This document shows, piece by piece, positions 1 to 63,719 of a stretch of 63,719 nt of DNA. Within the stretch, counting starts at the first letter, position 1. Each line of letters opens with the position of its first letter. Source of the stretch: a virus (Duplodnaviria > Caudoviricetes); the IMG/VR virus record IMGVR_UViG_3300032240_001660, positions 1-63,719 of that record. One strand, written 5' to 3'. Below the pieces are notes generated by a model that saw only the letters and a list, made by a program, of their open reading frames with translations, was not told the origin of the DNA and did no database searches. Made by a program: the position numbers and the translations under genes.

Positions 1-4
1 AGCA

Positions 5-922
5 TTATGGTTCACCAAATGGGTTAACTTCTGTGAAATCTATGATTGAATCCGATTCAGATTCAATTCTGGAATTATCAATAATATCTTCAAAAGGACT
101 ATTATCAAAGGCAGTATCACTAATCAGACCTGCCGTGGTGTAATATGCACCACTTGTTGCACCAATAGTATTTGATGCATTGGCAAAAGAACCAATTACA
201 CGATACACATCCAGTTTTCTAGTTGCACCTTTTGTCCATGTGTGAACAATTGCAGTTGCAGTAGCATTGGCAACAGTTCTATCTGGAGATTGGAATACTA
301 CCTCATCAACAAGGTATGTTCCTGTACCAACTGTCAAACTCATGTTCAATTGGCTTCTTGCATAGTTATCTCTAACTTGTTCATCAACTTCTTCAACACC
401 AGTTGAAATAACTTCATTAGAAAATACAAACTGTTTCATTTTTAATGCAAAAACATACACATTACTTCCACGACCTCGACCTAAAGTATACATCATTGCT
501 TGGTCATTTTCATGTTCAACAAAAGTAATTTCAAAGAAATTTTGAACTAATGGAATATAAACTAAGTCACCTTCTCTTGGATGCAATAGATTAGATGTGC
601 CTGTTGCATATTTAAATCTACGGCGAGAAACTAACATTGTAACTTCATCACGGATTTCTAAACCAAATTTAGAAATAAAATCTTGTTCACCATCCATACC
701 TGTAACATTCTCTAGGTACATTTCAATTGGATATGCAGTTACATATTGTTTGAGTGTATCTTCACCATAGAGATAATCTATTTGGTCACGACTGGTTCTT
801 GGAAGGTAAAAAACATCCATACCATGGATTTGCATGGCTTCAATAACCAAATCCTCAACGAGCAATTGCTCGGAAGTAATTTGTTGAGCTGGAAAATTAT
901 TGAAATAAAAATTTGTTGGCAT
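5..922 (-). CDS. gp14: Neck protein, T4 gp14-like
   Basis: EQLLVEDLVIEAMQIHGMDVFYLPR, SKFGLEIRDE, PREGDLVYIP and the C-terminal IDFTEVNPFGE are typical of gp14; follows gp13. Confidence 0.92.
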   Translation of the reverse strand: MPTNFYFNNFPAQQITSEQLLVEDLVIEAMQIHGMDVFYLPRTSRDQIDYLYGEDTLKQYVTAYPIEMYLENVTGMDGEQDFISKFGLEIRDEVTMLVSRRRFKYATGTSNLLHPREGDLVYIPLVQNFFEITFVEHENDQAMMYTLGRGRGSNVYVFALKMKQFVFSNEVISTGVEEVDEQVRDNYARSQLNMSLTVGTGTYLVDEVVFQSPDRTVANATATAIVHTWTKGATRKLDVYRVIGSFANASNTIGATSGAYYTTAGLISDTAFDNSPFEDIIDNSRIESESDSIIDFTEVNPFGEP

Positions 923-925
923 TCA

Positions 926-1879
926 TTATCCAGTAAAGATTTCACTAGGAAGACTATTGAAATTAAACATTTCTTCTTCTATCTTATCAATTTCTGCTTG
1001 CGCTTCATCCCATATCTCTTTACCGTTTAATGTAACACCACCCGGCATTTGTATGCCACCAAATTTTTTCAAGTTCTCACCCCATTGTCTTTTGATGAGA
1101 GCAGTTGCATACTTTTTCAATATTCGGTCATTCCAAACATCAGAGATACCCGCAGTTGTAACCGAAACATTATCCAACACAGAAGATAATGGGTTAATTA
1201 CTGTCATTTGTGTGGCAGAATTGATATGACGAATTTGTTTAGATTCACTACCAATAGTAATGATATCATTTTCCAATACTTCTTGGTCAAATTTTGTACC
1301 ATATCCAGTAATAGTATTTGATGTTGTATTGCCGGTAACACTACCAGTCAATGTGATTGTATCTGGTATTAATTTACGATAACATTCAATCACAACATAC
1401 TCGCCTGTTTGTAAATCTCTATCCCAATCAATGTCTAAAAATACTTTATTTTGGTGACGATTGAAACGAAACTGAGGTGTACCTGCAAACAATAATTGCA
1501 AAGAACGAATATGTTGCATTGTGATTTCATATGAAACATAACTTACCGATGTAAAATCGTATAAGTCGTGTAAACGCAATTGATAACGCAAATCAAACAT
1601 ATTAATGGAAGAATTTGAATCATCGAAAGGCAAAACACCAGTTACAGATGTTACCGCATCTGGACAATAAATCCAACGGCGGGACCTATCAAGGTCTGTA
1701 ATCTTGTGTTTCATATAAATTTTTTCAACGCCATCCCAATGATAGTCATTAAAAAATGTTAACGCATCATCAATACGATCCTCTATTTGGTCGTCATCGA
1801 CATTAATCTGCAACACCGGCCAACCTAGGCGGCGCATACAGTAATCTTTAAATTGTGTTCTTGTTGATGGAGTTGCCAT
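926..1879 (-). CDS. gp13: Neck protein, T4 gp13-like, with an inserted beta-rich domain
   Basis: DYCMRRLGWPVLQINVDDDQIEDRIDDAL N-terminus; KYATALIKRQWGENLKKFGGIQMPGGVTLNG C-terminus. Confidence 0.93.
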   Translation of the reverse strand: MATPSTRTQFKDYCMRRLGWPVLQINVDDDQIEDRIDDALTFFNDYHWDGVEKIYMKHKITDLDRSRRWIYCPDAVTSVTGVLPFDDSNSSINMFDLRYQLRLHDLYDFTSVSYVSYEITMQHIRSLQLLFAGTPQFRFNRHQNKVFLDIDWDRDLQTGEYVVIECYRKLIPDTITLTGSVTGNTTSNTITGYGTKFDQEVLENDIITIGSESKQIRHINSATQMTVINPLSSVLDNVSVTTAGISDVWNDRILKKYATALIKRQWGENLKKFGGIQMPGGVTLNGKEIWDEAQAEIDKIEEEMFNFNSLPSEIFTG

Positions 1880-1888
1880 AATTGTTAT

Positions 1889-3040
1889 TTATCCTAGTGC
1901 AATTGAGAGTGCCAACACATCAGCAAGTGAAGCTGCAAGTTGATTATTAGTATAAACGGCATCAGCATAAACATTACCTTTAACACCAAGTCCATTTTTA
2001 ATTACAACACCACCAGTTGTGTTTGAAGTTGAACTGGTTTGAGTTGTGATTGTTAATACAGAGTTACCTTTGTTTGAATTGAATCCACCAGGATAATGTT
2101 CAATAGAGTTAAATATACCAGTAACATCTGTCGCAATAATTAAGTTACCTGATGTGCCTGAATTTGCAGGCGCTGACATGAGTAAGTAACCTTCGTTTCT
2201 TCCTGTTGTATTATATCCAGACTGAGAATAGTTATTGGATGTAATACCCATATCAATCCAACCAGAGCTGTCATTACCATTGTTTGGATATGCAGCCCAA
2301 TCGGCAGATGCATTAGAAGTATTTGAATAGTTTATAACATAGTTTTGAATGTAGCTGTTTGTATTACCAATAGCAGCAAAGATTGGATTAGTTGCACCGG
2401 CTAAAACTGGTCCATCTTGTAAACCTGCAACAACATCTCCACTAGTAAATACATTTGAAGCATAGACATTACCTGCAACACCAATACCACCTGCAACTGT
2501 TAATGCACCAGTTATATTTGATGTTGATGTAGTTGTATTTGAAACATATAATTGTGATGCACTATTAACAGTAATTATTGAACCACTATTTGCTAAACCA
2601 CTAGATGCGGCACCAGCATTTGCAGTATATTGTTTTGAACCATCTGAAAACTGAATGTAACCACTTGAATTTGCAACAAACACATTTGAATAGATTACAT
2701 TTGCACCTGCAATTGTACCGCCTGCGCCTGAACCAGTTGTAATACTAGTTGCAGTTAAATTTGTTGAAACATTAATGTTCTTTACATTAAGTGTTCCAGT
2801 AGTTTTATTAAAATTAAATGTGGAATTTGTACCAAACGAACCTGCATCATTAAATTGAATTTCAGTTGTTAAACCGGCAGGCTGGGTTGTCCTAATCGAA
2901 CCTAAAGTATTCGATGAAGTTTTGAAATAAAGGATGCTATCAGCGTAGTTAAGAGATAACTCGCCGTTTGCTAATACGCCTAGAGAGGGAATATTACCCG
3001 TTGCACCAGATTGTCGTAGTGCAATTACTGTGTTTGCCAT
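1889..3040 (-). CDS. Tail fibre-like protein with Mtd_N-like N-terminus
   Basis: N-terminus TVIALRQS..P..LANGELSLNYAD; fibre motifs IQFNDAGSFG and GALTVAGGIGVAGNVY; C-terminus LALSIALG. Confidence 0.7.
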   Translation of the reverse strand: MANTVIALRQSGATGNIPSLGVLANGELSLNYADSILYFKTSSNTLGSIRTTQPAGLTTEIQFNDAGSFGTNSTFNFNKTTGTLNVKNINVSTNLTATSITTGSGAGGTIAGANVIYSNVFVANSSGYIQFSDGSKQYTANAGAASSGLANSGSIITVNSASQLYVSNTTTSTSNITGALTVAGGIGVAGNVYASNVFTSGDVVAGLQDGPVLAGATNPIFAAIGNTNSYIQNYVINYSNTSNASADWAAYPNNGNDSSGWIDMGITSNNYSQSGYNTTGRNEGYLLMSAPANSGTSGNLIIATDVTGIFNSIEHYPGGFNSNKGNSVLTITTQTSSTSNTTGGVVIKNGLGVKGNVYADAVYTNNQLAASLADVLALSIALG

Positions 3041-3556
3041 TTAGAAGGATCCGCCTTTAGATAATGTTTTTGTTTCTTCATTATCAAAGGTAACTTCTGA
3101 TGGTGTCTCCTCTACAATCGTTTCTTGGGTGATGCCTAATTTTTTCTTTGCAGTCTTTGGTAACATTTCTTCCAACTTTGCAATATATTCTGTTTGTTCT
3201 TTTAATTGTTTTTGCAAAGCAGATAACCCTTCGGTTAATCGTTCAATATCACGGCTTTGTTCATTCAGAGAAGTTTGTAAACGATACCTTTCGGCATCTG
3301 ACTTATTCGCACTTTCAATTATATTGTTTTTATTATTTAGCTCTTGTGCTAAACCAACATTTTCATTTTGTATTTGGACTAAAGATTCTTTTACAACCTC
3401 GAATTCCGAAATTTGTCTTTGCAATTCAGGCACCAATTGATTTTCCTCAGCGAGGTGTGCAATTTGTGCCTGAAACAAAATGTTTTGTTTTACTACCGCA
3501 ACGAAGTTTTCAATCGCAGCTTCATTATATTTTGTTAAAAATCTTATATCGTTCAT
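3041..3556 (-). CDS. Coiled-coil hypothetical protein ending in GGSF
   Basis: Heptad-rich Q/E/L sequence; abuts the next gene. Confidence 0.7.
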   Translation of the reverse strand: MNDIRFLTKYNEAAIENFVAVVKQNILFQAQIAHLAEENQLVPELQRQISEFEVVKESLVQIQNENVGLAQELNNKNNIIESANKSDAERYRLQTSLNEQSRDIERLTEGLSALQKQLKEQTEYIAKLEEMLPKTAKKKLGITQETIVEETPSEVTFDNEETKTLSKGGSF

Positions 3557-3576
3557 AATAAAAACCTTTCATAATA

Positions 3577-5460
3577 TTAGAAATAACCACCGTTAAGGTG
3601 TGCAAATGTTGGAATACCAGATGAGTTGATTTGTAAAACATGACCTTCAGTAGAAGATGCAACAGATTGTAATGCAGCTGTTGAAGTTACACCACCAATG
3701 ATAACACCGTTTGCAGTATAAGAATTGAATCCTGTACCGCCTCTTACGATGCCTAAGATACCTGAAGAAACTTGTGAAGTGTCAATCGAAATTGCAGTAT
3801 TTGTAATACCACTTACACGACCATATGCATCAGTAGTGATTACTGGAACATAAGCAGCATTTGCGTAAGTACCGGCAGTACCTGTGTTTGCAACGGAGAT
3901 AAATGCAGTTCCGTTAGATGTTAAGAACGCACCAGTTGTATATGTTGTATTGTTTGAACCACCATTTGTTAATGGCAACACACCTGTGACACCAGTAGTC
4001 AAAGGCAATCCAGTTGCACTTGTCAATACTGCAAATGATGGTACACCAATGTTAGGTGTTGTAAGAATTGGACTGGTGTTCATTACAACGGCACCAGAAC
4101 CAGTATATGTTGAGAAGTCTGTTAGACCAAATTCCCAATCAGCCGCAGTTGTTGATGCAGTTCCAATACATGTCACCATTGCAGTTGTGTTTGATGGTAT
4201 TGTAATAACTGCATTTAATCCAGAAGATTGAACTGCTAATGTTCCTGTGCTATTATTAACAATGTGGAATGTCCAACCAGTTGTTAAAGTAGAAGTTACA
4301 GGTAGAACAACAGTTTGTGTAGTTGAACCTGTAAACTGTTGATAGTAAGAACTTGTGTTAGTTAATGTAGTTGTACCTGCTGCGGTTGCAGTAGATGTAT
4401 AACCCATCAAGTTTGCCATTGCAGCAGGTGCGGTATTTGCACCTGTACCACCATCTGCGATAGCAATTGCAGAAGCAAGACTTGAAACAGTACCACCAGT
4501 TAAGTTTGCACGGATAGTGGCAGTATTTGCAGCAGTTAAAGAACCGGATGCAAGCACATTTGATGTTGGGTCTGTTGTTAACCCTTTGAACAAGAAGAAG
4601 TTGCCCGCAGCTTGTCTTACCAAACCGTGATAGGTAGCCGCAGCACCTGTATTTGCAACACCATAGAAACCAATATCAAGAACATCACCAACAGTATTAT
4701 TGGCAGCAAGTTTAATTAATGAATCAGTAGTTACAACAGTTGATGTGTTAACGATTGTTCTTTCACCTTGAACAATCAAATTACCTGTAACAGACAAATC
4801 ACCTGCAATTGCTTGAGCACCAGAGGTACGAACAACAGTATTATCGAGGTCAAATTTTACATTGTTATTTGCGGCATAAACAGCAGAGGTGATACCATCA
4901 CCACCTTGGAAGTTTACTGTATCTGTTCCCAATGCATAGGTATCTGATCCAGAGTCACCAGTAACACTCAATGAAGTTGAAATTGTTACATTGGCTGCGG
5001 AAGTAATACGACCTTTTGAGTCAACTGCAAAAGTAGGAACTTGTGTTGCGCCACCGTATGTACCAGAAGTAACACCTGTATTACCAAGTATTAATGGAAT
5101 GTTTGCATTTGCAGAACCGTCAACAGAAATAACACCGTTTGCATCACCAGATACACCAATGTTTCTTGCAGTCTGCCAAATAGTTGCGGTATTTGCATTA
5201 CCAAATAATGCAGAACGGATATAAGTGGCAGAAAAACTACCATCTGATGCTCGTTTTACGATTACATTGGCGGTGTTAGCACTTGTTGCCTCATCTACAC
5301 GGTCTACATAATATTTACCACCGACAAGAATCGGAGTTTGGTTAGTGCCACCGACAAATAGTTTTCCTGAGGTATTAGAATACGCAGGTTCTGCGACATT
5401 AAGTGTCGTTGGTGCTGCGGTTACTTCAGACCATTTTAGTTGAATTACGGTATTTGCCAT
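3577..5460 (-). CDS. Tail fibre protein with Mtd_N-like N-terminus
   Basis: MANTVIQLK..P..L..AEPAYS; ATIWQTARNI, TFAVDSKGRIT, IADGGTGA and GGTG fibre repeats; C-terminus LNGGYF. Confidence 0.8.
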   Translation of the reverse strand: MANTVIQLKWSEVTAAPTTLNVAEPAYSNTSGKLFVGGTNQTPILVGGKYYVDRVDEATSANTANVIVKRASDGSFSATYIRSALFGNANTATIWQTARNIGVSGDANGVISVDGSANANIPLILGNTGVTSGTYGGATQVPTFAVDSKGRITSAANVTISTSLSVTGDSGSDTYALGTDTVNFQGGDGITSAVYAANNNVKFDLDNTVVRTSGAQAIAGDLSVTGNLIVQGERTIVNTSTVVTTDSLIKLAANNTVGDVLDIGFYGVANTGAAATYHGLVRQAAGNFFLFKGLTTDPTSNVLASGSLTAANTATIRANLTGGTVSSLASAIAIADGGTGANTAPAAMANLMGYTSTATAAGTTTLTNTSSYYQQFTGSTTQTVVLPVTSTLTTGWTFHIVNNSTGTLAVQSSGLNAVITIPSNTTAMVTCIGTASTTAADWEFGLTDFSTYTGSGAVVMNTSPILTTPNIGVPSFAVLTSATGLPLTTGVTGVLPLTNGGSNNTTYTTGAFLTSNGTAFISVANTGTAGTYANAAYVPVITTDAYGRVSGITNTAISIDTSQVSSGILGIVRGGTGFNSYTANGVIIGGVTSTAALQSVASSTEGHVLQINSSGIPTFAHLNGGYF

Positions 5461-5501
5461 TTTTTGTCCCTTTGAATAGGTTTCTTATTCTTCTTTATTC
5501 G

Positions 5502-5510
5502 TTATTTATG
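5502..5510 (-). promoter_or_regulatory. T4-type late promoter (CATAAATA)
   Basis: TAAATA core at 5503-5508 in the intergenic gap upstream of the 5460 fibre gene. Confidence 0.6.
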
Positions 5511-5522
5511 CTGAATCGGTAT

Positions 5523-6089
5523 TTAGAAACTACCACCATTGATTGTTCTTAAACCTTTTTCTCCTACATACCTGTAACCTGTAATATAGATTACTTTTGA
5601 ACTTGTTAAGGCCGCTGGTATCGGAGAAGATCCAACAAAGTTTAAAATACCGGCCTGATAATCAAAAAACCACTCACCAACGCCAGCAATACCAGCGTCA
5701 GATAATTGAGTTCCTGTTGCCACCACATTTGCAACCGCAGCTGTATCTGCATAGACTTTAATAAAATAACCACTGCCAAATTCTGGCGGTATCCAATCAG
5801 TCAGTCTTGTTTGCCAAGTAGGATAAACACTACTTGTCGGTGTTGTTGTATTATCTGCAACACATTGTACCGCAGTTCCATTTTGATATATTGTAACTAT
5901 ACTTGTGTTTGATGCTGGAGGAGATGATGTAATTTCATCCGATTTTGTCCAAGCATTATCAAGACGAATTAAAGTTGGGCTAGAGTTAGCCTCATTACTT
6001 GCGCCTTTAAGTGCGCTAGTATCCGTCTTTGCAACACCAGATAATTTTTTATAAAGTAAATCTACTTTTTGTGCGTCAGAATATGCCAT
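5523..6089 (-). CDS. Virion/fibre-associated protein ending in NGGSF
   Basis: WIPPEFG..Y, WFFDYQAGILNF and ITGYRYVG motifs; coupled to the upstream gene. Confidence 0.6.
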   Translation of the reverse strand: MAYSDAQKVDLLYKKLSGVAKTDTSALKGASNEANSSPTLIRLDNAWTKSDEITSSPPASNTSIVTIYQNGTAVQCVADNTTTPTSSVYPTWQTRLTDWIPPEFGSGYFIKVYADTAAVANVVATGTQLSDAGIAGVGEWFFDYQAGILNFVGSSPIPAALTSSKVIYITGYRYVGEKGLRTINGGSF

Positions 6090-8482
6090 TAATTACTCGC
6101 AGATTGTAAAGTCAAAGCAGTTACAGTTTGACCGCTTGTGAGTTTAATACGAACATAAATTTCATTTGTTGAGGTGCTTGAACTTGATACAGTACCAAAT
6201 GTGCAAGTCTTTCTGTGATTAGTAACTGCTGAATTTAAAGTTACTGTACCACCTACTGATGCACCACTTGACGGTACTCCAGAACCACCATATGCGAGAG
6301 ACATATCGATCCAACCATTTGTTGCGGCCGCAGCCGTATCAATTGCACTACCTGGTAATGCAACCCACATACCTGCAATTGTTCCTGTAAATTGAATATC
6401 AAATTTAGAAACTGCCGTTCTCACAAATCTAAATGTAAAGTATTGAGCACCTGTTCGACCTGTGCTTAAATTAGGACCAACTGGTAAATATCCAGTTGAA
6501 TAGTTTGTTTGGTCATGTTTTAGTGTAGCTGCAACAATCGTAGCATCATTTGCAGTTAGTGTGCTTGATTGACTGTTGAATAAAGCCGCACTGGCAGTAT
6601 ATGCCGGAGTATCAGTAGTTCCAGGATTGATAATTCTTGCCGCAAGGCCTGAACCAGTACCAACAGTTGAACCAAAGGTAACTGTGGTTTCTTCCATTGC
6701 ACTTGCCGTACCTGTCTTATACAGAATTGTATTTGCCAATGCAGTTGTAAATGCTTGAGAAGCAGTAGAGTAACTATTGTCTACCGTGACACTTGGACCA
6801 GTCGCAGACGAACCGAATCCAGAGATGATAGTCGATGTAGAGTTAACAACAACTGAACCACTGGAGACAAGATAGTTTCTTGTTAATGGGTATGTTATAC
6901 CGACAAGAGGGTAAGTATTACTTGTGGGTGCACCAAACGCACCGCCGGCAGTTCCAGTAAAGAATGTATTACTAGTTGGGAACATATCACCACTTAACTT
7001 AGATACATTTACACCTAATAAGAATGTGGTTGCACTTGTATAGTGTGGAACTGTGCTTGAATAGATTACGGTTGTTGACGAAGGAACAATTGTTGGGGTT
7101 GCAAATGTTGGAGAACCAGGTGCGGAATCATCGTAGTACCAAGATACAGTAGAAGTGTTTGAACCACCAGAATGAGAAAGATAAATTTCATTCCAACCAT
7201 TAGAAACTGTACCAGAACCTTGTGCATCAAAACTTCTCCAAAAATTAGTATAAGAAATAACACCAGTTAATGCATAGTCTTTACTATCTGTAATAATTAA
7301 ATCACTATATGTTCCGTTTGCAGAAGATGCCGTAAATGTAACTGCACCTGTTGCCACATTGTTTTTAACAAGAGTTAATGTGCCAGATTCTCCTGGTCCA
7401 ACATTATCAAATGTGTTTGTGGTATATGTTGCGGCTCTACGAACAGAAGTTACTGTTGAACCTCCTGCAACTGATTTACCACCCGTTACTGTTCTATCCG
7501 TTTGTGTAAAGTTTGCCATTCTGTATGTTGACAAACTGCTCACACTTAATGATACTGAATTTGGAAAAGCACCAGGAGACTGTGGCACTAATTTGCCAAG
7601 AATCTGATTAATTTGTGCAAGACCATCAGTTACTTTTGTTGTTGTAGTTAATGTGACTGCATTACTTACTAAAAGACCTGTTGTGTTTGAACCAAGAACA
7701 ACTGTATTACCATAGACATTATTTGCAGAAGTACCTGCATTATTAGCCGCAATAAAAGCGGCATCTAATCTGGCTGCATCTGCAATACCATAGAATGTTG
7801 TGCCATCAGAAGAATATACCCATCTATCATCTGTCTCATCCCAAAGCAATGATGCGTTTGCTAATACACCTCTATCAACTTCAATACCTGCATTTGCAAT
7901 TGGTGTACCAGATTGACTGATAGCCGCATTGAGTGTGATGATGTTGTCTTTGATTAATACTGTTTCTGTATTTGCGTAAACAGTATTGCCAAGTATTGTT
8001 AGATTTCCAGATACAGTTACATCACCTGAAACTGTACCACCTGAAGATGCAAACTTAGTATTGGCGGCATCAAATGCGGCCTGTGCCAAAACATTGGCAG
8101 AATTCGCTTTAGTAAAACCAGATTGCGCTAATGTATTTGCTAAGTTTGCTTTACTAAAAGCGGCTTCTGCGGTAATATTTGCAGTATTGGCTTTATCAAA
8201 ACCAGATTGTGCCAATATGTTGGCAGCGTTAGCCTTATCATATGCCGGTTGTATGAGTGTTGATACATTGGCAAGAGTTGCATTGGAAGTATTTGCAAGG
8301 GTAAAGACCGCATTGATTCTGTTAATGTATTCTTTACCACCAATAATGATAGCACTATCACTATTGGCATTACCAATGAATAAAGTATTACTTACATACG
8401 AATACGCTGGTTCACCAATATTTAATAATGCTGGTGCGGCATTCGCTGTGGAATACTTTAGTTGAATTACTGTATTTGACAT
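6089..8482 (-). CDS. Tail fibre protein (Mtd_N-like N-terminus, A/N-rich coiled stalk, beta-rich C-terminus)
   Basis: MSNTVIQLKYS..P..L..GEPAYS; ANxLAQxxFxKAN repeats; IKDNIITLN/AGIEVDRG fibre motif. Confidence 0.75.
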   Translation of the reverse strand: MSNTVIQLKYSTANAAPALLNIGEPAYSYVSNTLFIGNANSDSAIIIGGKEYINRINAVFTLANTSNATLANVSTLIQPAYDKANAANILAQSGFDKANTANITAEAAFSKANLANTLAQSGFTKANSANVLAQAAFDAANTKFASSGGTVSGDVTVSGNLTILGNTVYANTETVLIKDNIITLNAAISQSGTPIANAGIEVDRGVLANASLLWDETDDRWVYSSDGTTFYGIADAARLDAAFIAANNAGTSANNVYGNTVVLGSNTTGLLVSNAVTLTTTTKVTDGLAQINQILGKLVPQSPGAFPNSVSLSVSSLSTYRMANFTQTDRTVTGGKSVAGGSTVTSVRRAATYTTNTFDNVGPGESGTLTLVKNNVATGAVTFTASSANGTYSDLIITDSKDYALTGVISYTNFWRSFDAQGSGTVSNGWNEIYLSHSGGSNTSTVSWYYDDSAPGSPTFATPTIVPSSTTVIYSSTVPHYTSATTFLLGVNVSKLSGDMFPTSNTFFTGTAGGAFGAPTSNTYPLVGITYPLTRNYLVSSGSVVVNSTSTIISGFGSSATGPSVTVDNSYSTASQAFTTALANTILYKTGTASAMEETTVTFGSTVGTGSGLAARIINPGTTDTPAYTASAALFNSQSSTLTANDATIVAATLKHDQTNYSTGYLPVGPNLSTGRTGAQYFTFRFVRTAVSKFDIQFTGTIAGMWVALPGSAIDTAAAATNGWIDMSLAYGGSGVPSSGASVGGTVTLNSAVTNHRKTCTFGTVSSSSTSTNEIYVRIKLTSGQTVTALTLQSASN

Positions 8483-8715
8483 TAAAATCCACCGCCTTGC
8501 AAGGAGGTAATATTATTGGAATTTAATGTAATTGCTTTTACAACATATTTGGATGTTGTGGCATCATAAACTAATGTTTCGCCGTCATTAGGATCCGTTG
8601 CATCTACATTGGTTAAATTTCCCAATGATACGCTAGTAGTTGGTGCAATAGTAACAGAAGAAACAACTGTCTTTGTTGGTTTTACTGTTACGACTAAGGC
8701 TTCATTTCCTGCCAT
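8482..8715 (-). CDS. Small virion linker protein ending in QGGGF
   Basis: LGNLTNVD..DGETLVYD..KYV motif common in fibre proteins. Confidence 0.6.
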   Translation of the reverse strand: MAGNEALVVTVKPTKTVVSSVTIAPTTSVSLGNLTNVDATDPNDGETLVYDATTSKYVVKAITLNSNNITSLQGGGF

Positions 8716-8718
8716 ATA

Positions 8719-9051
8719 TTACCTCGTAACTGATGGAAGAACTGTAACAATTCCTTCAATGATTCTTGTTTTTAAATTTGAACCGCTTGTAATTAACACA
8801 TCATAAACATATCTACCTGAAGATATATTAGCGGTATTGGCAGCAGTCATGGTCATAGTAATTTGACCAGCTGCGGCATCCGAAACAACAATTGTAAAAC
8901 TTGTTGCGGTTGTTGAGTAATAGGATTTCCGCATTTGAGCGGCAACAGTATAACCGGAAAGATTTAATACGCCACCGACTGAATCTTTCAGGTCAAGAAC
9001 AGCATTGTAGTTTGCGCCTTGTTCAAGCGTGAGTTCGACAAATCCGGCCAA
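8719..9051 (-). CDS. BppU-N-like fibre/baseplate attachment protein (TTG start)
   Basis: EQGA..LNLSGYTVAAQMRKSY..GRYVYDV..TRIIEG.VTV.P.VTR; AAGGGG SD before TTG at 9049-9051. Confidence 0.65.
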   Translation of the reverse strand: MAGFVELTLEQGANYNAVLDLKDSVGGVLNLSGYTVAAQMRKSYYSTTATSFTIVVSDAAAGQITMTMTAANTANISSGRYVYDVLITSGSNLKTRIIEGIVTVLPSVTR

Positions 9052-9057
9052 AATTTA

Positions 9058-9111
9058 CCCCTTATGTGTTGTTGCTAACTATTTAGTCAAATCAACAACC
9101 GCAATAAGGGG
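9058..9111 (-). promoter_or_regulatory. Late promoter (ACTAAATA) at the apex of an RBS-sequestering hairpin
   Basis: CCCCTTAT (9058-65) pairs with ATAAGGGG (9104-11) and GTTGTTG (9068-74) with CAACAAC (9093-99); TAAATA core at 9080-85. Confidence 0.7.
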
Positions 9112-9122
9112 CAGAGAGGGAT

Positions 9123-9740
9123 TTAAAGGTGGAGTGCGGTGAGTGATTCTTCTTCGCCAATGTAACCTTTTGGAAATACATTGAATGCTAAACTAGTTCG
9201 AATATTTTCACCTTTTTTAGATTCAACCATATGTGTAAGACTAGAAGGAAACAACATAATATCACCCGTCTTAACTTGAAAGAACCATGAATCGGATGTC
9301 CAAAGGTTAAATGTATCAGTAGGTATTTTTATTTGTTGATACCCATCTTTGAAGAAATAGATTTTATCTTTTTCAAATTCAGCATCAAAGTAAAAAACAC
9401 CTGAAATTAGACTATTTGGATGAGCATGTTTATGATGATACTCACCTTCTTTAGTATAATTTAACCAAGATTGTGTAACAACAAATTCAACTTCTTTTTT
9501 TGGAATAATAATATTTGCAACATAATTTTTAATTGATGCATCGATATAGTCCGATACATCTTTCATCTCAGGATGTTTTAATATGTACCTGTCAAGACTT
9601 GTTGTATTGCCTTGATTTTTATAGATACGATCCGGTTCACAATGTAATTTTATAAAGTCTAATTCCTCTTGTGTGAATGAACGACCAATGTTACCTTGTT
9701 GAACAGGCGTTGGGAAAAGTCCGTTTAGAATATACGACAT
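9123..9740 (-). CDS. Putative 2OG-Fe(II) oxygenase (TIGR02466-like)
   Basis: LFPTPV N-terminus, QSWLN..HHKHAHPNSLISGVFY, LFPSSLTHMV, RTSLAFN. Confidence 0.85.
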   Translation of the reverse strand: MSYILNGLFPTPVQQGNIGRSFTQEELDFIKLHCEPDRIYKNQGNTTSLDRYILKHPEMKDVSDYIDASIKNYVANIIIPKKEVEFVVTQSWLNYTKEGEYHHKHAHPNSLISGVFYFDAEFEKDKIYFFKDGYQQIKIPTDTFNLWTSDSWFFQVKTGDIMLFPSSLTHMVESKKGENIRTSLAFNVFPKGYIGEEESLTALHL

Positions 9741-9772
9741 AATAAAAATCTCTCAGTCAGTTAATGATAAAA

Positions 9773-9802
9773 TTATTTAGTGACCCCGTGGAGAGGGTCA
9801 CT
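9773..9802 (-). promoter_or_regulatory. Hairpin followed by a late promoter (ACTAAATA) for the oxygenase
   Basis: AGTGACCC...GGGTCACT stem at 9779-9802; TAAATA core at 9774-79. Confidence 0.55.
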
Positions 9803-9816
9803 TAATATAGAATAAC

Positions 9817-11670
9817 TTATGGCAAGAAATACCCGCCGATTGCACCTAAGATAGGTCCACCAAAAGGTTGATTGGTTTTAATAACAACGATACCAGAACC
9901 GCCAGAACCGCCAGTACCACTCTGGCTATAAACAAGTTCACCTTGAGATGATCCGCCACCGCCACCGCCAGTTGATGCACCACCATTACCACCAATAAGC
10001 GAACCGGCCGTTCCAGAAAGGACATTTCCATTTCCACCAGTGTTCAATGCAGAACCGCCACCTGAACTATTGGGTGCAGATTGTGTTCCAGTTCTGTTAG
10101 CCGCAGTACCTCCGCCGCCGCCGCCAAGACCTCCGTTACCACCTCTGAGACTAGATGACCCGTCAGTCCATGTTGAACCGCCGCCACCGCCTGCAAAGTA
10201 GTATGGTGTTCCTAATATTGAAGAAACAGCACCAACACCACCATCACCTGAGGTACTGATATTAGCGGCAGTTCCTGCACCACCCGCACCTCCGCCACCT
10301 GATGAGATTCGAGAATCGTTAGATCCATTATATGTTGTAGAACCACCTGCAAATCCTTGACCTGGAGTTCCTGAACCACCGGCAAGAGGTGATCCATCTG
10401 ATGCATTACCACCACCAGAACCTCCAGAATCACCTTGTAAAACAGCAGGATAGATACCTGCTCGGCCTCCACCTGTTGCAGTTTGTCCATTGAACGAAGA
10501 ATTGCTTCCGCTTGAACCTCTATTTCCCGCTAAGTCTGTTACGCCTGCGCCACCGCCACCAACTGTAACAGTATATGATGAACCTGGTGTGACTGACATT
10601 GCACTACCCGCAAGTAATCCACCTGCACCTCCGCCACCACCGTGTCTGAAACCACCGCAACCGCCACCTGCAACTACAAGGTAATCAACTGATGTGACAC
10701 CATCGGGACATGTCCATGTAGCTGAACCTGTAAATTTGAAAATTTGATTGGCAGATGATTGTGGAGTCCATTTTACAATAATGATTCCTGAACCACCTGC
10801 ACCACCAACTGATGATGGAACTGAATTGCATTTACCACCGCCGCCGCCACCGCCAGTAGAGAAAGTACCTTTTGTTGCGGCCCTATTATCTACTGCACCT
10901 TCACCACCACCACCTGAACCACCAGCACCACCTAAAACTCCGGCAGGACCTTCATATCCACCACCGCCACCGCCCGCTAATGTTACTGGTGAACCCGTAA
11001 GTGATGTTGCGGTTCCGGTACCACCTCTTGATTTAGTTCCACTTGGATTTGCAGCGCCACAGTCTGCGCCGCCACCTTGACCCACTTCACTTGCACCACC
11101 TCCACCACCAGCAGAGGTACACGAAACTGGACCGGATGGAGCGCCTACACCGCCATTAGTTCCTTGACCTGGAGTTCCTGTTCCGCCTGACTGTGCAGGT
11201 GCATAAGAGTCTCGACCTGCACCGCCGCCTGAACCACCAGAAAGGCCACTTCTTTGGAAACCTCCGCCGCCACCGCCACCTGTTGATGTGATTGAAGGTC
11301 CTAGTGAACTGTTTCCACCATTAGAACCATCAGTACCCGCAGAAGCACCGCCTGCACCAATAGTCATTGTAATTGATGCACCTGGTGTTACTGAGAATGA
11401 TGTACCGGTTCTAAAACCGCCTGCACCGCCGCCGCCACCTCCGTTAGAAGCCGCATTTCCTCCGGTACTTGCACCACCGCCGCCACCACCTGCAACTACA
11501 ACATAATCGATTGTTGTTACACCTGTTGGAACTGTCCATGTTTCAGTTGCGGCAAAAGTTTGATACAAATTACCTGTTATTGGCGCAATAGATAAACCAT
11601 ACGGCCATTTGTAACCAGTAGGTCTTACTGTATTAACATTGAAATTATTATTTAAAAATTCTACTGACAT
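9817..11670 (-). CDS. Glycine-rich fibre tip/adhesin (two Gly-rich domains), copy 2
   Basis: Two WTxPxGVTxxDYxVVAGGGGG...GGSGIxxxK domains; C-terminus GGYFLP. Confidence 0.8.
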   Translation of the reverse strand: MSVEFLNNNFNVNTVRPTGYKWPYGLSIAPITGNLYQTFAATETWTVPTGVTTIDYVVVAGGGGGGASTGGNAASNGGGGGGAGGFRTGTSFSVTPGASITMTIGAGGASAGTDGSNGGNSSLGPSITSTGGGGGGGFQRSGLSGGSGGGAGRDSYAPAQSGGTGTPGQGTNGGVGAPSGPVSCTSAGGGGGASEVGQGGGADCGAANPSGTKSRGGTGTATSLTGSPVTLAGGGGGGYEGPAGVLGGAGGSGGGGEGAVDNRAATKGTFSTGGGGGGGKCNSVPSSVGGAGGSGIIIVKWTPQSSANQIFKFTGSATWTCPDGVTSVDYLVVAGGGCGGFRHGGGGGAGGLLAGSAMSVTPGSSYTVTVGGGGAGVTDLAGNRGSSGSNSSFNGQTATGGGRAGIYPAVLQGDSGGSGGGNASDGSPLAGGSGTPGQGFAGGSTTYNGSNDSRISSGGGGAGGAGTAANISTSGDGGVGAVSSILGTPYYFAGGGGGSTWTDGSSSLRGGNGGLGGGGGGTAANRTGTQSAPNSSGGGSALNTGGNGNVLSGTAGSLIGGNGGASTGGGGGGSSQGELVYSQSGTGGSGGSGIVVIKTNQPFGGPILGAIGGYFLP

Positions 11671-11999
11671 TAGGTTATCTCCGCACCGTAAGCATTAAAT
11701 GTAATACTACCAATGTTTGTATTTGCAGTTAGAACAACACCAGCGTTCATTGAAACCGCACCTTTGATAGTAAGTAACTCTCTGGCAGGTATTACGCCGC
11801 CTCTAATGATATAGTGAGTGTTTGAAAAAGTATCTCCTGTTGGTCTTACTGCTAATGAGTAAACACCATTTGAATCGGAGAAGTTATTGATTGTGATTGT
11901 ACCAATGATTGCTTGTGTAGCCGCTGCCGTGGTATACAAGTTAGTCATTGTATTTGATGTTGGTGTGATTTGACCAAGCAGTTTATATGCAGTTGTCAT
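11670..11999 (-). CDS. Small beta-sandwich fibre adaptor paralog (C-terminus GAEIT)
   Basis: YKLLGQ.. N-terminus and xEIT C-terminus shared with three other genes in the block. Confidence 0.65.
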   Translation of the reverse strand: MTTAYKLLGQITPTSNTMTNLYTTAAATQAIIGTITINNFSDSNGVYSLAVRPTGDTFSNTHYIIRGGVIPARELLTIKGAVSMNAGVVLTANTNIGSITFNAYGAEIT

Positions 12000-12346
12000 T
12001 AAATAATCTCCACACCAAATGCTGAAAACGATACATTAGCCGCTTTTGATTCGCCACTACGGTATCTATTATTTGCAACAAGAACAACACTTGAATTCAT
12101 AGTGATATTTAGATTCAAAATTATAGTGTCTGCTTGACCTACTAATTGATTTTGTAGAACATAATGTTGATTACCAAGTGCCACGCCTGTTGGTCTTACA
12201 ATGATATCCACATTTGCATTTGCAGAGTCTTGATTACAAATATAAATTGTTTGAATGATGGCCGAATTTGCACTGGTTGAATATACATTCGTTGTTGTAT
12301 TCACCGCAGGTAAAATTTGACCGAGTATTTTATAGGTATTTGCCAT
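11999..12346 (-). CDS. Small beta-sandwich fibre adaptor paralog (C-terminus GVEII)
   Basis: MANTYKILGQ, ICNQ, VSFSAFGVEII. Confidence 0.65.
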   Translation of the reverse strand: MANTYKILGQILPAVNTTTNVYSTSANSAIIQTIYICNQDSANANVDIIVRPTGVALGNQHYVLQNQLVGQADTIILNLNITMNSSVVLVANNRYRSGESKAANVSFSAFGVEII

Positions 12347-12349
12347 CTA

Positions 12350-12697
12350 TTATGAACCCGTGAAGAACAATGCATTGATACCAAAATCGATATCGGGTGA
12401 TAACTTTGCTTGTGTAATCGCACCATCGGCAACTGTTGTGGTTGTTTGAGAACCAACACCTAGATGAAGAACTACAATCGATGCAGCTGCAGCAGGTGCA
12501 GTCACAAAATTTAATGTTGTACCACTTACTGTATAGTCCGTTGTTGGTTTTTTATATGCACCGTTTACAAAGACCGCAATCGATGATGTTGCGGCCGGTG
12601 CATAGGTCAAACTCAAGAAAGCAGTTTGCGTTCCAGAACCTGTATAGGAATCTGTTACAAACGGACTAGATGTTGGTTTATTTCCGATATATGCCAT
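12350..12697 (-). CDS. Short fibre segment (MAYIGN N-terminus), copy 2
   Basis: MAYIGN.P, VFVNG..PTTDYTVSGTTLNF.TAP, ADGAITQAKL. Confidence 0.65.
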   Translation of the reverse strand: MAYIGNKPTSSPFVTDSYTGSGTQTAFLSLTYAPAATSSIAVFVNGAYKKPTTDYTVSGTTLNFVTAPAAAASIVVLHLGVGSQTTTTVADGAITQAKLSPDIDFGINALFFTGS

Positions 12698-12699
12698 TT

Positions 12700-13098
12700 T
12701 TACTCTTTAACTGGAGGTCCACCCTCTGGTTTTGGATATTTGTCTTTTACTTCTTTGATTTTTAGAAACCATTCGGATTCTTTTAAATCACCACCTTTAT
12801 CAATAGCGTGCCACAATAAATCTAGTTGTTCGAACCCATCAGGGTAATTATGGCATCTATCATAAGCATACTGATAATACTCTACTTGTGCTTTTTGGAA
12901 CGCATACTCTTTATCAATTTCTTGCTTTGTTGGAGGCATTTGGCCAGAGTCATCTTGCCAACGAGTGAAAGTATATTCACCACCTGCAACAGTTACATCC
13001 CATTTAGCACCAGGTCGCAATGTTTTGATAACAGTATCAATACCAAAAGGCATTGCAGTTTCACCTGTAAAATTCTTTGCAATTTCATCCACATTCAT
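12700..13098 (-). CDS. Tail fibre assembly chaperone-like protein (XkdW-like)
   Basis: LRPGAKW..PPTKQEI..R..YP..EQLDLLWH..IKEVKDKYPKP. Confidence 0.6.
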   Translation of the reverse strand: MNVDEIAKNFTGETAMPFGIDTVIKTLRPGAKWDVTVAGGEYTFTRWQDDSGQMPPTKQEIDKEYAFQKAQVEYYQYAYDRCHNYPDGFEQLDLLWHAIDKGGDLKESEWFLKIKEVKDKYPKPEGGPPVKE

Positions 13099-13119
13099 AT
13101 TTAAACTCCATTAATTAAA

Positions 13120-13497
13120 TTAAACGCCTGGATAATCTACTGTATCCCAAGATGTTGTAGATTCATTCCAGACAAAAGATTTACCTTCAATAGGTGATGG
13201 TTGTGCAACTGGTGCTTCGTATACCGCAGTTGTGTTATTTAAAACCCAAGATGTATATGGTTTTGGTGCAACAAACGCATCAATGTCGGCATGATATTTC
13301 ATACCAATACCTGCATAATGTTTACGAATATTACCGTTATACGATGTTTGTTTCCATGTACCGCCTAATAACTTTTCGCAAAAAGCAGCACCAATGTGTT
13401 CTTTTTCTACACCATTGGCATCTGCCGTATCTTTGTTATCGATGACGATGACCTGAAGAACAACATTGTTTTCGTCAAGTTGTGCAAAATGTGCCAT
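13120..13497 (-). CDS. Fibre-associated protein (MAHFA family)
   Basis: MAHFAQLDENNVV..WKQTSYN..RKHYAGIG..DAF..PKPY.SW; strong GAGGAG SD. Confidence 0.7.
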   Translation of the reverse strand: MAHFAQLDENNVVLQVIVIDNKDTADANGVEKEHIGAAFCEKLLGGTWKQTSYNGNIRKHYAGIGMKYHADIDAFVAPKPYTSWVLNNTTAVYEAPVAQPSPIEGKSFVWNESTTSWDTVDYPGV

Positions 13498-13537
13498 TGT
13501 TTAAAACTCCTCTTTGTTTGAAAAAATATTTAATACT

Positions 13538-13546
13538 TTATTTAGT
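13538..13546 (-). promoter_or_regulatory. Late promoter (ACTAAATA)
   Basis: TAAATA core at 13539-44 upstream of the 13497 gene. Confidence 0.55.
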
Positions 13547-13549
13547 TGA

Positions 13550-15316
13550 TTAATTAATGAAGTAACCGCCACGGGAACCTGCACTACCTGCACCAACATT
13601 TTGATTGGTTTTGATGACTACGATTCCAGAACCACCATCAGCACCTGATCCACCGGCACCACCACCGCCTCCTGCACCGCCGCCAGTGAAGGCAGTTCCT
13701 GATGTGCCGGCAGAATTATTTGGTCCACCGGCACCGCCACCACCCGAACCTCCAGATCCGGCAGTTTGGTAACCGCCTCCGCCACCCCCTGCATAAGTGA
13801 CTGGAGTACCAGATAATGGTGAAGCTAAACCTGAACCGCCGTTACCTGCACCTGGACCTGGATTAGCAGTTACACCTCCAGATCCTGCACCGCCGCCGCC
13901 GCCTGCACTATAAGAAGGACCTGAACCATTACCACCACTATTACCTTGACCTGGTGTTCCTGATCCACCTACACTATTTGCGGGTGCGGCTGAACCAACT
14001 TGACCTCCGCCACCCGAACCACCCGCTAATCCATTTCTTGGTGCAGCGGTACCTCCGCCGCCGCCTCCAATTGCAGTTAGAGAAGAAAATGAAGAATTTG
14101 CTCCATTAACACCATTTGTTCCTGGTGTCCATCCTCTTGAACCTCCGGCTCCAACTGTTACTGTATATGATGTTCCTGGTGTTACAGAAAAACTTGTTCC
14201 AGTTAACATACCGCCAGCACCTCCGCCGCCGCCTCCATCTGTACCAGATCCTCCACCACCCGCAACAATAAGATAATCGACTGATGTGACGCCTTCTGGA
14301 CATGTCCATCCACCAGTACCTTTAAATGTATATGTTAGATTCGCAGATGTTAATGGTACATATTTTACAATGATAACACCTGAACCACCCGAACCACCCC
14401 GACTGGTTTGAACTAATGGTCCTGATGGAGTTGATGAACTTGCACCGCCACCACCGCCTCCAAGACCTTGTGTACCATCAGTTCTTAAAATATCTACCCA
14501 TGCACCACCGTTACCACCACCGCCTGTGCCGCCAGTACCGCCTGTCGATGCAGGTGCATAACCGCCGCCACTTGACCTATCTACTCCACCGCCGCCACCG
14601 CCAGCATATGTTACTGGACTTCCTGTGATTGATGATGCAGAACCTGCACCGCCGGCACCTCCAACATAAGGCGCAGAATTAACTGAATTACCGCCAACAG
14701 CACCTGCGCCGCCGCCGCCACCACCTAAAGTAATATTTGCAGTACCGTCAAATCCTTGACCGCCATTGTTTCCTTGACCTGGTGTTCCCGAACCTCTATG
14801 GTTGACTGCACCGGCAACTTGGTCTCTTGAACCGCTACCGCCACCAGAACCTCCGTTTGCGCCAATAGATCCTGGTTCTCCTGCGGTTGGACCACCTGCG
14901 GGCCCGGCAGTACCACCACCGCCACCGCCTGTTGCAGTAATAGAAGGACCTAATGAAGAATCACTACCATTTGATCCTTTGGTATATTGACTAACAGAAG
15001 AACCGCCTGCACCAACAGTCATCGTAATTGATGCACCTGGTGTTACTGATAGTGATGTACCGGCATTATAACCACCTGCGCCACCGCCACCTCCTGTATA
15101 ACCGCCGCCGCCAGCACCGCCGCCAGCAATACAAAGATAGTCAACTGATGTAATGCCCGTTGGAACTGTCCACGATTGTGTTTCACCAAAATATACAACA
15201 ACATTACCTTGAATAGGTGCTAGAGTTAATCCTACTGGAAATTGATAACCAACAGGTCTTACGCTTTCACCGGTAAATGACCCGCCTATTAAACCTGTGC
15301 TTCTACGAATTGTCAT
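13550..15316 (-). CDS. Glycine-rich fibre tip/adhesin (two Gly-rich domains), copy 1
   Basis: Same architecture as 9817..11670: RPxGYxxPxGLxxAPIxGN N-terminus, WTVPTG/WTCP.G domains, GGYFIN C-terminus. Confidence 0.8.
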   Translation of the reverse strand: MTIRRSTGLIGGSFTGESVRPVGYQFPVGLTLAPIQGNVVVYFGETQSWTVPTGITSVDYLCIAGGGAGGGGYTGGGGGAGGYNAGTSLSVTPGASITMTVGAGGSSVSQYTKGSNGSDSSLGPSITATGGGGGGTAGPAGGPTAGEPGSIGANGGSGGGSGSRDQVAGAVNHRGSGTPGQGNNGGQGFDGTANITLGGGGGGAGAVGGNSVNSAPYVGGAGGAGSASSITGSPVTYAGGGGGGVDRSSGGGYAPASTGGTGGTGGGGNGGAWVDILRTDGTQGLGGGGGGASSSTPSGPLVQTSRGGSGGSGVIIVKYVPLTSANLTYTFKGTGGWTCPEGVTSVDYLIVAGGGGSGTDGGGGGGAGGMLTGTSFSVTPGTSYTVTVGAGGSRGWTPGTNGVNGANSSFSSLTAIGGGGGGTAAPRNGLAGGSGGGGQVGSAAPANSVGGSGTPGQGNSGGNGSGPSYSAGGGGGAGSGGVTANPGPGAGNGGSGLASPLSGTPVTYAGGGGGGYQTAGSGGSGGGGAGGPNNSAGTSGTAFTGGGAGGGGGAGGSGADGGSGIVVIKTNQNVGAGSAGSRGGYFIN

Positions 15317-15654
15317 TAGGTAATCTCCGAACCAAACATTGAGAATGATACATTGGGGTTATTTGTATTAGCTGCAAATATAGACCCCGCATTTGCAGTC
15401 AAACCAATTGTAAGAATAATTGAATCTGCCGCCGGAACAACTGCGCCTCTAATAACATAATTAGCTGCAGCTGCTGGAGATGCAAATGCTGCCGATGGCA
15501 TCATAATCAAACTGTATGATACATTGGTTGAATCTTGGTTACAGATAACAATTGATGAAATAACTGCCTCTGTTGATGCTGGCACAACATACACATTCGT
15601 CTGAGTGTTTGCTGACGGGTTAATTGCGCCTAGTCTTTTATAAGTTTGTGCCAT
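15316..15654 (-). CDS. Small beta-sandwich fibre adaptor paralog (C-terminus GSEIT)
   Basis: MAQTYKRLGA..P.ANT..VY.VP..ICNQ..VSFSMFGSEIT. Confidence 0.65.
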   Translation of the reverse strand: MAQTYKRLGAINPSANTQTNVYVVPASTEAVISSIVICNQDSTNVSYSLIMMPSAAFASPAAAANYVIRGAVVPAADSIILTIGLTANAGSIFAANTNNPNVSFSMFGSEIT

Positions 15655-15655
15655 T

Positions 15656-16066
15656 TTACATTCCTGATAACATTAACATATTTGGTAAAATTCTTGCAGA
15701 TAGTTTAACATCGGTTACAGCACCATCTGCGATTTTTGCTTCTGTGATAGTTCCACCTTGAATATTACCTCCGTCAATCAAATCGTATGTGACGGCTTGT
15801 AAATAATTATATCGAACTTGGATATTATTAGTACCTGATGGTGGTGCTGATGTGAAAGTGATATCAGCAGTACCTGAAGTTGTGTTTGCGGCAATAGTAT
15901 ATGCAGAGAACGGGTCTTGAACCACATTCTCAATAACTGCGATTACATCATTGACACCAGTTACTCTACGACCTATTGTATATTTCGTTTGAGAACCAGT
16001 ACCACTAAATGCCTCTGAAGCAGCCGCAAAAGTATTGACTTCAGGAGTATTACCGATGTATGCCAT
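15656..16066 (-). CDS. Short fibre segment (MAYIGN N-terminus), copy 1
   Basis: MAYIGNTP, VVQDP..AYT, FTSAPPSGTNNI, IADGAVT..KL; hydrophobic C-terminus MLMLSGM. Confidence 0.65.
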   Translation of the reverse strand: MAYIGNTPEVNTFAAASEAFSGTGSQTKYTIGRRVTGVNDVIAVIENVVQDPFSAYTIAANTTSGTADITFTSAPPSGTNNIQVRYNYLQAVTYDLIDGGNIQGGTITEAKIADGAVTDVKLSARILPNMLMLSGM

Positions 16067-16067
16067 A

Positions 16068-16394
16068 TTATGTTATCTCCAAAACTGAAAGAATAACATC
16101 TGCGGAATCAGCCGCACTTGTTTGGACTTGTAAGTAGTCCGTTGCCTCTAATACAACTTTTTGGTCACCACCGATTGGAACTAATGCACCGCCAGAAGCG
16201 ATGATTGCGTTCTTGACCATAAAGTATGAAGTACCGCTAGATATAAGTGTCACATTAGCAGTGATTGGAGCATTAGTGATATTGGCAATCGTCATACCAA
16301 TGACTGTCGCCTGAACACCTGCACCAGCAGAAAAGACATTCTGCGATGTTGTATTAGCGTTTTTAAGAAAGTAATTTTTAAATGCGTTTGCCAT
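16068..16394 (-). CDS. Small beta-sandwich fibre adaptor paralog (C-terminus VLEIT)
   Basis: MANAFKN..TVIGMTIAN..GGDQKVVLE..D.ILSVLEIT. Confidence 0.7.
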   Translation of the reverse strand: MANAFKNYFLKNANTTSQNVFSAGAGVQATVIGMTIANITNAPITANVTLISSGTSYFMVKNAIIASGGALVPIGGDQKVVLEATDYLQVQTSAADSADVILSVLEIT

Positions 16395-16413
16395 GAATAT
16401 CCTCTATATCCAA

Positions 16414-16430
16414 CTATTTATCTATTTATC
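16414..16430 (-). promoter_or_regulatory. Tandem late promoter motifs GATAAATA-GATAAATA
   Basis: Two TAAATA cores at 16415-20 and 16423-28. Confidence 0.55.
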
Positions 16431-17589
16431 CTAATGCAATTGAATATGCCAGTGCAGAACCATCATTTAATCCAATAGAAGCATAAATTGCTGTATTGGC
16501 ATTACCTGTGATTCTTTCGGCATTTAATGTACCTGTTACGGTTACATTACCAAAAATTGCATTTCCTGTGACACCTAGTGTACCAGTTAATAATTCATTA
16601 CCTGCAATGGTGATACTACCAGTGATTGCAGTATTGCCACCAATCGTTACATTGTTTCCAAATGAACCATTACCAGACACAGTAAGGTCATCAAACCCAA
16701 TAGTATCTAGTGTTACATTACCACCAATTGTTAAATCACCAGCAATGTAAACACTACCAGCAATATTTGCATGACTGCCAATATCAGCAGTCGTAGTAAT
16801 TTTTAATGCAGTAACATTACCGCCAATCGTTACATTGTTCGCAACCGCAAGGTTAGCACTTAATGTAGTGTCTTTAGTTACAGATAATGTATTAGCAACG
16901 GTTGCAGAACCCGCAACCGATAGGTCATCAAAACCAATCGTATCTAATGTAATATTACCTGAAACAGTTAAGTCACCGATGATAGTTGTATTGCCAGTAA
17001 CTCTTGTGTTACCATCTACAAACAAATCTCTTTGAATTAGAACATTTGATGGAAGTGTAACATTTGGTTTAGCATATGCAAAACCGGAACTAACATTAAT
17101 TGTTTTCCAGTTTGCACCACTTAATTGTGCATATGTATTTGTGTCTGCATTGAATGTACCGCTGAGTTGAATTAAACTCAATACATTCGATGTTGTATTC
17201 CATGATTGAACAATAGCAGTTGAATTTGCATATGTTACATTATTATTAGGACCTTGGAATACAAGTTCACCAGTCTGATATGTACCAGTACCGGTGTTCA
17301 TTGTGATTGTTGTTAGTGAGGTAATATTACCTGTAACAACAACTTCTTTAGATTGTAAGTTTACTGTGTTAGTTGTATTGGCGGTAATGACATTGATTGT
17401 CGCACCAGTTTCAACATTTAAGGAAACATTTGCAGAAGTACCACCAACACGAATTCTTGTATTGGCAAAGAAAGTTTGACCATTACCATCGGTCAACAGA
17501 TTGGCAGTACCAATCAGGCTTTGTGTTGCCCCTAACCAATGTTGGAAGGTATTGGCGGTCGATAATTGACTTATTAAATTAGCCGCCAT
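16426..17589 (-). CDS. Tail fibre protein (beta-helix repeats; C-terminus YSIALG)
   Basis: TANTFQHW N-terminus; duplicated GDLTxxGNxTLDTIGFDDLxV repeat; GN/VTG repeats. Confidence 0.7.
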   Translation of the reverse strand: MAANLISQLSTANTFQHWLGATQSLIGTANLLTDGNGQTFFANTRIRVGGTSANVSLNVETGATINVITANTTNTVNLQSKEVVVTGNITSLTTITMNTGTGTYQTGELVFQGPNNNVTYANSTAIVQSWNTTSNVLSLIQLSGTFNADTNTYAQLSGANWKTINVSSGFAYAKPNVTLPSNVLIQRDLFVDGNTRVTGNTTIIGDLTVSGNITLDTIGFDDLSVAGSATVANTLSVTKDTTLSANLAVANNVTIGGNVTALKITTTADIGSHANIAGSVYIAGDLTIGGNVTLDTIGFDDLTVSGNGSFGNNVTIGGNTAITGSITIAGNELLTGTLGVTGNAIFGNVTVTGTLNAERITGNANTAIYASIGLNDGSALAYSIALG

Positions 17590-17822
17590 TATTCTTTCCT
17601 TGTATTAAGAACAATATCTTGAAGTAAAGATTTGATTTCTGACATATTCTGTTCTAGTGTGGAAATTCTTTGTTTTATATCTTCTTGTTCCACTTTTTGT
17701 TTTCTTAAAAATTCTACTTTAGCATAGTAATCTTCCAAAGCGGCTCTATCTGTATTTAGAATCGCTTTGGAGTGACTGTCACGGAAAAGATGTTCGTGGT
17801 CTTTTACTTTAATTAAGGACAT
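17589..17822 (-). CDS. Conserved small coiled-coil protein of T4-like phages
   Basis: KVKDH..L.RD..SKAILNTD..Y and a heptad C-terminus; follows the DUF4815-like gene. Confidence 0.65.
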   Translation of the reverse strand: MSLIKVKDHEHLFRDSHSKAILNTDRAALEDYYAKVEFLRKQKVEQEDIKQRISTLEQNMSEIKSLLQDIVLNTRKE

Positions 17823-20800
17823 TATACCACCTTGGCAGGCATTGCAATAACACGAAGGTCACGAATCTTAACAACATCATATGTTTGTTTGCCTGTCATA
17901 ACAATCTTAATTGCAAAAGTTTTAAATGTATTGAATACTGAACCTGTGCTATTTGTATATGAGATTTGATTATCTGCGGCCTGATTAGTACCTGGCGCAA
18001 ACATCAATTCACGATAGTCATATGGGTTAGTAGAAACATAGTTAGCATTACCAACTTGTGTCAATAAATTCCAGCCTTTGTCATCCCATGCATCAGGGTC
18101 AGATGATGATAGATATTTAGCGTAAACTAAAATATCAGTATCAGTAGGTCTGTATGCGGTTAGGTATACACGCAAGTCACCAGAATCAAAACCTTCTGCA
18201 AGAGTTACTTTACGAGTGATGTATTTAGCATCAGCAGGACCACCAGATTTATCTGTTTCGCCTGTGACTGTTACAGTACCACCAGAACCTGTTGAACCTA
18301 AATCAGTTACAGTTACAGTAGGTTTACCTGTGTAACCTTCACCACCATCAACAATCCATACACTTGAAATCTTACCATTTGCAACATTACCTGATGCAGT
18401 TGCACCTGTACCACCGCCACCAGAAATAGTAATCACTAAATTGGCAGATGATGAATATGATGAACCTGCGGCAGTTATTTGAATATCATCGTTTGCAAGT
18501 TCTAAGTTATTGACAATATTATTTACACCAAGGAATCCCATCTTTGTGGTATCAATGAATGGAGTAATATCAGGATTAACAGTAGATAATAAACTCTTTA
18601 ACAAGAATGTTGTATTACCACTTGCAGGTATCAATTGACGAGTACCATAACCATCAGTCATTTGATAATCAGTATGTGGAATAATAGACTGATAGCCAGT
18701 ATAAGATGCAGTTAATGTTTGTGAATTAAATGTATATTGAATATTTGTATTCTGTGTAGTTACATGTTGTGTAATCAATTGTGCCAAATCATAGTTTTGA
18801 GCATCATTTGGTGTCACAACTTTAAAGAATAACTGACTATTTGTATCAGTATTAAATCTCTTTCTATACATTTGGAACTGAATGTCTGATTGTTGGTCAG
18901 CAGTCCATGTAGAACCGTTTTGTGACATGAACATAGAACCACCATAAGGTTGTTCTGAAATCTGTCTACCAGTTACCAAATCTTTCTTACCAATCTCGGC
19001 TGCATACACTTCGTATTCATTAGAGTTTGCAATCAATACAAATGCATGTTCACCAGGTTGCAAGAACAATGGTGTTGGGAATGTAAACTCGGTGTATTTT
19101 GTTACATCAGTAATATCTGGACTATCTGTAACTTTAACTTTATCTGGAGTCAAGGAAACAGTAGAGTATGGATAAACATCATTACCTGATGGATAACCAT
19201 TGACAACAGGTCTTACTTGCAATGTAACAGGTACAGTTGCATCTTTAGACTTGAAGCAGAATCTCATTTTCGACAAGAATATACCTTGTGGGAATTGTTG
19301 TGGAGAAATTAAGAATGTTTCTGCAAGTGGGTCAACCCAGAATGATGTTTGGTTAACAATCCTATCGGCACCTCTTTGTATATCTGTGAATGTTCTATTC
19401 TCACTTACAGATTTAGATTGTGTACCAACAGCAGTTGTTGCAATAATATTTGTGGATTGTTTAGTCTGCAACAAACCTTGTGAGAAGAATGATGTGTCGC
19501 CATTTGTGCGTGATGTTGGAATATCACCCGCAGCATTATCGATTAATCGGAATAATTTCTCACCAATACGGAATTGTTGTGAAGGAATACAGAACACACC
19601 TGCAATAGCACCACTTGCATCAGTCTTAGGACGACCAACTGAGTAAATTGAATCAGTAGATGGTGCAGTAGTTAAACCAGTAACAGTTGCAACTCTTGTT
19701 GAAACATTGTATGCGGTAATTGTACCTTCTTGACCAACACCTGTACCAGATGCAATAAAGATTGACTTACCAACATACTCGGTTGTATTATTCGCACCAG
19801 AAGTTGAAAGACCTAATGTGAGTGATGTTGTAGAACCACTACTTGCTAAAGTGCCAGAATTGTGTTCGAAACCTGAAATTGTATATGATGCGCCTGTTGT
19901 GGCACCAACAATTTTACCACCACCAGATTTAATAAACGACCAACTATCAATTGCTTCTAAGTTGGCAACATAAACAACATTATTAGCGGCATGCACAGCA
20001 TAACCACTACCATGAATGTTGTTACTTGAATCTTTAATATAAACTAACTCTGGATTAGCAGCAGTAGTTTGTAATTGTAAATTATTTGATGTTACTGTGA
20101 AACGATTAGCAGCAGTAACATACTTGTCAACTGATTTACCATCAAAGAAAGGATACAATGTTGTTGTTGGCTTAAAGTCTGTTGCCATAAACAATACATT
20201 GAGGTTTCTCATGTAAGGAATAATGGACATGTCAACAACTAAGTTACCTAAAGATTTGGTAACTTTATCCAATGTTGCAAATGTAGATGTACCTTGTCTA
20301 ACTTCTTGACCGGTTACTACATTAATAGTTGCTTGATATGTTGTATCTGTTACTAGACGGCGGCCAGCACCTGGGTCATTTCTTACTGTGAATTGATTAC
20401 CTGTATTAATACTTGCAGTCACTCTTTCGGAACCAGAAACTCTGTTCCATGAACCCCATTCGGTATCAGCAGCATTTTCTGCCATCAGACGCCATGCATC
20501 CAAATCACCAGAAATGTCGGCATTAACTTCAGGTGCAGATGCAGTATCTACCCAAAAGTCGGAATCAGGATTTAATACAATTTTACCAATATAGTTAACC
20601 ACATTGAATGGGTTTACATTAACCCACTTAGATGCTTTTGGTTGGTCAATTAATAAAACTTCAGAACCACTTGTCGAAACAATAGGACCATTCTGGTCAA
20701 AACCAGATGAATTTGCAGAATCAAATTGTAGTGTATGAGCCGTTGTGGTGAATGAAGGTCTTAATTCACGCATCATTGGGTCAATAGAATATTTTGGTCT

Positions 20801-23800
20801 TACTTCGTAATCTTTATTCAATACATCAACAACAGATGTACCTGTAAAATTATCTACAAGAATACCGTTTTTAAATCTCAATAGATTTTCAGAATCACGG
20901 ACAGTCAAATCATTTTTGTTTAGTGCGTTTTGCTCTAACAATGATAAAGAAGTGTAGTATTCTAAATTTGTAATGCGTTGGTCTAAACCGCCAATATCTT
21001 TCATTGTATAACGGCGATTATTAATATATCTTCTTGTGATATCTGTTTTAGAATGTGATGTATATGGTTTGTAATTCAAAATATACAATGTCATACCAGT
21101 TGAGGTATCACTAGGTTGAACTGGATTTAATTTAGAAACACCTCTAAGAACTTCAAATTCTTTTGATTTATCTAAAACAACTTTGTCGATTCTTGGCAAA
21201 TAATAACTATAATTCAAAATCAAATCTGTACCAATAGATGGAATCTTAGGACCATATGTTGTGGGTGACACATCAAATGTCACGGCAGAACCAGAACCTG
21301 CGGTTGCATCGGAACGAACTGGACGGAAATCTAAACAATCTCTTAATTCATATACTGCGGTAGATGCACCAATAGTTGGTGCAATGTAATTAGGAATATT
21401 ACCATAATCAAAGTTGGTAACATTGTTTGCAGTATAAGAATCTACTGTGAAGAAACCTGGACCAGATGAAAAGAATCTATTAAAAGACACCGAAATAGGA
21501 CCTTGTGGAGGTGTATATTTTGGTTTTAAACGAATAGATGCATGGTCGTAAATTGAATTTCTTTGACCAGTATCAAAAAAATATTTTGCAGTTACATCAA
21601 CAGCAAGTGATGAATTGGCAGCAGTAACCGCATAGCCCCTGAAGTCTAAAATTTTAGTAAGTTCAATAACATCTGAACAATAGAGTGAGTTAACACCATC
21701 CGCATTGCGATTGATAAATGTATTCGCAATGGTTACTTGACCTTGTGTTGGGTATAATAATACTGCGCTATTACTGAATACATCAACACCACCAGATGAT
21801 TGAATTGTTGTATTAGCAGGGTAATATACTTTAGGTTTGATTGATGGGTTGGAAGCATCAATAGTTGCAACAATGTTTGCAGTCATACCAGAACCACCAG
21901 AAACAGTAATTTGTCTAGTAGAGGTATTTACAGAAATTGCACTTGCAGGAATAATTTGTCCTGCGGTATATGAAGAACCGCCCGCAGAGGTACATGTAAC
22001 AATGAATCTATCTAAAACTGTTGATGTTGATGATGCAGATGCCAAAGATTCACCAGTACCTACTGACAATGCAGGAGATACACCTGATGAGAAGATTTGA
22101 CTATCATACAATCTTCTATATGAATAAGTTAAATCTGAAACTGTATTTTGTTTAATATATTCTTCACCAACACGCATAATCAAAGGTTCAAAATTAGAAT
22201 CTGAGATATATGTTGTATCGTATGTGTATGATGGGTCTTTAGAACGCTGTGCAACATCGGCAGAACACAATCTAGTTGTGCTACTGTAATTGACTAACGA
22301 TTTAATTTGACCAATTTCAAAATCAATTGAAATAGTAGATGCGGTATTTGGCGTTGAAATGCTCAAGAAACCTTTATCAAGTGTCAATGTCTTAGTTGTT
22401 GGATTCCAAGCAGTAATTGTTTTTACACTTTCGGTAGAACCTAAACCACTTGAAATGCGGAACTTCGCACCTTTGTAAGCATCTACAATAGGTGATAATA
22501 GAGAACCGTGAATAACAACATTTGAACCAACTGCTAAATTTGTTGTGCTAACTACATTAGAAACCACATTGTCATTTACTGCTAAATCAAACAAGTATGT
22601 TCTGTATCCATATGTCGATGAATTAGATGTGTTTGATGCAGTATCGTAAAGAACTTCTTTAATACGAGCAGAACCAACTCTTGTGTTGGCAATCATTGCA
22701 GTATTGGCAGTATTGATAGATGCCACATTTACGCAATGTAAATCTACTGTCTGTAATGAATTTGTTGGGAAACTACCAAAGTGGTTATTTGAATATAAGA
22801 AATAACCAAAGTCCATTGTGATGAACTTGTTTTCTACATTGACATACTCTCTTGGTTTGTCGATTGTCAATGTTGTCGGAGAAGTTTTCTTAAACTGACG
22901 ACCATAAACATATGCATTACCGGCAGAAATAATAATATCTGTCTGTGCAGAGTTTGATGCATTATCTTCAACTGAAACAATGAATGGGTTAACTGTGTAG
23001 TTACCAGATTCATCATAAGTTCTTTGAGCCATAATATCGCCCAAAATACTTAATTGTGTTTGTTGGTAATTTTCTGTAACTACCGCTTGTTTAATTTCTT
23101 GTAATTGAATAAATCTTTCGTCATCAACAGATTCTAATGAACGAGTAGAAAGAACCAAATCAATTTTAAATCTATCTGCACCTGGTGCTTGATAGTTTGA
23201 TGCGTCTTGTGCTGGGTCTAGTAGAGATGTATCTGAAGATGATGTTATAACGGATTCAGAAATTTCGTAACCAACACGAGCATTTGCGGTTGATGTTGAG
23301 TATTTGGAAACGGCAACTGTTTGTTTATCTGTTTCAATGTAGTAACCATCATAATAGTAAACACCAGTATCAACAGAAACAATAATACCACTACCAACAT
23401 TTGTAGTATTGGCATAATATGGTGTTGTCTCATTTGTTTTGATTACTTCATTTGCAACAAATGGACTACCGTAAACTTGTTGAATCATCAATGTGATTGG
23501 ATCACCACCTTCAACTGCCTCATATACCTTAATAACTTTACCACGCTTCGATTCATCTAATGAAAGAACTGTTTGGTCAATAAAATTATTTGCAACAACA
23601 TTGGTTGCAACATAGATTGGCGACAAATTTAAATATGTTGCCGTTGCATTAACAATACCACCACCACTTACCAAAGAACCATTTTTAAAAACAAAGTCAC
23701 CTTGTCTTTGGATTTGATTTTGAAGTAATGTTTGAACTTGTGTTAGTTCACGAGCCTGAACCGCATAACCAGGCTTAAACAATAGACGAAGGAACTTTTT

Positions 23801-23857
23801 GCCTGCATCGTAATCGTCAAAGTATGGATTTACATTAAAATTGGTATTAATCGACAT
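17822..23857 (-). CDS. Large virion structural protein, DUF4815/VrlC-like (2011 aa)
   Basis: NVNPYFDDYD..LFKPG.AVQARELTQ.Q, APGADRFKI, RTYDESGNY, YYLPRIDK, RRYTMKDIG, DPLAETF. Confidence 0.85.
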   Translation of the reverse strand: MSINTNFNVNPYFDDYDAGKKFLRLLFKPGYAVQARELTQVQTLLQNQIQRQGDFVFKNGSLVSGGGIVNATATYLNLSPIYVATNVVANNFIDQTVLSLDESKRGKVIKVYEAVEGGDPITLMIQQVYGSPFVANEVIKTNETTPYYANTTNVGSGIIVSVDTGVYYYDGYYIETDKQTVAVSKYSTSTANARVGYEISESVITSSSDTSLLDPAQDASNYQAPGADRFKIDLVLSTRSLESVDDERFIQLQEIKQAVVTENYQQTQLSILGDIMAQRTYDESGNYTVNPFIVSVEDNASNSAQTDIIISAGNAYVYGRQFKKTSPTTLTIDKPREYVNVENKFITMDFGYFLYSNNHFGSFPTNSLQTVDLHCVNVASINTANTAMIANTRVGSARIKEVLYDTASNTSNSSTYGYRTYLFDLAVNDNVVSNVVSTTNLAVGSNVVIHGSLLSPIVDAYKGAKFRISSGLGSTESVKTITAWNPTTKTLTLDKGFLSISTPNTASTISIDFEIGQIKSLVNYSSTTRLCSADVAQRSKDPSYTYDTTYISDSNFEPLIMRVGEEYIKQNTVSDLTYSYRRLYDSQIFSSGVSPALSVGTGESLASASSTSTVLDRFIVTCTSAGGSSYTAGQIIPASAISVNTSTRQITVSGGSGMTANIVATIDASNPSIKPKVYYPANTTIQSSGGVDVFSNSAVLLYPTQGQVTIANTFINRNADGVNSLYCSDVIELTKILDFRGYAVTAANSSLAVDVTAKYFFDTGQRNSIYDHASIRLKPKYTPPQGPISVSFNRFFSSGPGFFTVDSYTANNVTNFDYGNIPNYIAPTIGASTAVYELRDCLDFRPVRSDATAGSGSAVTFDVSPTTYGPKIPSIGTDLILNYSYYLPRIDKVVLDKSKEFEVLRGVSKLNPVQPSDTSTGMTLYILNYKPYTSHSKTDITRRYINNRRYTMKDIGGLDQRITNLEYYTSLSLLEQNALNKNDLTVRDSENLLRFKNGILVDNFTGTSVVDVLNKDYEVRPKYSIDPMMRELRPSFTTTAHTLQFDSANSSGFDQNGPIVSTSGSEVLLIDQPKASKWVNVNPFNVVNYIGKIVLNPDSDFWVDTASAPEVNADISGDLDAWRLMAENAADTEWGSWNRVSGSERVTASINTGNQFTVRNDPGAGRRLVTDTTYQATINVVTGQEVRQGTSTFATLDKVTKSLGNLVVDMSIIPYMRNLNVLFMATDFKPTTTLYPFFDGKSVDKYVTAANRFTVTSNNLQLQTTAANPELVYIKDSSNNIHGSGYAVHAANNVVYVANLEAIDSWSFIKSGGGKIVGATTGASYTISGFEHNSGTLASSGSTTSLTLGLSTSGANNTTEYVGKSIFIASGTGVGQEGTITAYNVSTRVATVTGLTTAPSTDSIYSVGRPKTDASGAIAGVFCIPSQQFRIGEKLFRLIDNAAGDIPTSRTNGDTSFFSQGLLQTKQSTNIIATTAVGTQSKSVSENRTFTDIQRGADRIVNQTSFWVDPLAETFLISPQQFPQGIFLSKMRFCFKSKDATVPVTLQVRPVVNGYPSGNDVYPYSTVSLTPDKVKVTDSPDITDVTKYTEFTFPTPLFLQPGEHAFVLIANSNEYEVYAAEIGKKDLVTGRQISEQPYGGSMFMSQNGSTWTADQQSDIQFQMYRKRFNTDTNSQLFFKVVTPNDAQNYDLAQLITQHVTTQNTNIQYTFNSQTLTASYTGYQSIIPHTDYQMTDGYGTRQLIPASGNTTFLLKSLLSTVNPDITPFIDTTKMGFLGVNNIVNNLELANDDIQITAAGSSYSSSANLVITISGGGGTGATASGNVANGKISSVWIVDGGEGYTGKPTVTVTDLGSTGSGGTVTVTGETDKSGGPADAKYITRKVTLAEGFDSGDLRVYLTAYRPTDTDILVYAKYLSSSDPDAWDDKGWNLLTQVGNANYVSTNPYDYRELMFAPGTNQAADNQISYTNSTGSVFNTFKTFAIKIVMTGKQTYDVVKIRDLRVIAMPAKVV

Positions 23858-23869
23858 TTATTTTTTCTC

Positions 23870-25429
23870 TCAAAATCTTACGACAAACTTGATGCTTTCA
23901 GCTTGTCCATCTGTTCGTTGCGTTTTAACGATATTATCGACATACAATATGTCACCTGTATAAGGTTCAAATTCGGGATTCTTTGTAACAACAACTGCTC
24001 TACCGGTTGGATTAGTTGAGACACCTTTTAATGGACCACCAGTTGTTGGTGTGCCTTTAACCCGTGTAAGTCTGACCACATTGGCATCTTGTGCATTAAC
24101 ATACCCACTAAATGTGGCAGTATTTGAAGAAGGACCTTGATAGACAAACTCATCTAAATTATAACTAGAACCAGAAATAATCGTTAAATCAGTTGTTTGG
24201 GAAATGACAGTATTTGCATTTCCAGAATCAACAACTTCATCAGATCCATATTTATGCGGGTCTCTCAGAAGTCCGTATTGTCTGAATGTTGTTCCAGTAG
24301 AAATTAATCCACCTTCTGTTGAATCAATCTCACCTATTTTCATTGCAACCATGACGCTTGTAGAACCTAATTCTTTAGCGGAATTGAATCCGTGGCCATA
24401 TTTTGGCGGTAGAACTGCACGAACATTACAACCTGTTCCTGTTCCATAAATTGATATGTTTGCCCGAGTATACCCACTACCATATGTGGTAAGAATAATA
24501 TCATTAATGCCTGTATTAGCACCGACTCTTGCCAAGGCAATAGCGTTCTCACCATCGCCAGAAATCACAACTCTAGTCGTAACAGCAACTGTGTTCCCTG
24601 AACCGCCTCCGTTTGCGGAAGTGTTTGCGGAAAGACGGATACGCAAGTTTAGTGTATCGATAGAATCGATGAAACAACCACCTGCAATGCCTAATCCTGA
24701 AAGTGCCATATTGGCGGCAAGGTAGTTAGTATTGGCAACAGTAATTAAATTAGTACCTGTGGTAAATGAACTTACGCTGATATTACTATGAACATATCCT
24801 GAACCATTATCTTCAACTTCCAAATAAACTAATTCACCATCCACCGAAATAAGTGGTGAAGTATCGTAGTCTAATTTAGATGTTGATACTGGTGCAGGTA
24901 TCCAATTGTTTGTCAAGAAACGATTAGATGCACGGACATTATACAGATACTTCCATGTGTATCCATCCGCAGTTTGAATATTTCCATTTGAACTGAGGTG
25001 TTTACCTGTTGGTTCAATAGATGAATTTGCATTTAATCCGTTAGCAAGACAAATATAAACATTCCTCTCACTATTCATTACATACATCGGCGCAACTGGT
25101 TGTTGGTTAGTATTTGCGGTTGTGGTGATTAAATTTGCAATTTCTACACGGTCGTCATAGTGTTTATAAATTGTATTCGCAGACCAATCGTATCTTGGGA
25201 CAACCAATTCAACTTCACTACCCGTAACTTTACGAGCAGCAAACATGTTATCCCATACTAACTTTTCATTTACGGAAGTATCTGTGATTTCATCTGCAAC
25301 ATCATCATTGGCATATGATAAATGATTGCCAATAAAGACATAACCAATAGTTGGTGAATACTCAAAGAACGATTCTTTGAATTGTTCAGCGGCATTAAAA
25401 CTTATTTTTTTAGAAGTATATGAAGGCAT
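23870..25429 (-). CDS. gp8: Baseplate wedge subunit gp8-like
   Basis: VVPRYDW..Y..YDD, YVMNSERNVYICL.N, DGYTWKYLY, PKYGHG, GDILYVDN..R...Q.E.IKFVVRF. Confidence 0.88.
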   Translation of the reverse strand: MPSYTSKKISFNAAEQFKESFFEYSPTIGYVFIGNHLSYANDDVADEITDTSVNEKLVWDNMFAARKVTGSEVELVVPRYDWSANTIYKHYDDRVEIANLITTTANTNQQPVAPMYVMNSERNVYICLANGLNANSSIEPTGKHLSSNGNIQTADGYTWKYLYNVRASNRFLTNNWIPAPVSTSKLDYDTSPLISVDGELVYLEVEDNGSGYVHSNISVSSFTTGTNLITVANTNYLAANMALSGLGIAGGCFIDSIDTLNLRIRLSANTSANGGGSGNTVAVTTRVVISGDGENAIALARVGANTGINDIILTTYGSGYTRANISIYGTGTGCNVRAVLPPKYGHGFNSAKELGSTSVMVAMKIGEIDSTEGGLISTGTTFRQYGLLRDPHKYGSDEVVDSGNANTVISQTTDLTIISGSSYNLDEFVYQGPSSNTATFSGYVNAQDANVVRLTRVKGTPTTGGPLKGVSTNPTGRAVVVTKNPEFEPYTGDILYVDNIVKTQRTDGQAESIKFVVRF

Positions 25430-25460
25430 ATCTTTTATTTATCTGTCATTTTAGAATGGA

Positions 25461-26168
25461 TTAATAACCAAACCTTGTTTTATGTGTTGCATGTAATGAT
25501 TGAATAGTTGCTAAATCTAACACACCATCATACACTTTAACGAATCCTATGTTACCTGATTGAACTTCAACATTACCTGAACGGCTAAACATTCTTAACT
25601 GATTGAAACCACCACCGCCAGCATTAGTTCCTGTAAATGCTACACCTGATGGTGCTGTGCTTGTTGATGTGTAAAGTTGTCCAGTATTCGTTGATGTATT
25701 CCATGTTGCCCAATCTAAGTGCCAAGCTGTATCAGCACCACTCGATGGTAAGTTTACAACAAAGTTAGGATAGAAAGTATTTGGATTACCATTGTATGCA
25801 CCCATCAACCAATCTTTTGTTGCTTCACTCTGAGTATTTAATAATCTGCCAGCAGAAGTTGCGGATAGTTTATATGCCATGAATACTGTATAACTTTGTG
25901 CAGTAACATAACTCGGACCACCATAGATAAAATCTGTTCCGGTACTATTCGATTTAGCAAATGATCCACCATTGGCCGAGTTCCAAGATATGCTGGCGCC
26001 AGCGTTGGCCACAGTAAGTGTGTATGCTCCTGTGCCATTTGCAAGTGATCCATTGAGTGGTACAACCGAATAATCGGCTGCATCTAAATTATAGACAAGA
26101 GTTGCCGATGGAACCGCAGCAATAGAAGTCCGAGCATTGCCGGCCATCATGGCCATCATACCACTCAT
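25461..26168 (-). CDS. ConA/LamG-like lectin adhesin
   Basis: LVYNLDAA.., GNIG.VKVYD..L...I..L...K.RFG C-terminus; N-terminus MSGMMAMMAG. Confidence 0.6.
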   Translation of the reverse strand: MSGMMAMMAGNARTSIAAVPSATLVYNLDAADYSVVPLNGSLANGTGAYTLTVANAGASISWNSANGGSFAKSNSTGTDFIYGGPSYVTAQSYTVFMAYKLSATSAGRLLNTQSEATKDWLMGAYNGNPNTFYPNFVVNLPSSGADTAWHLDWATWNTSTNTGQLYTSTSTAPSGVAFTGTNAGGGGFNQLRMFSRSGNVEVQSGNIGFVKVYDGVLDLATIQSLHATHKTRFGY

Positions 26169-28678
26169 TACGAAACTCCAGTACCGTTAACGAACCAAGT
26201 ATTTGCGGCTACACAAACTAGAGTCGCCATACCATATGTCGTCACATTGCGATTTGCAGATGTTGTATTGCCAGCTAAGAACAATGATACTCCAGTATTT
26301 GGTGTGATAGTCACATTCGCACTTGAAGATGTTCTTGATATAATAGCAATTGATGCACCAATAGGGAACGCCACATTTGAAGTGGTTGGAATATAAAGTA
26401 TATTGTTTGATGATACATTATAGTATAAATGTCTGCCTTGGTCTGCAAGTGTGATTACATAATTTGATGACAGATTATTCTGTGGCATACCAATGTAACC
26501 AACCGCATTTGCAGATAGGTTACCTGTGGCGGCATTACCAGTAATCGTACCAGTAAGAGTTATACTATCAGATGTGATATTAGATGAAACTCTTAATGTA
26601 GTTAATATTCCAACTGATGATAAGTTGGAAGAAACAACATTACTTGAAAGAACTGTACCAGTTAAAAGACTTGCATTAGCGGTATTAGCGGCAGTATTTG
26701 CAGCATTAAAGGCGGCTTGTGCAAGGATATTGGCCGCATTGGCAAACGCATATGCACTATCAACTTTGATATTGGCAATATTTGAAAACGCATAAGCAGA
26801 ATCCACTTTAACATTTACTGTATTGGCAAAATTGTATGCGTTTTGTGCTAATACATTTGCAGAGTTGGATGAATCAAATGCGGCCTGTGCCAAAATGTTT
26901 GCGGAGTTTGCTCTATCAAAAGCAGCATTGGCAAAATTGTCATAGTTGATTGCAATCGCAGCCGTTGCAAGGGCCGTATTGGCAGTATCAAATGCAGAGT
27001 TTGTTTTTGCAGATACAGATGTTATTGTGTTAGCAAAGTTATATGCACCATTCGCATGTATAAATGCAACATTAGAAGAATCAAATGCGGCTTGTGCTAA
27101 GACATTGGCAGAATTTGCTTTACTGTATGCGGCTTCTGCGGTAACATTAACAGTATTTGCTTGAACAAATGCGGCATCTGTTTTAATATTAACTGTATTG
27201 GCAAATGCGTATGCAGATGTAACTAAAACATTATTTGTGTTTACCGCAGTTTCGGTTGCAACAATACGATAATTTTGTGCAACAATATTAGCAAAGTTTC
27301 CTTGTGCCAAATCATAAACAAGGTTTGCTCTAGTATATGCTGAATTTGCATAAACATATGCCACATTACTTGCATTAAACGCAGTAGCAGAAAGTGTTGT
27401 CGCAACATTAGCCTGGTCAAAAGCGGCATTAGCCCGATTAAATCCGGCATTGGCAGTATTTGCGGTATTTAAAATAAACGCATTGTTTAATGTTACTGAA
27501 AGTGTATTGGCATAATTATATGCATTTTGTGCTAAGACATTGGCAGCATTGGCTTTTGCGTAAGCAGATTGTGTGAATACATTAACTGTATTACTAAATG
27601 CATATGCTGACTCCGCTTTCATGTTGACTGCATTACTATAAAGATATGCTGAGTCAACTTTAATGTTTGCAATATTAGCAAACGCATATGCACTATCTAC
27701 TTTAATATTAACAATGTTAGCAAATGCATATGCAGAATCTACTTTAATATTTGCATTGTTGGCAAAAGAATATAGAACATCAACTTTTGCATTAATATTA
27801 TTTGCCCATGCATATGCCGAGTCAACTTTAATATTAGTAGTATTAGAAAATGCGTATGCAGAATCTACTTTGATGTTTATGGTATTAGCAAATGCATAAG
27901 AAGCATCTGCGGTTATGTTTGCAGAATTGGCTCTACTGAAAGAAGCTTGTGCTAAAATGTTGGCCGAATTTGCTGTGTTGTATGCACCTTGAACTGCACC
28001 TGCATTAGCGGTATTGGCAGCATTAAAGGCGGCTTGTGCTAGAACATTGGCAGCGTTTGCTTGAGCATATGAAGAAAATGCATATACATTTACAGTATTT
28101 GCCAAAACTTCTGCATTATATGTTCTATTTGTTAAAAGCGTAACATCACTTCTTGTAGAATATAATGTTGTATTTACAGTATTTGCATAGTTGTAAGCAC
28201 TATCAACTTTTACATTAATACTGTTTGCCCATGCATATGCAGAATCGACCTTGATATTTACGGTATTACTAAATGCGTATGCGGAGTCAACTTTAATGTT
28301 TACTGTGTTAGCAAAAGCGTATGCACTATCAACTTTTACATTAACTGTGTTAGCGAATGTAAATGAACCTTGTGCTAAAATGTTTGCGGAGTTTGCCATT
28401 GTATAGGCAGACTGTGTAAAGATATTTGTTGTGTTAGATTTATCAAACGCAGCTTGTGCCAGAATATTCGCTGAGTTTGCTTTGCCATATGCTAAGTTTG
28501 AGACTGCAAATGCAACTGGCGCAACATTATCAACCGCTAAATCAATTGCGGCTAATGAGACTTGTTTTGTCGTGAATGTTCCGCTACTTTTATCTACAAC
28601 TACAAACACCGTATTAAGGGTGTTTGCATCTGGCGCTGTTAAAATTGGTAGGCTTGTTATTCTAATTGTCGTTGACAT
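26168..28678 (-). CDS. Long fibre with a 14-residue coiled-coil repeat stalk
   Basis: Many (V/A)NIKVDSAYAFANT and ANILAQAAFxxAN repeats; C-terminal IPT..NVAFPIG..TW.V.GTG domain. Confidence 0.8.
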   Translation of the reverse strand: MSTTIRITSLPILTAPDANTLNTVFVVVDKSSGTFTTKQVSLAAIDLAVDNVAPVAFAVSNLAYGKANSANILAQAAFDKSNTTNIFTQSAYTMANSANILAQGSFTFANTVNVKVDSAYAFANTVNIKVDSAYAFSNTVNIKVDSAYAWANSINVKVDSAYNYANTVNTTLYSTRSDVTLLTNRTYNAEVLANTVNVYAFSSYAQANAANVLAQAAFNAANTANAGAVQGAYNTANSANILAQASFSRANSANITADASYAFANTINIKVDSAYAFSNTTNIKVDSAYAWANNINAKVDVLYSFANNANIKVDSAYAFANIVNIKVDSAYAFANIANIKVDSAYLYSNAVNMKAESAYAFSNTVNVFTQSAYAKANAANVLAQNAYNYANTLSVTLNNAFILNTANTANAGFNRANAAFDQANVATTLSATAFNASNVAYVYANSAYTRANLVYDLAQGNFANIVAQNYRIVATETAVNTNNVLVTSAYAFANTVNIKTDAAFVQANTVNVTAEAAYSKANSANVLAQAAFDSSNVAFIHANGAYNFANTITSVSAKTNSAFDTANTALATAAIAINYDNFANAAFDRANSANILAQAAFDSSNSANVLAQNAYNFANTVNVKVDSAYAFSNIANIKVDSAYAFANAANILAQAAFNAANTAANTANASLLTGTVLSSNVVSSNLSSVGILTTLRVSSNITSDSITLTGTITGNAATGNLSANAVGYIGMPQNNLSSNYVITLADQGRHLYYNVSSNNILYIPTTSNVAFPIGASIAIISRTSSSANVTITPNTGVSLFLAGNTTSANRNVTTYGMATLVCVAANTWFVNGTGVS
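26690..28500 (-). repeat. Degenerate ~42-bp (14-aa) tandem repeat array inside the fibre gene
   Basis: Repeated gcatatgc..tcaacttt..attt/gtt units encoding NIKVDSAYAFAN. Confidence 0.75.
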
Positions 28679-28686
28679 TTCTTTTC

Positions 28687-31341
28687 CTATGATTCTACTG
28701 TAAGAACAAGTTCGTTCTCAGCGATAATCTCGTCTAATGTTACTTCTGTTGCAACTGCGGTGTATGCAGTATTAATTACAACTAACTCTTGTGTATTTGC
28801 AGTAATTGAGAACGCATTGCTTACAGTAAATACTGTGTTACTGATAATCGCATTAATCATACGAATCTCAGAATTAACTGCAATGTAAGAACCAACAGTC
28901 ATAATGCCAATTGAGTTTGCGACATTAAACTTGGTTCCTGAACCAACTACAACAATACTTCCATTTACATTAACTGTACCTGATAATGACCTGATTGTCG
29001 TTGGTGCAACAATCGTATTTGTCGTAACTTCAGATTGTGGTAATGTATTAAATGTTTCCCATTCCGCATAAGCTTTAAACCCAGCAGGATGTAATAATTC
29101 TTTAAAGATTTTCTTGTATTTAGAGAACTCTATAAACGAACTTGTCAAATACGAATAATTAACATAGAAATTTCTACCTTGAATCTTTCTGTCGCTTGAT
29201 AGAATACCATCTGAGCTTGTCCATCTGCCTGGTAATGAATCGTATGTTGGAGACAACTGAACATTAGCAGTAGCAGTTCCGTCACCAAATCCAGACAAAT
29301 CAATTTGGGGAATAATGGTAATTCCTGCACCTGGATCAATGATAGAGATTCTCTCAATTTCACCTGGTCGTTTTGTACCACGACCTTCTAATACTTCTCC
29401 ATCTCCCATAATACAATACGCAGAGATATTTGCATTTGCACCGGCAACGGATGATACTGTTATGAGAGGAAGTCTATCTGGTTTATAGTTTTGTCCACCA
29501 ACTGGATTCACACCATATTTTCTAATTCGTCTTTGTTCAACAAAACTAACTGAAAATGCAGTATTCACATTGAATGAAGTATTCGAATCAACTTTAACTA
29601 CTTTTCTAGTTTCCCATGAACTGACACCTGTGTTACCCGTTTGAATAACAACTAAATCACCAACGGCCAAATCAGTTAAGAATGTGGTGTTGTTTCCTTG
29701 AATAGTTGTATTCGATAATGAATATACATTAACTGTACCAGTTAACTTGGGTGGCAATAGTAAAACACTTTTAATTTTACCTGTTGCATCAATGTCTGCA
29801 ACTTCACCTGTTGCACCAACACCAAATGCCATTCTGTTTGGTGGGTTAGTAAAAATTAATTCATCACCAAGTGCATAACCTGAACCTCCATCATTAACAA
29901 TTAGTTTACCAATTGAACCATAACTATCAATTTTCACAACTGTGCTTGTTGTAGTATTTGCGGTCAATGGAGATATCGTTATATCTGCCGGTTCTGCATA
30001 CAAATCTGGAACAACGGACAAAACTACATTCGATGTAATGATGGCAACATTTGAAATTGCACCAATTGATGTAAATGCACTATTACTTAATGCTCTTGCA
30101 ATGACTGTGTTTACATTAGTTTTTCCTGCAACATTGCCAGGAAAATGCCAATCACTTACACTTAAAATTGTGTTCGCTGGGTCAACATCAGAAATAACAT
30201 CTGAGTAAATAAAGAATGAACTTGCAACTGAATTTGCGCCATTGGCAAAGACTGCTTGTATAGCAAATTCTAATTCAGTATTCGCATAACCAACTGCATA
30301 GATTGGTTTAGGTACTTTAAATCCCGCACCACCATCTAAAACATTTACCTTATTGATTGCACCACTAAAGACTTTTGAAATAATTGCTTTAGGTTGTTCT
30401 GTTGCATTAGGTGAATTAAGTGGAACTGGATCACCAACAACATAACTTGAACCACCATCAATAACATTAATGGCAACAACCGATGATAGACCTCTAAAAT
30501 AGACATAGAGTATTCCGTCATCTATATCAAAAGTATCAGCTTTAATTAATTCACCAATTGAAAATTCACCATCAAGTGTATTTTCATCAATATAAAATTC
30601 ATGGATTAGTTTATTACTAAGAACTTGTGAACCTACACGCTCAACAATTGCACTTGCACCAGAAGTAACACCGGTAAGTTTTCTTGTTTTAACTACTTCA
30701 AAATTAAAATTAGTAAATTTAACTTTAATTTCAATACCATTTGCAGGTGCAGTATTAAAATATAATTTTTGTATTTCTTTTCGAACAAAGTAACCAGTTG
30801 TTTGTAATACACCATTAAAATATACTGAAATGCCCGTATCAGTTACAACAGGTAATTTAAATTCTTTAGTTGTTCCGTTACCGGTGTGTAAAACAAACGC
30901 TTCGTCATTTACTTTAACATATCTTTCAAGTAACCATTTACCATCAGAAGCACGAAGAACTTCAGATTTAGGATATGTAACTGATACTTCATTACCAAAC
31001 AATAATCTGAAAAGAAGTTTAAATGAATTCTCAGAACCTTTTGAAAGGTAAAGAGGTAAAACATTTTTAATTAAAAGAGCTTTATCTGCGGCAACATCTC
31101 TCGGTACAAGAGATGCATACATGTTAAAAAAAGATTCTTCAAATTCTTCAATTGAATCGTCAACATCCGATAAGTTACGGATTTCTTTTGCTCTTTTAGT
31201 TAAATCGTTAAGTTGTGTTCCCTGTTTTGTTTCAAGGTATTCATAATATGCCTCTAAAAATGTAATAAAAACAGGATTCTCTTCCCGAATAAATTCAGGA
31301 ACTTGACGATTAACAAGTAATGAGGTTTTGTAATCAGCCAT
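28687..31341 (-). CDS. gp7: Baseplate wedge initiator gp7-like
   Basis: QVPEFIRE..F..FLEAYYEYLE, Y.SKGSE.SF..LFRLLF, LRASDGKW, YSY..K..LHPAGFK. Confidence 0.8.
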   Translation of the reverse strand: MADYKTSLLVNRQVPEFIREENPVFITFLEAYYEYLETKQGTQLNDLTKRAKEIRNLSDVDDSIEEFEESFFNMYASLVPRDVAADKALLIKNVLPLYLSKGSENSFKLLFRLLFGNEVSVTYPKSEVLRASDGKWLLERYVKVNDEAFVLHTGNGTTKEFKLPVVTDTGISVYFNGVLQTTGYFVRKEIQKLYFNTAPANGIEIKVKFTNFNFEVVKTRKLTGVTSGASAIVERVGSQVLSNKLIHEFYIDENTLDGEFSIGELIKADTFDIDDGILYVYFRGLSSVVAINVIDGGSSYVVGDPVPLNSPNATEQPKAIISKVFSGAINKVNVLDGGAGFKVPKPIYAVGYANTELEFAIQAVFANGANSVASSFFIYSDVISDVDPANTILSVSDWHFPGNVAGKTNVNTVIARALSNSAFTSIGAISNVAIITSNVVLSVVPDLYAEPADITISPLTANTTTSTVVKIDSYGSIGKLIVNDGGSGYALGDELIFTNPPNRMAFGVGATGEVADIDATGKIKSVLLLPPKLTGTVNVYSLSNTTIQGNNTTFLTDLAVGDLVVIQTGNTGVSSWETRKVVKVDSNTSFNVNTAFSVSFVEQRRIRKYGVNPVGGQNYKPDRLPLITVSSVAGANANISAYCIMGDGEVLEGRGTKRPGEIERISIIDPGAGITIIPQIDLSGFGDGTATANVQLSPTYDSLPGRWTSSDGILSSDRKIQGRNFYVNYSYLTSSFIEFSKYKKIFKELLHPAGFKAYAEWETFNTLPQSEVTTNTIVAPTTIRSLSGTVNVNGSIVVVGSGTKFNVANSIGIMTVGSYIAVNSEIRMINAIISNTVFTVSNAFSITANTQELVVINTAYTAVATEVTLDEIIAENELVLTVES

Positions 31342-33398
31342 TAAATTGCAACTAATTCAGTAGAGATTGATGTTGGGTCTGCTTCGTCAATAGTAATAAT
31401 AGTATTCTTTGACGATGTAAGAATACCTTTTTGAGATTTAACTGTCAATCGAATTAAACCATCTGGTTCTTTAGAAGAAATAACACGGAAGTCATTCAAT
31501 ACAATCACACCATTTGTGTAATCAATTGTACCGGCAGTTGCATTAATAATTTTCTTCTTTGCGTTTTCATCATAATAGTAAGTTCTCATTTTGCCATATC
31601 GTGCATCTAGTACCGCAATTGCAGTTGCACCATAACCATTGCCACCAGTAATAGTAATAATAGCACGGGTGTAATCGACACCACGATTTGAAATTGTGAT
31701 ACTTTCAATGCGGCCGTTTACAACTTTCGCAGTTGCTTCTGCGCCAGTACCATCACCACTAATTGTGACTGTTGGTGTGCCTGTATATCCAGTACCTGGA
31801 TTTGCAACTTGAATTTCTGAAATACCAGTAAATGAATCGGCAATTTCTTCTATCTGTGCAGTTCTAAGAATACCATATTGGTCATAGACATTGAATTCTG
31901 TTGACACTAATCTATCATTAACTGTACCACGATTTAATTCTGCATTAAAATTAATTGTGTATGTTTTGGCAATACTTAGGTTTGGTTCAAATCTTTTCTG
32001 TAAACGAATGATTGTTTCCGAACCACGAATAGAATTAATGTCAACATTGTCAACAGAATCTTGCAGTTTAGAAAGAACAAATATAGAACCAAACTTACTT
32101 AAAATTGTAGAGTTATAAACACCAATTGAAGTGCGGATTGCATTTCTAATTGAGTCTGCACTTTGAGTTGTTTTGTTTTTATCGTATTCAACATAATTAC
32201 TAATCAACAAATACAAATATTCGGGGTCACGAATTTCGGCATCAACAGAAACAATTGCTTTTGGTTTGATGATATCATCAATAATTCGTTTCTTTTCTGT
32301 TGGTGTAATATAGTAATTTGCCTTAGGCTTAATTGCAATATAAACTTTTCCATAAACAGGAGGTGTTTCATCTTCACCACCCCATACAGATAGTGAATCA
32401 ATTGCAGGATAATTTCTTCTCAAATAAGATTCATAATCTTTAAATGTTACCAATCTATTTTGAGTTGTAAATTGTGCTGCGGAATTAAATTTAATTTCAT
32501 CAATTGATTCTCTTACTGAACCACCAGAGGCGGCAGATACAGGTCTAATATTAAAATTAGTTAGACTTTCATTTAGTGAATCTGTTAATGAAGATGAACC
32601 AATAAAGTTATTGGCTTTATTTGCATTTGTTCCGTTTGTAACAAGGTAACGAACTGAAACTACTGCACCATCGGGCAGTTTTTTACCAACGATATCATTA
32701 CCAAAATAAATTTGGAATTTACCACTCTTATTTTCTTGTAGGTAGAAAACATCACTAGTTGAAGAAACATCAAGTATGTCTGTAACTTTGGAATAAACTG
32801 CAATTTGAGTATTACCAACAGCAGGTCTTACTGATACTCTAATTGTTGTGGTATCAATATTAGATTCGGGTAAAGAAAAAATCTGTTTTGGATTTGTAGA
32901 TTGATTGTGTGTAAAGTTATATGTTACAAGTTGGCCTTCATAAAGGTCGACATTCTCAAAGTAGTATTGGGAATTTGCTTTTGAAACAATCGTATCTTCC
33001 AAAACAACAAAACTGTAAGCACTACCATCAATCTGATTAGATAAGAATCCATAACCAGAAGGTAAAGTTAAATAACCGGTATTAGATGTAGATGAATTAA
33101 CAGTCAAGTTAATTGTTGCAATAGGTGCTCTCTGTGAATATGGAGTATAACCTAATTTTTTAGCATGTGAAACAACAGAATCACGCAACAAAGCCGTATC
33201 AAGGAACGACTCATTCGCAACCATGTTTAGATAGTATGCATTGTAGTGGGTATTGTAAGCAAGAATATCCAACAGAACGGACAGACCAGAACCCTCAAAG
33301 TCATAGTCTGTAAACTCGTTTTGTTGATTTAAAAACGCTTTTAAATTGTTCTTGATTGTATCAAAATCAAGTTCGGTAACTCTTAAACGGTCTGCCAT
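31341..33398 (-). CDS. gp6: Baseplate wedge subunit gp6
   Basis: ELDFDTIK.NLK.FL..Q.EFTDYDFEGSGLSVLLDILAYNTHY; QNRLVT..DY; WGGE..PP.YGKV. Confidence 0.95.
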   Translation of the reverse strand: MADRLRVTELDFDTIKNNLKAFLNQQNEFTDYDFEGSGLSVLLDILAYNTHYNAYYLNMVANESFLDTALLRDSVVSHAKKLGYTPYSQRAPIATINLTVNSSTSNTGYLTLPSGYGFLSNQIDGSAYSFVVLEDTIVSKANSQYYFENVDLYEGQLVTYNFTHNQSTNPKQIFSLPESNIDTTTIRVSVRPAVGNTQIAVYSKVTDILDVSSTSDVFYLQENKSGKFQIYFGNDIVGKKLPDGAVVSVRYLVTNGTNANKANNFIGSSSLTDSLNESLTNFNIRPVSAASGGSVRESIDEIKFNSAAQFTTQNRLVTFKDYESYLRRNYPAIDSLSVWGGEDETPPVYGKVYIAIKPKANYYITPTEKKRIIDDIIKPKAIVSVDAEIRDPEYLYLLISNYVEYDKNKTTQSADSIRNAIRTSIGVYNSTILSKFGSIFVLSKLQDSVDNVDINSIRGSETIIRLQKRFEPNLSIAKTYTINFNAELNRGTVNDRLVSTEFNVYDQYGILRTAQIEEIADSFTGISEIQVANPGTGYTGTPTVTISGDGTGAEATAKVVNGRIESITISNRGVDYTRAIITITGGNGYGATAIAVLDARYGKMRTYYYDENAKKKIINATAGTIDYTNGVIVLNDFRVISSKEPDGLIRLTVKSQKGILTSSKNTIITIDEADPTSISTELVAI

Positions 33399-33400
33399 GT

Positions 33401-33811
33401 TTATCTAATCCGTTCTAGGAAAAATTTAATTGTAATTGGGTCTGGACTGTTGACAACAAAGAATTCCAATATAACATTGTATCTATTATCATCAGGAGAT
33501 GCAGTTGTTGTAACTTTAGAGACTTGAACTCTTGGTTCGAAATTGACAATCGTTTCTTCAATTTCTCTTTCAATTTGCGCCGCCATAACGGAGTCAACAT
33601 TCTCGAATAACATACGGCGAATGTTACTGCCTATTTCTGGTCTAAAAGGGCGCTCATAATGATTAGTCAAAATAAGATTTTTAACCGCATTAATAACTGC
33701 ATATTCGTTGATATGCTTATTGATATCTTTGCGAACTGGATGCGCTGTAAAATTCAAATCCAAGTCTTTGAATGTTCTTGCGGAATTGATATTTGTTGTT
33801 ATTGTCGCCAT
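33401..33811 (-). CDS. gp25: Baseplate wedge subunit gp25
   Basis: FKDLDLNF..HP, AVKNLILTN.YERPF.P.IGS, FEPRV, FLERIR. Confidence 0.93.
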   Translation of the reverse strand: MATITTNINSARTFKDLDLNFTAHPVRKDINKHINEYAVINAVKNLILTNHYERPFRPEIGSNIRRMLFENVDSVMAAQIEREIEETIVNFEPRVQVSKVTTTASPDDNRYNVILEFFVVNSPDPITIKFFLERIR

Positions 33812-33822
33812 CTTCTATTTAT

Positions 33823-34137
33823 TCAACCTCCGGCAAATACATTACCCGAACCAGCAGTAATTGTGTTAGGACCATAATCATCTCCAATTCTTCCAACACC
33901 TTTTCCGCCAATTTTAACTGTTGACGAATAACCAGATAGAGTTGAAGTGTCAATTGTGCATCCTCTTTTAGGATGCGGTGCAATTGTATTACCTGCAACA
34001 ACAATTAAGATACCATTTGCAAAAACATTATTTCCATTAACTTCTGCCACAGATGTTTTCATAGGAGTCGGACAGTTTCTACCTGGTCCACCATCTTGTG
34101 ATAACACAGAATCTCCTGCTCTAGCAACTGATGGCAT
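33823..34137 (-). CDS. PAAR spike-tip protein (gp5.4-like); start revised to MPSVAR
   Basis: PSVARAGD, VFANG, STVKIGGKGVGRIGD, GSGNVFAG; TAATG overlap with the upstream stop. Confidence 0.85.
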   Translation of the reverse strand: MPSVARAGDSVLSQDGGPGRNCPTPMKTSVAEVNGNNVFANGILIVVAGNTIAPHPKRGCTIDTSTLSGYSSTVKIGGKGVGRIGDDYGPNTITAGSGNVFAGG

Positions 34138-34712
34138 TATTGTTTTCCTCTTGAAACCAAATTTTTTACTGCGGCTACGGCAGACTGATACTTCCAGTAA
34201 TGCCATTCTGTCAAATTAATAGACACATTTTGTTTAGGTTCAATACCTGCTGCATCAACTGAGATAGTCACAGGATATGTTTCTTCTCTGGATGTTGGCG
34301 TTGGCATATTGTATTCAACCAACGCAAAAAAATCTTCTGTTGTGTCTGGTGGTAATATTTTAAATGTACCATCAGGCATTCTAAATCTGTAATAAGCACC
34401 CGGAAATAAATTTGCAGTTGTGCCACTAATTTTTGCAGTAGTATTGGATGTTTTTGTGTATGTCAGTCCAATAGATGCAAAATCATACGAACAAGAATGA
34501 TTAGTCACATTTGCAACAACATTATTTCCTGTTCCATCATCTGCTTCGGCAGTATATGTTATATCTACTGAAATTGTGCTTCCTTCCCATGCAGATTTTA
34601 CTGCTCTCGAAAGAAGAATTGGGTCAGTAATATAACTATAAGCATCATTAGGAATTTCACCAGTTGGAAATCCCGATTCATTGGAAAATGATACGATAAC
34701 ATTTGCTGACAT
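34137..34712 (-). CDS. Hypothetical baseplate-associated protein
   Basis: Between gp5 and PAAR and coupled to both. Confidence 0.55.
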   Translation of the reverse strand: MSANVIVSFSNESGFPTGEIPNDAYSYITDPILLSRAVKSAWEGSTISVDITYTAEADDGTGNNVVANVTNHSCSYDFASIGLTYTKTSNTTAKISGTTANLFPGAYYRFRMPDGTFKILPPDTTEDFFALVEYNMPTPTSREETYPVTISVDAAGIEPKQNVSINLTEWHYWKYQSAVAAVKNLVSRGKQ

Positions 34713-34713
34713 A

Positions 34714-35916
34714 TTAGTTCAGATTAATTGTACCGGCATTGACACTAAAGTTACCCGCAGAAATATTATAATCTCCACCAACATCAGATGTTTTACTTCC
34801 ACCAACTGTCTCTGAACAATCACCACCAATATCTAATGTGGCATCTCCGTCAATAGTTGCACTTAAATCACCATCAACTTGTGCAGTAACACTACCATTT
34901 ACTGTGGCATCAACATTACCATCAACTTGTGCAGTAACATTACCATTTACTGTGGCATCAACATCACCTTTAACTAATGCAGTAACATTACCATCAACTT
35001 GTGCATCTACATCACCAACAACATATGCGGTGAGATTTTCATCAACTCTTGCATATAGGTTCTTTTGAACATAAATTTCCGCATCACCTTGAACTGTAAT
35101 TTTACAATCACCCATAACATATAGGTGGTCGTCTTCCATAACAATAGAATATCTACCTTTGGTAATCTTTTCTACTCTGTCGCCATCGGGAAACCATTCC
35201 GTAAAACTTCCATTTCGATGTGCAATATGAATTCTTTCTAAACCGGGTGTGTCATCATATTCAACAATATGACCAGATTCAGTTTCCATAACATTGTTGT
35301 ATGGATAAACGGCATCATATAATGTTTCTGGTTCATCCCAATTACTTAATTCTTCTTCTTTATTGTATGTCTTTATTTCTTTAACGACATTATCTTTTCG
35401 TTCTTGGATAAATGTTTCTGTAATTGTCTCTGCATCATTTCTTGCAATGCGAGAAGTTGAAGGTTCATCCAAATAAATTGGATTTGGATCCGCTTGTGGT
35501 TTTTCGTTTATTACTATACCTGTGCCATCCTCAACATATTCTTTTGATTCGGGTGGTCTTGGTGCATCAGTTAAATCTTCTCTTGGGTCACTAAATGCTT
35601 CTTCTGGATTTGCCTCTTTAAGGGGAATACTTGAAAATTGACCAAACACAATTCTTGTTTGAGCGGCATCACCGTCTGCAAAAAAACCAAGAACCATATC
35701 GCCTTCTCTACAAGCATATGGATTTACATTGTTTACTGGAAATGCAACTTGAGCCCAAGGTAATGCATCAGTTGGAAGTTGCATTTTATTGTCCGCATCC
35801 CAACCAACACATCTAACTTTAAGGCGACCTAGTTTGAGTGGATCCATCCTATCTTCAACAAATCCAACCCACCAAATAAATCCATTTTTACCTGCAACAT
35901 CTGATTGATTATCCAT
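34714..35916 (-). CDS. gp5: Baseplate hub/spike gp5 (OB-fold plus beta-helix, no lysozyme domain)
   Basis: WWVG.VEDR.DP..LGR.KVR, LPWA, YPYNNV.ETESGH..EYDDTPG.ERI..HR.G; 8-residue VxGNVxAx repeats. Confidence 0.92.
   Translation of the reverse strand: MDNQSDVAGKNGFIWWVGFVEDRMDPLKLGRLKVRCVGWDADNKMQLPTDALPWAQVAFPVNNVNPYACREGDMVLGFFADGDAAQTRIVFGQFSSIPLKEANPEEAFSDPREDLTDAPRPPESKEYVEDGTGIVINEKPQADPNPIYLDEPSTSRIARNDAETITETFIQERKDNVVKEIKTYNKEEELSNWDEPETLYDAVYPYNNVMETESGHIVEYDDTPGLERIHIAHRNGSFTEWFPDGDRVEKITKGRYSIVMEDDHLYVMGDCKITVQGDAEIYVQKNLYARVDENLTAYVVGDVDAQVDGNVTALVKGDVDATVNGNVTAQVDGNVDATVNGSVTAQVDGDLSATIDGDATLDIGGDCSETVGGSKTSDVGGDYNISAGNFSVNAGTINLN
34871..34966. repeat. Two near-identical 48-bp tandem units in the gp5 beta-helix
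   Basis: ccatcaacttgtgcagtaaca(c/t)taccatttactgtggcatcaacat(t/c)a at 34871 and 34919. Confidence 0.85.
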
Positions 35917-35917
35917 A

Positions 35918-37249
35918 TTAATAACTCAAAAGGTCCTCTTGTTGTTCCGAACTACTCATAGTAACTTCAACATCAGAAGATGTAGTTGCTACCTCAATAA
36001 TTGTTTCGTGTTTTTCGTAACCAATAATTTGGCGTGATGCCACGATAATATATTTACCACTTAAACTCTTATCTTCATTGTCATCACCTTTGAATTTTTT
36101 ACCAAAAATAGGTGCATCAACATTCACATTAAATCCTGAAGTCAATTGAAAGTTTCCTGGCATAGCAATTTTAAGTCTTTTGGACATAAGGTTTTCAATA
36201 ATTGCTTTTCGTTGAAACATCCATGATTCGGTGTTGTCTAATTTTGATAATGATGTTGGATCTTTTTCTTTAATATAATTACTAAAATTTTGTGCTAAAC
36301 TAAAAGCGGATAATGCTTTCTTTGAATCATACGCTTCAACATTACTTACACCACCACGATTTTTAATTATAGATGCATTTGGATTATCATTTGCTTTATC
36401 CATTGTTGCATCCACATCAGCATATCCAATTTCTTTTTTTGCAGTTGTTCTTGTGAGTGGATCAAAACCAATGAATTGCCCGGCATTAACACCAGACCTT
36501 TGTTTTGAAATACTGTCGGCTTGTTTTACAACTTCAAATGCTCTTGCTGAACTGATTTCTGCAAATGCACTACCCTTTGATTGATTTTTAGGTGCAAATT
36601 TAACATCCAATATTTCTTCTTGTGTTAATAACATAGACAATGGTGCAAAATTAAAACCAATTAAATTTTGAAAGAATAGGTAATTAGGTGCTTGTTTTTG
36701 GTCCAAACTTCTTTTTGCACACCATTCTATGGCTTCAATTGGTCTTAAATTTGGGATAACTATATTTCGAATACCAACAGTATCTTCAAAAATGCCATCC
36801 GATTCTCCAGATGGAACACCCAAATAATCTTCTAAAATTTTCTCAACAACTTTACCATATGTGTTGTCGTATGACTGATTAACTCTTTGTTGGTCTGAAT
36901 ACATCAATTCATCGGAACAAAAATGTAAGATGTAAAGTTCGCTATTTAAACCATCATTTTTACGAGTAGATTGTTTGTAAATGCGAAATGCTTTTTTAAA
37001 CGAACCAATATCAGAATTACTGTCTTTAGCAATATCAATTAGAATAGATTCAGAACCATCAAACAATAAACTGCCAGACAAACCTGCAGCATCACGGATT
37101 AAAATATTTCCACTCATAACAGGCAAAAATAAAGAATCGAAGATGTTTATTTCTTCATAGATGACCGAAATATCAATTGGCCCGGCTTTAGTAACAATCG
37201 TCAATTCATTTATTTTGAATTGCGTTGATTTACCCATTGTTAAACTCAT
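35918..37249 (-). CDS. Baseplate hub protein (gp27/gpD-like)
   Basis: Lies between gp53 and gp5; EINIFDS..SG.I.I.D, YLFFQN..GFNF, SGKYII..RQII. Confidence 0.6.
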   Translation of the reverse strand: MSLTMGKSTQFKINELTIVTKAGPIDISVIYEEINIFDSLFLPVMSGNILIRDAAGLSGSLLFDGSESILIDIAKDSNSDIGSFKKAFRIYKQSTRKNDGLNSELYILHFCSDELMYSDQQRVNQSYDNTYGKVVEKILEDYLGVPSGESDGIFEDTVGIRNIVIPNLRPIEAIEWCAKRSLDQKQAPNYLFFQNLIGFNFAPLSMLLTQEEILDVKFAPKNQSKGSAFAEISSARAFEVVKQADSISKQRSGVNAGQFIGFDPLTRTTAKKEIGYADVDATMDKANDNPNASIIKNRGGVSNVEAYDSKKALSAFSLAQNFSNYIKEKDPTSLSKLDNTESWMFQRKAIIENLMSKRLKIAMPGNFQLTSGFNVNVDAPIFGKKFKGDDNEDKSLSGKYIIVASRQIIGYEKHETIIEVATTSSDVEVTMSSSEQQEDLLSY

Positions 37250-37902
37250 GCTTTAATGACCTTCTTAAATTCTTTTTCTACCGCAGTAACAAATTCTGGT
37301 TTTAATAATTTAATAGTTCGTTTACTATCATTAACTGCAATTTCATATTGATAGTATGATTGCGTTTCTTTTGATACAATTTGAGTTATTTTACTACCAT
37401 CTTGTAAATTATAGTCAATATTACTTGTGGCAGTATTTGCATATGTGTTAGCATCCAGTTGAATCTTTTCAACTATTTTTACATCATCTACATTTATTCT
37501 TGTAATTACTTTATAATATGCTTGAACATTACTTGGTGACATAGCCCAAGTTAAACCTTTTACAGATGTGTTTGCGGTATCTGCATATTGAGGTGCGGAA
37601 TATTTTGTATCAATATAATCAACCAATACTCTATCTTTAAGTGGCCAATCAAATTGTGGGTCGTAAATGTCGTTAAACATTAAAACAATCCAATGTCTTT
37701 CTGAGTTTTCATAATATTTGGATGCAATAATTTCTGGTGTATCGCCATCTTTGATATCGTATTTGTAAAATGCGGAAGAATTTTCTTTAAGTGTAGATTC
37801 AAATCCAAATCTTGCAATAATATTTGTTACAGTATCTAAACCTGCCGATGAGTTGTTGGCAGTATAAAGTGTTTTTGGAAAGTAATTAAAATATTTTGAC
37901 AT
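37246..37902 (-). CDS. gp53: Baseplate wedge gp53
   Basis: YF..FP, Y.IKDGDTPEIIA.KYY..HWIVL..N.I.DP..DWP, YE...ND.KR.IKLLKP. Confidence 0.92.
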   Translation of the reverse strand: MSKYFNYFPKTLYTANNSSAGLDTVTNIIARFGFESTLKENSSAFYKYDIKDGDTPEIIASKYYENSERHWIVLMFNDIYDPQFDWPLKDRVLVDYIDTKYSAPQYADTANTSVKGLTWAMSPSNVQAYYKVITRINVDDVKIVEKIQLDANTYANTATSNIDYNLQDGSKITQIVSKETQSYYQYEIAVNDSKRTIKLLKPEFVTAVEKEFKKVIKA

Positions 37903-39176
37903 TAACTACCTCTTGCCAATGTATCTGCATTTGCGAAATCATCTCTAAAATCTGCCTTTGTTAAGTATGTCATTTCTTGGAATTGCAATGTAGCTTGAAT
38001 TGATACTGGCATACCTGTGCGACCCAAATAAGGTTCGTTTTCACCAGGTGTCTCATATGCAGCCCAACCATTTGGTGCATAGTTGATATCAAGTGTAGTC
38101 AATACGCAAGTTGCAATTTGTGGAATGTTAGGATTTTCTTTACCGGAATTATAAAATTTAATATCAAACTCTGAAGGAGGAACTAAAAAACCTCCTGCAT
38201 TTTTCATTAGTTCTGGTGCTTGATGGAAACGAAGTCTTTCTAAAATTCTTTGAACTTCTAACGCTTCTCTTTCATCTCTCGGATAAAATGTAAAATCAAA
38301 TTGGAATGTTCTAAAATTAGGAGACTTGTAAACCATTTCCAACATTGGATTTTGCACACGACCTGTTGAAGCTAAAATTGCTTGACCTGTTTGAGCACTA
38401 CCTAACGCTTCTGCAACGGCAGTACCTGCTTTTTGTTTACCAATTTCTGTGGCAGTTTTACCTATCGCACTAAGACCTTCTGCACCACCATTTTGGAAAG
38501 CATCATAAACTGATTTACCACCGGCAAGTGCTTGACCACCTAATTCACTACCTAAATTCAATTGGTCATAAGATTGTGAATAATTGTATTGTAATGTGTC
38601 TGGCATATACAACGCAATTGCATCTGTTGTGAGTTTAGTTGTTCTTAAAAAATCTAAACTACCGCCAGTGATTCTTTTAATTGAATTATCGATAAGTGAT
38701 TGTGTGGCAACAGAACCACCACCTAAACTGATATTTGCTTGGCCAAAAATATTACCAATACCACCTGTGATACCACCAATAATACCACCTGCGGCTTTAC
38801 TAATTGCACTTGTAATACCACTTAAAACGCCGCCTGTTTTTTGATTGAGTTGGTTTAATCCATTATTAATTTTACCCATTAATTCATTACCAAAATTTGT
38901 TGCTAATTTTTGTGGGTTGGCCAAGTTTGCTAAATCAAAAGCTGGTCCTAAACCACCACTAGCACCAAAATCGGAAACTGTGGTTCTTTTAAAACTAGAC
39001 TCTTTCTGTTCACGGATATAAAAAATAACATAGTGTGATTTGTCCGTATTACCAATATCTAATGGATAACGGAGTGTAGTTCTTTCAAATTGACTGCCAG
39101 AAAGGCTAGACAAAGGACCTATTCTGTTTCCAGAACTTTTATTAAAAGATATGTCTGAGAATCCAAAAAGCGCCAT
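37902..39176 (-). CDS. gp48: Baseplate tail-tube cap gp48
   Basis: LRYPLD, IALYMP, NP.LE..Y..P.FR.FQF.F.FYPR...EA, CVLT...NY.P.G, LQFQE. Confidence 0.88.
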   Translation of the reverse strand: MALFGFSDISFNKSSGNRIGPLSSLSGSQFERTTLRYPLDIGNTDKSHYVIFYIREQKESSFKRTTVSDFGASGGLGPAFDLANLANPQKLATNFGNELMGKINNGLNQLNQKTGGVLSGITSAISKAAGGIIGGITGGIGNIFGQANISLGGGSVATQSLIDNSIKRITGGSLDFLRTTKLTTDAIALYMPDTLQYNYSQSYDQLNLGSELGGQALAGGKSVYDAFQNGGAEGLSAIGKTATEIGKQKAGTAVAEALGSAQTGQAILASTGRVQNPMLEMVYKSPNFRTFQFDFTFYPRDEREALEVQRILERLRFHQAPELMKNAGGFLVPPSEFDIKFYNSGKENPNIPQIATCVLTTLDINYAPNGWAAYETPGENEPYLGRTGMPVSIQATLQFQEMTYLTKADFRDDFANADTLARGS

Positions 39177-39194
39177 GATTGTCCTATGAAGGGT

Positions 39195-39211
39195 TATAGA
39201 TAATATTTATG
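39195..39211. promoter_or_regulatory. Overlapping divergent late promoters (TATAGATA on +, CATAAATA on -)
   Basis: + motif at 39195-39202 before the gp4 ATG; - TAAATA core at 39204-09 before gp48. Confidence 0.55.
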
Positions 39212-39640
39212 TCATACAAAGGATGGTTTCGTCCAAGAAACCCAAACAAATATAAAGGCGATGCCTCAAACATCGTCTATCGTTCCAATTGGGAACTTCG
39301 GGTAATGAAATACCTTGATGAAAATACTGCCGTCATATGGTGGGCATCTGAGGAGTTGCCGATACCTTATGTGTCGCCAGTTGATAATAAAGTGCATCGT
39401 TACTTTCCAGATTTCATAGTCAGGATCAAACGGAAAGATGGCTCCGAGCAGACTTCAATACTAGAAGTGAAGCCGTATAAACAGACGATGATGCCAACTC
39501 AAAAGCGCAAGACCAAACAATACCTATATGAAGTTACCCAATACGCCATCAATCAAGAAAAGTGGAAAGCTGCCACTTTGTTTTGTAAAGAACATGGATG
39601 GCAGTTTCAAATCATAACAGAAAAAGAACTTGGCATTTGA
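39209..39640 (+). CDS. gp4: Head completion protein gp4 (TnsA-like nuclease fold)
   Basis: Y.G.F.P.NP.KYKGD..NI.YRS.WE, W.SEE..IPY.SP.D..HRYFPDF, EVKP..QT, N..KW.AA. Confidence 0.93.
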   Translation: MSYKGWFRPRNPNKYKGDASNIVYRSNWELRVMKYLDENTAVIWWASEELPIPYVSPVDNKVHRYFPDFIVRIKRKDGSEQTSILEVKPYKQTMMPTQKRKTKQYLYEVTQYAINQEKWKAATLFCKEHGWQFQIITEKELGI

Positions 39641-39653
39641 GATAAATACTCAA

Positions 39654-40214
39654 ATGGCGAAACCACTAATTGACAGAATAAAAACATCGTTGGCGAAAGA
39701 AGGTCTTACGCCAAGGACAAATGCGGCTCGTGCTTGGTTAAGGTCTAAAGTTAAAGACTTATCTCCAACACCAAATTCTATTATGCGTGACCAACAAAGA
39801 CTTCGTGAGAATTCTATGATTGGTCGTATGTATTTTTACTTTTACAATCCAAAGTGGAAAGATTCGTTGCCATATTACGACAGGTTCCCATTGGTCATTC
39901 CAATTGAACGATACCAAGACGGTTTTCTAGGGTTGAATTTACATTACATTCACCCAAAGCAACGAATTATCCTTTTAGACAAATTGAGTCAAGTGGCATC
40001 AAATAGAAACTATGATGAAAAAACTAAACTACGATTAAGTTATAGTTATTTAGCTAGTGCTTCAAAAGCATTTGAGGCTATGCCTTGTATTAAACGATAT
40101 TTATTTACAAATATACAATCCCGTTTTTTAGAAATAACTGCTGACGAATGGGATATAGCGGTAATGTTACCTGCTGAAAACTTTGTTGGTGCGACAACAA
40201 GCAAAGTATGGTAA
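39654..40214 (+). CDS. gp2: DNA end protector gp2 (start revised; C-terminus cut by an early TAA)
   Basis: GRMYFY.Y.PK.K..LPYYDRFPLV, GF.GLNLHY, PCIKRYL; GATAAATA late promoter at 39641-48. Confidence 0.9.
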   Translation: MAKPLIDRIKTSLAKEGLTPRTNAARAWLRSKVKDLSPTPNSIMRDQQRLRENSMIGRMYFYFYNPKWKDSLPYYDRFPLVIPIERYQDGFLGLNLHYIHPKQRIILLDKLSQVASNRNYDEKTKLRLSYSYLASASKAFEAMPCIKRYLFTNIQSRFLEITADEWDIAVMLPAENFVGATTSKVW

Positions 40215-40235
40215 GATTCTAGGAAAAAATTCTAA

Positions 40236-40985
40236 ATGTCATTTTCACCAAATTTATTTTTATCTAATATAAGAGCAAAAGATGGACTTGCAAAACCTTC
40301 CCGTTTTGAAGTTGTTCTTCCTATTCCGCCTTACATTAATAGTTTTGTTGGCAATTCAGTTATTGAAAAAATTTTGAATTTTCCAAACTCCATTTTCTCA
40401 GATGTTTCAGATGCCATTGGTTCTGCATTTGGCCGTGGCGGTGAACAAGATGAATACTCTAAGACTTCAAATTCATCTATGTCAAGATACTTAGCGCTTC
40501 AATGTGAAAGTGCAGAATTACCAGGTAGAACACTACAAACTGCCGATGTAAAAATTTATGGACCTACATTTAAAGTTCCATACCAATCACAATACGGTGA
40601 CACAACATTAACATTTTTGTGTACCAATGAATTTTATGAGCGTAAATTGTTTGACCGTTGGATTGAAGCAATTCATCCTTCTGATACAAACAACCTTAGA
40701 TATCCAAAAGGAGAAAAATCCAGATATCTAACTAATATTAAAATTATTCAATATGATGATTTTATTAAAAAAATTTACGCAGTAGAATTGATGGATGCAT
40801 TTCCAATTGGAGTTGCACCACAACAGTTAAGTTGGTCTGAAGATGGATTTCACAGACTATCTGTGCAAATTGCATATCAAAGATATAGACCAATTTACGA
40901 AGGATCCTATGACCTTGCCTCAGCGGCAACTGCGTTGTTTGGTTCTGCATTTTCGAGAATTTTACCGCTGGGTAAAGCATTTTAA
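40236..40985 (+). CDS. Tail tube initiator gp54 / gp19-like
   Basis: GLAKPSRFEV, CESAELPG, ERK.FD.W, L.DAFP..V....LSW. Confidence 0.8.
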   Translation: MSFSPNLFLSNIRAKDGLAKPSRFEVVLPIPPYINSFVGNSVIEKILNFPNSIFSDVSDAIGSAFGRGGEQDEYSKTSNSSMSRYLALQCESAELPGRTLQTADVKIYGPTFKVPYQSQYGDTTLTFLCTNEFYERKLFDRWIEAIHPSDTNNLRYPKGEKSRYLTNIKIIQYDDFIKKIYAVELMDAFPIGVAPQQLSWSEDGFHRLSVQIAYQRYRPIYEGSYDLASAATALFGSAFSRILPLGKAF

Positions 40986-41007
40986 AAATTTATAAAGCGA
41001 GGATATT

Positions 41008-41742
41008 ATGGCACTACCTAAACTAGATGTACCTACCTTTGAAGTCAAAATGATTTCAAGTGGTAAGACTATTCGTATTCGTCCGTTCTTGGTAAAAGAA
41101 CAGAAATTATTTCTAATGGCATCAGAATCAGATGACCCAAAAGAAACTATCCGTGTGATTAGACAGGTATTGAAAAATTGTATTTTGGACGATATTGATG
41201 TTGACCAATTACCAACATTCGACTTAGAATGGTTGTTCATGCACTTGAGAGCGAGGTCTGTTGAAGAAATTGTCGACCTCAAATACAAGTGTAATAACAT
41301 GATTAAAGACACCGAAGGTGATGAAAAAAAATGTAGTGGTGTTGTAGATTTCAAATTGAATCTATTAGAACTGCAACCATTTAAACATGAAGCACATTCT
41401 AACAAATTTAAAATTACTGAAAAACTCGGTATTTGTTTAAAATATCCAACTTTTGAACTCATTGAAAAATATGAAACAAAAGATGAGAATGAAGTTATGT
41501 TAGATATTTTGGTTGATTGTATTGATTACCTTTACGATGACGACCAAATCTACTATGCAAAAGATTCTACAAGAGATGAATTAAAAGATTTTGTAGATAA
41601 CTTACAACAAAAAGATTTAGAAAAAATTAAAAACTTTTTTGAAACTGTACCTGAAATTAAGAAAGACTTAAATTTTGAATGTCCTAAATGCGGTTATCAC
41701 GAATCGATAACTGTGAAAGGTTTACAAAATTTTTTCGTCTAA
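41008..41742 (+). CDS. gp26: Baseplate hub assembly protein gp26-like (putative tail chaperone)
   Basis: MALPKL..PT.E..S.GK.I..RPFLVKE.K..LMA, LPTFD.E..F..LRARSV.E, CPKCG, GLQNFF. Confidence 0.9.
   Translation: MALPKLDVPTFEVKMISSGKTIRIRPFLVKEQKLFLMASESDDPKETIRVIRQVLKNCILDDIDVDQLPTFDLEWLFMHLRARSVEEIVDLKYKCNNMIKDTEGDEKKCSGVVDFKLNLLELQPFKHEAHSNKFKITEKLGICLKYPTFELIEKYETKDENEVMLDILVDCIDYLYDDDQIYYAKDSTRDELKDFVDNLQQKDLEKIKNFFETVPEIKKDLNFECPKCGYHESITVKGLQNFFV
41727..41736 (+). promoter_or_regulatory. Putative -1 programmed frameshift slippery site A AAT TTT TTC
   Basis: Two overlapping X XXY YYZ heptamers in the gp26 frame, ending one codon before its stop; the -1 frame reads into gp51. Confidence 0.65.
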
Positions 41743-41933
41743 CTTTTCGTTATGATACCCTGAGAAATTATTATGAAACTAACTTTGCTATGATGCAACA
41801 TCACAAATACAGTTTAACTGAACTTGAAAATATGTTGCCATGGGAAAGAAGCATTTATGTGGGTCTGCTTGTTGATTATTTGAAGAAAGAAAAAGAACGC
41901 TTGGAATTGCAAAAAGCCTCAAGAAGAAGATAG
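41733..41933 (+). CDS. gp51: gp51-like segment (likely reached by -1 frameshift; first ATG at 41790)
   Basis: L.NYY.TNFA.MQHHKYSL.ELENM.PWER.IYV..L; the conserved-looking part begins upstream of the first ATG. Confidence 0.8.
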   Translation, partial: FRLTFRYDTLRNYYETNFAMMQHHKYSLTELENMLPWERSIYVGLLVDYLKKEKERLELQKASRRR

Positions 41934-41936
41934 TAA

Positions 41937-43979
41937 ATGGCCGCTAATAAAAAAACAAATCTCTTAGACATACTTGCCGGAGAACTTGGTTATAAGTCTG
42001 GTAAAGATTTAAAAGAAAAAATGAAATCTGGCGGAGGTGGCTTAAAAAGTCGCCTAGAATCTGGCGAAGGCATCAAAGAAGCGATTAAGGGTAGTGTTTC
42101 TGATTTTAAAGGAAACATTAAAAAGGCGACAGACCCAAAACGATTTGGTAAAAAAGTTTACATGAATTTTTTTGGCGGAGACGATGTGTTCTCCGCCTAC
42201 ATGCGTGGTAGACTTAATAAACAAACTAAAGATAAAGTTGGTAAAGACGATATATCGCCTACACCTGATGCCGCAGGAAGTGGTGGTGGTATCGACCAAG
42301 ATGCGGTTGCATATCTACGCATCATTGCAAAGAGTTCATTATCACTACATCTCATGTCCAGAGATGTTAATGTTCTTCGCCAAAATATTGTAAAACTTAC
42401 AAAGATTGAAGCCGATTCTTATAATAAAGATAAGAAGAAAAAAGACCAAGTTGAGGCAGTTGGTAAAGCAGATGCGTTCTTTCTGAAAGAGGACGAAAAA
42501 GAAGCCAAGTTAGAGGCATCTAAAAAGAAAATACAAGGTGATAAACCTACTCAAGTAAATAAAGAAGGAAAAGAAAAAGATTCTGGTGGTGGTTTATTGG
42601 ACACTATCATTGGTTTCTTTAGTAATAGCTTTCTAGGTGCATTTAAAGGACTTTTAAATCCAAGTGCGTTATTAAAAATTCTTGGTAAAGTCTTTATATT
42701 TGCAACAATTTTCTTATCACTATTCAATGGCATTACTGCGGCATTCGACCGTTGGAAAGAAACGGGAGATTTAAAGGAATCAATCATTGCCGGTCTTGGT
42801 GCAATTGTTGATTTTCTAACATTTGGTTTTTTTGGTGAAGATTCTGTTCGTAGTTTATTTGGTTCTGTATCTGCATTTTTAGACCCTATTATTGATACTA
42901 TTGGTGGTGTAATTGATGGTTTGAAAAATTGGGTTGTCAACAATGTTGGCATTCCAAAAATCTCATTGGGTAGTATTAAGAACCCTTTCACTGGTACCGT
43001 ATATGATTTAGGTTCAGTTGGTCCTTACTACCCGTTTAAAAAAGATCCATCTAGTTCTGCACCCGAAAAGACTGAAAAAACTCCTGTAAAAGAAACGAAG
43101 GAAGTTAAAGGTGCAACCGAAGAAGAAGCCGCAAAAGCAAGAGCAAAAGCGGCCGCAACAGACCCACGCAGAGTAGACCAACCTGCGGCTGAAACTGCAA
43201 CTGTATCACCTACACCTACACCAAAATCATCTGATGCAAGTCAAGTTGAAAGAATGAATGGTGAGAAAATTAAACTCCCATCAGGTGTAACTTATAATGC
43301 ACAATCGGGTGATTTTATCTATAATGGTGTTCCATTTAAAGCAGAATCACAAGATGAAATGGACAACTTTGTTAAAGCAATTAATAACAAAACAGTTGTT
43401 GAAATGCAGTCCAAAGATTCTTCTGGTGCATCAGTCACTAAAGTATTAGATGGTACAACAGGTGATGTATCTGTAAAACCACCTAAACAGGAAGCACCAT
43501 CACCAATTAAAGCGGATGCAAATGTTACAGTTTCTGGAGCTCCAGGTATGGATGGTGCTTCTGGTTCTCAGGGTGCACCAGGCAATTCTGGTGCTTCTGG
43601 TGCTTCTGGTGCCAACGGTGCTTCAGCAGAAACATCACCAAGTGCAATGTCACCAAGTGCAAGTGAACCTTCTATACCTTCTGGTGGCGGAGAGTCACCA
43701 CCATCGGGTGGTTCATCACAAACTGCACCGGCAGCAAGTGAGACTTCACCTACTGAAGAAAATGCACCTGCGCCAATGACTGCATCTCCATCGGGTTCAG
43801 ATTTAAATTCCGCATCAATGGCAGTTGCAGAAGAACAGAGAATGGAAGCATCTGCGGATGAAGGGACAACTATTAATAATTCTACAAACAATAGTAACAC
43901 ATCATCACCTGATAAACCAAATACACAAATTGCCGATGTTTATGATTCTGAATTTGCCGCACTATTAGTAGGAACATAA
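41937..43979 (+). CDS. Tape-measure-like protein, paralog 1
   Basis: Helical with hydrophobic G/F-rich segments and a low-complexity S/G/A/P tail; follows the chaperone pair. Confidence 0.6.
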   Translation: MAANKKTNLLDILAGELGYKSGKDLKEKMKSGGGGLKSRLESGEGIKEAIKGSVSDFKGNIKKATDPKRFGKKVYMNFFGGDDVFSAYMRGRLNKQTKDKVGKDDISPTPDAAGSGGGIDQDAVAYLRIIAKSSLSLHLMSRDVNVLRQNIVKLTKIEADSYNKDKKKKDQVEAVGKADAFFLKEDEKEAKLEASKKKIQGDKPTQVNKEGKEKDSGGGLLDTIIGFFSNSFLGAFKGLLNPSALLKILGKVFIFATIFLSLFNGITAAFDRWKETGDLKESIIAGLGAIVDFLTFGFFGEDSVRSLFGSVSAFLDPIIDTIGGVIDGLKNWVVNNVGIPKISLGSIKNPFTGTVYDLGSVGPYYPFKKDPSSSAPEKTEKTPVKETKEVKGATEEEAAKARAKAAATDPRRVDQPAAETATVSPTPTPKSSDASQVERMNGEKIKLPSGVTYNAQSGDFIYNGVPFKAESQDEMDNFVKAINNKTVVEMQSKDSSGASVTKVLDGTTGDVSVKPPKQEAPSPIKADANVTVSGAPGMDGASGSQGAPGNSGASGASGANGASAETSPSAMSPSASEPSIPSGGGESPPSGGSSQTAPAASETSPTEENAPAPMTASPSGSDLNSASMAVAEEQRMEASADEGTTINNSTNNSNTSSPDKPNTQIADVYDSEFAALLVGT

Positions 43980-43982
43980 TCA

Positions 43983-46346
43983 ATGGCAGATAAGTCACCA
44001 ACCCTAGAAAAAAAGGGACCTTCTTCTGAATTGGCAAATGAAGGTGGAACATCCGAAGCAAACGCCTACTTCAAAATAATCGCAAAGAGTATGTTGTCCT
44101 TGCATCTAATGGCAAGAGACATGAATGTTGCTCGCCAAAATGTCCAAAAATTGGTGAAGATGAAAGGTGGAGAAGTTGCTAAAGGGGCAGATGCACATTG
44201 GTTAAATGAAACAGATGCAGAAACTAAATTAAATGTAGATAAAGAAAAACTTTCACCTACAAAAGTGGAAGAAAAAGAACCTACTAAAAAGAAATCCATG
44301 TTAAGTAAACTTGGAGAAAATCTTTTTGGTGGTGGAATAAACAAACTCAAAAAGAACTTATTGCGTTATGCAAAAGTTATCTTCTCACCTAAAAATCTAT
44401 TAAAGATATTAGGTAAAATAGCATTACCATTAACAATCATTACTGCAATATGGCAAGGCATTACTGGTGCTTGGGATGCTTATCAGGAAACTGGTAGTAT
44501 TTGGGAAGCATTTAAAGGTGGTATAGGACAAATTGTTGACTTCTTCACATTTGGACTTATCGACAAAGAAATGGTCGGTGGTTTTATGGATAAAGTTGCC
44601 GATTTTCTATCACCCGTAACTGATGCAATCAAAACTTTTTTTGGTAAATTTTCTGATTGGTTCTCTGAAAAATTCAATGCAGTAAAAAGTTTCTTTGGTG
44701 TGAATGTTGCACCTTCTACAAAAGTTGTGGAAGTTAAACAAGATGAGCAAGCCGCTAAAGATTATGAGAAATGGAAAGCGGAACAAGAAGCCGCTATTAA
44801 AAAACAAGAAGAAGATTTAGCCAAGTTAAAGAAACAAGAAGAAGAAGCTCAATACACAGGTGGAGATGAGATTGTCCGTAAACGAATGGGTTTACAGGAA
44901 AAATCTGCTGAGGTTGTTCAAAAAGAAATAGAAACTAAGAAAGCCGCAGTTGCCGCAACAGGTGCAACTAAAGAAACAAAAGCGGCCGCAGTATCAGGTG
45001 GAAAACCGCCAGCAACAGCACCGACTAAAGAGGCAGCTGCCGGTCCTGCGCCAACGATTTCGGGTGGCGACAAATGGATAATGGAGATGATTAAACAACA
45101 TGAAGGTGTTAGATTAAAACCTTACAAAGACACAAAAGGATTGTGGACTGTTGGTGTTGGTCACTTAATTGGTGACGGCAAATCATTACCACCTGAATGG
45201 GACAGACAATTTACAATGGAAGAAGTTGATAAGTTGTTTGCACAGGATTTTGCAGAACATAAGAAATGGGCGGAAAAATCACCTGGATGGGACAAAGCAA
45301 ATCCAAAGGGTCAAGGTGCATTGATTGATTTAGCATTTAATATGGGTGGTGGTTGGTTTAAGAAATTTAAAAATGCCTCTTCTAAATTGGCATCAGGAGA
45401 TTTCAAAGGTGCCGCCGATGAATTGATTGATAGTGAATGGTATAAGCAAGTCAAAGGTCGTGCAGTTACCATTGTTAATTTAATTCGTGATGGTTCAGGT
45501 GGTTCTCCAACACAAGTTGCTCAAGCAAAACCATTAAATGTTCCGCCTCCTGCGGCAACAGGAGGAACAACCGCAGCTGCAGGACCTACCGGTGGTGCGG
45601 GAGGTGGCGGTGGTTCACTTGCATCTTTAGTTACTACACAATCAGGTGTAGATTTAAGTGCGTTTAATTCTGAATTTGAAAAACGAGTTTCCACTATGGC
45701 GGCAGACTTCAAGGCCAAAATGGGAAAACCACTTCTCATTACTTCAGGTTATCGTAGTAACGAAAAACAAAAGCAACTTTGGGATGAAGCACTTGCAAAG
45801 AATGGCGGTGATGCGGCTAAAACAAGAAAATTAGTTGCAGAACCGATGCCACCTTTAGGACAAGGCAAAGGAAGTTTTCACCTTACAGGATATGCCATTG
45901 ATATTAATTCAAAAGGTGATACTGGTATTAACTCACTTGCCGGCAGTAGAGATAAACCTACTGGTTGGTTGGAAAAATTCGGATTAACAAGACCAGTTGC
46001 AGGTGAAGATTGGCATGTCCAAGCAACAGGACTTGCACCAACACCAGACAATCCTAATAATCCTGGTAAAACAATTGCGGTTGCAAGTAAGGATGGAAAA
46101 GCAACCGATGTTGCAACCGGTAAATCAGAACAAATTGCGGGTAATGCACCATCCACAGGAACACAAGTGGCACAATCATCTGCTGATGTAGCATCTGGTC
46201 AGAGACAACAACAGAAGCCAAATACACCAATTGTGATGAATAATAATACAACCAATGTTACATCGGTAACAAGAACCACGACTACGCCACAACCAAAAGA
46301 ACAACGACCTGATACCGCAGTTAACCTAGCTGCGAGGGTGGCATAA
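43983..46346 (+). CDS. Tape-measure-like protein, paralog 2, with GH24 lysozyme and M15 peptidase domains
   Basis: HEGVRLKPYKDTKGLWTVGVGH (E-x8-D-x5-T), LIDLAFNMG; ITSGYRS..Q..L, SFH..G.AID, EDWH. Confidence 0.85.
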   Translation: MADKSPTLEKKGPSSELANEGGTSEANAYFKIIAKSMLSLHLMARDMNVARQNVQKLVKMKGGEVAKGADAHWLNETDAETKLNVDKEKLSPTKVEEKEPTKKKSMLSKLGENLFGGGINKLKKNLLRYAKVIFSPKNLLKILGKIALPLTIITAIWQGITGAWDAYQETGSIWEAFKGGIGQIVDFFTFGLIDKEMVGGFMDKVADFLSPVTDAIKTFFGKFSDWFSEKFNAVKSFFGVNVAPSTKVVEVKQDEQAAKDYEKWKAEQEAAIKKQEEDLAKLKKQEEEAQYTGGDEIVRKRMGLQEKSAEVVQKEIETKKAAVAATGATKETKAAAVSGGKPPATAPTKEAAAGPAPTISGGDKWIMEMIKQHEGVRLKPYKDTKGLWTVGVGHLIGDGKSLPPEWDRQFTMEEVDKLFAQDFAEHKKWAEKSPGWDKANPKGQGALIDLAFNMGGGWFKKFKNASSKLASGDFKGAADELIDSEWYKQVKGRAVTIVNLIRDGSGGSPTQVAQAKPLNVPPPAATGGTTAAAGPTGGAGGGGGSLASLVTTQSGVDLSAFNSEFEKRVSTMAADFKAKMGKPLLITSGYRSNEKQKQLWDEALAKNGGDAAKTRKLVAEPMPPLGQGKGSFHLTGYAIDINSKGDTGINSLAGSRDKPTGWLEKFGLTRPVAGEDWHVQATGLAPTPDNPNNPGKTIAVASKDGKATDVATGKSEQIAGNAPSTGTQVAQSSADVASGQRQQQKPNTPIVMNNNTTNVTSVTRTTTTPQPKEQRPDTAVNLAARVA

Positions 46347-46398
46347 AAAAACCCGGCATAAAGCCGGGTCAAGTAATTAAAGGACTAGTTAATTACTT
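46344..46398 (-). terminator. Rho-independent terminator after gp32 at the convergent junction, with a second AT-rich hairpin
   Basis: ACCCGGC-TTTAT-GCCGGGT followed by a T run on the minus strand; AAGTAATTAA/TTAATTACTT inverted repeat at 46371-46398. Confidence 0.85.
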
Positions 46399-47292
46399 TG
46401 TTTCTGCTAAAGACTTAAAATAATCTAAATCTTCGTCATCTTCTGAAATTGCTTTGTCAATTACAGATACATCATCATCTTTGAATGAAGAAACAACATT
46501 GTCAGTTGCTTTGGTTCTAGGTGCAGCAGGTGCGCCATCGAATCCAAGAACTTTATCAAGGCGTGTTTTCAACTGTTCATATGACTTAAATTGTTTCTTC
46601 TCAGAAAACTCTTTAATGCCAAATTCACGCTTCCACAAATCTTCAAGTTTGGCATCATCGCCATCAAACAGAGCAGACTGGTCAGCAAACTCTGATTTAT
46701 CATAATTACGATAACCTTCAACATTACGAATCTTCAACTTGAAGTTAGCACCTTCCCACATATCAAATGGGTTGATTGCTTTCTCATCAGCAAACTCAGG
46801 GTTCATTGCTTCTGTAATCTTATCAAAGATTTTCTTACCAAACTTAAACAGTTTGATTTGACCTTCGTTTGATGGATTGCTTGGGTCAGAAATGACCAAG
46901 ATATTGGCAATGTAAGAAAGTTTGCGTTTCTGTTTACGAGCAATATCTTTGTTTGCTTCGATGCCAGAATTCCATAATGTATTGTTGTGTTCACAAACTG
47001 GACACTTATCGTTTAGAGTTGTGAGACAGTTATCAATGAACCAACCGCCTGGTCCTTGAAAGCCGTGTGAGAATACACGAACCCAAGGAAGGGCATCATC
47101 ACCGTCAGCGGCAGGTGCGGGTAGAAAACGAATAACGGCCATGCCATTACCTGCTTTATCTACTTCGGGTTGCCAAAATCGGGTGTCATCTTTTGAACCA
47201 GCCTCTGCATTAGACTGGGTAGAAGCTTCAATCGCTTTGGTGAGTTTGTCCAAATCGGAACGATTGCGCTTAAGGTTTGCAAAACTACTCAT
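46393..47292 (-). CDS. gp32: Single-stranded DNA-binding protein gp32
   Basis: DTRFW.P..DKAGNG.AVIRFLPAP, HGFQGPGGW.I.NC.TT...CPVCE, GANFKLKI, YDKSEF, acidic tail. Confidence 0.96.
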   Translation of the reverse strand: MSSFANLKRNRSDLDKLTKAIEASTQSNAEAGSKDDTRFWQPEVDKAGNGMAVIRFLPAPAADGDDALPWVRVFSHGFQGPGGWFIDNCLTTLNDKCPVCEHNNTLWNSGIEANKDIARKQKRKLSYIANILVISDPSNPSNEGQIKLFKFGKKIFDKITEAMNPEFADEKAINPFDMWEGANFKLKIRNVEGYRNYDKSEFADQSALFDGDDAKLEDLWKREFGIKEFSEKKQFKSYEQLKTRLDKVLGFDGAPAAPRTKATDNVVSSFKDDDVSVIDKAISEDDEDLDYFKSLAETK

Positions 47293-47305
47293 AGTATTTC
47301 CTTTC

Positions 47306-47335
47306 GTATAAACGGAGTATTAACGGTGTATAAAC
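47306..47335 (-). repeat. Three 11-nt-period repeats in the gp32 leader
   Basis: Minus strand GTTTATAC-ACC-GTTAATAC-TCC-GTTTATAC just before the AAGGA SD. Confidence 0.7.
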
Positions 47336-47354
47336 AACTTATCCACATATTCAT

Positions 47355-47383
47355 AATATATCAGATATTTAGTCATCATGCAA
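47355..47383 (-). promoter_or_regulatory. Dual promoter for gp32: sigma70-like TTGCAT-N17-TATATT with ACTAAATA in the spacer
   Basis: Read from the minus strand. Confidence 0.55.
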
Positions 47384-47861
47384 GCAAAACTTTCAACTTT
47401 TCAATAGTATCGCCGATATCCTTGTGATGAATACCGATACCACCTGCTTTGTTGAATGCCTGAATAACATCCAAAGTATCATCTATCAATACGATGCCTT
47501 CGCCTGCATAATCTTTCTTATGCTTACGACCAGGCACCACATTTGGTTTAAAAGCAATTCCTTGTTTCTTCAACCAAATTCTTTTTTGTTCTTCAACTTC
47601 TGTATGATATTTTTCACCACCAGAAGAAGTAAGAATCTCAATTTCAATATTAGGAATTGATTTTACAAATGCAATCAATTCTTGACCACCTGGCCACCAT
47701 GAGAGAAATTCGAAACCTCGCTTTTCTAAAATGAAGTCTGGCCATTCGTTTGTCCATAGTTTCTTATCACGGTTTTTCAAAGTCTCTGGTCCATAATGTC
47801 CAGAGAAACCTCCTTCGAAATCACACAAGACGCCATCCATATCCAAATAAATCTTTTTCAT
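47376..47861 (-). CDS. HAD-family 5'(3')-deoxyribonucleotidase-like
   Basis: IYLDMDGVLCDF, ILTS, K..W, LIDD. Confidence 0.85.
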   Translation of the reverse strand: MKKIYLDMDGVLCDFEGGFSGHYGPETLKNRDKKLWTNEWPDFILEKRGFEFLSWWPGGQELIAFVKSIPNIEIEILTSSGGEKYHTEVEEQKRIWLKKQGIAFKPNVVPGRKHKKDYAGEGIVLIDDTLDVIQAFNKAGGIGIHHKDIGDTIEKLKVLLA

Positions 47862-47870
47862 TACTCAACC

Positions 47871-48458
47871 TCAAATAATCTTTTTCAATAACAGTTTGTA
47901 TTTTACTACATCATTTGGTAGAAATGAGGCATACTTGATAATCTTTTTTCGGTAGTCTGGCCAACGAATTGTATCGGTAATCTTTTTATCCCACATAGGA
48001 ATAAAACCAAGTATCTTGGCAAGTATGCATAGAGTTTCAATTTCAACTTCTTTGCGTAATGCCTTTGTTAATAATACCGGGTAATCACCTTCAGTTTTCA
48101 GTACCGAATTTGGATCATCACAACCTTCAAATATCGTCTTACAATCATTCTCAAACACATAGGAAAGACTTTGGAGAACTTTCTTTCTGTGTTTGTATCT
48201 TATCTCAGCATCTTCTGTCAACAAGTCTCCAACCCACGCCTTATCATCAACCACAAAGTTAGATACAATAAAGGTAATCAAATCATCTTTATCGGTATAC
48301 TTGCGAGATAGTTTGTAAAAATGGTACTTGTCTTTACGATTCTCAAATGTGGTAACACTAATATTAGACTTACCATTGTATTTGAAAAAATCATATGAAT
48401 CTTGTGAGAAATGAAGTTTTAGTGATTGATACAGACTAAACGCTTCATATCCTGTCAT
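47871..48458 (-). CDS. gp59: Helicase loader gp59
   Basis: Y..LKLHF....YDFFKYNGK......F..RKDKY.F.KLS. Confidence 0.9.
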   Translation of the reverse strand: MTGYEAFSLYQSLKLHFSQDSYDFFKYNGKSNISVTTFENRKDKYHFYKLSRKYTDKDDLITFIVSNFVVDDKAWVGDLLTEDAEIRYKHRKKVLQSLSYVFENDCKTIFEGCDDPNSVLKTEGDYPVLLTKALRKEVEIETLCILAKILGFIPMWDKKITDTIRWPDYRKKIIKYASFLPNDVVKYKLLLKKII

Positions 48459-48679
48459 AATGGTAAACGAGAACCTTTTTCTTTCAACATATTATTGTCC
48501 ATTGCATTACCTTCGAGTTTTGATTTTAAATTGGAATTAACTAAAGTTGCCGCTACTTCAATTTCAAGTCCCGTTTGTTTACAATGTTCAACGATTGCTT
48601 CGATATAATTATAATCCGTGTTTGCAACTAATTCTTCGATTGATTTAGCAAACTTGGCCATTTCGTCTTTTGTTGGCAT
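48455..48679 (-). CDS. gp33: Late transcription co-activator gp33 (start revised)
   Basis: F...IE.LV....NYIEAIV..C....EIE.AA.L....LK.KLE..A...N.LK....LPL. Confidence 0.88.
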   Translation of the reverse strand: MPTKDEMAKFAKSIEELVANTDYNYIEAIVEHCKQTGLEIEVAATLVNSNLKSKLEGNAMDNNMLKEKGSRLPL

Positions 48680-49260
48680 TATTTCCAAGTGCCTTTCGGA
48701 CAATTATCATCATAACAATTATGCGACTTCATTACACTTCTTGGAAGTCCACAAAGTTCACAATTGATTCCTCCACTACCAACATTAAAACCTGTTAGTG
48801 TGATTGTATCAATACCACCATTTACAGTAACGGTTGGTTGACCTGCACCATAGTTTATACTGTAACCAGATGGAATCTTCACTTCAACATCTTTGGTTGT
48901 AATTGGACCTTTCATCAATTCATTTACAGTCCAGTCCCAAGGTGCAGTATTTTTCGGTCTATTTGCAACACCGTAATCCATCTCATCGTAAAGTTCTTGT
49001 GCAGGATCAAATTTAGGTGTTGACCAATCATGCACAGGTTCTTGTGGCGTTTCAAATTCTTCAACACCATCAAAATCTTCGTCCCATTCATCATTAATAA
49101 CATCTAACTGACCATCAAAAACGAATCCAGAACCTTTTAGAAAATCTTGGAATCGAACCAAGATATCTTCTAAGGAATCCGCAGTAAATTCACTAACCAG
49201 TTTATTACCGACTAATTCGCCTCTAATATCTGTTTCTTCCATTATAAAAGTATATTTCAT
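48679..49260 (-). CDS. Hypothetical protein (acidic; C-terminal Cys/His cluster)
   Basis: EF.AD.LE.IL..F.DFLKG.GF..DG motif; CxxC..H.C...C tail. Confidence 0.65.
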   Translation of the reverse strand: MKYTFIMEETDIRGELVGNKLVSEFTADSLEDILVRFQDFLKGSGFVFDGQLDVINDEWDEDFDGVEEFETPQEPVHDWSTPKFDPAQELYDEMDYGVANRPKNTAPWDWTVNELMKGPITTKDVEVKIPSGYSINYGAGQPTVTVNGGIDTITLTGFNVGSGGINCELCGLPRSVMKSHNCYDDNCPKGTWK

Positions 49261-49529
49261 TATTTCACCACCGATTCATAAAGTGTTTCAAATTGTTCAT
49301 GCACAGCAACTTCTTCATCAAAGTTCTGTTTGTGATAAACCTTAACTAACTTCGCAACCAACTTCTTAGGTAATTGCATTTGTTTGGATGTCTCTGCAAT
49401 GCTCTCACGAATGAAATCTTGTTCACCATCGATACGAGTTAACGAATCGGAACATTCTCTAATAATCTTAAATAACTTCTCACGGTCTGGTTGAGAAAGT
49501 TGGTTAATTGTCAATTGTTGAACTGCCAT
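49260..49529 (-). CDS. dsbA: Double-stranded DNA-binding protein DsbA-like
   Basis: I.E.S....RI..E...I........LPKK...KL.K.YHK.NF.EE....E.FE.LY; next to gp33. Confidence 0.8.
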   Translation of the reverse strand: MAVQQLTINQLSQPDREKLFKIIRECSDSLTRIDGEQDFIRESIAETSKQMQLPKKLVAKLVKVYHKQNFDEEVAVHEQFETLYESVVK

Positions 49530-49547
49530 AATATACTCCTGTTAAAA

Positions 49548-49814
49548 TTATTTTTTAGCGATTGTCGCCACATTGTGTGATTGTGCCGAAGCGGCAAATG
49601 CAACACAAATCAAATCATCACTTTTTGCATATGAGCATCTTACTGATAATGGGTCGATTCCTTTTGCAATTGCGGAATCAATATTGTTTGCCATCAATGT
49701 TCTATCAGTTACATAGTAATATCCTAATCCTATGACTGACGCCAAAAGAACTAAAGTCAAACAAATAATAAATGTCGAATCTAACTTAAATAAATCTATG
49801 TTTTTCGTATTCAT
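49548..49814 (-). CDS. Membrane-anchored hypothetical protein
   Basis: One TM helix; AI.KG.DPL.VRC.Y motif. Confidence 0.65.
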   Translation of the reverse strand: MNTKNIDLFKLDSTFIICLTLVLLASVIGLGYYYVTDRTLMANNIDSAIAKGIDPLSVRCSYAKSDDLICVAFAASAQSHNVATIAKK

Positions 49815-50362
49815 TAACTCTCCATACCTTTTCGTTTATAAAAAATGTGTCTGCCTACCGTGGTTGTGTAAATCATATTAGGCCATTTTGGATTAACATA
49901 ATCAGCATGATAGAACAAGGCACCCTTTGATGGGTCTTCCATCTTCTCATAATTAGCATAAACATATACTGCTAAATTTCTAACATCATTATACAACGAA
50001 TTTGGCCTATTTGTCAAGACCTGTCCTGTCGATATTGCCTTGGCTCTATCTTCACAATACCAAGAAAATTGGCAAGTGTTACCGGTCTTTTGTTTAACAA
50101 CACCACAAATGTTGTTTTCAAAACGACCACTATTAACACGGTTCAAAGTAACAAAAGCAACGGCAATTTTACCTTCATCTGGTTCATACCCTGCTTCAAA
50201 ATACATGTTCTCTGCCAGACACTCAACCTGCGTTTTAGCATCTGCGGTTAAATTATTATAGTATGCCTTGTATGGCAAATTTCTATTTTGGTCTACCATC
50301 AAAAAACTAAATGTAAAAATAGTTACAATGGTCACCAATGTGATGAAAATGCGAACTCGCAT
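49814..50362 (-). CDS. Cell wall hydrolase, SleB/Hydrolase_2 family
   Basis: CLAENMYFEA..E...G..AV..V.LNRV, CQFSWYC, GALFYHA.YV.P.W, GRHIFY; N-terminal TM/signal. Confidence 0.9.
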   Translation of the reverse strand: MRVRIFITLVTIVTIFTFSFLMVDQNRNLPYKAYYNNLTADAKTQVECLAENMYFEAGYEPDEGKIAVAFVTLNRVNSGRFENNICGVVKQKTGNTCQFSWYCEDRAKAISTGQVLTNRPNSLYNDVRNLAVYVYANYEKMEDPSKGALFYHADYVNPKWPNMIYTTTVGRHIFYKRKGMES

Positions 50363-50383
50363 AATTTCTCCTTAATTAGTTAA

Positions 50384-50413
50384 GGATTTACGACCAAAGA
50401 AGGCCGTAAATCC
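50384..50413 (-). other. 12-bp intergenic hairpin (terminator or stabiliser) before the SleB RBS
   Basis: GGATTTACGGCC-TTCTTT-GGTCGTAAATCC on the minus strand. Confidence 0.6.
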
Positions 50414-50422
50414 GATCCCGTA

Positions 50423-50704
50423 TCAGGTGGACTTTTTAATTGTCTTTTCTTGTGTAGAATTGGGGATTTGTTGTGAAACGAAACCGTTCAATGCATTTGC
50501 TTTGATAATGATTTCTTGTTCACTTGGGAAGGAAGGAAAACCTGGATGGTCTGGTACTGGTTGGCCATTCAGTTTAGCATATTCGCATTGTGATGCGTAT
50601 TGATTGCTAATAGATTCACGCTTTCCGTAGTAGTCATCAGAAAGCATATCCTTCGCCATTTTTAGAAGTTCGAGGCGTATTTCGAACGGTGTCATGTTTG
50701 ACAT
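50423..50704 (-). CDS. Conserved phage hypothetical protein
   Basis: TPFEIRLELLKMAK.ML..P...EII.KA..LN.FVS; AGGAG SD; own late promoter. Confidence 0.75.
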   Translation of the reverse strand: MSNMTPFEIRLELLKMAKDMLSDDYYGKRESISNQYASQCEYAKLNGQPVPDHPGFPSFPSEQEIIIKANALNGFVSQQIPNSTQEKTIKKST

Positions 50705-50771
50705 ATAAAACTCCTTTGTGTGTTTTGTGTGTTACTGGCAATAAGTGTGTGTAGCCAGTTACTTATTTATG
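50705..50771 (-). promoter_or_regulatory. Late promoter CATAAATA plus a leader with a hairpin and ACACAC repeats
   Basis: ACTGGC/GCCAGT stem enclosing ACACACAC, then ACACACAAA twice before the SD. Confidence 0.6.
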
Positions 50772-50921
50772 TTACCAATGTCTTATAACACTGGCAATAA
50801 TGAAAAAATTCGTTATGATGTATATTAACACAATTAATGTGCGTATTGCGGCAATCTTATCTGATTCGCAATCATTCACACCTTCTTTTTGACCGAGTGC
50901 CTTAGCCCACAATCTCCACAT
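50772..50921 (-). CDS. Small membrane protein (49 aa), not in the ORF track
   Basis: MWRLWAKALGQKEGVNDCESDKIAAIRTLIVLIYIITNFFIIASVIRHW; resembles a recurrent T4-like/cyanophage small ORF. Confidence 0.8.
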   Translation of the reverse strand: MWRLWAKALGQKEGVNDCESDKIAAIRTLIVLIYIITNFFIIASVIRHW

Positions 50922-50922
50922 C

Positions 50923-51495
50923 TTACCACGCCCAACTAACGCAAGAATACCTTGTGCCTTTTGTTACTGGTTGAACTCCGTGTGGAAATAAAAATACGGA
51001 AGGAAATACAACTGCTGTGCCGGTTTTAAATTTGATTTCTTCGTCACCCCACATAATAAATTCACCACCCTCATAATCATCATTCAATACCGCAAGAAAG
51101 GTCATTGTAGGAATACCTTTTGCTTGACCATCAAACAATGAATGAATATGGTCGCAATGTAGTGCCATCAACCTATCTTCACTATAACGATTAAAACGAA
51201 CGGCAGAATAACCTTGCCATCCATTAAACCAAGGAAACTCTAATTCATTGGTATACTTTCGATATGCATCCCAAATTCTCTGCATCACATATGGTTGTGT
51301 AGATATATTACCACCCTCGAAAGAAACATCCAATTCACGATTGCCACTTTGAGTTCCATATGAACCATCAGAAGCATTATAGAATGTGTGTTGTTGCCAA
51401 TTTACATTGTTCATTTCACTTATGGTTTGTTTACACTTATCGGCATCTAACCAATTGTCATAAACTTTAACATAAGACATTAAATCTTTTTCCAT
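50923..51495 (-). CDS. 2OG-Fe(II) oxygenase, prolyl-4-hydroxylase-like
   Basis: HCD, LNDDYEGGEF, FPS.F.FPH.V.PVTKGTRYS.VSW. Confidence 0.88.
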   Translation of the reverse strand: MEKDLMSYVKVYDNWLDADKCKQTISEMNNVNWQQHTFYNASDGSYGTQSGNRELDVSFEGGNISTQPYVMQRIWDAYRKYTNELEFPWFNGWQGYSAVRFNRYSEDRLMALHCDHIHSLFDGQAKGIPTMTFLAVLNDDYEGGEFIMWGDEEIKFKTGTAVVFPSVFLFPHGVQPVTKGTRYSCVSWAW

Positions 51496-51497
51496 AA

Positions 51498-52223
51498 TCA
51501 ATCCCACAAACCTTGATAATATTTACCAAACAAACGGAATCCATTCTTCATTCTATCTTCAACAATTTGCATACCATCGTAATCGCATTTATATGTATGA
51601 TTTGGTCCATCTTTCATTTGCGTGAACTTGTGTTCACCTTTTGGTACTTCGTTGCCGTCTTTGTCAACAGGCACCCAAAGTATATCCATCTCACCAGAAC
51701 GATATGCATCTTGCCAAGAATCATCAACCTTGTGCTCAAATGCATATATCATTTCTTTGAGAACATAATCCCAACGCTTGAAATGGTTGTCATCGGTGTC
51801 CCATTCGTTTTCTTTTGGTGGTGCAGAAGTTGATTTTAATTCTTCTGGCACATCCTCATCATCAACAAAAGGCGCACCGTGTTTTGATTCTTTCAATTGT
51901 TTCAACATTGGAAGAATGATGTATGACAATGTGTGATCCATTGACCAAGTATCCCATCGGTCAATTTTTACATAATCAATCTTGCGGTCAACTTTACTCC
52001 AAACCCATTGAATTGCTTTACTGATAGGTAGAAGGCGGTCAGACCATTTCTCAACCCATTCGGGATGTTCGATGTATTTGTATTTACCTTCAAGTTCATC
52101 TAATGCGTTTTGGATACTACTATTGCGACTACATTTAGACCAATCTGTCCAAAAGAACATATAATCTAACATAGTGTAAGGACTAATCCAATGGTCTTTA
52201 TAATTATTAATGTAAACTTTCAC
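51498..52223 (-). CDS. Conserved hypothetical protein of T4-like phages
   Basis: KID.WDTWSMD.TL..II.PML.QLK..KHG.P, RWD.VL.EMI.AF, GF.LFGKYY..LWD. Confidence 0.75.
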   Translation of the reverse strand: MKVYINNYKDHWISPYTMLDYMFFWTDWSKCSRNSSIQNALDELEGKYKYIEHPEWVEKWSDRLLPISKAIQWVWSKVDRKIDYVKIDRWDTWSMDHTLSYIILPMLKQLKESKHGAPFVDDEDVPEELKSTSAPPKENEWDTDDNHFKRWDYVLKEMIYAFEHKVDDSWQDAYRSGEMDILWVPVDKDGNEVPKGEHKFTQMKDGPNHTYKCDYDGMQIVEDRMKNGFRLFGKYYQGLWD

Positions 52224-52372
52224 TCGACATTTTCCTTATATGATTTAAACTTATCGTAATTACGAATATCCGAAATTCTTTTTCGGCCTGCGGAATTACC
52301 CAACCATCTAAGCTGGGTACACATGGTACATCTGCAACTTCTACGAGGTTTCTTTCTTTTGAAATTTGCCAT
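52220..52372 (-). CDS. Small basic Cys-containing protein (50 aa), not in the ORF track
   Basis: MANFKRKKPRRSCRCTMCTQLRWLGNSAGRKRISDIRNYDKFKSYKENVE; AGGGG SD; GTGA overlap with the next gene. Confidence 0.7.
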   Translation of the reverse strand: MANFKRKKPRRSCRCTMCTQLRWLGNSAGRKRISDIRNYDKFKSYKENVE

Positions 52373-52390
52373 GATTTACCCCTAAATTTG

Positions 52391-52684
52391 TGGATGGTTA
52401 TTCTGTTACGAGGAAACCATCCGAAACCCTAAGCTGCGTTTAGGCTGCTAATGCGAACTGTGAGTCGTTTGCGTTTACTTTGATTTAGTTTTTACACCTG
52501 CTCTGGTGTGTTGTCCACTTCTATACTTGTTACCCTGTCGAAACTATGCAGGCCCATCAGAAGTATAATCCCGTTTCTTATGTCTCTATATGCTATGGGC
52601 ATATCGATTATACTTTTGGTGGACCTGGGGGGATTCGCACCCCCGTCCAGAATACTTTTCTAGTTGCTTCATACAACAATTCAA
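52391..52684 (-). ncRNA. ssrA: Circularly permuted two-piece tmRNA; tag ANDSQFALAA
   Basis: Acceptor piece GGGGG-TGCGAAT-CCCCC-CAGGTCC-ACCA ends at 52617; 61-nt spacer 52616-52556; coding piece starts GGGCCTG..GTTTCGAC at 52555 (G3.U70 Ala identity); tag ORF 52472-52440; 3' hairpin 52392-52422. Confidence 0.95.
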
Positions 52685-52690
52685 TAAACA

Positions 52691-52719
52691 ATTATATCAG
52701 AATTTATTTAGTGTGTCAA
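52691..52719 (-). promoter_or_regulatory. Consensus sigma70 promoter of the tmRNA with an embedded late motif
   Basis: TTGACA-cactaaataaattctga (17 nt)-TATAAT; TAAATA at 52705-10. Confidence 0.9.
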
Positions 52720-53382
52720 GTGGTATTTACCAATGTACCGATTTGTCATAGTAAGGTAATCTTGTTTTTTCTCAATGAAAATTTGAGGTAAAGTCTCACC
52801 TTCAACGGCAATTGCAATAACCAATTGTTCAATTGGCATGCCTGTTCTTTCTTCAAACATTTCGGAATAGGCAGTTGCTTGCATGAAGTAATTTTCAATG
52901 TGATTTTTATCTTTCAATCGAGAGGATGTTTTCCAATCAATAATGGATAAAACACCATCCCAAATACCAATGCAATCACAACGACCTGCAATCTTCAATC
53001 TATCTGAGAATAGTGGTTGTTCAATACCATAAATGTCACCAATATGAGTATCCAAATAAGGTCTGATATTGACAAACATTTCTTTAATGTCTGGCATCAT
53101 CGTTTGCATTTGAAGTGGTGACATTTCATTTAACAAATACTTCTCAACTGAATTATGCAACTTGGTACCACGACCAGATGCTTTACGAGAGATTTTATTT
53201 GCTTCTTCTTCACCAACTCTTTGGCGCCACTCCATAATCGCCTTCTTATTGTAAGAGGACAATACAGTAGTGATAGAAGGATAGAATTTGCCTTCAGGTG
53301 TTTTATATTTTCTACCAGATTCGGTAGTTTCGGATTCTAAATCAAAATTTAATGATTCAAGTTTAACATGATTAAAAGGCAT
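52708..53382 (-). CDS. PD-(D/E)XK exonuclease (RecB/Cas4-like superfamily)
   Basis: YPSITTVL, W..RVG.EEA, RGT..H, E..L.S...AGR.DC, IIDWKTS, YF.Q..AY. Confidence 0.88.
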   Translation of the reverse strand: MPFNHVKLESLNFDLESETTESGRKYKTPEGKFYPSITTVLSSYNKKAIMEWRQRVGEEEANKISRKASGRGTKLHNSVEKYLLNEMSPLQMQTMMPDIKEMFVNIRPYLDTHIGDIYGIEQPLFSDRLKIAGRCDCIGIWDGVLSIIDWKTSSRLKDKNHIENYFMQATAYSEMFEERTGMPIEQLVIAIAVEGETLPQIFIEKKQDYLTMTNRYIGKYHLTH

Positions 53383-53705
53383 TATTTGGTCATTCGTTTT
53401 GTAATTCTGTCCACATGTTTTTTAACCACTTGAGCGCTTCTTGCCTCTTTAATGGATTTGCGGTGATATTTTTCTCCAACTGGACTAGAAGGATGTTTTT
53501 CGGCTACTTTCTGTAACACTTCTTTGAAACCACCGAGTTTTCTGTCACTTTCACGAGCAGAATTAACACCAGACACAATCGCTGGTGCAGTCAATACGGA
53601 TTGAATATGAGGATTTTCTTTTAAGAATTCTTCACGCTCGGAGATTTTCATAAACGATTCGAATTCTTCACCTGTTTCAGTATCTAAAAAATTATATGTT
53701 GGCAT
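53382..53705 (-). CDS. FmdB-like regulatory protein lacking the zinc-ribbon cysteines
   Basis: MPTY.F....TGE.FE..M.ISE...FL..NP; GFKEVL.K....HP. Confidence 0.65.
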   Translation of the reverse strand: MPTYNFLDTETGEEFESFMKISEREEFLKENPHIQSVLTAPAIVSGVNSARESDRKLGGFKEVLQKVAEKHPSSPVGEKYHRKSIKEARSAQVVKKHVDRITKRMTK

Positions 53706-54252
53706 TATCACTCATTGGGTTAGCGAACCACAAAGGAACTTGTCTCTTTGTCCACTTCGCAAAATGTTTCTTTTTTTCAATATAATATTTATGATACGAT
53801 GCAAGAGAATCACCGGCAATCTTACATTCATCAGGCATTGCAGGTGTAGGTTCAGTAAAAGATTTTTCTTGTAGGTTGTGGGGTATCTCCGCAAGAGCAC
53901 CAATTAACCTAGCACATGCATGAGTTTTACCATAACGATAAGTATATTCTTGCAAGAGACACGCCCACATCTGCATCAGCCAAACATAATTTTGTTTGGA
54001 CTGTCTAACCCACACGGCAGAAGGATGATTAATATGTGAAGCTTTCATTAGTTGTGCTTCACGGTCATCTTTCAATCGCCATCTTTTAATTCTTCGACCA
54101 TTTGCGGTAAAATCAATATATTCTTCACCATCAAGAACACGGTGTGCAGTTGACATAAGTTGAGCATATTCGATAATCATCTTAACCACATGTTTATCTA
54201 GGTGCATTTCAGCACACTTCTTTGGATGTTGGTCAAGATAGAATATGTTCAT
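53692..54252 (-). CDS. Pyrimidine-dimer DNA glycosylase (DenV/Pyr_excise-like)
   Basis: MNIFYLD..P..CA..H.DKHVVKM..E.AQL.STAH, H.NHP...W.R.S..NY.WL, EYT.RYGK.H, P.AMP. Confidence 0.8.
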   Translation of the reverse strand: MNIFYLDQHPKKCAEMHLDKHVVKMIIEYAQLMSTAHRVLDGEEYIDFTANGRRIKRWRLKDDREAQLMKASHINHPSAVWVRQSKQNYVWLMQMWACLLQEYTYRYGKTHACARLIGALAEIPHNLQEKSFTEPTPAMPDECKIAGDSLASYHKYYIEKKKHFAKWTKRQVPLWFANPMSDNANI

Positions 54253-54557
54253 GGCAGTTCCTTATCGGTCATTTGCTTTTTCTTTTTCATACCACCTTTA
54301 TGTTTAACTCTTTCAACTAATTCTTCATCATATTTGGTATCATCTTCATCACGAACAGTTGCCCAGAGCGCATCAAAATCACTTCGCAATTGGCGGTGAA
54401 TATCTTCAACACTACCTTGTAAATACCACAGAGAATTTTCTGCATCTTCTAAATTGGTTTGTGGAATGCCGCAAGAAATTACTCGCAACATACTTTCCAA
54501 CGCACTCAATCGGATAATCGAATCTTCAATTCTACTAAGTTCTGACCAATATTTCAT
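54249..54557 (-). CDS. Hypothetical protein
   Basis: Helical ORF coupled to its neighbours by overlapping stop/start codons. Confidence 0.6.
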   Translation of the reverse strand: MKYWSELSRIEDSIIRLSALESMLRVISCGIPQTNLEDAENSLWYLQGSVEDIHRQLRSDFDALWATVRDEDDTKYDEELVERVKHKGGMKKKKQMTDKELP

Positions 54558-54739
54558 TACCAATCTCCGTTATCAATCCAAATTCTAATCGTTAAAAACA
54601 AGAACGAAAAACTATAAGTGTGTTCTGCTGAACCCCACTCCGCATTACTTTCTTTTCTAATCCAAGGTAAAACTTTCCAATGCAAAGGGTTCAATTGAAA
54701 AATAATACTTGCGCCACTATATCGTAAATAATCAATCAT
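54557..54739 (-). CDS. Hypothetical protein
   Basis: Trp-rich small ORF; ATGA overlap with the upstream gene. Confidence 0.55.
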   Translation of the reverse strand: MIDYLRYSGASIIFQLNPLHWKVLPWIRKESNAEWGSAEHTYSFSFLFLTIRIWIDNGDW

Positions 54740-54951
54740 CTTAGTACCCATCTTGCAACAGTTACATCACCTTTTTTAAATACATCACCGGGTTTTCGTC
54801 TTTGGCAATTTGTTTGCATTTTCGATTCAGCCTGTTTCAAAGCTTTCTGAACCGTTTCTTGTTTATCCAAGCACATTTCTTCACTTTGAAATTTTTCATA
54901 TATTGTGAAGTTGTTTGCAGATGCTAACCAAATAACTAAAACCCATTCCAT
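54736..54951 (-). CDS. Hypothetical protein (hydrophobic N-terminus, F.S.E.C motif)
   Basis: ORF within an operon-like array. Confidence 0.6.
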   Translation of the reverse strand: MEWVLVIWLASANNFTIYEKFQSEEMCLDKQETVQKALKQAESKMQTNCQRRKPGDVFKKGDVTVARWVLR

Positions 54952-54954
54952 AAT

Positions 54955-55227
54955 TTACTCTTTATCAAAAATATTAGACCATTTTGCAAGTTTAGCCATT
55001 TTAGCATTTTTGGCATTATAGACATTCATTTCATCAACTACGCCATTTGCAATTAATAACTCAATCATGCAAAGCAAATCGCCAAGTTCTTCGGTCAATC
55101 TTTGACGATTGGTTTTCGCTTCGTATTCAGAATCAAAACCAAATCGAAAACACTTGCTAATTGCTTGTGTAACTTCTGCACATTCTTCCTGTGCAATCAG
55201 TAAAATTTCATTTTGTTTATTATTCAA
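54955..55227 (-). CDS. MazG-like NTP pyrophosphohydrolase
   Basis: EECAEV.QAISK..RFG and L.EE.GDL motifs. Confidence 0.8.
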   Translation of the reverse strand: MNNKQNEILLIAQEECAEVTQAISKCFRFGFDSEYEAKTNRQRLTEELGDLLCMIELLIANGVVDEMNVYNAKNAKMAKLAKWSNIFDKE

Positions 55228-55462
55228 CTTCCATCATCCTATTAATATGTGCATCAATCAATCGGGTTCGAATCATATCAGTAATAGTTAAATGTGGCCA
55301 TTCTAATATGAAAGGACAATGATTTGTCCACCTGTTATTGTCTAAAAAATATTTAAACTCTGCGATATCTTCTTTGTTATGCGGATCAAAATATCGTTTT
55401 TGCCAAATATGATGACTTAAACGAAAACCTTTGAGATTTAGAGATTCTTCTATATGATTCAT
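55220..55462 (-). CDS. Hypothetical protein
   Basis: R.FDP....D...F.....W...CPF.LEWP motif. Confidence 0.6.
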   Translation of the reverse strand: MNHIEESLNLKGFRLSHHIWQKRYFDPHNKEDIAEFKYFLDNNRWTNHCPFILEWPHLTITDMIRTRLIDAHINRMMEVE

Positions 55463-55478
55463 TTTTTAATAAGGATAA

Positions 55479-55600
55479 GGGGCACGCTGGCTGTCTCCCG
55501 ACAGTCGCTGTTGTTTAAGAATGAGCGGACTCTGCCTATATGAGACTGACTGCTGGTTGTACCAGACTGACTGCTCGCCATAGAGTCTCGCAACTCCCCC
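55479..55600 (-). ncRNA. Candidate structured RNA, GC-rich intergenic (alternatively a 47-aa ORF)
   Basis: About 57% GC by hand count; nested stems, GGGA tetraloop hairpin, 12-nt direct repeat. Confidence 0.45.
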
Positions 55601-55614
55601 ATTTACTGGTTTGA

Positions 55615-56049
55615 TTAAGCAGCTGTTTGTGTTGGAGTAATTTCTGTCACTACCAAATCTTCGGTAGTATCAATCACTTTATCAGCAACAGGTTCTGCTT
55701 TCAAGTCTTTTAACTTCACAACAGGTGCGGTCTTAGTTTTAGCCTTGACAATCTTTGTTGATTGACCAGGTTTGAAACCAGACTTAGTAACACCATTGCG
55801 GTCTAGGTACTTCTTCATTTCATCAACATTCATTAGTTGATACGCCGTAATTTTACGACCGTCTTTGATTGCCTTAACGACAGCATTGGCATTTGTTTTC
55901 ATCAACCAAATGTAGGTTGACAAACGATACATGTGGATTTCTTTGCCAAGAGTGGCATCGATTTCATCAACAGTAACGGCTTTGCCGGATGCCATAATCA
56001 ACATCAATTTTTGAAACGGTGCAAGTTTATCAGATTTACCACGAGCCAT
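55615..56049 (-). CDS. Early protein, winged-helix-like DNA-binding candidate
   Basis: L....GK.VT..EI...L....RLSTYI..K......I..GRK...YQL; basic; C-terminus TAA. Confidence 0.6.
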   Translation of the reverse strand: MARGKSDKLAPFQKLMLIMASGKAVTVDEIDATLGKEIHMYRLSTYIWLMKTNANAVVKAIKDGRKITAYQLMNVDEMKKYLDRNGVTKSGFKPGQSTKIVKAKTKTAPVVKLKDLKAEPVADKVIDTTEDLVVTEITPTQTAA

Positions 56050-56083
56050 AATATAAAATTCCTTTTATCAGTTTAGAGATATA

Positions 56084-56112
56084 ATTGTAACATAGAACGG
56101 AACAATTGTCAA
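56084..56112 (-). promoter_or_regulatory. Early sigma70 promoter
   Basis: TTGACA-N17-TACAAT with an extended -10 TG. Confidence 0.85.
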
Positions 56113-56125
56113 GTGCCATACAGTA

Positions 56126-56377
56126 TTATTGCCTAGTATAGACTGTAAATGTTACCGCATCTTCCTTCAGGCAACCAGATTGGCGGGTTGTTACCGACCT
56201 GCCGTATTTCGCTGGACGAGGTCCACGAAACTTGAATCGCACAGGTTGCCCCACTACATTGCGAATCAATTTCCTGGTTTTTTCGGAGTATTTGGATATT
56301 GGAATATCTTTATACAACGAGGTAAACCAAGGAGGAGACCTAAAATCTTTTAGTGTATATGTTTGCGTTACACTCAT
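56126..56377 (-). CDS. Small basic hypothetical protein
   Basis: R.KFRGPR...RQS.CLK.DA..F.VY motif; ATGA overlap. Confidence 0.6.
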   Translation of the reverse strand: MSVTQTYTLKDFRSPPWFTSLYKDIPISKYSEKTRKLIRNVVGQPVRFKFRGPRPAKYGRSVTTRQSGCLKEDAVTFTVYTRQ

Positions 56378-56754
56378 GCCAATTCCTTATCACAACAGAA
56401 TTCTTTAAAATTCTCCCAACTACCAGAGAAAATCACTTCGGTCGGATTCTTCACAACCACTTTATCTTCATAAACATGGTATTCATAATCTTGCCAACAA
56501 TCTGTATCAGTCACGGCATGGATGTAGAACCCACCAACACTATTTTTAAAATTCGCAATCATTTGAGCGGCAAGACAACCCATACCATTGAATTGTTTAG
56601 CATCTTTATCTGAGTAGCCGTTTACCATTTCACCAGAACCTAAAAATTCTGCGAGTTCTGTGCCATGACCTGATGGATAACCATCGAATTGGCGATACAT
56701 GTTGATGATTGCTTTATCACCATCATACACAAAAGTTAAACTACGAGTTCCCAT
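56374..56754 (-). CDS. Conserved phage early protein (MGTR..Y.Q.DGYP family)
   Basis: MGTRS, YRQFDGYP.GHG..LAEFL, NGMGCLAAQ. Confidence 0.7.
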   Translation of the reverse strand: MGTRSLTFVYDGDKAIINMYRQFDGYPSGHGTELAEFLGSGEMVNGYSDKDAKQFNGMGCLAAQMIANFKNSVGGFYIHAVTDTDCWQDYEYHVYEDKVVVKNPTEVIFSGSWENFKEFCCDKELA

Positions 56755-56926
56755 TTTTTCTTTCTCCAAAAGTTTTCATCCATTCCAAAACCACATCTCT
56801 TGCTTCGTATCGGGTCAAACCAAACGCTTCTTGGATATACACACCCGAACCAAACATATTCACTTGACCACTTTCACGCAGGTCATCCAAATATTGGAAC
56901 ATCGTTTCTTTTTCACTAATTACCAT
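56741..56926 (-). CDS. Small conserved protein (LDDLRESG..NMFG motif)
   Basis: Motif recurrent in phage early regions; start revised to 56926. Confidence 0.65.
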   Translation of the reverse strand: MVISEKETMFQYLDDLRESGQVNMFGSGVYIQEAFGLTRYEARDVVLEWMKTFGERKNGNS

Positions 56927-56927
56927 T

Positions 56928-57170
56928 TTAACCCCAATCTTTTCTATCATAAGTTTCATTATAACCCGCCATGTAAGCGGCAACTTCTTCACCACTCATA
57001 TCCACTTCTTCAATTTTTGTGGAACTGTATGTGTCACCAGTAAAATAATGCGGGTCAGCAGGTCGATGATAATAAGCATCGGCAGAACCACGGTCATAAG
57101 CACCACCATGTCGAGTAAAAACTTCACGGCGACCATATTCACTTTTTTGATTTTCATATACAATTTGCAT
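56928..57170 (-). CDS. Hypothetical protein (HGG.YDRG.AD.YY motif)
   Basis: Aromatic motif and Y..GY; operon context. Confidence 0.65.
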   Translation of the reverse strand: MQIVYENQKSEYGRREVFTRHGGAYDRGSADAYYHRPADPHYFTGDTYSSTKIEEVDMSGEEVAAYMAGYNETYDRKDWG

Positions 57171-57171
57171 T

Positions 57172-57909
57172 TTAAGCAGCTTTCAACATAAATGTAGGAT
57201 ACTTCACAAAACCAGAGGTGTCTTTTTTCGCTTTACCTTTGGCATACAAACCAACAACAACGCCTTTTGGATCCAAGAATCTCAAATCACTTTCATCACC
57301 ATTAAACACAGGACGACCCATGTAGGTTTCTGGCATCGGTAAAGTTTTCTTGATACCAAACACAGTAGCGATATTGTAACCTTGTGCAATAGCAGAATAA
57401 ACATCGGCATCATTACCATCAGCGGCAGAAAATGTCAAATTGTAATTGGCAATTCCTTTAACCTTACGACCAAGAATTTTGGTGTAGTCATAAAATTGGA
57501 TATCAGGAAAACATTCGAAAACATTTTGACCAGGAATCATATCATATTTTTCCCACGACAAATCGGATGTGCCATTTAAACGAATTACAGGAATCAAACC
57601 AAGTCTTTTGGATTGTTTGATTGCCAATTCAATATCTTTTTTCAGAGCAAGCATAAAATCTTGGCGCTGTTCATAAAACATTTTGGTTTTACGAATTCGT
57701 GCTTTTTGAATAGCGTTAGTGGTTTCGCCTTTTTTAAACATACCGCCACGACCAGCAGTATTCAAACAAGCAGATTTGCAACCAGAGGTTGCTTTTGGAC
57801 AAGTATTGTAACCAGACAAGTCAGCAGGTGCGAGGTGTAAAATGTAGGTATTGTAACCTGATTTTAAACCTTTTAAAATCTTAGGGTTTCCAGTAGATAG
57901 TAAATTCAT
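57172..57909 (-). CDS. GP88-like protein with a Cx6Cx3C cluster (radical-SAM-like candidate)
   Basis: LHLAP..SG...CPKATSGCKSACL..AGRG, RLNGTSD, QFYDYTK, LTFS, GD.SDLRFLDP. Confidence 0.7.
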   Translation of the reverse strand: MNLLSTGNPKILKGLKSGYNTYILHLAPADLSGYNTCPKATSGCKSACLNTAGRGGMFKKGETTNAIQKARIRKTKMFYEQRQDFMLALKKDIELAIKQSKRLGLIPVIRLNGTSDLSWEKYDMIPGQNVFECFPDIQFYDYTKILGRKVKGIANYNLTFSAADGNDADVYSAIAQGYNIATVFGIKKTLPMPETYMGRPVFNGDESDLRFLDPKGVVVGLYAKGKAKKDTSGFVKYPTFMLKAA

Positions 57910-57941
57910 AATATAGTCGCCTTTTTCATCATCATAGGAGT

Positions 57942-57970
57942 ATTATATCAGCAAAGTGCCGAATTGTCAA
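57942..57970 (-). promoter_or_regulatory. Early sigma70 promoter (consensus)
   Basis: TTGACA-N17-TATAAT. Confidence 0.9.
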
Positions 57971-57987
57971 CCAGCCTAGGCATGGTT

Positions 57988-58023
57988 TGTTGCAGGAAAA
58001 CAACACTTGCTAACCTATTGATT
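57988..58023. promoter_or_regulatory. TGTTG-N8-CAACA palindrome plus an IHF-consensus site
   Basis: TGTTG-CAGGAAAA-CAACA at 57988-58005; AATCAA-TAGG-TTA (WATCAA-N4-TTR) on the minus strand at 58011-23. Confidence 0.65.
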
Positions 58024-58034
58024 TGTAACACTTT

Positions 58035-58373
58035 TTATCTACGCATTTTTGCTTGATCCAACGCTTCTTCTGCATTGAAAATTGGCACAGCATTGGACTT
58101 ATGCAAAGTACCAATACCAATCATTGCGGTACCTGTATAGACTTTACCATAAACTGGTTTTGTGCAGGAACCTTGCATTGTCTCCAAACTTGGATAATGC
58201 GGTGTCTCACGCACAAACGCTTTTGGAGGAGAAAATGCTTTTTTGTCACTTTGTGAGACCATAGGTTTAGTCTCATATTTTTTAAGTAACTGTTCCCAAG
58301 AATCACGAAGCTCTCGCTGTTTTGCGGTCGCTCGCTTTTTCTTTTTAGATTTTTGGTAGGTATAAATTATCAT
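58035..58373 (-). CDS. Conserved basic protein of T4-like phages (HKSNAVP motif)
   Basis: YTG..M.GI.TLHKSNAVPIF..E.A...A.MRR. Confidence 0.7.
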   Translation of the reverse strand: MIIYTYQKSKKKKRATAKQRELRDSWEQLLKKYETKPMVSQSDKKAFSPPKAFVRETPHYPSLETMQGSCTKPVYGKVYTGTAMIGIGTLHKSNAVPIFNAEEALDQAKMRR

Positions 58374-58537
58374 TCTTTAATATTTGAAGTGGCGATAAAC
58401 ATCATTACCAATCCTATCACCGCACCAAGTAATTGTGTGGCAAGAATACTGAAGGAAGAATCGGTAGAAGTTTCCATACCGCCAACAGAACCGAACACTA
58501 AAAGAAAACCAACAAAACCAATTATAAAATTAATCAT
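58370..58537 (-). CDS. Small two-TM membrane protein (55 aa), not in the ORF track
   Basis: MINFIIGFVGFLLVFGSVGGMETSTDSSFSILATQLLGAVIGLVMMFIATSNIKE; ATGA overlaps at both ends. Confidence 0.75.
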   Translation of the reverse strand: MINFIIGFVGFLLVFGSVGGMETSTDSSFSILATQLLGAVIGLVMMFIATSNIKE

Positions 58538-58719
58538 ACCGACTCCGTTTCACTTTCAACAATTTGCGAATCGAACAAGGCAAAACCAATCTGGTCTGCC
58601 AACTTTTCACCGTTGGGAAATTTCGCCAACAGAACCGCAACTTCATTCAAGTCCTTATCGGACATATTAATCAAATTATTGACCACAGAGGTCACCACAA
58701 AAGCATCAATTTTTTTCAT
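58534..58719 (-). CDS. Hypothetical protein
   Basis: Coupled ORF in the early operon. Confidence 0.6.
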   Translation of the reverse strand: MKKIDAFVVTSVVNNLINMSDKDLNEVAVLLAKFPNGEKLADQIGFALFDSQIVESETESV

Positions 58720-58940
58720 TACGCACCCACAATCATATTATAAAAACGGCGACCTTGTTCCTTGCTTTGCAAGATATCACAAAAATCGTCATACAAACCA
58801 TCCATTGAAAAATATCCGTCACGGACATGGTTCTTGCGGATGGACGCTTCTAGCTTTTGCATAGTATCGTCATTTTGAAAATAACGCTTAAGCATATACA
58901 TAGAATCGGAAACAAAATCATTAATATCAAACATAATCAA
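58719..58940 (-). CDS. Hypothetical protein
   Basis: Coupled ORF in the early operon. Confidence 0.55.
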   Translation of the reverse strand: MIMFDINDFVSDSMYMLKRYFQNDDTMQKLEASIRKNHVRDGYFSMDGLYDDFCDILQSKEQGRRFYNMIVGA

Positions 58941-59167
58941 ACCTTTTCAGTATCCATAATTTCGCACAAAATAAACTTAGCAATATTCAATTGCTTGCGA
59001 ACCTGATCCTTGGTGAAATAATCACGGTCGAGCATTTCCTGAGAATCAGATAAAATACCCATTACAACCATTTCTAAACCAGATAATTTTGCGGTGATAG
59101 AATCCATGTATTGGTCACGGATATCTGCTTCGGTCATTCCGTAGCAATTCTTTTCAAATTCTGTCAT
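58937..59167 (-). CDS. Hypothetical early protein
   Basis: AAGGA SD; first gene after the 59197 promoter. Confidence 0.65.
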   Translation of the reverse strand: MTEFEKNCYGMTEADIRDQYMDSITAKLSGLEMVVMGILSDSQEMLDRDYFTKDQVRKQLNIAKFILCEIMDTEKV

Positions 59168-59196
59168 AATATGTCCTTTTTTCAATCTATGGAATA

Positions 59197-59225
59197 ATTA
59201 TATTAGCAATCTGCCTAATTGTCAA
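59197..59225 (-). promoter_or_regulatory. Early sigma70 promoter (consensus)
   Basis: TTGACA-N17-TATAAT. Confidence 0.9.
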
Positions 59226-59638
59226 GACAGCGCCACGGCATTGTTGTTTTTAGGCAACATAGTAGGAAAGTGTTGTTTTTTAGCAACAGCGTCAATATGT
59301 TTGCATTTCCCACGAAAATTATAACCAGTGCAGGTGCAGGAATAGGTGGATCCTGATAGTTCCACGGTATATTGTTTTTCTTTGGATTTTACTAAAAAGA
59401 CACGGACACCAATTTCTGGTTTTTCCGATTTTAGTAGTTTTGTCAAACCAGGATGATTTGACCGAACAAAGGTTCTATACCGTTTGTCCAATTTGATATT
59501 TCCAGATTTTGATATCATTATCGTATCACCACCATTTACTGCATGGGCGATAATCTTGCCTTTATTGTCAAGCAAGTAAGTATGGTTTGCCTGGAAATCG
59601 CAATCCCATACCGTAGTTTCTTTAAGAATTTCACTCAT
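59222..59638 (-). CDS. SWIM zinc-finger protein
   Basis: Y.V.....SCTC.GY.FRGKCKH. Confidence 0.8.
   Translation of the reverse strand: MSEILKETTVWDCDFQANHTYLLDNKGKIIAHAVNGGDTIMISKSGNIKLDKRYRTFVRSNHPGLTKLLKSEKPEIGVRVFLVKSKEKQYTVELSGSTYSCTCTGYNFRGKCKHIDAVAKKQHFPTMLPKNNNAVALS
59242..59288. repeat. Two TGTTG-N8-CAACA palindromes
   Basis: 59242-59259 and 59271-59288. Confidence 0.75.
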
Positions 59639-59644
59639 ACGGCA

Positions 59645-59698
59645 ATCCTAACATAGCCTGAATGAATTGTCAACCAGCTGTGTTGCTAAAAAACAACA
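59645..59698 (-). promoter_or_regulatory. Early promoter TTGACA-N17-TAGGAT plus a TGTTG-N8-CAACA palindrome
   Basis: -35 at 59668-73, -10 at 59645-50, palindrome 59681-98; ATG 6 nt after the -10. Confidence 0.75.
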
Positions 59699-59710
59699 CT
59701 TGTCAAATTG

Positions 59711-59875
59711 TTATCCTTTTAACAATTGCTGAGGGTCTTCCCGTAATTCTTCTTCAAAATCTTGGAGTTTCAATTTCATCAGCGTTTCTTCAAGGTCTTT
59801 TTTATCACCTTGTGCTTTTGAAATTTGAATTTCTAAATCTTGGATTTTGTCTTGTATCATTTTTCTAATTGACAT
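59711..59875 (-). CDS. Small coiled-coil protein (54 aa), not in the ORF track
   Basis: MSIRKMIQDKIQDLEIQISKAQGDKKDLEETLMKLKLQDFEEELREDPQQLLKG; AGGAAG SD. Confidence 0.7.
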   Translation of the reverse strand: MSIRKMIQDKIQDLEIQISKAQGDKKDLEETLMKLKLQDFEEELREDPQQLLKG

Positions 59876-60014
59876 AATCTTCCTTCTCTTGTTTCAACAA
59901 TCGATAAATGGTCTTATCTTGTTGACGCTTCTTTTGTTGTTTAATCGTTTCATTATCTTCATGCCTTTTAAACTTTGTTTTTATCGGCTTGTAGATTTTC
60001 TTACCCAATAACAT
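59865..60014 (-). CDS. Small basic protein (49 aa), not in the ORF track
   Basis: MLLGKKIYKPIKTKFKRHEDNETIKQQKKRQQDKTIYRLLKQEKEDYVN; GAGGT SD. Confidence 0.6.
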   Translation of the reverse strand: MLLGKKIYKPIKTKFKRHEDNETIKQQKKRQQDKTIYRLLKQEKEDYVN

Positions 60015-60028
60015 TTTACCTCACCGCA

Positions 60029-60598
60029 TTAAAAAATATGGTCTGCTATGCCAAGTTCTATTACTTCATCCACAGTCAACCACACATCACTTGGCGGTAG
60101 AAGTTTGGTCTTGATTACTCTAGTGGATAAATCGGTACATTCTTTGATTAAATCAACCATGCGGTTATTCATGTTTTCGTTTTCACGCAATGATGCTTTA
60201 AGGTCGTGATATTTACCTTCTGTATTGTCTGAAAATTGATGACAGAGAATACTTGTGTTCTTAGCGATATATCTTTCACCTTTTGTTCCTGCCACAAAAA
60301 TCATAAAGGCTGCACTCATTATATTACCCATTCCAATTGTGCGAATTGGATGTTTTGAATTACGCATCATATCAATCAACGCAAAGGCATCACAAAGGTT
60401 GCCGCCAGTTGAATTGATATAAAGTGTTAGAAGTTTTTCACGGTCATCCGTGTTTTCAAAAATAACCCACTTCACGGCCTCACCAATCGATTCTTCATTG
60501 ACTTCGCCATTAAGAATGTGAATGTGGCTTTTGAGTAGACCAAGACCAATTACATCATCTGCACCTAACGCAGAATCTTCCCGAATTTTAGTTACCAT
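60029..60598 (-). CDS. clpP: ClpP-like protease proteolytic subunit
   Basis: LYINS.GG....A..D.M, G..MSAA (Ser), HQ (His), D.WL (Asp), LGIAD. Confidence 0.88.
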   Translation of the reverse strand: MVTKIREDSALGADDVIGLGLLKSHIHILNGEVNEESIGEAVKWVIFENTDDREKLLTLYINSTGGNLCDAFALIDMMRNSKHPIRTIGMGNIMSAAFMIFVAGTKGERYIAKNTSILCHQFSDNTEGKYHDLKASLRENENMNNRMVDLIKECTDLSTRVIKTKLLPPSDVWLTVDEVIELGIADHIF

Positions 60599-61529
60599 CT
60601 TTGTTTTGCCAATTGTAAGCTGTTTGTATAATAGAGATTATATCATGCTTAGGTCGGTATTTCAATATGTCTGAGGCAAAAGAGATATCGGCAAACAGAT
60701 AAGGAGGGTCTCCTGCCCGTCTAGGTTCATACCGATAAGTTACTTTCTCGCCAGTAATCTTTTCAACAAGGTTAACAATTTCTTGTACCGAGTATCCTTT
60801 GCCTGTTCCTAAATTAATAGTCTGCGGTGAATTGTGTTTTGCAAGGTATTCGCCGGCTAATAAATGTGCTTCGGCAACATCACTTACATGAACATAGTCT
60901 CTGACACAAGTACCATCGGGTGTGTCATAGTCATTTCCATAAATTGTGAAGTTATTTAGATTTTGCAGAATTCGAGGAATTAGATGTGTCTCTGGTTGAT
61001 GACATTCACCCATTTCGTTTTCAGGATCCGCACCTGCAAGGTTAAAGTAACGGAAAATAATATAGTTCAAACCCGATTGTTTGATTGCCAGTTCCGCACA
61101 ATACTTACTACCTGCATATGGGTTATTGAAAGGATTTAACTTATCGTTTTCTTTAATCGCATCGGTCTTTGTTTCATAGACACCTGCGGTTGAAGAATAA
61201 ATGATATTGTTCACACCCCAATACTTCATAACATCAAGTAATGTGTTTGTGCCAGACGAATTGTTATGATAAAATGTGGTTGGAAATTTTACTGATTCAC
61301 CAACTTCAATTCTTCCCGCAAGGTGAAAAACTGTATCGATATTTACTTTATCAAAAAGGTGATTTAGTGATTCTTTATCAGTTACATTACAAGGATAAAA
61401 AAGGTCGAGATATTCATTATTGGTATGTTCGATATCCAGACCAACAACTTTCCATCCTGCCTGTTTAAGTGTTTTGGCCAAGTGTGAGCCAAGGTAGCCT
61501 GAAGCACCTGTTATCAATGCAGTTTTCAT
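60588..61529 (-). CDS. galE: UDP-glucose 4-epimerase (start revised)
   Basis: ITGASGYLGSH, HLAG...VGES, YSSTA, YAGSK, RYFN.AGA, THLIP, DGTCVRDY.HV.D.A.AH, RRAGDP. Confidence 0.9.
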   Translation of the reverse strand: MKTALITGASGYLGSHLAKTLKQAGWKVVGLDIEHTNNEYLDLFYPCNVTDKESLNHLFDKVNIDTVFHLAGRIEVGESVKFPTTFYHNNSSGTNTLLDVMKYWGVNNIIYSSTAGVYETKTDAIKENDKLNPFNNPYAGSKYCAELAIKQSGLNYIIFRYFNLAGADPENEMGECHQPETHLIPRILQNLNNFTIYGNDYDTPDGTCVRDYVHVSDVAEAHLLAGEYLAKHNSPQTINLGTGKGYSVQEIVNLVEKITGEKVTYRYEPRRAGDPPYLFADISFASDILKYRPKHDIISIIQTAYNWQNKDGN

Positions 61530-62290
61530 ACCAATTGTATTCCAGGTCCTATTTGTATCGGTTCGAGTATTTGCGTAGTGTATTGTGAGGAGGTCTTCCA
61601 TGGGAAATTATCACCATATTTCATTTGTTGTATTTTGTTACCTTCTTCAAAGAATTCTTTATTGACAGAATTTTCATTTCCATCCAGACGATAACACATA
61701 GTGTGACTGTTGGTACAATCATAATTAGGAAAGTTTTGTTTTAAGTTGTAAAAAAACTGCCTATCTGCACCCCATTGCCCGTACCAAGAATGACCGATAC
61801 GAGTAGCAACATCACGCTTAACGGCAAATGAAGATGTATCAATATGATTGACATTGGGATCAAAATACACAGGCCACTTGCCCAAAGATTCGCAATTATC
61901 TTCGCAAATGAAGTTTCCATCTTTATCATAAATTTTCCTTAACGAATAAACCCAATCATAACCTTTTTGCAGTTTCTTAACCATCTTATCAATGTGGCAA
62001 GGATCAAACCAGTTATCTTCATCGAGGTAACATATAACATCAGCATTGACAAGGAAACTACATGAAGCATATACACGATGACCATACCAACTTTTACCAA
62101 CATTTTCTTCCAATATCACAAATTTAGTTCTGGATGCACCTTCGCAGGTATCAAAAACTTTTCTTCTGTGGTCATACCCATCTATAAAAATATAATGGGT
62201 TAAATTTTTATAAGTTTGTTTATCAACCGATTCGATGCATTTTTGAAGATGCATTGATCCAATCGTTGGTGTTACCACAGCAACTTTCAT
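61526..62290 (-). CDS. Glycosyltransferase family 2
   Basis: VAVVTPT, CIESV..QTY.N, YLDED (DxD) NW, DTS, GADR. Confidence 0.85.
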   Translation of the reverse strand: MKVAVVTPTIGSMHLQKCIESVDKQTYKNLTHYIFIDGYDHRRKVFDTCEGASRTKFVILEENVGKSWYGHRVYASCSFLVNADVICYLDEDNWFDPCHIDKMVKKLQKGYDWVYSLRKIYDKDGNFICEDNCESLGKWPVYFDPNVNHIDTSSFAVKRDVATRIGHSWYGQWGADRQFFYNLKQNFPNYDCTNSHTMCYRLDGNENSVNKEFFEEGNKIQQMKYGDNFPWKTSSQYTTQILEPIQIGPGIQLV

Positions 62291-62292
62291 AA

Positions 62293-62712
62293 TTAATTAT
62301 AAGCTTCTTGTATTAGTTTGGTTGTGAGAAATTTAATACCTAGGTCTTTCTTAATACACTTGATTAACAATTCTGCTTCATCAGGATGCAATGCTTCTAA
62401 AACCGTGGTAAGAATTTTTGTTTGTTTTTCTGGAGGAATATCCGATACACGCTTTGGATGACCGACAATAAACCGATACATTTTAGGCACTTCAAGGTCG
62501 AGATATGTAATGTTTAGTCCGGCAGGTTCTGGTGCGGGTCTGTATGTAGAGGGAACAGGAACATCAAAAATAATGTTCCGATTAAATGCGTATTCCAAGA
62601 AATCGACAAGTCTTGGATGACGATATTTTTTTAATACTGCAATGCGGTCTTGTTTGGTTTCCGCATTAGAAAATTCTTCAAAAATTTCCGAAAATAGTTT
62701 AGCTTCAATCAT
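62293..62712 (-). CDS. Conserved hypothetical protein of T4-like phages
   Basis: SEIF.....K..RI..L, LE.LHP.EA.LL...K.L. Confidence 0.7.
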   Translation of the reverse strand: MIEAKLFSEIFEEFSNAETKQDRIAVLKKYRHPRLVDFLEYAFNRNIIFDVPVPSTYRPAPEPAGLNITYLDLEVPKMYRFIVGHPKRVSDIPPEKQTKILTTVLEALHPDEAELLIKCIKKDLGIKFLTTKLIQEAYN

Positions 62713-63560
62713 TAGAATTCATCAATCACTTCAATAAGGTTTTTGAGACGGTTCGCAATCATGTAATTCATAAACTCTTGTTTAGTTTTACCTTTTGCGT
62801 TCTCATAGGTATGTAGTATCGTTTCTTTTAAGTTCTCAGGTATTTTTGTCAAGTCAATAAGTGTTTCATTCCGTGAGAAATTACGCAACATCAAATCATT
62901 ACAAAAGTCTTTTGGTTCCTGATTCATCCAACCAATAATTTTTGCTTCTGTTATCGGTTTCTGCCTAGTCGCAGTAACAAAACAATCATCAGCACTAAGA
63001 ATATTAGGAATCCCATCACCTTTATCTCCACGAATAATAAGTTGTTTCAGTTGTGCAAGAGGTAGTGGCTCTTTAATGAATTTTTTGAGAATGGGTGAAT
63101 ATTGTTCAACATTAGGATATCTTTGCAATTGTGCAAAGTCTTTATCTGAAGAAAGAATCATAATCTTCTGTGTTGCCGAATACTTTTGCACCAGAGCGGC
63201 AACAATATCATCCGCCTCAGAAGTTTCAATCTCAATCACTTTATATGGAGAATGATTCTTCAACTCATCACGGATTTTATTCAGACAATCAAAGATACTA
63301 CCCCAATCGTGACCAGAAGATTCACGAGCTTTCTTACGACCTGCTTTATAGTGTGGAAAGATTTCACGGCGCCAATAGTTCTTACTATCGCAAGCAATAA
63401 TAATTTCTGGACCGTGAGTCTCTTTGAACTTTTTAACATAGGTACGAATCGTATTTAAAATCATGTGACGAACCAATGTTTCGTCCACGGCAGTCTTAGA
63501 CGAACCGATTTGTTCCATGAGATTGGAGATTGCTACCTGATTGAAGTCGAATATAATCAT
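62712..63560 (-). CDS. rnh: T4-type RNase H / 5'-3' exonuclease
   Basis: D.NQ..IS, CDS..YWRR..FP.YKA.RK, EADDI, S.DKDF.QL, GD.GDGIPN. Confidence 0.93.
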   Translation of the reverse strand: MIIFDFNQVAISNLMEQIGSSKTAVDETLVRHMILNTIRTYVKKFKETHGPEIIIACDSKNYWRREIFPHYKAGRKKARESSGHDWGSIFDCLNKIRDELKNHSPYKVIEIETSEADDIVAALVQKYSATQKIMILSSDKDFAQLQRYPNVEQYSPILKKFIKEPLPLAQLKQLIIRGDKGDGIPNILSADDCFVTATRQKPITEAKIIGWMNQEPKDFCNDLMLRNFSRNETLIDLTKIPENLKETILHTYENAKGKTKQEFMNYMIANRLKNLIEVIDEF

Positions 63561-63608
63561 AATATAGTTATTGTATCGCAAAATGCGTTAGTAGTGAGGC
63601 AAACTTGC

Positions 63609-63719
63609 TCACTTAGGGAATGGCCAGTTTGCCTTGCCGTTTTCATCGGTACTTAACTTTGCAGTCGTAGGTTCAAAACCATCACGCTCGGCAATTTTAA
63701 ATATTAAATCATAAACCAA
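63609..63719 (-). CDS. 3' end of a gene truncated by the window edge
   Basis: Open frame ...LIFKIAERDGFEPTTAKLSTDENGKANWPFPK-stop. Confidence 0.5.
   Translation of the reverse strand: MVYDLIFKIAERDGFEPTTAKLSTDENGKANWPFPK

Follow-up and report, generated by a model that had tools for sequence, protein, structure and literature searches.

A single gene was recognized by ARAGORN in the entire window, that is, in the whole stretch of 63,719 nucleotides of the virus record IMGVR_UViG_3300032240_001660: a permuted tmRNA gene (flagged 'tmRNA*') at positions 52349-52709 of the minus strand, with the tag ANDSQFALAA. The earlier note on this DNA, which had read the locus as a circularly permuted, two-piece tmRNA, had suggested ARAGORN and the Rfam models of the alpha, beta and cyanobacterial permuted forms as a check, and this check returned a permuted call with the best fit to the beta model. 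The model beta_tmRNA (RF01850) matched with 121 bits (cut-off 84, E = 2.7e-36) over model positions 1-331, with its last hairpin unmatched in the window gene, against 53.4 bits for alpha_tmRNA and 40.4 bits for cyano_tmRNA, and tmRNA_permuted (RF04321) matched with 117.5 bits (cut-off 47, E = 2.8e-22). Besides these two tmRNA models, no RNA family of Rfam reached its cut-off in the window. The detection is far beyond chance, and the locus holds a phage-borne circularly permuted tmRNA gene, which is of beta type by model score. Judged from its sequence, the gene is real and probably functional.

Organization of the locus and its surroundings

The features of the locus and of its two neighbours are given below in the direction of the minus strand.

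52708..53382, minus strand: upstream neighbour, PD-(D/E)XK nuclease-like gene (Pfam PF12705, 23.4 bits)
52691..52719, minus strand: sigma-70 promoter with TTGACA (52719-52714), a 17-nt spacer and the extended -10 element TGaTATAAT (52699-52691); start predicted near 52684
52617..52684, minus strand: acceptor piece of about 68 nt, with helix 2 5' strands, T-arm, 3' acceptor strand, A73 and encoded CCA
52678-52648, minus strand: helix 2 5' strands, within the acceptor piece
52644-52628, minus strand: T-arm, with GGGGG (52644-52640), loop UGCGAAU (52639-52633) and CCCCC (52632-52628)
52627-52621, minus strand: acceptor 3' strand CAGGUCC, with A73 at 52620 and the CCA end at 52617
52556..52616, minus strand: spacer of 61 nt between the pieces, presumably excised
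52615-52606 with 52570-52561, minus strand: spacer stem, a perfect 10 bp that prolongs the acceptor stem
52391..52555, minus strand: coding piece of about 165 nt, with a predicted 3' end
52555-52549, minus strand: acceptor 5' strand GGGCCUG, with G1 at 52555
52548-52538, minus strand: D-loop analogue CAUAGUUUCGA, in the coding piece
52654-52648 with 52537-52531, minus strand: helix 2a between the pieces, UAUUCUG with CAGGGUA
52509-52494, minus strand: hairpin ACACC/GGUGU, in the coding piece
52440..52472, minus strand: tag frame GCA AAC GAC TCA CAG TTC GCA TTA GCA GCC TAA, encoding ANDSQFALAA and a stop (ARAGORN)
52422-52392, minus strand: 3' hairpin, in the coding piece
52220..52372, minus strand: downstream frame of 50 codons with an AGGGG Shine-Dalgarno-like site, probably co-transcribed

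The layout of the acceptor piece was derived from the Rfam alignment, ARAGORN and RNAalifold with 16 family members, and its 5' end was taken from the promoter. All the features lie, base for base, where the earlier note had placed them on the minus strand; the promoter, both acceptor strands, the 10-bp spacer stem, the helix between the pieces, the tag and the terminal hairpin were each confirmed. The permutation itself, for which the note had argued from the 3' tRNA half preceding the 5' half, is also borne out, by the 'tmRNA*' flag and by the positions of the CCA end (52617) and of G1 (52555), which follows on the same strand after 61 nt. The acceptor strands GGGCCUG and CAGGUCC pair at seven of seven positions, with G3.U70 included, and ACCA follows, so that the alanine identity elements are present. 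The D-loop analogue AGUUUCGAC aligns with the Rfam model, and together with the T-stem of 5 bp and the loop of 7 nt it would make up the elbow to which SmpB binds. At the end of the spacer, a CUGAU leader stands directly before G1. On the minus strand, no intrinsic terminator was found 3' of the tmRNA gene, which leaves the 3' end of the tmRNA undefined and makes read-through into the next frames likely, as has likewise been proposed for phage Melnitz.

The promoter agrees with the consensus at 12 of 12 positions, has the TG of an extended -10 element, and is the sole 12/12 site in the region 51400-53500. Three perfect TTGACA-N17-TATAAT sites were found in the window, all of them on the minus strand, at 52.7-59.2 kb, amid small frames; with two further sites of one mismatch, this cluster amounts to five sites versus 1.3 expected. 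By this cluster, the region has the look of an early one. Among the matches listed, a promoter of at least 10/12 was found in 37 of 99 unique relatives versus 2 of 99 shuffles, at a mostly fixed distance to the gene.

The 3' end of the nuclease-like gene overlaps the tmRNA promoter. Homologues of this gene were found in 55 of the 122 related loci (among the matches listed), directly upstream of the tmRNA in L024, where coordinates were compared, and two more genes upstream likewise recur. The nuclease gene thus represents conserved synteny outside the tmRNA itself, and we count it, at 55/122 among the matches listed, as pointing to vertical inheritance. For the downstream frame of 50 codons, there was no Pfam match and no tblastn match in the 122 related loci (among the matches listed), and its status as a gene is doubtful.

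CheckV estimates the completeness of the window, a linear virus record of IMG/VR, at 39%. Among the proteins encoded are gp32, the helicase loader gp59, tail and baseplate wedge proteins, a cell-wall hydrolase and a 2OG-Fe(II) oxygenase. Judged by gp6 of the baseplate, the cultured phages that come nearest are Pelagibacter phage HTVC008M (43% identity) and Methylophilales phage Melnitz (41%), along with cyanomyophages, all of them filed under Kyanoviridae. The four relatives that were checked all have a permuted tmRNA above the Rfam cut-off (alpha type in Melnitz, HTVC008M and Mosig, cyanobacterial type in S-CAM3). The window is a fragment of a T4-like freshwater phage, probably a lytic one. 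For the tmRNA match, the G+C content (0.40) is near that of its surroundings (0.37). A blastn search of deposited phages with 461 nt gave no match at E 1e-5; at E up to 1 there were partial matches in 35 deposited phage records, including those of phages Marzo, BUCT-ZZ01 and BUDD, which are described further below. Phage C48C1, the nearest deposited relative by the nuclease gene (48% identity), is without a permuted tmRNA.

A family of related genes under selection

With a degenerate pattern of the acceptor end and T-arm, we retrieved at least 120 stretches from viral contigs; as this one pattern, by which the viral set was gathered, fixes the T-arm sequence, the set is biased. ARAGORN called 84 of the 120 listed stretches permuted and two standard only, and made no call in 34, many of which (among the matches listed) are truncated at the end of a contig or contain a long spacer; some of the pattern matches are 3' ends only. 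Nine of ten loci tested were of beta type (100.5-143.3 bits), and the tenth passed the general permuted model only. The closest relatives of the window gene (L020, L087 and L096) are up to 95% identical to it over 202 columns.

The pairings of the window gene recur in these relatives with changes on both sides. The downstream 5' acceptor strand was present in 94 of 120 loci (among the matches listed), and in all 94 listed viral relatives acceptor positions 4 and 5 were complementary to positions 69 and 68, with six dinucleotide types. Helix 2a was paired in 95 of 105 cells with 15 sequence combinations, including compensatory changes at three pairs, and when the partner was slid by one or two bases as a control, pairing was 33-55%. 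For the spacer stem, the mean duplex energy was -11.1 versus -4.7 in shuffles (sd 2.2, n = 77), with many compensatory changes, and a YUGAU leader stands ahead of G1 across the family. RNAalifold, applied to the window gene and 15 relatives, recovered helix 2a, the T-arm, the acceptor-plus-spacer stem (the spacer stem at columns 74-87 with 160-173), the stop-codon helix and the 3' hairpin, and 25 of the 49 pairs showed both-sided (compensatory) changes among the 16 members. We also considered a pairing of the 5' strand of helix 2a with the 3' hairpin loop (CAGAAUA); it was found in 58 of 79 relatives versus 27 of 79 shuffles, and we do not claim it because there was hardly any covariation.

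In 32 unique tag sequences of 10 residues, the numbers of variable columns at the first, second and third codon positions were 4, 4 and 10, and residues A1, N2, D3, A9 and A10 were invariant with varying codons. By this pattern, the tag frame evolves as a coding sequence. Selection is therefore apparent on the structure as well as on the tag, which speaks against both a pseudogene and a mere decoy.

The T-loop of the window gene, UGCGAAU, had been described in the earlier note as non-canonical and as a possible means of evading nucleases. The loop does depart from the consensus, and it does so at one position, with G for U at position 55; the departure is not specific to phages, since G55 also occurs in chromosomal tmRNAs. 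After removal of the window's own three copies, position 55 in the 120 listed viral stretches was G in 98 and U in 22. The same T-arm with G55 turned up at 83 sites among 185,579 species genomes; the carriers were one-piece tmRNAs of Patescibacteria and alpha-type permuted genes of Rhodobacter, Sulfitobacter and Ruegeria (Rhodobacterales), and also two Bacteroidota MAG contigs with phage-type genes beside tRNA clusters, where one of the MAGs has its own standard tmRNA as well (134 bits). In the two-piece tmRNA of Caulobacter, a G has been reported at the position equivalent to U342 of Escherichia coli (Burks et al. 2005, PMC1168896). Since G55 is found in chromosomal tmRNAs and is reported for Caulobacter, we regard it as compatible with tmRNA function by analogy.

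Position 55 covaries with the D-loop analogue. U55 was accompanied by 'GG' in the D-loop in 37 of 37 unique domains and G55 by 'AG' in 73 of 81, the exceptions to the latter mostly resembling a register shift of one base; the covarying purine lies five bases ahead of the conserved YGA. This association points to a compensated tertiary contact, an analogue of the tRNA G18-U55 contact, so that the G55 T-loop would be a compensated structural variant and no defect. Given this covariation, together with the presence of G55 in Rhodobacterales, Patescibacteria and Caulobacter, the proposed evasion of nucleases finds no support.

Proposed role in ribosome rescue and other possible roles

The explanation that we consider likely is that the gene is a functional ssrA, in circularly permuted form, of a lytic T4-like freshwater phage. 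Early in infection, unmodified host RNA polymerase would transcribe it into one precursor, in which host RNase P would cleave at G1 (52555) while host 3' processing would trim to the encoded CCA (52617), releasing the 61-nt spacer. The resulting pieces of about 68 and 165 nt would remain joined by helix 2 and the acceptor stem and would be charged by host AlaRS, and host SmpB and EF-Tu would bring the charged tmRNA to ribosomes stalled on broken mRNAs. Translation would then resume at GCA and append ANDSQFALAA, directing the products to host ClpXP-type proteases. These steps follow established tmRNA biology (review PMC3968760). The gain would be the continued recycling of ribosomes and amino acids during the cutting of mRNA and the shutdown of host transcription, that of host ssrA included, a benefit suggested by T4 biology and by published speculation.

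SmpB (PF01668) was absent from the window and from four larger tmRNA-carrying virus records, two of which are at least 90% complete, and the same search matched in 10 of 10 bacterial genomes used as a control. The phage presumably relies on host factors, given that no SmpB of its own turned up, and the fit of the phage tmRNA with host SmpB and AlaRS is assumed here.

RNA-library contigs at least 85% alike were found in four freshwater-labelled runs from three studies, mostly on the tmRNA, although contigs cannot prove transcription. Both pieces have such contigs, a few of which stop at 52613-52617, although contigs show neither RNA ends nor strand. One contig of 135 nt had no differences over 52549-52646 and spanned the whole spacer, which implies the unprocessed form or contaminating DNA in that library.

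A working tmRNA could also have been repurposed by the phage, either to mark host proteins for amino-acid recycling or to sense stalled ribosomes and so time lysis. Both ideas have been published as hypotheses (Buchholz et al. 2022, PMC9004378; Al-Shayeb et al. 2020, PMC7162821), and the tag of the window gene ends in the protease-directing ALAA. However, its sequence offers nothing to tell repurposing from plain rescue, and the riboswitch that adjoins the tmRNA of Melnitz has no counterpart in the window, where no further RNA family reached the cut-off, so that we consider repurposing unlikely.

Somewhat less probable still is that the RNA acts as a decoy or inhibitor, which would soak up host SmpB or AlaRS or compete with host tmRNA and would perform no productive tagging. 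A tRNA-like domain such as that of phage DS6A inhibits tmRNA (Hudson et al. 2014, PMC4131195; tmRNA database 2025, PMC11915505), no phage SmpB was found in the records searched, and the strong early promoter would permit a high dosage. A pure decoy, however, needs neither the conserved resume context nor the stop-codon helix nor helix 2, and the tag frame is complete and under constraint at the peptide level (4, 4, 10; invariant AND...AA).

Type, phylogenetic position and comparison with known tmRNAs

For comparison with bacterial genes of the beta type, we searched for beta_tmRNA above its cut-off in 151 sampled Pseudomonadota genomes, none of which had it. A beta-like T-arm pattern was found in one of 401 genomes, and the sampling was then centred on that genome; beta-type genes of 160-311 bits were present in 4 of 151 genomes sampled from its order, in 22 of 61 from its family and in 4 of 61 from a second family. 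The bacterial beta genes used for comparison come from these two families, and all 25 of them that were resolved by ARAGORN have U55 and 'GG' in the D-loop.

We reconstructed a maximum likelihood tree from 124 rows and 206 columns, with four long-branch viral rows left out and bacterial alpha-type genes as the outgroup; the alignment is short and was joined from two pieces, and the backbone is moderately supported. The 25 bacterial beta genes fell on one side of a branch (78/81; 81% of bootstrap trees). The window gene was placed in a separate phage clade of 74 rows (98/80), which comprises 71 viral contigs, one Bacteroidota MAG contig and, as its basal member, Synechococcus elongatus phage BUCT-ZZ01. 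In this tree of 206 columns with moderate backbone support, the window gene did not descend from within the sampled bacterial beta clade. Against the alpha-type outgroup, the phage clade and the bacterial beta genes joined at 92/87.

The earlier note had taken the resume context as a clue to a betaproteobacterial host. This does not hold, because beta-scoring forms occur in phages of Stenotrophomonas and of Synechococcus elongatus and the window clade lies outside the 25 bacterial genes. On sequence grounds the beta label is a resemblance that is silent on the host, and the Rfam 'beta' label on a phage tmRNA gives no basis for host prediction. A mismatch between tmRNA type and host has already been shown for Melnitz (Buchholz et al. 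2022, PMC9004378). We also considered as the host a low-G+C bacterial family that carries beta-type genes (G+C 0.36-0.45; tags ANDENFALAA and ANDESYALAA), and rejected it as showing a loose resemblance only.

As another possibility, the note had raised an independent permutation in phages, unrelated to the permuted lineages of alpha, beta and cyanobacterial type in bacteria. The window clade does consist of phage or phage-like contigs only (74 rows, 98/80), and the phage genes score lower with the beta model than the bacterial ones (94-152 versus 160-311 bits). On the other hand, the window gene aligns with the beta model at positions 1-331, a match that takes in helix 2 and the hairpin that follows it, the resume context and the conserved 3' hairpin loop, its break point is identical to that of every known permuted form, and it groups with the bacterial beta type (92/87). 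Because the beta architecture is thus shared from end to end and the grouping is with the bacterial beta type, an independent origin is unsupported, and we regard it as very improbable.

Even less credible is a passenger or remnant, in the form of a recently captured host ssrA, an integration leftover, mis-assembled bacterial DNA or a decaying pseudogene, since, although tmRNA genes are common integration sites and prophages hold fragments of them (PMC9004378; PMC4131195) and some viral T-arm matches are 3' ends only, the window gene has both halves with perfect pairing, its G+C of 0.40 is close to the surrounding 0.37, the same gene order recurs in 55 of 122 independent contigs (among the matches listed), covariation and tag constraint show purifying selection, and its clade lies outside the sampled bacterial beta clade.

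With the gene read as a functional phage ssrA, we may speculate, as a possibility to which we give little weight, that the permuted tmRNA is an old vertical trait of aquatic T4-like phages as opposed to a series of recent captures from hosts. In the alpha-rooted tree, the pelagimyophages, then the Melnitz group and then the window clade branch along the path from alpha to beta, and the bacterial beta genes come out as the sister group of a phage clade. Should this branch order be real, the betaproteobacterial 'third lineage' could have come via phage, without a separate permutation event.

Two-piece tmRNAs of phages, whose novelty the note had implied, are already known. Buchholz et al. (2022, PMC9004378) described the two-piece ssrA of phage Melnitz and reported 133 unique tmRNAs encoded by 402 of 18,146 phage genomes, 53 of these tmRNAs being two-piece and 50 of the 53 stemming from marine or aquatic phages. 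The tmRNA database (2025, PMC11915505) has 79 phage sequences among its 97,179, and Al-Shayeb et al. (2020, PMC7162821) reported tmRNAs and SmpB in huge phages. The window gene is therefore a new example and not a new kind, and beta-type phage sequences may already stand in Table S1 of Buchholz et al. or Table S2 of the tmRNA database paper. Such genes are already annotated by the standard tools ARAGORN and Rfam. What the present analysis adds to the phages with their own ribosome-rescue RNA is one well-documented case and well over 100 uncultured relatives; the features of some interest are how large and coherent the uncultured clade is, its place outside the bacterial beta clade, and the covariation of position 55 with the D-loop.

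Among cultured phages, Melnitz, HTVC008M and Mosig resemble the source of the window as aquatic T4-like myophages in or near Kyanoviridae with a permuted tmRNA behind a sigma-70-type early promoter, and a search of the phage records likewise found no SmpB. The T-loops of the three are non-canonical as well (UGCAACU in Mosig and UGCAAUA in HTVC008M, both with G55; GGCAGUA in Melnitz). They differ in that their genes score best as alpha (67.6-106.7 bits), whereas the window gene is beta (121 versus alpha 53.4 bits), and in that Melnitz has a glutamine riboswitch directly 3' of its tmRNA, which the window lacks; the gp6 identity of the window to HTVC008M and Melnitz is 41-43%.

Phage BUCT-ZZ01, at the base of the window's clade (98/80), and Stenotrophomonas phage Marzo (Menderavirus) have tmRNAs of beta type with 94.5 and 94.6 bits, respectively, and Xanthomonas phage BUDD passes the general permuted model only (77.5 bits). 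In contrast to the window gene, each of the three has a canonical T-loop with U55 and a longer tag (ANDETFSMALAA, VAANDDSYTVRIAA and VAANDADYSVARYA, respectively); the host of BUCT-ZZ01 is a cyanobacterium, those of Marzo and BUDD are Xanthomonadales, and betaproteobacteria are not among them. The tmRNA is annotated in the record of Marzo, and the record of BUCT-ZZ01 has no annotation at the locus.

The bacterial two-piece lineage of beta type was reportedly first described by Sharkady and Williams in 2004. Its genes (RF01850) share with the window gene the gene order, the helix 2 segments, the D-loop analogue, the hairpin after helix 2, the resume context UAAA-GCA-AAC-GA, a tag of the ANDxxFALAA type and the conserved 3' hairpin loop. 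They differ in having U55 with 'GG', scores of 160-311 bits and a clade of their own (78/81), compared with G55 with 'AG' and 121 bits in the window gene, from which the last hairpin of the beta model is missing. The function of the two-piece tmRNA of Caulobacter crescentus is said to have been shown by Keiler et al. in 2000. As proposed for the window gene, the Caulobacter tmRNA arises from one precursor as two base-paired RNAs, and it has G at the equivalent of U342 (PMC1168896); the gene is set apart, by description, as alpha-type and chromosomal, with another tag and another pseudoknot content. The Bxz1-group mycobacteriophages and Bacillus phage G carry one-piece tmRNAs, and DS6A carries a tRNA-like domain only (Hudson et al. 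2014, PMC4131195). Their ssrA genes are phage-borne as in the window, which indicates that phages carry the function repeatedly, but they have the standard gene order and belong to unrelated hosts and phage groups.

Covariation in the tRNA-like domain and possible pairing of the 3' hairpin loop

A purine of the D-loop analogue (52545 in the window) covaries with position 55 of the T-loop (52638). When the viral-contig relatives L002-L121 and the further loci L124-L203 and L254-L279 were compared together with the window, 'GG' accompanied U55 in 37/37 unique tRNA-like domains and 'AG' accompanied G55 in 73 of 81, among the matches listed. The pattern was common to the phage beta-type, the pelagimyophage and Rhodobacterales alpha-type and the Patescibacteria one-piece tmRNAs. 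From the aligned sequences, position 55 and the D-loop analogue purine look like a compensated tertiary pair; no statement of this covariation was found in the accessible text of PMC1168896 and PMC3968760.

The loop of the 3' hairpin (52414-52400 in the window), CCUCGUAACAGAAUA, is almost invariant across the family, and the CAGAAUA inside it matches the 5' strand of inter-piece helix 2a (52654-52648) by complementarity at every base. Among the matches listed, this complement, with G-U pairs tolerated, was present in 58/79 relatives versus 27/79 shuffles, and it showed almost no covariation. The match could be an alternative pairing or merely a conserved loop.

Long spacers between the two pieces

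The segment between the encoded CCA and G1 is long in many relatives of the tmRNA in the window.

Spacer lengths in relatives (nt)
284: L016, L042
342: L040
171: L027/L055
183: L046/L053
175: L037
Further long-spacer pairs: L014/L029, L023/L059

The long spacers begin with an AAGGA-type ribosome-binding site, supplied by the 5' side of the spacer stem, and an ATG or GTG comes next, about 11 nt past the CCA. Pairs of contigs have similar spacer-encoded peptides that differ by substitutions, and the peptide types include a cysteine-rich protein of 86-87 residues and hydrophobic peptides of 32-41 residues. On these grounds, the spacer, which is presumed to be excised, may be a site of nested small genes. 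The 61-nt spacer of the window has no such gene.

Occurrence in cultured phages and Bacteroidota bins

Permuted tmRNAs were located in two cultured phages without annotation in the deposited records.

L283, 1290-1690: permuted tmRNA, Synechococcus phage BUCT-ZZ01
L282, 1472-1923: permuted tmRNA, Xanthomonas phage BUDD

In the BUDD record, a 'hypothetical protein' CDS overlies the gene. ARAGORN also predicted a tRNA with a CUA anticodon in BUCT-ZZ01 (L283, 180-255). In Methylophilales phage Melnitz, a glutamine riboswitch is reported just 3' of the tmRNA, and Rfam recovered it (L211, 1886-1934; 52.8 bits). Neither the window nor any of the 17 other loci scanned alongside Melnitz had a riboswitch scoring above its Rfam cut-off.

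Members of the phage clade of beta-type permuted tmRNAs were also seen in two Bacteroidota MAGs, on contigs L127 (Crocinitomicaceae) and L135 (Haliscomenobacter). On L135, tRNA genes lie near the permuted tmRNA, and a standard tmRNA is present elsewhere in the same MAG. In both cases, phage DNA was probably placed in the bacterium's bin.

Promoter sites and tail-fibre-type genes in the window

Consensus TTGACA-N17-TATAAT sites numbered five versus 1.3 expected (at least five in 2/100 shuffles).

52691-52719, minus: perfect
57942-57970, minus: perfect
59197-59225, minus: perfect
56084-56112, minus: one mismatch
60637-60665, minus: one mismatch

The clustered sites, several with TG preceding the -10, sit amid small frames and probably mark the early region of the phage.

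The window also has a pair of paralogous genes, each about 600 codons long.

9817-11670, minus: first paralogue
13550-15316, minus: second paralogue

Both consist of phrog_2295 and a tail-fibre-assembly-like part. Their stretch, with a G+C of 0.445 versus about 0.36 and a strongly negative GC skew, may be a tail-fibre module that was duplicated or acquired.

Follow-up and report, generated by a model that had tools for sequence, protein, structure and literature searches.

Genomic setting and composition of the element

The DNA analysed here (the window) is a stretch of 63,719 nt, IMG/VR record IMGVR_UViG_3300032240_001660, and represents a fragment of a T4-like myovirus with a CheckV completeness of about 39%. 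Baseplate wedge and hub proteins, a gp32-like SSB, a gp59-like loader and DexA-like and DsbA-like proteins are encoded in it, together with a tmRNA of the betaproteobacterial type (52372-52720, 121 bits). On the minus strand, a gene which was used here as the anchor for collecting relatives is followed by a GC-rich element and then by an ORF of 80 aa (Table 1). The product of the anchor gene had been described as winged helix-turn-helix-like in an initial annotation made from the sequence of the window, and this assignment agrees with its AF2 model (mean pLDDT 71.8; 85-93 per 10-residue block over residues 11-80) and with the top Foldseek matches, which were of the ArsR/SmtB/MarR type (E about 0.01, prob 1.0). 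Judging from its sequence, the promoter upstream of the anchor gene probably gives rise to the transcript in which the element is contained.

Table 1 Features of the RNA locus in the window (positions of the window; RNA nt counted from the 5' end of the element)
Feature	Position	Strand	Description
Sigma-70-like promoter	56084..56112	-	TTGACA-17-TACAAT with TG; 11/12 consensus match; upstream of the anchor gene
Anchor gene	55615..56049	-	Winged helix-turn-helix domain, disordered Lys/Ala/Pro-rich linker, acidic tail
RNA element, long-arm form of the family	55479..55600	-	122 nt; three-way-junction ncRNA; matched by model R1
P1 5' strand GGGG, RNA nt 1-4	55597..55600	-	Pairs with CCCC in 38/38 seed sequences (invariance partly forced by the way of collecting members)
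P2 arm, RNA nt 5-82	55519..55596	-	Covariation of basal pairs; compensatory pairs in the proximal stem
12-nt repeat, two copies	55543..55575	-	Copies form both sides of the symmetric loop; apical hairpin between them
J2/3 single strand UUAAACAACA, RNA nt 83-92	55509..55518	-	Most conserved part
P3 hairpin, RNA nt 95-112	55489..55506	-	G:C pair, A-C mismatch, 5 bp, GGGA (GNRA) loop
J3/1 AGCGUG and P1 3' strand CCCC, RNA nt 113-122	55479..55488	-	Inferred RNA 3' end
U-rich, G-poor tract UUAUCCUUAUU	55468..55478	-	Directly 3' of P1; from the composition across 53 members
47-codon ORF	55459..55602	-	Judged spurious; frame not conserved
Downstream 80-aa ORF	55220..55462	-	Starts 16 nt 3' of the RNA

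The GC-richness for which the element had been noticed was reproduced: the 122 nt at 55479-55600 contain 57% GC, and windows of 120 nt placed over them reach 48-50%, compared with about 28-40% in most flanking windows. The paired ends GGGG/CCCC, the stem GAGU-GCG-GACUCU / AGAGUC-CGC-AUUC and the hairpin CUGUC-GGGA-GACAG, which had been proposed for the minus strand, are present in the sequence and, as described below, are kept in relatives with compensatory changes. In the P2 arm, a small internal loop separates four basal pairs from the proximal stem GCG-A-GACUCU / AGAGUC-CGC, and the distal part is composed of an 8x8 symmetric loop and the apical hairpin CUGG-UACAA-CCAG. The 12-nt direct repeat reported for this loop is exact (55543-55554 and 55564-55575, 21 nt apart); with up to one mismatch it was counted 3 times in the window against 0.22 expected, and this count was reached in 0 of 100 shuffles. 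The MFE fold of the single sequence was not unusually stable compared with shuffles, with z of -0.06 (minus strand) and -0.34 (plus strand) for the window element and from -0.06 to -1.4 for all single-sequence folds computed. The structural case therefore rests on comparison and not on energy.

Collection of the family and its architecture

Relatives of the anchor protein were found in 17 viral contigs, and the element stood directly downstream in 16 of them; L008 had no element and the copy in L002 had no 5' half. J2/3 (UUAAACAACA) was identical in all 16 element-bearing loci. The identity of the element was 96.2% over 130 nt in L003 versus 74.5% over the 1.5-kb region, and 87.9% in L011 versus 67.6% over the 1.5-kb region. 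The L001 element (78.9%) fell below its flanks (87.4%) because of an insertion in the P2 arm.

The viral contigs were then scanned with a pattern of the conserved core, which gave at least 119 stretches. A structural filter applied to the pattern matches listed left 55 distinct sequences; L123, which had passed by chance, was left out, giving 54 members. The pattern itself fixed UUAAACAACA and GUGCCCC, so the invariance of J2/3 and GUGCCCC in this larger set is forced. The filter also demanded P2 pairing, and two controls were therefore run on other selections (see the next section).

Among the matches listed, the members are 63-151 nt long, with a P2 arm that varies widely in length. From 5' to 3' they consist of GGGG (P1), P2, J2/3, P3, a linker and CCCC. 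P2 starts with four basal pairs and continues, beyond a small bulge or internal loop, as a GC-rich stem; J2/3 is UUAAACAACA followed by a purine; P3 opens with a G:C pair and an A-N mismatch, above which 5 bp carry a loop of GGGA, GUGA or GAGA, sometimes of 5-6 nt; and the J3/1 linker of 5-8 nt ends in GUG before the closing CCCC. The nearly invariant junction of the family is UUAAAYRAC plus the GUG beside P1. P1 never varies, so that covariation neither supports nor contradicts it.

A pattern-independent set was obtained by fetching 80 loci with the anchor-protein profile only, out of 373 relatives of the anchor protein in viral contigs. These loci were searched with R1, a covariance model built from 38 members with the window element excluded, which matched 41 of them at 30 bits or more and 3 at 23 bits and gave no match in 36. 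Natural variants of J2/3 (UUAAACGACA, UUAAAUGACA and UCAAACGACA) were found in this set. Many relatives truly lack the element. In about 20 of the 36 loci without an R1 match, the next gene or a plain terminator directly follows the anchor; the slot is filled by a plain intrinsic terminator in L205/L207, L211 and L233 (the L211 stem starts with GGGGGAG) and by a different GC-rich element in L164/L165. Relatives referred to here as type 2 have the same P1 and P2 arm and a P3 shrunk to a mini-hairpin of 2-3 bp, and in one genome a copy of type 1 and another that resembles type 2 form a tandem with 19 nt between them.

The symmetric repeat loop is present in most long forms; in the long-arm alignment, L020 and L094 have another sequence in place of its 3' copy. 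The 12-nt repeat itself is restricted to the long-arm subclade, the short forms being without any copy. A switch through the alternative pairing GAGACU/AGUCUC, which had been suggested in the initial annotation, is not borne out, as its second partner is replaced in L020 and L094 when the alignment is inspected by eye. The inner GAG/CUC and CUGG/CCAG stems described there look plausible by eye in relatives, although they were not called by RNAalifold.

Covariation and strand

R1 matched the window element from end to end (63.3 bits, E 1.6e-12), with a 61-nt insertion in the P2 loop; this was the sole match in the window and no second copy was found. In the seed alignment A1 (38 sequences), the four basal P2 pairs were GC 17, UA 14 and AU 7; AU 24 and GC 14; GC 18, GU 9, AU 6 and CG 5; and UA 28 and CG 8 (2 non-pairs). 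P3 also covaries in this alignment. For the synteny control, members were chosen by an upstream anchor homologue and the 3' pattern, and the 5' end was set at the first GGGG after the stop codon. All four basal P2 positions pair in 34 of the 39 distinct sequences obtained in this way (37, 38, 38 and 36 of 39 per position), and G-U pairs occur at one basal position in 22 of 39.

For the anchor-defined loci, the alignment A5 (27 distinct sequences) was fitted to the R1 model and hence leans towards the structure; in it 88% of cells pair versus 41-51% with the partners slid, and compensatory changes occur in 9 pairs versus 2.2 in shuffles, none of 500 shuffles reaching 9. Both-sided changes were found at 7 of 7 model pairs of P3. 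The proximal long stem is kept in 12 long-arm relatives, with two pairs compensatory in L004 and L005. Judged by these comparisons, P2 and P3 are supported by compensatory changes, including in sets chosen by protein synteny, and the window element is a member of a conserved structured ncRNA family.

The frequent G-U pairs indicate that the structure belongs to the minus-strand transcript, and all 44 R1 matches in the anchor-defined loci lie on the strand of the anchor. The structured minus-strand RNA that had been proposed is thus upheld both by covariation and by the match of a model from which the window had been excluded.

Coding potential of the 47-codon frame

The 47-codon frame which spans the element (55459-55602, minus strand), and which had already been considered doubtful, is present and overlaps the next ORF (55220-55462) through ATGA. 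This overlap, the open frame with its ATG and the AUG that stands before GGGG in 22 of 54 members would fit a gene for a peptide of 47 residues. However, a start codon together with an open frame in the frame of the window was found in only 16 of 54 members, and 14 have no open frame whatever. The lengths of the 54 members modulo 3 are distributed 26/14/14. The frame is broken in L004-L007, L009 and L010, with early stops in L004-L007; the two halves of the peptide lie in different frames in L009 and L010; the short forms would give unrelated peptides; and one whole subgroup has UCG or CCG where the start codon would be. Searches of Pfam and PHROGs with the 47-aa peptide gave no match. As the frame is kept in few members and the indels do not come in threes, the ORF is regarded as spurious, and the peptide-coding reading, ruled out by comparison among relatives, is given practically no credence. 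A peptide conserved without covariation had been named as the outcome that would speak against an RNA; the opposite was seen, with the frame not conserved and the stems covarying.

Genomic contexts and distribution

The RNA starts 8-17 nt after the anchor stop codon in 36 of 39 synteny-defined members, and the gene downstream of it varies among relatives (80-aa ORF, MazG-like, lipoprotein-like or tRNA). Seven loci (L024, L044, L065, L072, L073, L093 and L124) lie in tRNA arrays, 8-14 nt before a tRNA, and the L024 element has a tRNA on either side, each at a distance of 14 nt. An anchor homologue was found in 1 of 5 tRNA-array records, about 6 kb away, all five records being fragments. The window and 7 loci also have tmRNA genes on the strand of the RNA, a few kb downstream of it. 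The position of the RNA is always between parts of a transcription unit, namely between two genes, between two tRNAs, or between a gene and a tRNA. It had been proposed that the element might be a sponge for the winged-helix protein or a leader tied to it; this is weakened by the 36 of 80 anchor loci without a match and by the presence of the RNA in tRNA arrays.

When R1 was run on 10 whole records, a single match was found in 8 of them, including a complete genome of 214 kb, and two tandem matches in one; a 95%-complete record carrying the anchor gave no match. Cellular genomes were scanned, one per species for 185,579 prokaryotic species, with a pattern that required the exact core and a P2 arm of 20-50 nt, which divergent or long-arm copies would escape, and 13 pattern matches were obtained, all at 15-25 bits. 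True members score 32-77 bits with R1 and the fixed letters alone give 15-25 bits, so all 13 cellular matches are noise by model score; the six weakest R1 matches among the pattern-derived sequences (19-25 bits) were likewise counted as pattern-only noise. A DNA search of named phages with the 1.5 kb around the element gave no match, and the 122 nt, searched at E up to 10, produced a single chance match of 21 nt, in the tape-measure gene of a Lactobacillus phage. As far as tested, the family appears to be virus-specific and usually present as one copy per genome.

A convincing terminator was not found downstream of the element in the window, and the terminator scan made no call on the minus strand at the element. 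Across 53 members, the first 8 nt 3' of CCCC contain 55% U and 4% G, versus 29-34% U further out; at least 5 of these 8 nt are U in 28 of 53 members, and the tract is interrupted (UUAUCYUU). The U-rich, G-poor tract and the terminators found in the same slot make a conditional-terminator or riboswitch-like role conceivable.

Presence in RNA libraries

Part of the 1.5-kb stretch was present in 20 runs, of which 14 were guessed to be DNA (most of them freshwater or lake) and 6 were lake or freshwater metatranscriptomes, with small shares. Four RNA runs (X15-X18) were compared as contigs at 90% likeness, which cannot show the 5' end. Short contigs over 55479-55553 had depths of 213.7, 750 and 145.5 in X15 and of 697.5 and 1360 in X17, a run from a different study; both runs are lake metatranscriptomes, and these contigs cover the conserved core. 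Contigs of the flanking genes mostly had a depth of 2-10, and two short X17 contigs reached 18.8 and 32.2. The element contigs branch into the arms of different relatives; since the depth is pooled over many related phages sharing words, the 100-fold excess overstates abundance. In X16 and X18 there was no cover on the element, and missing cover is not evidence.

The contigs abut adapter-like letters at 55481 (X15) and 55479 (X17), which we take to be Illumina adapter. Short cDNA inserts thus end at the last P1 bases, which suggests a discrete 3' end at the closing CCCC of a minus-strand RNA, assuming the usual stranded protocol. A contig of 327 nt at 32x connects the 5' part of the RNA with the gene that precedes it in a relative, which shows that there are unprocessed transcripts as well.

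Comparison with known RNAs

The statement that the element matches no known family holds. Rfam 15 searched at E up to 10 over 54800-56400 gave only snoRNA/miRNA noise and nothing at the element; over the whole window at the gathering score it gave only tmRNA models; and for three divergent members it gave unrelated matches of 6-14 bits, none of them recurring. The self-cleaving ribozyme classes contained in Rfam gave no match at E up to 10 in 54800-56400 or in the three divergent members. A literature search for the junction motif and the family found no description. A set of 8,495 unnamed computational candidate RNAs of 29-151 nt has been reported from IMG/VR, many of them from Caudoviricetes and from freshwater (Fremin et al. 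2023, PMC10690425); the family is not described in the main-text passages with which it was compared, and an overlap with the candidates is possible.

The closest setting among T4-type phages is that of RNAC and RNAD of T4, small RNAs that are encoded within the tRNA cluster or at its edge (AF158101 70908-71171, adjacent to tRNA-Arg). Seven loci of the family share a tRNA-cluster setting, whereas the window RNA and most members follow the early anchor gene. Homology with RNAC/RNAD was rejected, as R1 run on AF158101 68000-76000 with filters off gave 7 bits at best, and not at rnaC/rnaD. The function of RNAC/RNAD (species 1 and 2 RNA) is given as still unknown in the sections concerned of PMC3014915 and PMC9697503 (2022), and the 2010 review states that T4 has yielded no functionally characterised riboswitch or trans-acting small RNA (PMC3014915). 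The family also resembles GOLLD and ROOL, which are phage-borne structured RNAs tied to tRNAs and of unknown function. GOLLD and ROOL, however, are large, multi-domain RNAs with entries in Rfam, and the family, at 63-151 nt, matches neither.

Bacterial small RNAs derived from 3'UTRs and sharing the terminator of the gene are a general class. Like them, the window RNA lies directly after a stop codon, would be co-transcribed, and has its 3' end at a GC helix and U-rich sequence; unlike them, it has no canonical terminator hairpin or long U-tail, and the family also occurs in tRNA arrays. As for an intrinsic terminator, the element offers a 4-bp GC helix closing the junction and then 55% U over 8 nt, and the scan called none. 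The three-way junction, the conserved J2/3 and J3/1 and the covarying stems are those expected of a riboswitch aptamer, and P1 with the U-rich tract could be a candidate expression platform; the downstream genes form no coherent set, since they differ widely and include tRNAs.

The boxA and boxB sequences used for comparison were read from lambda (J02459) and from the rrnH leader of E. coli (NC_000913). In the family, as in nut and rrn sites, a single strand rich in A and C has a short GNRA-type hairpin a few bases behind it, and the window element resembles nut sites also in its position, the gene before it being the first small HTH gene in an early operon (nutR after cro). J2/3 (UUAAACAA) agrees with positions 5-12 of the E. 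coli rrnH boxA at 7 of 8 positions, and that of L079 at 12 of 13. In contrast to rrn and lambda boxA, the 5' half (GCUC) is not conserved and is taken up by P2, where it covaries as part of the stem, so a single-stranded boxA with a conserved GCUCUU core was not found and the resemblance is confined to the 3' two-thirds. The counterpart of boxB would be P3, which has a GNRA or 5-6-nt loop 2-6 nt after J2/3 and is only 2-3 bp long in type 2. Nut sites have no enclosing P1 and P2 helices, and P3 is dispensable in type 2.

Several further candidates were tried and dropped. A-R-N repeats are a Hfq-binding or CrcZ-like sponge motif; the AAC-AAC-ARN arrangement is kept in pattern-selected members, is broken by the natural variants UUAAACGACA and UUAAAUGACA, and occurs just once per RNA. 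A tetraloop-receptor motif, a pairing of the 3' UUA tail with J2/3, tRNA or T-arm mimicry, an SRP-like domain and a RegB GGAG site were dropped by eye because variants or topology did not fit. With regard to an antisense target, sites complementary to J2/3 showed no enrichment across the window (15 versus 18.8 expected).

Interpretation of the element

The explanation that we favour, at roughly even probability, is that the family consists of discrete, stable small RNAs, cut from early or tRNA transcripts, which act through their conserved junction. The window element would accordingly be the gene for a small structured ncRNA of a T4-like freshwater phage, encoded on the minus strand within a longer transcript. 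In the window this would be an early transcript from the sigma-70-like promoter upstream of the winged-helix gene, and in other phages probably the transcript of a tRNA array. The RNA folds into a three-way junction with its ends paired as GGGG/CCCC, its flanks would be trimmed back to the P1 helix, and it would accumulate as a discrete species. It may then act in trans via the nearly invariant junction, the most likely partner being a protein or RNA of the RNA or translation machinery of host or phage.

This explanation builds on the conservation, fold, strand, non-coding nature, contexts and copy number of the family and on its detection in RNA libraries, where the 3' boundary is defined; from there we infer excision, stability and action in trans. 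The tRNA-like spacing, the closing helix, the single copy, the lack of a fixed neighbour, the tandem paralogues and the 3' boundary argue together for a discrete small RNA gene. Facts that sit less well with it should be mentioned. No partner, target or seed match for action in trans was found, the J2/3 complement included; and the L001 element is less conserved than its flanks, the folds are not unusually stable, and X16 and X18 are without cover.

The main rival, which we consider clearly less probable though worth serious attention, is a cis-acting control of transcription, which would gate whether the polymerase proceeds beyond the first early gene to the tRNAs or the later early genes. 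It might take the form of a conditional terminator or attenuator, in which P1 before the U-tract stops the polymerase and the junction senses a ligand or protein, or of a nut/boxA-like signal which modifies the polymerase. The look of the RNA is that of an aptamer (three-way junction, conserved junction bases, GNRA loop, variable arm, tandem pair), and the U-rich, G-poor 3' flank together with the simple intrinsic terminators in the same slot fits a cis termination role at least as well as a stable trans-acting RNA. A consensus early promoter precedes the element by about 480 nt, the element stands behind a small HTH-type gene, as nutR does after cro, and the resemblance of J2/3 to boxA, with a GNRA-capped hairpin just behind it, points the same way; a terminated transcript that was trimmed would likewise leave a 3' end at the base of P1. 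On the other hand, P1 has just 4 bp and the U-tract is interrupted, no convincing terminator follows in the window, the boxA 5' half is taken up by P2, and P3 is down to 2-3 bp in type 2. The heterogeneous downstream genes are unlike a riboswitch regulon, and the L024 copy sits between two tRNAs at 14 nt from each. The more specific proposal of a new sensing aptamer, in which the closing helix and the U-rich tail form a conditional terminator and a metabolite or a phage or host protein is the signal, is held to be improbable, with a new self-cleaving ribozyme class for transcript processing a close second to it.

Such a ribozyme, cutting its own end, belongs with a broader reading in which the element serves processing or stability in cis, as a nuclease-resistant fold or nuclease entry site by which the transcripts on either side would be separated and protected; this we judge unlikely. 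The position between parts of transcription units, the library boundary exactly at the end of P1 and the conserved unpaired core, typical of catalytic RNAs, are in its favour. However, there is at most one site or tandem pair per record (10 whole records) despite many intergenic junctions, close relatives lack the element, and known ribozyme families gave no match at E up to 10. An element acting as DNA, either as two operator half-sites 21 bp apart for the winged-helix protein, which had been among the options put forward initially, or as an origin, is very improbable. The exact 12-bp direct repeat, two helical turns apart and beside a gene of DNA-binding type, would suit it, but the repeat is confined to the long-arm subclade and loses its second copy in L020 and L094, the RNA also occurs in tRNA arrays away from the winged-helix gene, and the operator pair is contradicted by the compensatory changes and by a pairing that is conserved with G-U pairs on one strand.

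Significance for T4-type phages

The family is a second one of small structured RNAs in T4-type phages, unrelated to RNAC/RNAD, and no description of it was found in the literature searched. With dozens of variants, clear covariation and a minimal form of 63 nt, the family is tractable for structure probing, partner pull-downs and genetics, and natural presence/absence pairs and a natural tandem pair add to this. Should the RNA prove to be a sensor or ribozyme, its class would be new; an aptamer-terminator would time read-through from immediate-early to delayed-early genes and tRNA arrays in the T4-like lineage. The setting among tRNA genes and near phage tmRNA genes may point to a connection with translation or RNA processing while abundant freshwater bacteria are being infected.

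Structural and transcriptional features around the RNA

In the long form of P2, the variable-length arm of the RNA, an 8x8 symmetric loop would be formed at 55543-55575 (-) of the window if both repeat copies oppose each other across the arm. The mismatches in this proposed loop would be pyrimidine-pyrimidine, alternating with A-G/G-A. The loop could adopt a structured non-canonical helix or could bind a dimeric partner, and it is restricted to the long-arm subclade. On the opposite strand, an intrinsic-terminator-like site was found by score at 55488-55517 (+), in which an 8-bp stem is followed by CTGTTGTTTA. This site is the complement of the GNRA-capped hairpin P3 and the conserved single strand J2/3, and could stop antisense transcription.

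The copies located in tRNA arrays (loci L072, L046, L068 and L124) have a conserved A/T-rich 5' flank in common (TTTGTTCTTTAAAAA...), which precedes the RNA by about 25 nt. This flank is a candidate phage promoter, which could put the RNA at the transcript start. In the window itself, three predicted minus-strand promoters of the TTGACA-17-TATAAT type appear to mark an early-gene region of this T4-like phage. The phage-borne tmRNA, whose tag peptide was predicted by ARAGORN as ANDSQFALAA, could be either one-piece or permuted, since a permuted-tmRNA model also matched 52440-52678 (117.5 bits). Its predicted 5' end is overlapped by a sigma-70-like promoter.

Features of the window and of related viral loci
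Feature	Location	Strand	Remarks
Predicted promoter	window 59225-59197	-	TTGACA-17-TATAAT, perfect or near-perfect
Predicted promoter	window 57970-57942	-	as above
Predicted promoter	window 56112-56084	-	as above
tmRNA	window 52372-52720	-	Rfam beta_tmRNA, 121 bits; ARAGORN
Predicted sigma-70-like promoter	window 52719-52691	-	12/12 consensus
Type 2 RNAs	L209, L210, L212, L214, L215, L219, L222, L225, L229, L230, L232, L192-L194, L167		directly 3' of anchor stop
Tandem pair	L110 12738-12805 and 12825-12888		type 1 copy + type 2-like copy
GC-rich element	L164 1926-2100; same in L165		~175 nt

Relatives and other elements downstream of the anchor gene

The type 2 relatives, which follow the winged-helix anchor gene, share the closing helix P1 and the P2 arm with the RNA, while P3 is only a mini-hairpin of 2-3 bp and the junction resembles U(U/G)AA(A/U)NACC. 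Most of them were missed by R1, the covariance model built without the window's copy. In the 157-kb record of L110, the tandem copies are 19 nt apart.

Other elements also occupy the RNA's slot. In L164 and L165, a different GC-rich element, ending 3' in a stem and U7 terminator, separates the anchor gene from a MazG-like gene; this element had no match in Rfam and may be another small RNA of no known family. In L211, a plain terminator lies directly 3' of the anchor stop, and its stem begins with GGGGGAG, resembling the 5' end of the RNA. Because of this RNA-like start and the same slot, L211 hints that the RNA and a plain terminator may be evolutionarily akin.
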